Assembly: GCA_041686025.1 (NCBI GenBank)
Contig: JAWLEP010000017.1
Coordinates: 48,359-61,637, forward strand
Direction of reading: 5' to 3'
From: Candidatus Fermentibacteraceae bacterium
GTDB lineage: Bacteria; Fermentibacterota; Fermentibacteria; Fermentibacterales; JCC-6
DNA length: 13,279 nucleotides
Part shown: positions 1 to 13,279 of the stretch, piece after piece
Position numbering within the stretch: the first letter of the stretch is position 1
Layout of the letters: every line of letters begins with the position of its first letter
The notes under the pieces: model-generated
Databases searched by the model: none
What the model was told of the DNA's origin: nothing
What the model saw: only the letters and a program-made list of their open reading frames with translations
Made by a program: the position numbers and the translations under genes

Positions 1-41
1 GCAGCGACAGCACGCATCTGGCGGCGGAGGCAGGCCGATGA
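1..41 (+). CDS. 3' end of upstream dcw gene (partial; probably FtsI/PBP3 from gene order)
   Basis: The frame starting at 3 is open (SDSTHLAAEAGR) to TGA 39-41, which overlaps the murE ATG (ATGA) like most other junctions in this operon. The identity is inferred only from canonical dcw order. Confidence 0.45.
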   Translation, partial: SDSTHLAAEAGR

Positions 42-1483
42 GGCTGGCTCGGGTGCTGGAGGGAACGGGGGCGAAGGTGCCGCCGGGCCTGGCTGCCACC
101 GAGGTGACCCACATAACCAACGACTCCCGGGAGGTCGGGGAGGGGTCTCTCTTCGTAGCCGTCAGGGGCTTTCGGACCGACGGTCATCTGTTCATCCGGC
201 GGGCACTGGAGGCGGGCGCCTGCGCCTGCGTGGCGGAGCGGCGGGGCGAGGAGGGCCCCCGTGTCATCCTCAACCCCGCAGGCGACAACAGGCGGCTTCT
301 GGCCAGGGCGGCCTCCAACCTCTACCGCAGGCCATGGGAGAAGATGACCATGGTGGGCATAACGGGCACCAACGGCAAGACCTCCACCGCCATGATGCTG
401 GCGGCGATCCTGGAGGGGACCGGGGTCCGGGCGGGGGTGCTGGGAACCATCGGATACAGGATCGGGGAACGGACCCTTCCAGCTCCGGTGACCACTCCCG
501 AGTCCCATGTGCTGGCCCGTCTTCTCCGCGAGATGGTCGACTGCGGCTGCGGGGCCTGCGTGATGGAGGTCTCCAGCCACGCTCTGGCCCTCTCGCGGGT
601 GGACATGGTCCGGCTGGACGTGGCGGTGTTCACCAACATCTCGCAGGACCATCTGGACTTCCACGCGGACATGGAGGAGTACCTGCGCACCAAGCTGCGG
701 ATATTCGACCTCCTCAAGCCGGATGGAAGCGCCGTGGTGGGTACCTACGCCCCCGGGGCACCCGATGTGGAGGGCGCGGCGACCTTCGGGGACTCCCCCG
801 GCGACGACTACCGGATATCGGACATGGAGGTGGGCCTCGGCAGCATCTCCTACACGCTCTCCCACGGAGGCCGGAGCGTGGAGGTAAGGGTCCCGGTGAG
901 CGGCAGCGTGAACGTCTACAACAGCGCCGGCGCCCTGGCGGCCGCCCACAGGCTGGGCCTGGACCTGGCGGATGCCGCCGCCGGGCTGGAGGGCTTCGGC
1001 GGGGTACCGGGAAGGCTGGAGGCGGTGGACGAGGGGCAGGACTTCCTGGTGGCCGTGGACTACGCCCATACCCCCGACGCCCTGGAGAAGGTTCTGCAGC
1101 AGGCGGGGGAGATGAGCAGGGGCCGGGTGATAGCCGTCTTCGGAGCCGGGGGTGACCGGGACCGCCGCAAGAGGCCCAGGATGGGGGCCATCGCCGACAG
1201 GCTGGCGGACGTTCTGGTGGTCACCAGCGACAACCCCCGCACCGAGGAGCCGGGGGTCATCATCCGGGAGATCCTGGAGGGTGTGGACAGAGAGAGCGGG
1301 CTCCACGTGGAGCCAGACCGCAGGGCCGCCATACGGCTGGCGGTGAGCCTGGCCCGGGCGGGCGACGTGGTGGTGATCGCGGGCAAGGGTCACGAGGACT
1401 ATCAGATACTGGGCACCGAGAGGGTCCACTTCGACGACCGCGAGGAAGCCAGGCGGGCCATAGCGGGGGGGCGGAATGGCTGA
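38..1483 (+). CDS. murE: UDP-N-acetylmuramoyl-L-alanyl-D-glutamate--meso-diaminopimelate ligase
   Basis: Motifs: DSR..LFVA..G...DGH at the N-terminus, P-loop GITGTNGKTST, TTP, MEVSSHAL, FTNISQDHLDFH, VPGRLE, VDYAHTPDAL, FGAGGDRDRRKRPRMG, TSDNPRTE (DNPR indicates meso-DAP specificity) and AGKGHEDYQ. GGAGG Shine-Dalgarno at 26-30. Confidence 0.97.
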   Translation: MRLARVLEGTGAKVPPGLAATEVTHITNDSREVGEGSLFVAVRGFRTDGHLFIRRALEAGACACVAERRGEEGPRVILNPAGDNRRLLARAASNLYRRPWEKMTMVGITGTNGKTSTAMMLAAILEGTGVRAGVLGTIGYRIGERTLPAPVTTPESHVLARLLREMVDCGCGACVMEVSSHALALSRVDMVRLDVAVFTNISQDHLDFHADMEEYLRTKLRIFDLLKPDGSAVVGTYAPGAPDVEGAATFGDSPGDDYRISDMEVGLGSISYTLSHGGRSVEVRVPVSGSVNVYNSAGALAAAHRLGLDLADAAAGLEGFGGVPGRLEAVDEGQDFLVAVDYAHTPDALEKVLQQAGEMSRGRVIAVFGAGGDRDRRKRPRMGAIADRLADVLVVTSDNPRTEEPGVIIREILEGVDRESGLHVEPDRRAAIRLAVSLARAGDVVVIAGKGHEDYQILGTERVHFDDREEARRAIAGGRNG

Positions 1484-2819
1484 GATTCCCCTCGGGGCCC
1501 TGGCCGGGCACGTGGGCGGCAGCTACCTGGGCCCGGAGGGCCTCGCCGCGGACAGGGCCGTCATCGACTCCCGGGAGGCCGGCAGCGGGTCGCTGTTCTT
1601 CGCCCTGGCCGGCGAGAGAACCGACGGGCACCGATACGTCGATGACGTACTGGACGCCGGGGGCTCGGTAGTGGTGAGCCGCGACCCGGGCCGGGGCCCG
1701 GCGATACTGGTGGAGGACGTGGAGGCGGCGCTTCTGAAGGCTGGGGGATGGGCCCGGGACAGGATATCGGTGCCGGTGGTCGGCCTTTCGGGCAGCTCGG
1801 GGAAGACCACCACCAGGAGGCTGCTGGAGCTGGCGCTGTCCACCCGGTTCAGTGTGGCGGCCACGGAGGGCAACCGCAACAACCAGCTGGGCCTCCCCCT
1901 GACGCTGCTGAACGTCTCCGGCCGGCCGGAGGTGGTGGTGCTGGAGCTGGGAATGAACCACGCCGGAGAGCTTCGACAGCTCTGCCGGGTGGCCCGTCCC
2001 ACCGACTCGGTGATAACCAACATCGGACTGGCCCATGTGGAGTACCTGGGCTCCCGGGAGGGTGTGGCCAGGGCCAAGGCGGAGCTGCTGGAGGGGACCG
2101 CCCCCGGCGGCTTCTGCGTGATACCCCGGGGCGAGGAGATACTGGACAGGGCTGCGGAGGCCGCGGGCCTGGAGGCGGTGAGGGTGGGCCCCGGCGGGGA
2201 CCGGTGGCTGGAGGAGTGTCCGGAGGGTACGTGCATCCAGCCCGGAGGGCACCCTGTGAGGCTGGCCATCCCGGGACGGCACAACCTGGACAACACCCTG
2301 GTGGCCGTTACCGCGGCGGAGATGATGGGGGTACCCCCGGAAACGGCCCTGGAGGCCATCGGCGGCTACCGGGGAATGGCCGGCAGGTCGGCCCTGCTGC
2401 AGGCGGGACCCTTCCGGGTCATGGACGAGAGCTACAACTCCAACCCCGACTCGGCGGAGGCCTGCCTGAGGGCCCTGGCGGATATGCCCGGAGGCCGGGG
2501 CGTGGCCATCCTGGGCGACATGCTGGAGCTGGGGGAGAGGGCCCGCGAGCTCCATCGCCGGGTGCTGGCGTTCGCCGACGGCCTGGGTCTGCGCAGGATA
2601 GTCCTGGTTGGCGGTCTGTTCTCCTCCCTGGCCGGGGAGGCGCGGGTGACCGATACCGTGGCGGCCCGGGACTGGAGGCACGCGGTGGAGCTGGCCGTGG
2701 ACGCCCTGGAGCCGGGAGGGACCGTTCTGGTGAAGGCCAGTCGCAGCCTGCGGCTGGAGCGGGCGGTGGACCTGATCAGGGAGAGGCTCGCCGGGCCCGC
2801 GGAAGGGGAGGGCCCATGA
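1476..2819 (+). CDS. murF: UDP-N-acetylmuramoyl-tripeptide--D-alanyl-D-alanine ligase
   Basis: Motifs: IDSR..LFFAL.GERTDGH, GLSGSSGKTTT, GNRNNQLGLPLTLL, LELGMNHAGEL, ITNIGLAHVE, DESYNSNPDS, LGDMLELG, VLVKASR. Overlaps the murE stop by 8 nt. Confidence 0.96.
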   Translation: MAEIPLGALAGHVGGSYLGPEGLAADRAVIDSREAGSGSLFFALAGERTDGHRYVDDVLDAGGSVVVSRDPGRGPAILVEDVEAALLKAGGWARDRISVPVVGLSGSSGKTTTRRLLELALSTRFSVAATEGNRNNQLGLPLTLLNVSGRPEVVVLELGMNHAGELRQLCRVARPTDSVITNIGLAHVEYLGSREGVARAKAELLEGTAPGGFCVIPRGEEILDRAAEAAGLEAVRVGPGGDRWLEECPEGTCIQPGGHPVRLAIPGRHNLDNTLVAVTAAEMMGVPPETALEAIGGYRGMAGRSALLQAGPFRVMDESYNSNPDSAEACLRALADMPGGRGVAILGDMLELGERARELHRRVLAFADGLGLRRIVLVGGLFSSLAGEARVTDTVAARDWRHAVELAVDALEPGGTVLVKASRSLRLERAVDLIRERLAGPAEGEGP

Positions 2820-4156
2820 GCTACTGGCTGGACGGCTCCGGAAAGACCGTGGGCGTGCTGGGGCTGGGAAGGAGCGGCCGCGCCGCCGCCGCCCTCCTGA
2901 GCCGGCGCGGCTTTGCGGTGGTGGGCATAGACGATTCCCCCGACTGCCCCCCCTGCCCCGACTGCCGGCGCCACGTGCTGGGCGACACCAAAGCCCTGGA
3001 CCTCGAGGAGCTGGACGGCCTGGTGCTGAGCCCGGGGGTGCCTCCGGCCGCGCAGCTGCCCTCACGGGCCAGGGAGCTGGGAATACCGGTTACCGGGGAG
3101 GTGGAGCTGGCCAGCCTGTTCACATCGGCCACCGTGGCCGCGGTCACCGGTTCCAACGGCAAGACCACCACGGTGGAGTGGCTGGGCCACCTCCTGCGGA
3201 AGGCGGGCCTGAACGCCTGCGTGGCGGGAAACATGGGCTACCCGTTCTCCCGGGCCGTCCTGGAGAGGCCGGATGCCGGGGTCTACGTCCTGGAGGTCAG
3301 CAGCTACCAGCTGGAGACCATACGGACCTTCCGGCCGAAGGTGGCGGCAGTGCTGAACCTCACCCCCGACCACCTCAGCCGCCACGGGGACATGGACGGC
3401 TACCGCGGCGCCAAGGCCAGGATATTCATGAACCAGAGCCCCGAGGACTTCCTGGTGCTCAACGCCGACGACCCGCAGCTGGTGAGCCTCATAGGCCTCA
3501 CCGAGGGAATGGAGATGTACTTCAGCCTCCGGCGGCCGGTGGAAACCGGGGCCTTCGTGCGGGAGGGAAGCCTGCAGCTGGCCTGGGCCGGCGGGGTCAG
3601 CCCCCTGCTGCCGGTGGAGGAGCTCTCCCTGCCCGGAGCCCACAACACCGCCAACGCCCTGGCGGTAGCCTCAATTGCCAGGGCCCTGGGAGTCTCCGGC
3701 CAGCGCATGCTGGAGGGTCTGCGCACCTTCCCCGGAGTGCCGCACCGGCTGGAGGAGGTCAGGAGGCTGGGGGGCGTGAGGTACGTCAACGACTCCAAGT
3801 CCACCAACATCGACTCCCTCCGGGTCGCCCTGGAGGCGGAGCCCGGCCCCCTGGTCCTGATAGCAGGCGGCAGGCCCAAGGAGGGCGACTACGGCGGGCT
3901 CCGGGAAGCCGTCCGCTCCCGGGCCAGGGCAGTGCTGACCATAGGCGAGGCCGCGGGGATGCTGGCCGAGGCCTGGAGTGACGGGATCACCGTGGAACGG
4001 CTTCCGGACCTGGATGCCGCCGTGGGCCGCGCCCGGAGCCTGGCCCGAAGCGGGGACACCGTCCTCCTCTCTCCGGGCTGCGCCAGCTTCGACCAGTACG
4101 AGAACTTCGAGGAGCGGGGAGACCACTTCCGCCGCCTGGTGGAGGCCCTGTCATGA
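2816..4156 (+). CDS. murD: UDP-N-acetylmuramoyl-L-alanine--D-glutamate ligase (446 aa)
   Basis: The true start is ATG 2816 (ATGA overlap with the murF stop, GGAGGG upstream), inside the listed 802-aa ORF. Motifs: GLGRSG, LSPGVP, VTGSNGKTTT, GNMG, LEVSSYQLE, LNLTPDHL.RHG, HRLE, NDSKSTN, LLSPGCASFDQYENFEERG. Confidence 0.97.
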   Translation: MSYWLDGSGKTVGVLGLGRSGRAAAALLSRRGFAVVGIDDSPDCPPCPDCRRHVLGDTKALDLEELDGLVLSPGVPPAAQLPSRARELGIPVTGEVELASLFTSATVAAVTGSNGKTTTVEWLGHLLRKAGLNACVAGNMGYPFSRAVLERPDAGVYVLEVSSYQLETIRTFRPKVAAVLNLTPDHLSRHGDMDGYRGAKARIFMNQSPEDFLVLNADDPQLVSLIGLTEGMEMYFSLRRPVETGAFVREGSLQLAWAGGVSPLLPVEELSLPGAHNTANALAVASIARALGVSGQRMLEGLRTFPGVPHRLEEVRRLGGVRYVNDSKSTNIDSLRVALEAEPGPLVLIAGGRPKEGDYGGLREAVRSRARAVLTIGEAAGMLAEAWSDGITVERLPDLDAAVGRARSLARSGDTVLLSPGCASFDQYENFEERGDHFRRLVEALS

Positions 4157-5262
4157 GCGCCGCGCGGAAGGCCCCCACCGGCATGCTGCTCACCACCACG
4201 GCCGCCCTGCTGATACTGGGGGTAATGGCGGTGTACACCGCCAGCTCCTTCGCCTCCATGCAGGACTACGCCGACGGCGGCAGCTACCACTACCTGGTGC
4301 GGTACCTGGTGAGGCTGGCCGCCGGCCTCCTCTGCGCCGCCGCCGCCTACGCCATGCCCAGGAGGGCCTGGATACTGGCCGCGCCCGTGCTCTACGGCGC
4401 CAGCCTGCTGATGCTGGTGATGACGGTGATCCCGGACTTCCCCCTGGCACCGGCGGTGAAGGGCTCCAGCAGGTGGATCTTCCTGGGCCCGGTGAGCCTG
4501 ATGCCCGCCGACCTGGTCCGCTTCTCGCTGATCATGTTCGTGGCTTCGCTGGTTACCGGCAGCAGGCTCCGGCCCCGCAGCGGCCGCGGCTTCCTGGTGC
4601 TCTGCTCCCTGGGGCTCTTTCCCGCCGGCCTGATGCTGCTTCAGCCCGACTTCGCGGGTGCGGCATACCTTACGGTCGTCATGATAGTCGTTGCCTATCT
4701 GGCGGAAGCAAGGCTGGGCCACATCGCCCTTCTGCTGGCCCTTCTGGTGGCCCTGGGCGCTGCCGCCGTGCTCTCATCGGAGTACCGCCGGGAGCGTCTT
4801 ATGGGATTCCGGAACCCCGAGCAGAACGTCGAGGGGACCAACTGGCAGTCGAACCAGTCCATCATTGCCCTGGGCAGCGGCGGCCTGCGCGGCCGGGGGC
4901 TGGGCCGCGGCAGGCAGCAGATGGGCTACCTGCCGGAGCCCTTCTCGGACTTCGTCCTGGCCGTGGTGGGTGAGGAGCTGGGCTTCATGGGGACCTCCCT
5001 GATAACCGGCCTGCTCCTGCTGCTGTGCCTCTCCGGCTGGCGGATAGCGCAGGCGGCGGACAGCGCCTTCGGCCAGATCGCCGCGGGGGGCCTCACCGCC
5101 TCCATCGCCATGGGTGCCCTGATCCACGCAGGCGTGGTGACCAGGCTGCTGCCCCCCACGGGTACCCCCCTGCCCCTGATCTCCTGGGGGGGCACGAACG
5201 TGATAGTCACGCTGGCCTCCATCGGCTTCCTGGCCCGAATCTCCAGGGAGGTGGGCAGATGA
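4153..5262 (+). CDS. ftsW: SEDS-family peptidoglycan glycosyltransferase, cell division protein FtsW
   Basis: Many hydrophobic segments. Motifs: VYTASS, GSSRWI, LLQPDFAG, WQSNQSIIALGSGG..GRGLG.G.Q, YLPEPFSDF..AVVGEELGF, G.PLPLISWGG. Lies between murD and murG. Confidence 0.93.
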   Translation: MSAARKAPTGMLLTTTAALLILGVMAVYTASSFASMQDYADGGSYHYLVRYLVRLAAGLLCAAAAYAMPRRAWILAAPVLYGASLLMLVMTVIPDFPLAPAVKGSSRWIFLGPVSLMPADLVRFSLIMFVASLVTGSRLRPRSGRGFLVLCSLGLFPAGLMLLQPDFAGAAYLTVVMIVVAYLAEARLGHIALLLALLVALGAAAVLSSEYRRERLMGFRNPEQNVEGTNWQSNQSIIALGSGGLRGRGLGRGRQQMGYLPEPFSDFVLAVVGEELGFMGTSLITGLLLLLCLSGWRIAQAADSAFGQIAAGGLTASIAMGALIHAGVVTRLLPPTGTPLPLISWGGTNVIVTLASIGFLARISREVGR

Positions 5263-6332
5263 TCAGGGCTTTCTTCGCTGCGGGGGGCACCGGGGGCCAC
5301 ATCAGCCCGGCCCTGGCCGTGGCCTCCGCCATGGAGGAGCTGGGGGACGTGGACGCCCGCTTCATCGCCACCTGCCGGACGGTGGACAGGCGCATGTACG
5401 CGCCCCTGGGAGAGCGCGTCTACTACATAGACTCCCCCAGGATCGACAGGGGCGGCCCCCGAAGCCTCCTTCTTCCCTTCAGGGCCCTCTCCACCCTCCG
5501 CCTGGTGCGGGGGATACTCCGCGCCGGGGCTGCAGACGTCCTTCTGGGCACCGGAGGATACTCCTCCTTCTACGCCATGGTGGCGGCCAGGACGCTGGGC
5601 ATTCCCGCGGTGCTTCACGAGTCGAACACCGTTGCCGGAAGGTCCAACAGGCTGGCCTCCCGCTTTGCCGACCTCACCCTTACGGGCTTTGGCGCCGGAA
5701 GGGCCGGACTGTCCGGTACGGTGGAGCGGGCGGGCAATCCGGTGCGTCCCTCCCTGTCCAGGATGAACCCGCTGGAGGCCAGGAGAACGCTGGGGATACC
5801 CATGGACCGGCCCGCGGTGCTGTTCCTGGGCGGGAGCCAGGGCGCCAGGGCCCTCAACGACCTGGCCCTGCGGGCGCCGGAGGAGGTCTTCGTGATCCTG
5901 CAGTGCGGTGAGACCGACCTGCTGCGGGTACGGAAGGAAGCTGGAGAGAGGCGGGGCATCAGGGTGGTGGCCTTCGCCGACGACCCCTCGGCCCTCTACT
6001 CGGCCGCGGACCTGGCAGTGGCCAGGGCCGGGGCCATGACCACCGCCGAGCTCTGCTGGTTCCGTCTGCCGTCTGTTCTGGTCCCCTACCCCTATGCCGC
6101 CGGCGACCACCAGCGGGGAAACGCCGGGGAGCTGGAGAGCGCCGGAGGGGCCGTGATGCTGGACCAGGACGTCGCCGGGAAGTCCCTCTGGCCCCTGGTG
6201 GAGTCCCTTCTGGAAGAGCCGGAGAGACGCAGGGGCATGAGCACGGCCCTGGCGGGGCTGATGCCGGAGAACCCCGCCTACGCCATAGCCCGCCGCCTGC
6301 TGGAGACCGCCGGGGAAGGCGGTGGGCTGTGA
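5259..6332 (+). CDS. murG: Undecaprenyl-PP-MurNAc-pentapeptide N-acetylglucosamine transferase (357 aa)
   Basis: Start ATG 5259 (ATGA overlap with ftsW). Motifs: AGGTGGHISPA, GTGGYSS, HESNTVAGRSNR, GNPVR, LGGSQGA, RAGAMTTAEL, LVPYPYA..DHQ..NA. Confidence 0.96.
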   Translation: MIRAFFAAGGTGGHISPALAVASAMEELGDVDARFIATCRTVDRRMYAPLGERVYYIDSPRIDRGGPRSLLLPFRALSTLRLVRGILRAGAADVLLGTGGYSSFYAMVAARTLGIPAVLHESNTVAGRSNRLASRFADLTLTGFGAGRAGLSGTVERAGNPVRPSLSRMNPLEARRTLGIPMDRPAVLFLGGSQGARALNDLALRAPEEVFVILQCGETDLLRVRKEAGERRGIRVVAFADDPSALYSAADLAVARAGAMTTAELCWFRLPSVLVPYPYAAGDHQRGNAGELESAGGAVMLDQDVAGKSLWPLVESLLEEPERRRGMSTALAGLMPENPAYAIARRLLETAGEGGGL

Positions 6333-7648
6333 GCACCGTTCACGTCATGGGGGCCGGAGGAGCCGGCATGAGCGGCCTGGCCCGCTGGTACGCCCATTCC
6401 GGCTGGACCGTCACCGGATGCGACCTCAGCCCCGGTCCCGTGGTCCGGATGCTGCGGGAGGAGGGCATACCGGTGGCCATGGGCCACAGCCCCGAGCACC
6501 TGGAGGGAGCCGACAGGCTGGTCTATAGCGCGGCCGTTCCCCCGGACTGCCCGGAGCTGCTGGCGGCGACGCGCATGGGCATCCCCGCCCTCCGCAGGAG
6601 CGAGGCCCTGGCGGAGCTCACCGAGGGCTCTCCGCTGGCGGCGGTTGCCGGCGCCCACGGCAAGACCACCACCGCGTCCATGGCCGGCTGGGCCCTGTCG
6701 GCCTGCGGGCTGGACCCCACCGTGATGGTGGGGGGGCAGGTCCCCGCCTGGCGCGGCAACTACCGCCCGGGCTCGGGGCCGGTGGTGGTGGAGGCAGACG
6801 AGTACGACAGGGCGTTCCTCCGGCTCCGGCCCACCTGGGCTCTGGTCACCGGATTCGCCGCCGAGCACCTGGAGTGCTACGGGTCGCTGGAGCGCCTGGA
6901 GGCGGCCTTCGAGTTCTTCCTGGAGCTGACCCCTCCCGGCGGGTCGGTGATCGTGCCCCGCCGGCTGAGGGGAATGGCCAGGTGGGCCGAGAGGCTGGGC
7001 CGCAGGGTGGTGACCACCGGCCCGGAGGGCGAGGTCTTCGCCGAGAGCCTGGGGACCGATGGCTGGGGGGAGCGGTACTCCGTGGCCGGCGTGCGCGGGA
7101 GGCTTCCCCAGCCCGGGCTGCACAACCTGGAGAACGTGGCCTCGGCTGCGGCCCTGTGCAGGGAGATGGGGGCCGACGTCTCGCAGGTGGTGCAGGCCCT
7201 GGAGGACTACCCGGGAGTGAGCCGCAGGCTGGAGCGGATAGGAAAGCTGCACGGAGCGGTGGCGGTATCGGACTACGCGCACCACCCCGACGAGATCGGC
7301 GCCGCCCTGGCCGCCCTGAGGAGGGTCTCCGGCGGCGGGCTGGGCGTGGTGTTCCAGCCGCACCTCTACAGCCGCACACGTCTGCTGCACAGGGAGATGG
7401 GCGCCGCCCTGGCCGCCGCCGACTGGACCGTGGTCCTCCCCGTCTACCCGGCGCGGGAGGCCCCGATTCCCGGGGTGACCTCCCAGCTGGTGCACACCGC
7501 CTGCGTCCGCGCCGGCGGCACCTCCACCCGCTGCGCCACCTCGGAGCTGGGCCGCTGCCTTTCCGGGCTGGAGGCGGGAACCGTGGTCTTCATGGGAGCG
7601 GGGACCGTGGACCGGGCCGCCAGGCGGCTGGTGGAGGAGGAGTCATGA
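6329..7648 (+). CDS. murC: UDP-N-acetylmuramate--L-alanine ligase
   Basis: GTG start (GTGA overlap). Motifs: HVMGAGGAGMSGLA, VYSAAV, RSEALAEL, AVAGAHGKTTTASM, VEADEYD, DYAHHPDEI, VFQPHLYSRT, VYPARE, MGAG. Confidence 0.95.
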   Translation: MSTVHVMGAGGAGMSGLARWYAHSGWTVTGCDLSPGPVVRMLREEGIPVAMGHSPEHLEGADRLVYSAAVPPDCPELLAATRMGIPALRRSEALAELTEGSPLAAVAGAHGKTTTASMAGWALSACGLDPTVMVGGQVPAWRGNYRPGSGPVVVEADEYDRAFLRLRPTWALVTGFAAEHLECYGSLERLEAAFEFFLELTPPGGSVIVPRRLRGMARWAERLGRRVVTTGPEGEVFAESLGTDGWGERYSVAGVRGRLPQPGLHNLENVASAAALCREMGADVSQVVQALEDYPGVSRRLERIGKLHGAVAVSDYAHHPDEIGAALAALRRVSGGGLGVVFQPHLYSRTRLLHREMGAALAAADWTVVLPVYPAREAPIPGVTSQLVHTACVRAGGTSTRCATSELGRCLSGLEAGTVVFMGAGTVDRAARRLVEEES

Positions 7649-8331
7649 GAAAGGCGATGTGGATCCTTCTGGCGCTGTCCATGGCCGCCACTGTGGGGGC
7701 CCTGGGCTACAGGATGGCCGAGAGGGACGACTGGTTCGACCTGGGGGAGGCCCGGGTCCGGGGCATCAGGCCGGTGGACTCCGCCATGGTGGCCCGCACG
7801 CTGCGGCCCTACTTCGGCACCCCCCTGGGAAGCATCGACCTGCCCTCCATACGCCGCGACCTGGAGGAGCTGTCGCTGGTTGACTCCGCAGAGGTGGGCC
7901 GAAGCTGGCCGCAGTCCATAGCGGTAGAGGTGTCCCTGGCGCGGCCGGTGGCCGTCCTGGCGGACACCGGCGGACGCACCGCCGTGGACGCCGGAGGGAA
8001 CCCCCTTCCGGCGACCTTCGTCGCCGACAGCCTTCCCCTGATCGCCCTGGAGGCGGGATACGCCCGGGACGACCTGCTGCGCCTGCTGGACTACGTGAGC
8101 TCCGCAGGGACCCCGGCCGGCGTGGAGGGAATCGAGCTGGGCCCCAGGGGGGTGAGCTTCCTCACCGGCGAGTGCCGCGTGCTGCTGGGCTCGGCCCGGC
8201 TGCCGCTTCGCTGGGGGCTGTTCAGGAGCATACCGCGGGGTGCTCTCCTCACCGGAAGATGGTGCACGGTGGACATGCGTTACAGGGGCCAGGCCGTTGT
8301 GAGAAGCCGCAGGGAGGAACGATCGGGATGA
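7645..8331 (+). CDS. ftsQ: Cell division protein FtsQ/DivIB (228 aa, divergent)
   Basis: Start ATG 7645 (ATGA overlap with murC, GGAGG upstream). Single N-terminal TM helix, POTRA-like segment (..VDSAEVGRSWPQSIAVEV), C-terminal VDMRY resembling the IDLRY motif, and position directly before ftsA. Confidence 0.85.
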   Translation: MRKAMWILLALSMAATVGALGYRMAERDDWFDLGEARVRGIRPVDSAMVARTLRPYFGTPLGSIDLPSIRRDLEELSLVDSAEVGRSWPQSIAVEVSLARPVAVLADTGGRTAVDAGGNPLPATFVADSLPLIALEAGYARDDLLRLLDYVSSAGTPAGVEGIELGPRGVSFLTGECRVLLGSARLPLRWGLFRSIPRGALLTGRWCTVDMRYRGQAVVRSRREERSG

Positions 8332-9569
8332 CGGACAGCATGCTGGCGGGCCTGGACATCGGGACCTCCAAGGTAACCTGCGTAGTGGCGGAGCTGGACG
8401 ACGACGGCGAGCTGGTGATCAGCTCGGTGGGCGAGGCCGCCATGCGGGACGGAGCCAGACACGGGCTGGTGGTGAACCTCCAGCAGGTCTCGGAGACCGT
8501 GGAGAGGGCCATCGAGCAGGCCGAGCTGGTGCTGCCCTGGAGCATAGACAGCGTCTACATCTCCATCAGCGGGGAGCACGTGCGGGGATTCGCCGGCCGC
8601 GGCTCGGTAAGCGTGGGCAGCCGGAACGAGGGAGGGCCCTCCGTGGTCTCCGACGAGGACGTCCAGCGCGCCGAGGAGGCGGCGCGGGCGGTGAGCCTGC
8701 CCCCCGGCTGCATCGTGCTGGACACGGTCCGGAGGGACTACGCAGCCGACAGCTTCGAGAGGCTGCGGCAGCCCCCGCTGGGCCTGAAAGCCGAGCAGAT
8801 CAGCGCCAGGATCTACACCGTGATCGCCGACAGGGTCGCGGTGGACAACCTGGTGAGCTGCGTGGAGGAGGCGGGCAGGGAGGTGGCCGGCATGATCCCG
8901 GCCGCGGTGGCCAGCGGCAGGGCCGTGCTCACCGACGACGAGATGGAGGTGGGAGTGGCCGCCGTGGACATGGGCGCCGGCACCACCGACCTGGCCGTGT
9001 TCCGCGACGGCAGCCTGGCCCATCTGGCGGTGATACCCATGGGTGGGGACCTGATCACGGGCGACCTCCAGGCCCTGAGGATATCCCGGGAGAACGCCGA
9101 GGAGATCAAGAGGGAGTGGGCTGCGGCCGCCTCTTCGAAGGTGGACCCCAACAAGACGATGAAGGTATCGCGGCTGGGAGGCCGGGGCACCTTCACCGTA
9201 ACCCATTCCGTTGTGTCGCAGATAGTCATCGACAGGTACGTAGAGATCATGGAGGCTGTGGCCGACGAGCTGGCCAGGGCGGGGTTCCGTCCCGAGGACC
9301 TTCCGGCGGGAATGGTCCTCACCGGCGGCTGCTCCAGGATGCTGGGAGCCCGGGAGACGGCGGGGGACGTGACCGGGCTGGGCGTCGAGCTGGGCAGGCC
9401 GGACAGCTTCCGGATCGCCACCGACCTGGTGGCCTCACCGGAGTACTCAACCGCCAGCGGGCTGCTTCCGCTGGCGATGTCCGGCGATGGGGAGAACGGA
9501 ATATGCGGAAAGCGAATCGTGGGGGAGATAGTTGAGAAGCTCAGGGACCTTTTCGGAAAGGTCCGGTGA
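8328..9569 (+). CDS. ftsA: Cell division protein FtsA (413 aa)
   Basis: Start ATG 8328 (ATGA overlap with ftsQ, GGAGG upstream). Actin-fold motifs GLDIGTSKV, VDMGAGTTD, GGDLITGDL, AEEIK, VLTGG. C-terminal amphipathic helix IVGEIVEKLRDLF. Confidence 0.95.
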   Translation: MTDSMLAGLDIGTSKVTCVVAELDDDGELVISSVGEAAMRDGARHGLVVNLQQVSETVERAIEQAELVLPWSIDSVYISISGEHVRGFAGRGSVSVGSRNEGGPSVVSDEDVQRAEEAARAVSLPPGCIVLDTVRRDYAADSFERLRQPPLGLKAEQISARIYTVIADRVAVDNLVSCVEEAGREVAGMIPAAVASGRAVLTDDEMEVGVAAVDMGAGTTDLAVFRDGSLAHLAVIPMGGDLITGDLQALRISRENAEEIKREWAAAASSKVDPNKTMKVSRLGGRGTFTVTHSVVSQIVIDRYVEIMEAVADELARAGFRPEDLPAGMVLTGGCSRMLGARETAGDVTGLGVELGRPDSFRIATDLVASPEYSTASGLLPLAMSGDGENGICGKRIVGEIVEKLRDLFGKVR

Positions 9570-9570
9570 C

Positions 9571-9580
9571 AGGAGGAGGA
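9571..9580 (+). promoter_or_regulatory. Strong Shine-Dalgarno for ftsZ
   Basis: AGGAGGAGGA fills the 12-nt ftsA-ftsZ gap immediately before ATG 9582. Confidence 0.85.
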
Positions 9581-9581
9581 T

Positions 9582-10736
9582 ATGGCTGTAATAGAGCTAA
9601 GAGAGATCGGAGAGGACGCCGAAGGCAGGGCGGTCCTCAAGGTAATCGGAGTGGGCGGCTGCGGCTGCAACGCCATCAACAGGATGATAAGCTCCAACCT
9701 CTCGGGTGTGGAGTACGTTGCCATCAACACCGACGTGCAGGCCCTGGAGAAGTGCCTGGCCGACCAGCGGGTCCAGATCGGGCCCCGGCTTACCGGCGGT
9801 CTGGGCGCAGGGGGCGTCCTCGAGGTTGGCGAGCAGGCCGCGGAGGAGAGCCTCAAGGAGATCGAGGAGGCCCTGCAGGGGGCCCACATGGTCTTCGTGG
9901 CCGCCGGCATGGGCGGGGGGACCGGCACCGGCGCCGCCCCCATAGTCGCCCGGGTGGCCCGGGACGTGGGCGCCATAACCGTAGGCGTTATCACCAGGCC
10001 CTTCGAGTTCGAGGGGGCTCCCAGGGCGGCAAAGGCCGAGGACGGGGTGGAGATGCTCCGCCGGGAGGTGGACACCCTGATCGTGATACCCAACGACAGG
10101 CTCAAGGCCCTGGCCGATCCCGACGCCAGGATGACCGAGGTGTTCGACATGGCCAACATGGTCCTGATGAACGCCGTGGAGGGCATCTCCAGCCTGATCT
10201 CCTCCCCCGGCGACATCAACCTGGACTTCCAGGACGTGAAGAACGTCATCACCCAGGGCGGCGGGGCCATGATGGGCAGCGGCCGGGCAAAGGGCGAGAG
10301 CCGGGCCTCGGAGGCCGCCAGGGAGGCCATCTCCAGCCCGCTGCTGGACAGCGTCTCCATCGAGGGCGCCCGCGCCCTGCTGGTGAGCATACAGTCCTCC
10401 GGAGACATCAGGTTCAACGAGTTCACCGAGGCCATGGAGACCATCACGGGAGTGGTGGGCAGCCAGGCCAACGTGTTCATAGGAACCAGCGTAAGCGACA
10501 GCGTCGACGAGGAGATAAAGGTGACGGTGATCGCCACCGGGTTCGGCGAGACCGGCATCACGGAGCCGGAGGAGATCCAGCTGGGCAGCGACGAGGAGGA
10601 GGACGAGTATCCCTTCGCCCGCGGACAGTCCGGCAGGGAGCACGAGAAGGTCCCCGGCAGGGCGCAGTCGCGCAATCCCCGGATCGATCCTCAGCGCACC
10701 AAGCTGCCCACATTCCTGAGGAGGACTATCGACTAG
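9582..10736 (+). CDS. ftsZ: Cell division GTPase FtsZ
   Basis: Motifs: KVIGVGG, NTD.QAL, GLGAGG, signature AGMGGGTGTGAAP, PF.FEG, T7 loop INLDFQDV, VTVIATGF, acidic linker and C-terminal core peptide LPTFLRR. Confidence 0.98.
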   Translation: MAVIELREIGEDAEGRAVLKVIGVGGCGCNAINRMISSNLSGVEYVAINTDVQALEKCLADQRVQIGPRLTGGLGAGGVLEVGEQAAEESLKEIEEALQGAHMVFVAAGMGGGTGTGAAPIVARVARDVGAITVGVITRPFEFEGAPRAAKAEDGVEMLRREVDTLIVIPNDRLKALADPDARMTEVFDMANMVLMNAVEGISSLISSPGDINLDFQDVKNVITQGGGAMMGSGRAKGESRASEAAREAISSPLLDSVSIEGARALLVSIQSSGDIRFNEFTEAMETITGVVGSQANVFIGTSVSDSVDEEIKVTVIATGFGETGITEPEEIQLGSDEEEDEYPFARGQSGREHEKVPGRAQSRNPRIDPQRTKLPTFLRRTID

Positions 10737-10772
10737 GCAAGCAAGTGCTGCCCAAGAGAATACGGATCTGAT

Positions 10773-10802
10773 TTGCCCGGCAGGCGCCCTCGCCCATATA
10801 TT
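10773..10802 (+). promoter_or_regulatory. Candidate sigma70-type promoter for the radical SAM gene
   Basis: -35 TTGCCC (10773-10778), 18-nt spacer, -10 TATATT (10797-10802) in the 107-nt intergenic gap. This is the only strongly AT-rich patch there. Confidence 0.55.
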
Positions 10803-10843
10803 ACCGGGGAATTCACCTTAACAGCAACGGGCGGTCTGATCAT

Positions 10844-12520
10844 ATGAGTCGAGGCTCGGCGCAGAAGAAGTACGACGCACGCAGGCGTGCCATCCTGGAC
10901 AGCGAGCGCTGCCTGCAGCAGCGCAACGAGGAGGGCGTCTTCGAGACCGTGCTGGCCTCTCCCAAGGTCTACAGCCAGGGCATGGCCTCCATCGAGTACC
11001 AGAGCATACTGGGCCACCTGTCGCGCTGGCCGGATACCAGGTGCGAGCGGGCCTTCTTCCCCGAGAAGGACGAGCTCAACTGGCGCAAGCGGTCGGAGAG
11101 GTCCTTCGTGACCCTCGACTCGGGAAGCCCCATCGAGCGGTCGGATCTGATCGTCTTCCACATAGGCCACGAGAGCGACTACGAGTACGTGCTGCAGATG
11201 ATGCAGCTCTCGGGGCTGGAGATATGGGGCGAGAGGCGGCAGCGACGCTGGCCGCTCCTGATAGGCACGGGGATCACGGTGACAGCCAACCCCCTGCCCC
11301 TGGCCCCCTTCCTGGACGCCTTCATAGTGGGCGAGACCGAGCCCGCGCTGGGGCCGGTGCTGGACACCATCAAGAGCCTGGGTGCCCAGGGAGCGTCCAA
11401 GCGCAAGATACTCCGCTGGATAGCCCAGCTTCCCGGCATCTACGTGCCTTCCCACCACGGCTACCGTGACGTGAAGACCACCATCATGCGCCAGTGGGCG
11501 GGGGCGGACACCATCGGCACGCGCACCTGCGTCTTCGCCCCGCAGAGCGACCTGGGCCCGGTGATGATGCTGGAGATCGCCCGGGGCTGCCCGTTCAACT
11601 GCCGTTTCTGCATGGGGGGCTACATCTACCTGCCCTACCGGGAGAAGAGGCTGGAGGACCTGCAGGAGGCCATGGACGACCTGGAGGGCCCCTCCACCAT
11701 AGGCCTGCTGGGCTGTGCTCCGGAGGACCACGCCATGTACGAGGACATAGTGGACTACGCGCGCAGAAAGGGCCACTCGGTCATCACGGGCTCCCTTCGT
11801 CCCGAGGACCTCGGCCAGCTGAGGAACCTCCCCCAGGACTACTCCTCGGATACGCTGGTGATCGCCCCCGAGACCGGTTCCGACAGCCTGCGCCGCGTAA
11901 TAGGCAAGAACCTGGACAACGCCACCGTACTGCGGCGGATCGAGTCGGCGGGCGAAAAGACCGAACGCATAAGGCTCTACTTCATGATCGGGCTGCCCTT
12001 CGAGACAGCCGAGGACCGCAGGGCCATACCCGAGCTGGTGGCCGCCGCCAGGGAGATCACCGACCTTCCCATCAGCGTCTACATCACACCCTTCATCCCC
12101 CGGCCCTGGACCGCATTCCAGTGGACGGCCATGACCAGTCCCCGCAAGCTGCGGATAGCCAGCTCCGAGATCGAGCCGCTGCTGGATGACATCGAGGGGG
12201 TGAAGACCGAGTACTTCAGCCCCCGCGACGCTCACATCATCGGCCTTCTGGCCAGGGGCGACCACAGGGTTTCCAAGGCCCTGGAGGTCCGTCTGACGGG
12301 AGTGGGCTGGAACACGGCCTTCGGCGAGGCGGGGATCAACATCAACTGGATCTTCCACGACCTCAAGCCCGGCAGCCCGTTCCAGTGGGACTTCCTGAAC
12401 ATGGGCTTCGGCTACACCAGGCTGGCGCGGGAGCTGCAGCTGGCGGTGTCGGCCAACCAGACCCGCATAAAGAAGCGGGAGGCGGAGTCCTCCGAAGAGC
12501 AGGAGGAGGACGCCGAATAG
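10844..12520 (+). CDS. Radical SAM protein, B12-binding-domain type, TIGR03960-like family, function unknown
   Basis: CxxxCxxC in LEIARGCPFNCRFC. Family-like motifs: Y..GM, CERAF.P, NP.PLAPF.D.F..GE.E, SLR.E, APETGS..LR..I.K, LYFMIGLP.ET.ED, PFIP.P.T.FQW, LARGD. Acidic C-terminal tail. The family assignment is from remembered motifs, not a search. Confidence 0.85.
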   Translation: MSRGSAQKKYDARRRAILDSERCLQQRNEEGVFETVLASPKVYSQGMASIEYQSILGHLSRWPDTRCERAFFPEKDELNWRKRSERSFVTLDSGSPIERSDLIVFHIGHESDYEYVLQMMQLSGLEIWGERRQRRWPLLIGTGITVTANPLPLAPFLDAFIVGETEPALGPVLDTIKSLGAQGASKRKILRWIAQLPGIYVPSHHGYRDVKTTIMRQWAGADTIGTRTCVFAPQSDLGPVMMLEIARGCPFNCRFCMGGYIYLPYREKRLEDLQEAMDDLEGPSTIGLLGCAPEDHAMYEDIVDYARRKGHSVITGSLRPEDLGQLRNLPQDYSSDTLVIAPETGSDSLRRVIGKNLDNATVLRRIESAGEKTERIRLYFMIGLPFETAEDRRAIPELVAAAREITDLPISVYITPFIPRPWTAFQWTAMTSPRKLRIASSEIEPLLDDIEGVKTEYFSPRDAHIIGLLARGDHRVSKALEVRLTGVGWNTAFGEAGININWIFHDLKPGSPFQWDFLNMGFGYTRLARELQLAVSANQTRIKKREAESSEEQEEDAE

Positions 12521-12521
12521 G

Positions 12522-12546
12522 AAAAGGCCGGCGCAGAGCGCCGGCC
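12522..12546 (-). terminator. Intrinsic terminator for rpmB, possibly bidirectional
   Basis: Perfect 9-bp GC stem GGCCGGCGC (12526-12534) / GCGCCGGCC (12538-12546) with a 3-nt loop. AAAA at 12522-12525 reads as a UUUU tract on the minus strand. Lies between convergent genes. Confidence 0.7.
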
Positions 12547-12569
12547 CCAGAACTCCCTAAGCCCCGCTT

Positions 12570-12761
12570 CTAGTGAGCCTTCCGGACCTTCCCCGCCCTT
12601 ATGCAGCTGGTGCAGACCCTGAGCCTCTTGACCTTGCCGTCCACCAGGGCCCGTACCCTCTGCAGGTTGGGATTCCAGGTATGCTTGGTCTTCTTCTCGG
12701 AATGGCTGACCTTGTTCCCGATTGAAGGGGACTTTCCGCAGATGTCGCAACGCCTTGCCAT
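12570..12761 (-). CDS. rpmB: 50S ribosomal protein L28 (63 aa, Zn-ribbon CxxC...CxxC form)
   Basis: [37 protein letters not shown]...[14 protein letters not shown] carries the GN.VSHS...T...W.PNLQ L28 signature. The true start is ATG at 12761 with AGGGGG upstream, not the 99-aa ORF start. Confidence 0.97.
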
Positions 12762-12801
12762 GCTGTTCCCCCTGTCCGCTGCCAATTGAACTCGAGCCGG
12801 G

Positions 12802-12830
12802 AAGATAACCCATGCAACCTCCCGCTGCAA
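12802..12830 (-). promoter_or_regulatory. Candidate sigma70 promoter for rpmB
   Basis: On the minus strand: -35 TTGCAG (12830-12825), 17-nt spacer, -10 TATCTT (12807-12802), about 40 nt upstream of the start codon. Confidence 0.6.
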
Positions 12831-12884
12831 GCCTGAGACGCGCGGGAACTCCCTCCCGCCCATTGGCATTGTGCAAGTGAGCGG

Positions 12885-12914
12885 TTGACAGGCGAGAGCC
12901 CCGCCGCTTAGGAT
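12885..12914 (+). promoter_or_regulatory. Sigma70 promoter for ssrA
   Basis: Consensus -35 TTGACA (12885-12890), 18-nt spacer, -10 TAGGAT (12909-12914). It ends 14 nt before the mature tmRNA 5' end, implying a short leader. Confidence 0.8.
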
Positions 12915-12928
12915 TCACATCCGACCGT

Positions 12929-13278
12929 GGGGGCGATTTGGTCTCGACGGGTTCGGAAGTGGCCGCATGGTCGCATGCCGAGGTCCGCGGCCTCGTAAAA
13001 CACGCGGAACAACACAACTGCCGCATAAAACGGCAAACTGCCGCTCCTAAGGGAGCGGCCGTCCGCCCCGGAGGTGCCTTCCGGCCGGGGGTCGGGCGCC
13101 ATAAGGGAGGCTGGCCGGAAAGCCCAGTCGTCAGGTGTACCGGCGAGATTCAAGGGCGACTACTCCCGGAGAGGCGGGTCTGGGCCGACCCGGGGGGAAA
13201 CGCAACGCAGGCCTAAGCATGTAGTGACTGTGCCGTCCCCGTCCCCGGACGCGGGTTCGATTCCCGCCGCCTCCACCA
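12929..13278 (+). ncRNA. ssrA: tmRNA (one-piece, 350 nt)
   Basis: Acceptor stem GGGGGCG (12929-12935) / CGCCUCC (13268-13274) with a G3.U alanine identity pair, discriminator A and encoded CCA (13276-13278). D-loop GGUCUCGAC. T-arm GCGGG-UUCGAUU-CCCGC (13251-13267). Helix-2 pairings GCAUGC/GCAUGU and GCAUGGUCGC/GUGACUGUGC. Pseudoknot 1 at 12979-13008. H5-like hairpin at 13040-13059. Confidence 0.97.
13020..13028 (+). other. Predicted tmRNA tag reading frame GCC GCA UAA, giving the tag (A)AA
   Basis: The resume codon is placed 11 nt after pseudoknot 1, preceded by CAACU, matching the E. coli geometry. An in-frame UAA follows at the third codon. Confidence 0.65.
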
Positions 13279-13279
13279 C

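Follow-up and report, generated by a model that had tools for sequence, protein, structure and literature searches.

The locus described here is best read against standard tmRNAs, the alanine tails made by RqcH and RqcP, and tmRNAs in which the mRNA-like part has been reduced. Release factors end the tag of a tmRNA, which is synthesised on 70S ribosomes; RQC tails, in contrast, grow without a template on split 50S subunits and vary in length. The closest described relatives of the locus are tmRNAs with a two-amino-acid Ala-Ala tag, 25 of which were reported in 2025 by Nawrocki, Petrov and Williams as especially common in Fermentibacterota (PMC11915505). The two-alanine tag of this phylum is already known from that report, and the novelty implied for it by a first-pass annotation of the present DNA does not stand. 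Where the report takes up these tags, it does so in two sentences on the 25 sequences, without a conservation test, protease survey or mechanism. Its entry Fermentibacter__daniensis.1, of the 2-aa class, shares both phylum and tag with our tmRNA, and the tmRNA of Ca. Fermentibacter daniensis (L051), which reads GCC GCC TAA, is 72% identical to it. The call of a two-alanine tag made there is independent of ours, and the sequence database that goes with that report may already include the tmRNA described here. Added here are the apparent phylum-wide fixation of the tag, a survey of proteases and partners, the avoidance of Ala-Ala ends by native proteins, the retention of helix 5 and a candidate hairpin. 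A literature search, with most subscription journals outside its scope, found no experimental study of these tmRNAs.

The window, that is, the whole stretch of 13,279 nt that was analysed, carries a tmRNA gene near its end, with the following features:

12885-12914, plus strand: sigma-70-type promoter-like site, TTGACA-18 nt-TAGGAT (consensus match only)
12929-13278, plus strand: complete standard one-piece tmRNA gene (ssrA), from RF00023 and an RNA-library contig over 12936-13274
12929-12935, plus strand: 5' strand of the acceptor stem, GGGGGCG, in which G12931 is G3 of the G3.U70 alanine identity pair
12979-13008, plus strand: pseudoknot 1, from the sequence; stem 1 paired in 100% of cells in 38 sequences
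13009-13019, plus strand: single-stranded spacer of 11 nt ending CAACT; A13016 corresponds to E. coli A86 (position -4) and C13015 to U85
13020-13028, plus strand: tag frame GCC GCA TAA (Ala-Ala-stop), from the sequence and the phylum comparison
13019-13035, plus strand: predicted 5-bp hairpin UGCCG/CGGCA over the resume codon, in which U13019-G13023 would pair with C13031-A13035 and the loop contains the stop codon
13040-13059, plus strand: helix 5, non-coding, its first base 20 nt past the resume G and its loop containing UAAG
13268-13278, plus strand: 3' strand of the acceptor stem, discriminator A and encoded CCA, from the sequence and RF00023

The covariance match to RF00023 spans 12929-13278 and the full length of the model (1-374) at 155.7 bits (cut-off 47), and identifies the sole full tmRNA of the source genome. 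Its tRNA-Ala-like domain has the G3.U70 pair (G12931.T13272), a T arm and a genome-encoded CCA, and the promoter-like site, found once against 0.1 expected in shuffles, sits 14 nt 5' of the tmRNA start. All of this agrees with the earlier description of a live gene, intact in tRNA-like domain and promoter, and not a pseudogene. A contig from an RNA library includes the gene but lacks its upstream flank, a weak hint that the gene is expressed; contig depths in the RNA runs were not taken as levels of expression. Pseudoknot 1 is built from the stems CGAGG 12979-83 / CCTCG 12991-95 and TCCGCG 12984-89 / CGCGGA 13003-08, and leads into a single-stranded stretch in which an A occupies position -4 of a GCN resume codon, the arrangement that marks a tmRNA. 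In E. coli this A (A86) is the main determinant of the frame and the distance from pseudoknot 1 is not critical (PMC2481249); SmpB stacks on the A at -4 and thereby places the resume codon (PMC8363625). The coordinates first given for pseudoknot, spacer and GCC GCA UAA all agree with the sequence, and the frames ADKTANCRS and ANCRS, offered there as the products of a single-base deletion and of later resumption, read exactly as given.

The contig stops one base past the CCA (13278-13279), and the tmRNA genes of several relatives likewise lie at contig ends, as would be the case if islands integrate at this gene. Upstream, the window holds a cell-wall and division cluster (2-10736) of murE, murF, probable murD, ftsW, probable murG, murC, probable ftsQ, ftsA and ftsZ, in which murD, murG and ftsQ were judged by eye; no mraY was found between murF and murD, and no ddl or murB ahead of ftsQ. 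Between this cluster and the tmRNA lie a gene for a B12-binding radical SAM-like protein (10844-12520, plus strand; its match to TIGR03960 is below the cut-off of that model) and rpmB, encoding L28 with a CxxC motif (12570-12761, minus strand), which is divergent from the tmRNA.

With a standard tmRNA the locus shares the full Rfam match, G3.U70, CCA, pseudoknot 1, the A at -4, the distance to helix 5 and the Ala-Ala end. It differs in that the tag has two codons instead of about ten, the stop lies about 12 nt before a non-coding helix 5, and no segment remains to which an SspB-type adaptor could attach. A more extreme reduction is known from the CDS-less tmRNAs of mitochondria, Mallomonadaceae plastids, phage DS6A and Nasuia (PMC11915505). 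Extreme reduction of the mRNA-like part is common to both, but the window tmRNA keeps two codons, the resume codon included, and a stop, all under selection, within its full 350-nt frame. Compared to RqcH/RqcP tailing in B. subtilis, the predicted product is the same, a short C-terminal run of alanines for ClpXP; here, however, the alanines are encoded in the RNA and fixed in length, and the two systems have no shared ancestry. We rejected an assignment of the window tmRNA to RqcH-type tailing, as its alanines are templated and RqcH is a separate gene. The tag most likely acts much as an RqcH alanine tail does, yet it is not RQC, and since the source genome encodes RqcH, a convergence on RQC-style tails is plausible. 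The case would be a natural minimal one, suggesting that trans-translation can run on two codons throughout a phylum, and it offers a test case for two ideas, that a bare Ala-Ala-Ala is enough of a degron in vivo and that the tags of tmRNA and RqcH present the same signal to proteases.

For the comparison across the phylum (70 genomes in the collection searched), loci were picked by RF00023 and not by their tag: 58 genomes have a match at E <= 1e-20 and a further one has an incomplete gene that includes the tag, which gives 60 readable loci from 59 genomes (one genome with two), 57 of them unique. The other 11 genomes, among them the sole member of family f2, are without a readable tmRNA. The resume site was taken as the first GC after pseudoknot 1 with A at -4, a rule that fixes these three bases alone. 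Codon 1 is then GCC in 60/60 loci (the GC being set by the rule), codon 2 is GCA in 37, GCG in 13, GCC in 8 and GCT in 2, with variation confined to the silent base but extending to all four letters, and the stop codon is TAA in every locus, a codon that ends only 107 of the 2222 predicted genes of the source genome. Position -5 is C or T in all 57 unique loci, and positions +10 to +13 vary freely among the 60. The alignment of sister genomes thus keeps GCC-GCN-TAA throughout while the downstream bases drift, and the resume codon and two-codon Ala-Ala tag proposed for the window are borne out by it. Judged from these sequences, a two-codon tag appears to be fixed in the phylum, and its frame shows the marks of coding-type selection, with a variable silent base and an invariant TAA. 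Because kin are not independent, we count this as one ancestral event retained and not as 60 events. Tags of 8-18 residues are present in six genomes from outside the phylum. One phylum genome (G074) has two different full tmRNAs on separate contigs (L185, L191), both with two-codon tags, which possibly reflects contamination of the bin.

The RNA downstream of the stop is conserved in another way. Helix 5 starts +18 to +20 after the resume G in 60/60 loci, compared to +14 to +21 in four ordinary control tmRNAs (in a fifth control a later stem was picked), and in the alignment of 38 of the 57 unique segments five of its eight pairs change on both sides. Helix 5 therefore is kept as a structure, in keeping with the part it plays at the mRNA entrance (PMC8363625). 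Its 5' strand begins GCY in 45 of the 57 unique loci and still reads Ala-Ala in 17 of them, and helix 5 is probably what remains of the Ala-Ala-stop end that an ordinary tag had before an early stop shortened it. A direct repeat, AACTGCCGC, at 13016-13024 (resume site) and 13036-13044 (start of helix 5) is also found in a genome of the same genus and is not kept across the phylum.

A small candidate hairpin may cover the resume codon, and could hinder resumption. Folding gives its pairs probabilities of 0.85-1.0, and a CGRY partner lies 1-4 nt past the stop in 60/60 loci, in 22 of which it is CGAC and leaves a C.A mismatch. In the alignment 84.7% of the cells pair, the g8 rows being misaligned there, and no pair shows a compensatory change among the 38 aligned sequences; no such covariation is possible, as the 5' strand is invariant. 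Even opposite the mismatch the C does not vary, which again points to selection on the codon and not on the base pair. These bases could also pair with a GUC after helix 5, but this was considered less likely, since that GUC opens the next stem in the Rfam alignment.

We consider it probable that the two-codon tmRNA adds Ala-Ala-Ala to stalled chains and that this end is read directly by ClpXP; tagging and degradation would proceed by analogy with better studied systems. As in E. coli, SmpB would read A13016 and put G13020 in the A site. The charged alanine would be added first, two tRNA-Ala would then decode GCC GCA, and RF1 or RF2 would release the chain at UAA, again following E. coli work. 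ClpX would grip the terminal Ala-Ala-COO- of the resulting Ala-Ala-Ala-COOH end, and the unfolded end of the truncated chain, presumably the usual state of such a nascent chain, would supply the length normally given by a ten-residue tag. Historically, an early stop may have arisen within an ordinary tag in the phylum ancestor, the downstream RNA and helix 5 then being retained as a structural spacer.

The partners that such a mechanism would need are at hand. SmpB was found in 60 of 61 sampled phylum genomes, and that of the source genome aligns over its full length, tail included, with solved SmpB. ClpX is present in 61/61 and adjoins clpP in the source genome, where ClpP too is intact; the ClpX loops GYVG, TRDVSGEG and RKH are unchanged in the 12/12 loci compared. 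Lon was found in 68 of 70 genomes, and RqcH homologues in 60 of 61, with DR and E..GR motifs, which drive tailing, that align with those of B. subtilis RqcH; in the source genome RqcH lies on another contig than the tmRNA. In the E. coli ClpX structure the three loops hold the residues that contact Ala-Ala-COO- (PMC7652416), and in B. subtilis RqcH backs up trans-translation (PMC11633108). SspB was found in 0/61 phylum genomes, but the absence carries little weight, since only 2/14 control genomes have it. The first-pass annotation, which had pointed to ClpX, Lon, SspB and RqcH as the genes to inspect, was right that the tag has no adaptor-binding segment, although this tells little, as most bacteria with ordinary tags lack SspB too. 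The source genome also encodes ArfB and two further release-factor genes, both release factors being present, as well as two other Clp ATPases and a Prc-type protease. An 87-aa S4-only protein is a candidate RqcP, and no NCBIfam model names it. None of the tRNAs of the source genome reads UAA; a selenocysteine tRNA was seen at G000:C36:8234-8330.

If Ala-Ala ends are a degron, native proteins might be expected to avoid them. Of 2222 proteins of the source genome, predicted with our own codon-model gene caller, none has an AAA end and two have an AA end, whereas AA occurs on average 27.6 times at positions -3 to -30; no other of 88 dipeptides is as depleted. Measured against the residue frequencies of the last two positions the deficit is modest (2 vs 8.1, P=0.012, fifth of 121 dipeptides). 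Ends in VA, LA, AV and AL are depleted too, and Prc, Lon or other proteases may therefore contribute. The two AA-ended proteins are a DUF433 helix-turn-helix protein and a DUF4236 protein. Controls drawn from about 0.4 Mb of each of three genomes, and hence underpowered, gave 6 AA ends vs 1.4 expected and 0 vs 2.6 in two ordinary-tag genomes, and 1 vs 3.8 in another member of the phylum; from this mixed outcome AA avoidance is not universal, yet it cannot be called special to the phylum. The excess in the ordinary-tag control G037 (L217-L236; 6/308 native proteins) possibly represents natural ClpXP substrates.

The length of the tail is a separate matter. With E. coli ClpXP, GFP-LAA, which has a tail of three residues, is not degraded, while GFP-YALAA is (PMC7652416). 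The tmRNA tag gives three accessible residues, where a ClpXP degron would call for about five or more beyond any folded domain, and the outcome would depend on the stalled chain. Given the resistance of GFP-LAA, a three-residue tag likely works only where the preceding chain is unfolded. Within this limit the Ala-Ala-Ala C-terminal degron first proposed from the window is supported as likely, with intact ClpX loops and native AA ends avoided.

The alternative that survives best, an unlikely one in our estimation, is that the two-codon frame rescues ribosomes while its AAA end is no meaningful degron, tagging being dispensable and truncated chains being cleared by Lon or other proteases. Ribosome rescue indeed persists in E. 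coli and H. pylori with engineered tmRNAs that have a stop directly behind the resume codon; the minimal-tag version gave a plating efficiency of 0.9 in E. coli and viable H. pylori, although that of H. pylori did not work in E. coli (PMC2862035). The resistance of GFP-LAA, the wide occurrence of Lon and the presence of ArfB and RqcH as back-up rescue point the same way. Pure release, however, needs no second alanine, and codon 2 encodes Ala in 60/60 loci with its silent base free to vary; moreover, AA ends are scarce among native proteins, and the residues with which ClpX reads a tag are intact.

Less probable still is a longer tag, produced by resumption at another codon (a second AACU-GCC, with its GCC at 13040, or GCA 13033) or by read-through of, or a shift at, the UAA. 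The second copy of AACTGCCGC at 13036-13044 offers such a site, the predicted hairpin could mask G13020, and ARAGORN proposes longer frames. However, the second site lies within helix 5 and is not conserved among relatives, and neither the -1 nor the +1 frame is conserved in length or ending among the phylum loci. Read-through peptides range from 6 to at least 50 residues and have no common end, with no AA among the ends listed. The spacing from stop to helix 5 differs by non-multiples of three among the 60 loci, and the tRNA set and release factors described above speak for termination at the UAA.

The sequence itself was compared over 12700-13279 with four sequencing runs, as assembled contigs and not raw reads. 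There were zero differences in a DNA contig of run X3 spanning 12700-13275 (X3 is possibly the source sample), in a contig of run X5 spanning 12942-13073, or in the RNA-library contig of run X15 spanning 12936-13274; a related X5 contig has 13025 A->G, which is silent, and one A fewer in the run that ends the stop codon, with TAA intact. Bases 13009-13050, where a sequence error had been considered from the outset, hence have matching contigs in other runs, though these are assemblies and not reads. That the gene is an assembly error or a decaying pseudogene of an ordinary ten-codon tmRNA, as its position at a contig end and a pseudogene call by ARAGORN at relaxed scores might suggest, has almost no probability left and is refuted by these identical contigs, one of them from an RNA library, and by the same tag in 60/60 loci of 13 genera, in a genome where this is the sole full tmRNA and SmpB is intact.

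Beyond the direct reading of Ala-Ala-Ala by ClpXP, a bolder view, which we hold as a tentative and rather doubtful one, is that the phylum has merged the tmRNA and RqcH routes on one adaptor-free alanine-tail signal. A tail of three residues would not reach far enough for ClpX to draw in a folded domain, and hence only truncated, unfolded chains would be destroyed and nearly complete, folded ones spared, and the hairpin might gate or frame the message.

Short-tag genes pose a problem for automated annotation. ARAGORN with default settings misses the window gene, and with relaxed scores calls a pseudogene with a spurious 14-residue tag, GTTQLPHKTANCRS. It detected 26 of 51 full-length short-tag genes and assigned the two-codon tag to none, from which it follows that automated annotation misses or mislabels such tmRNAs. 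Having missed genes or given spurious tags, it was rejected as a tag caller. Of the two checks by program suggested at first, ARAGORN was thus of no help with the tag, and the identity of the tmRNA was left to RF00023, whose full-length match at the score given above settles it.

A scan of 185,579 species genomes for the short-tag pattern gave 76 matches, 58 of them of Fermentibacterota type; since the pattern itself selects for the tag, these were kept out of the conservation count. Named among the 58 are Ca. Fermentibacteria, Fermentibacteraceae, Aegiribacteria, Sabulitectum, Fermentibacter (daniensis) and Hyd24-12, and the best named match is 80% identical to the window tmRNA over 357 nt. 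The same exact pattern, which would miss diverged genes, had 0 matches in viral contigs. Among the other 18 matches, 13 were scanned with Rfam and include two tmRNAs, and the remaining five are without tRNA-like ends.

One tmRNA unlike the Fermentibacterota type (L086; 106-447, minus strand; RF00023 151 bits) has GCA GCG TAA after CCAGAAAC and is the second tmRNA of a 1.6-Mb genome, the main tmRNA of which has an ordinary tag, ANNDFALAA. Its contig (region L169, G067:C2:2000-21500) also carries two tmRNA-like mini copies of about 112 nt with tRNA-like ends only, NrdD/NrdG-like genes and many proteins without a PHROG match, and may be a mobile element. In genome G068, a 0.9-Mb uncultured Pseudomonadota genome, the sole full tmRNA (L055; 98-455, minus strand) reads GCA GCG GCT TAA after pseudoknot 1, likely a three-codon Ala-Ala-Ala tag that was reduced independently. 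Taken together, the sequences of L086 and L055 suggest that tag reduction has arisen more than once.
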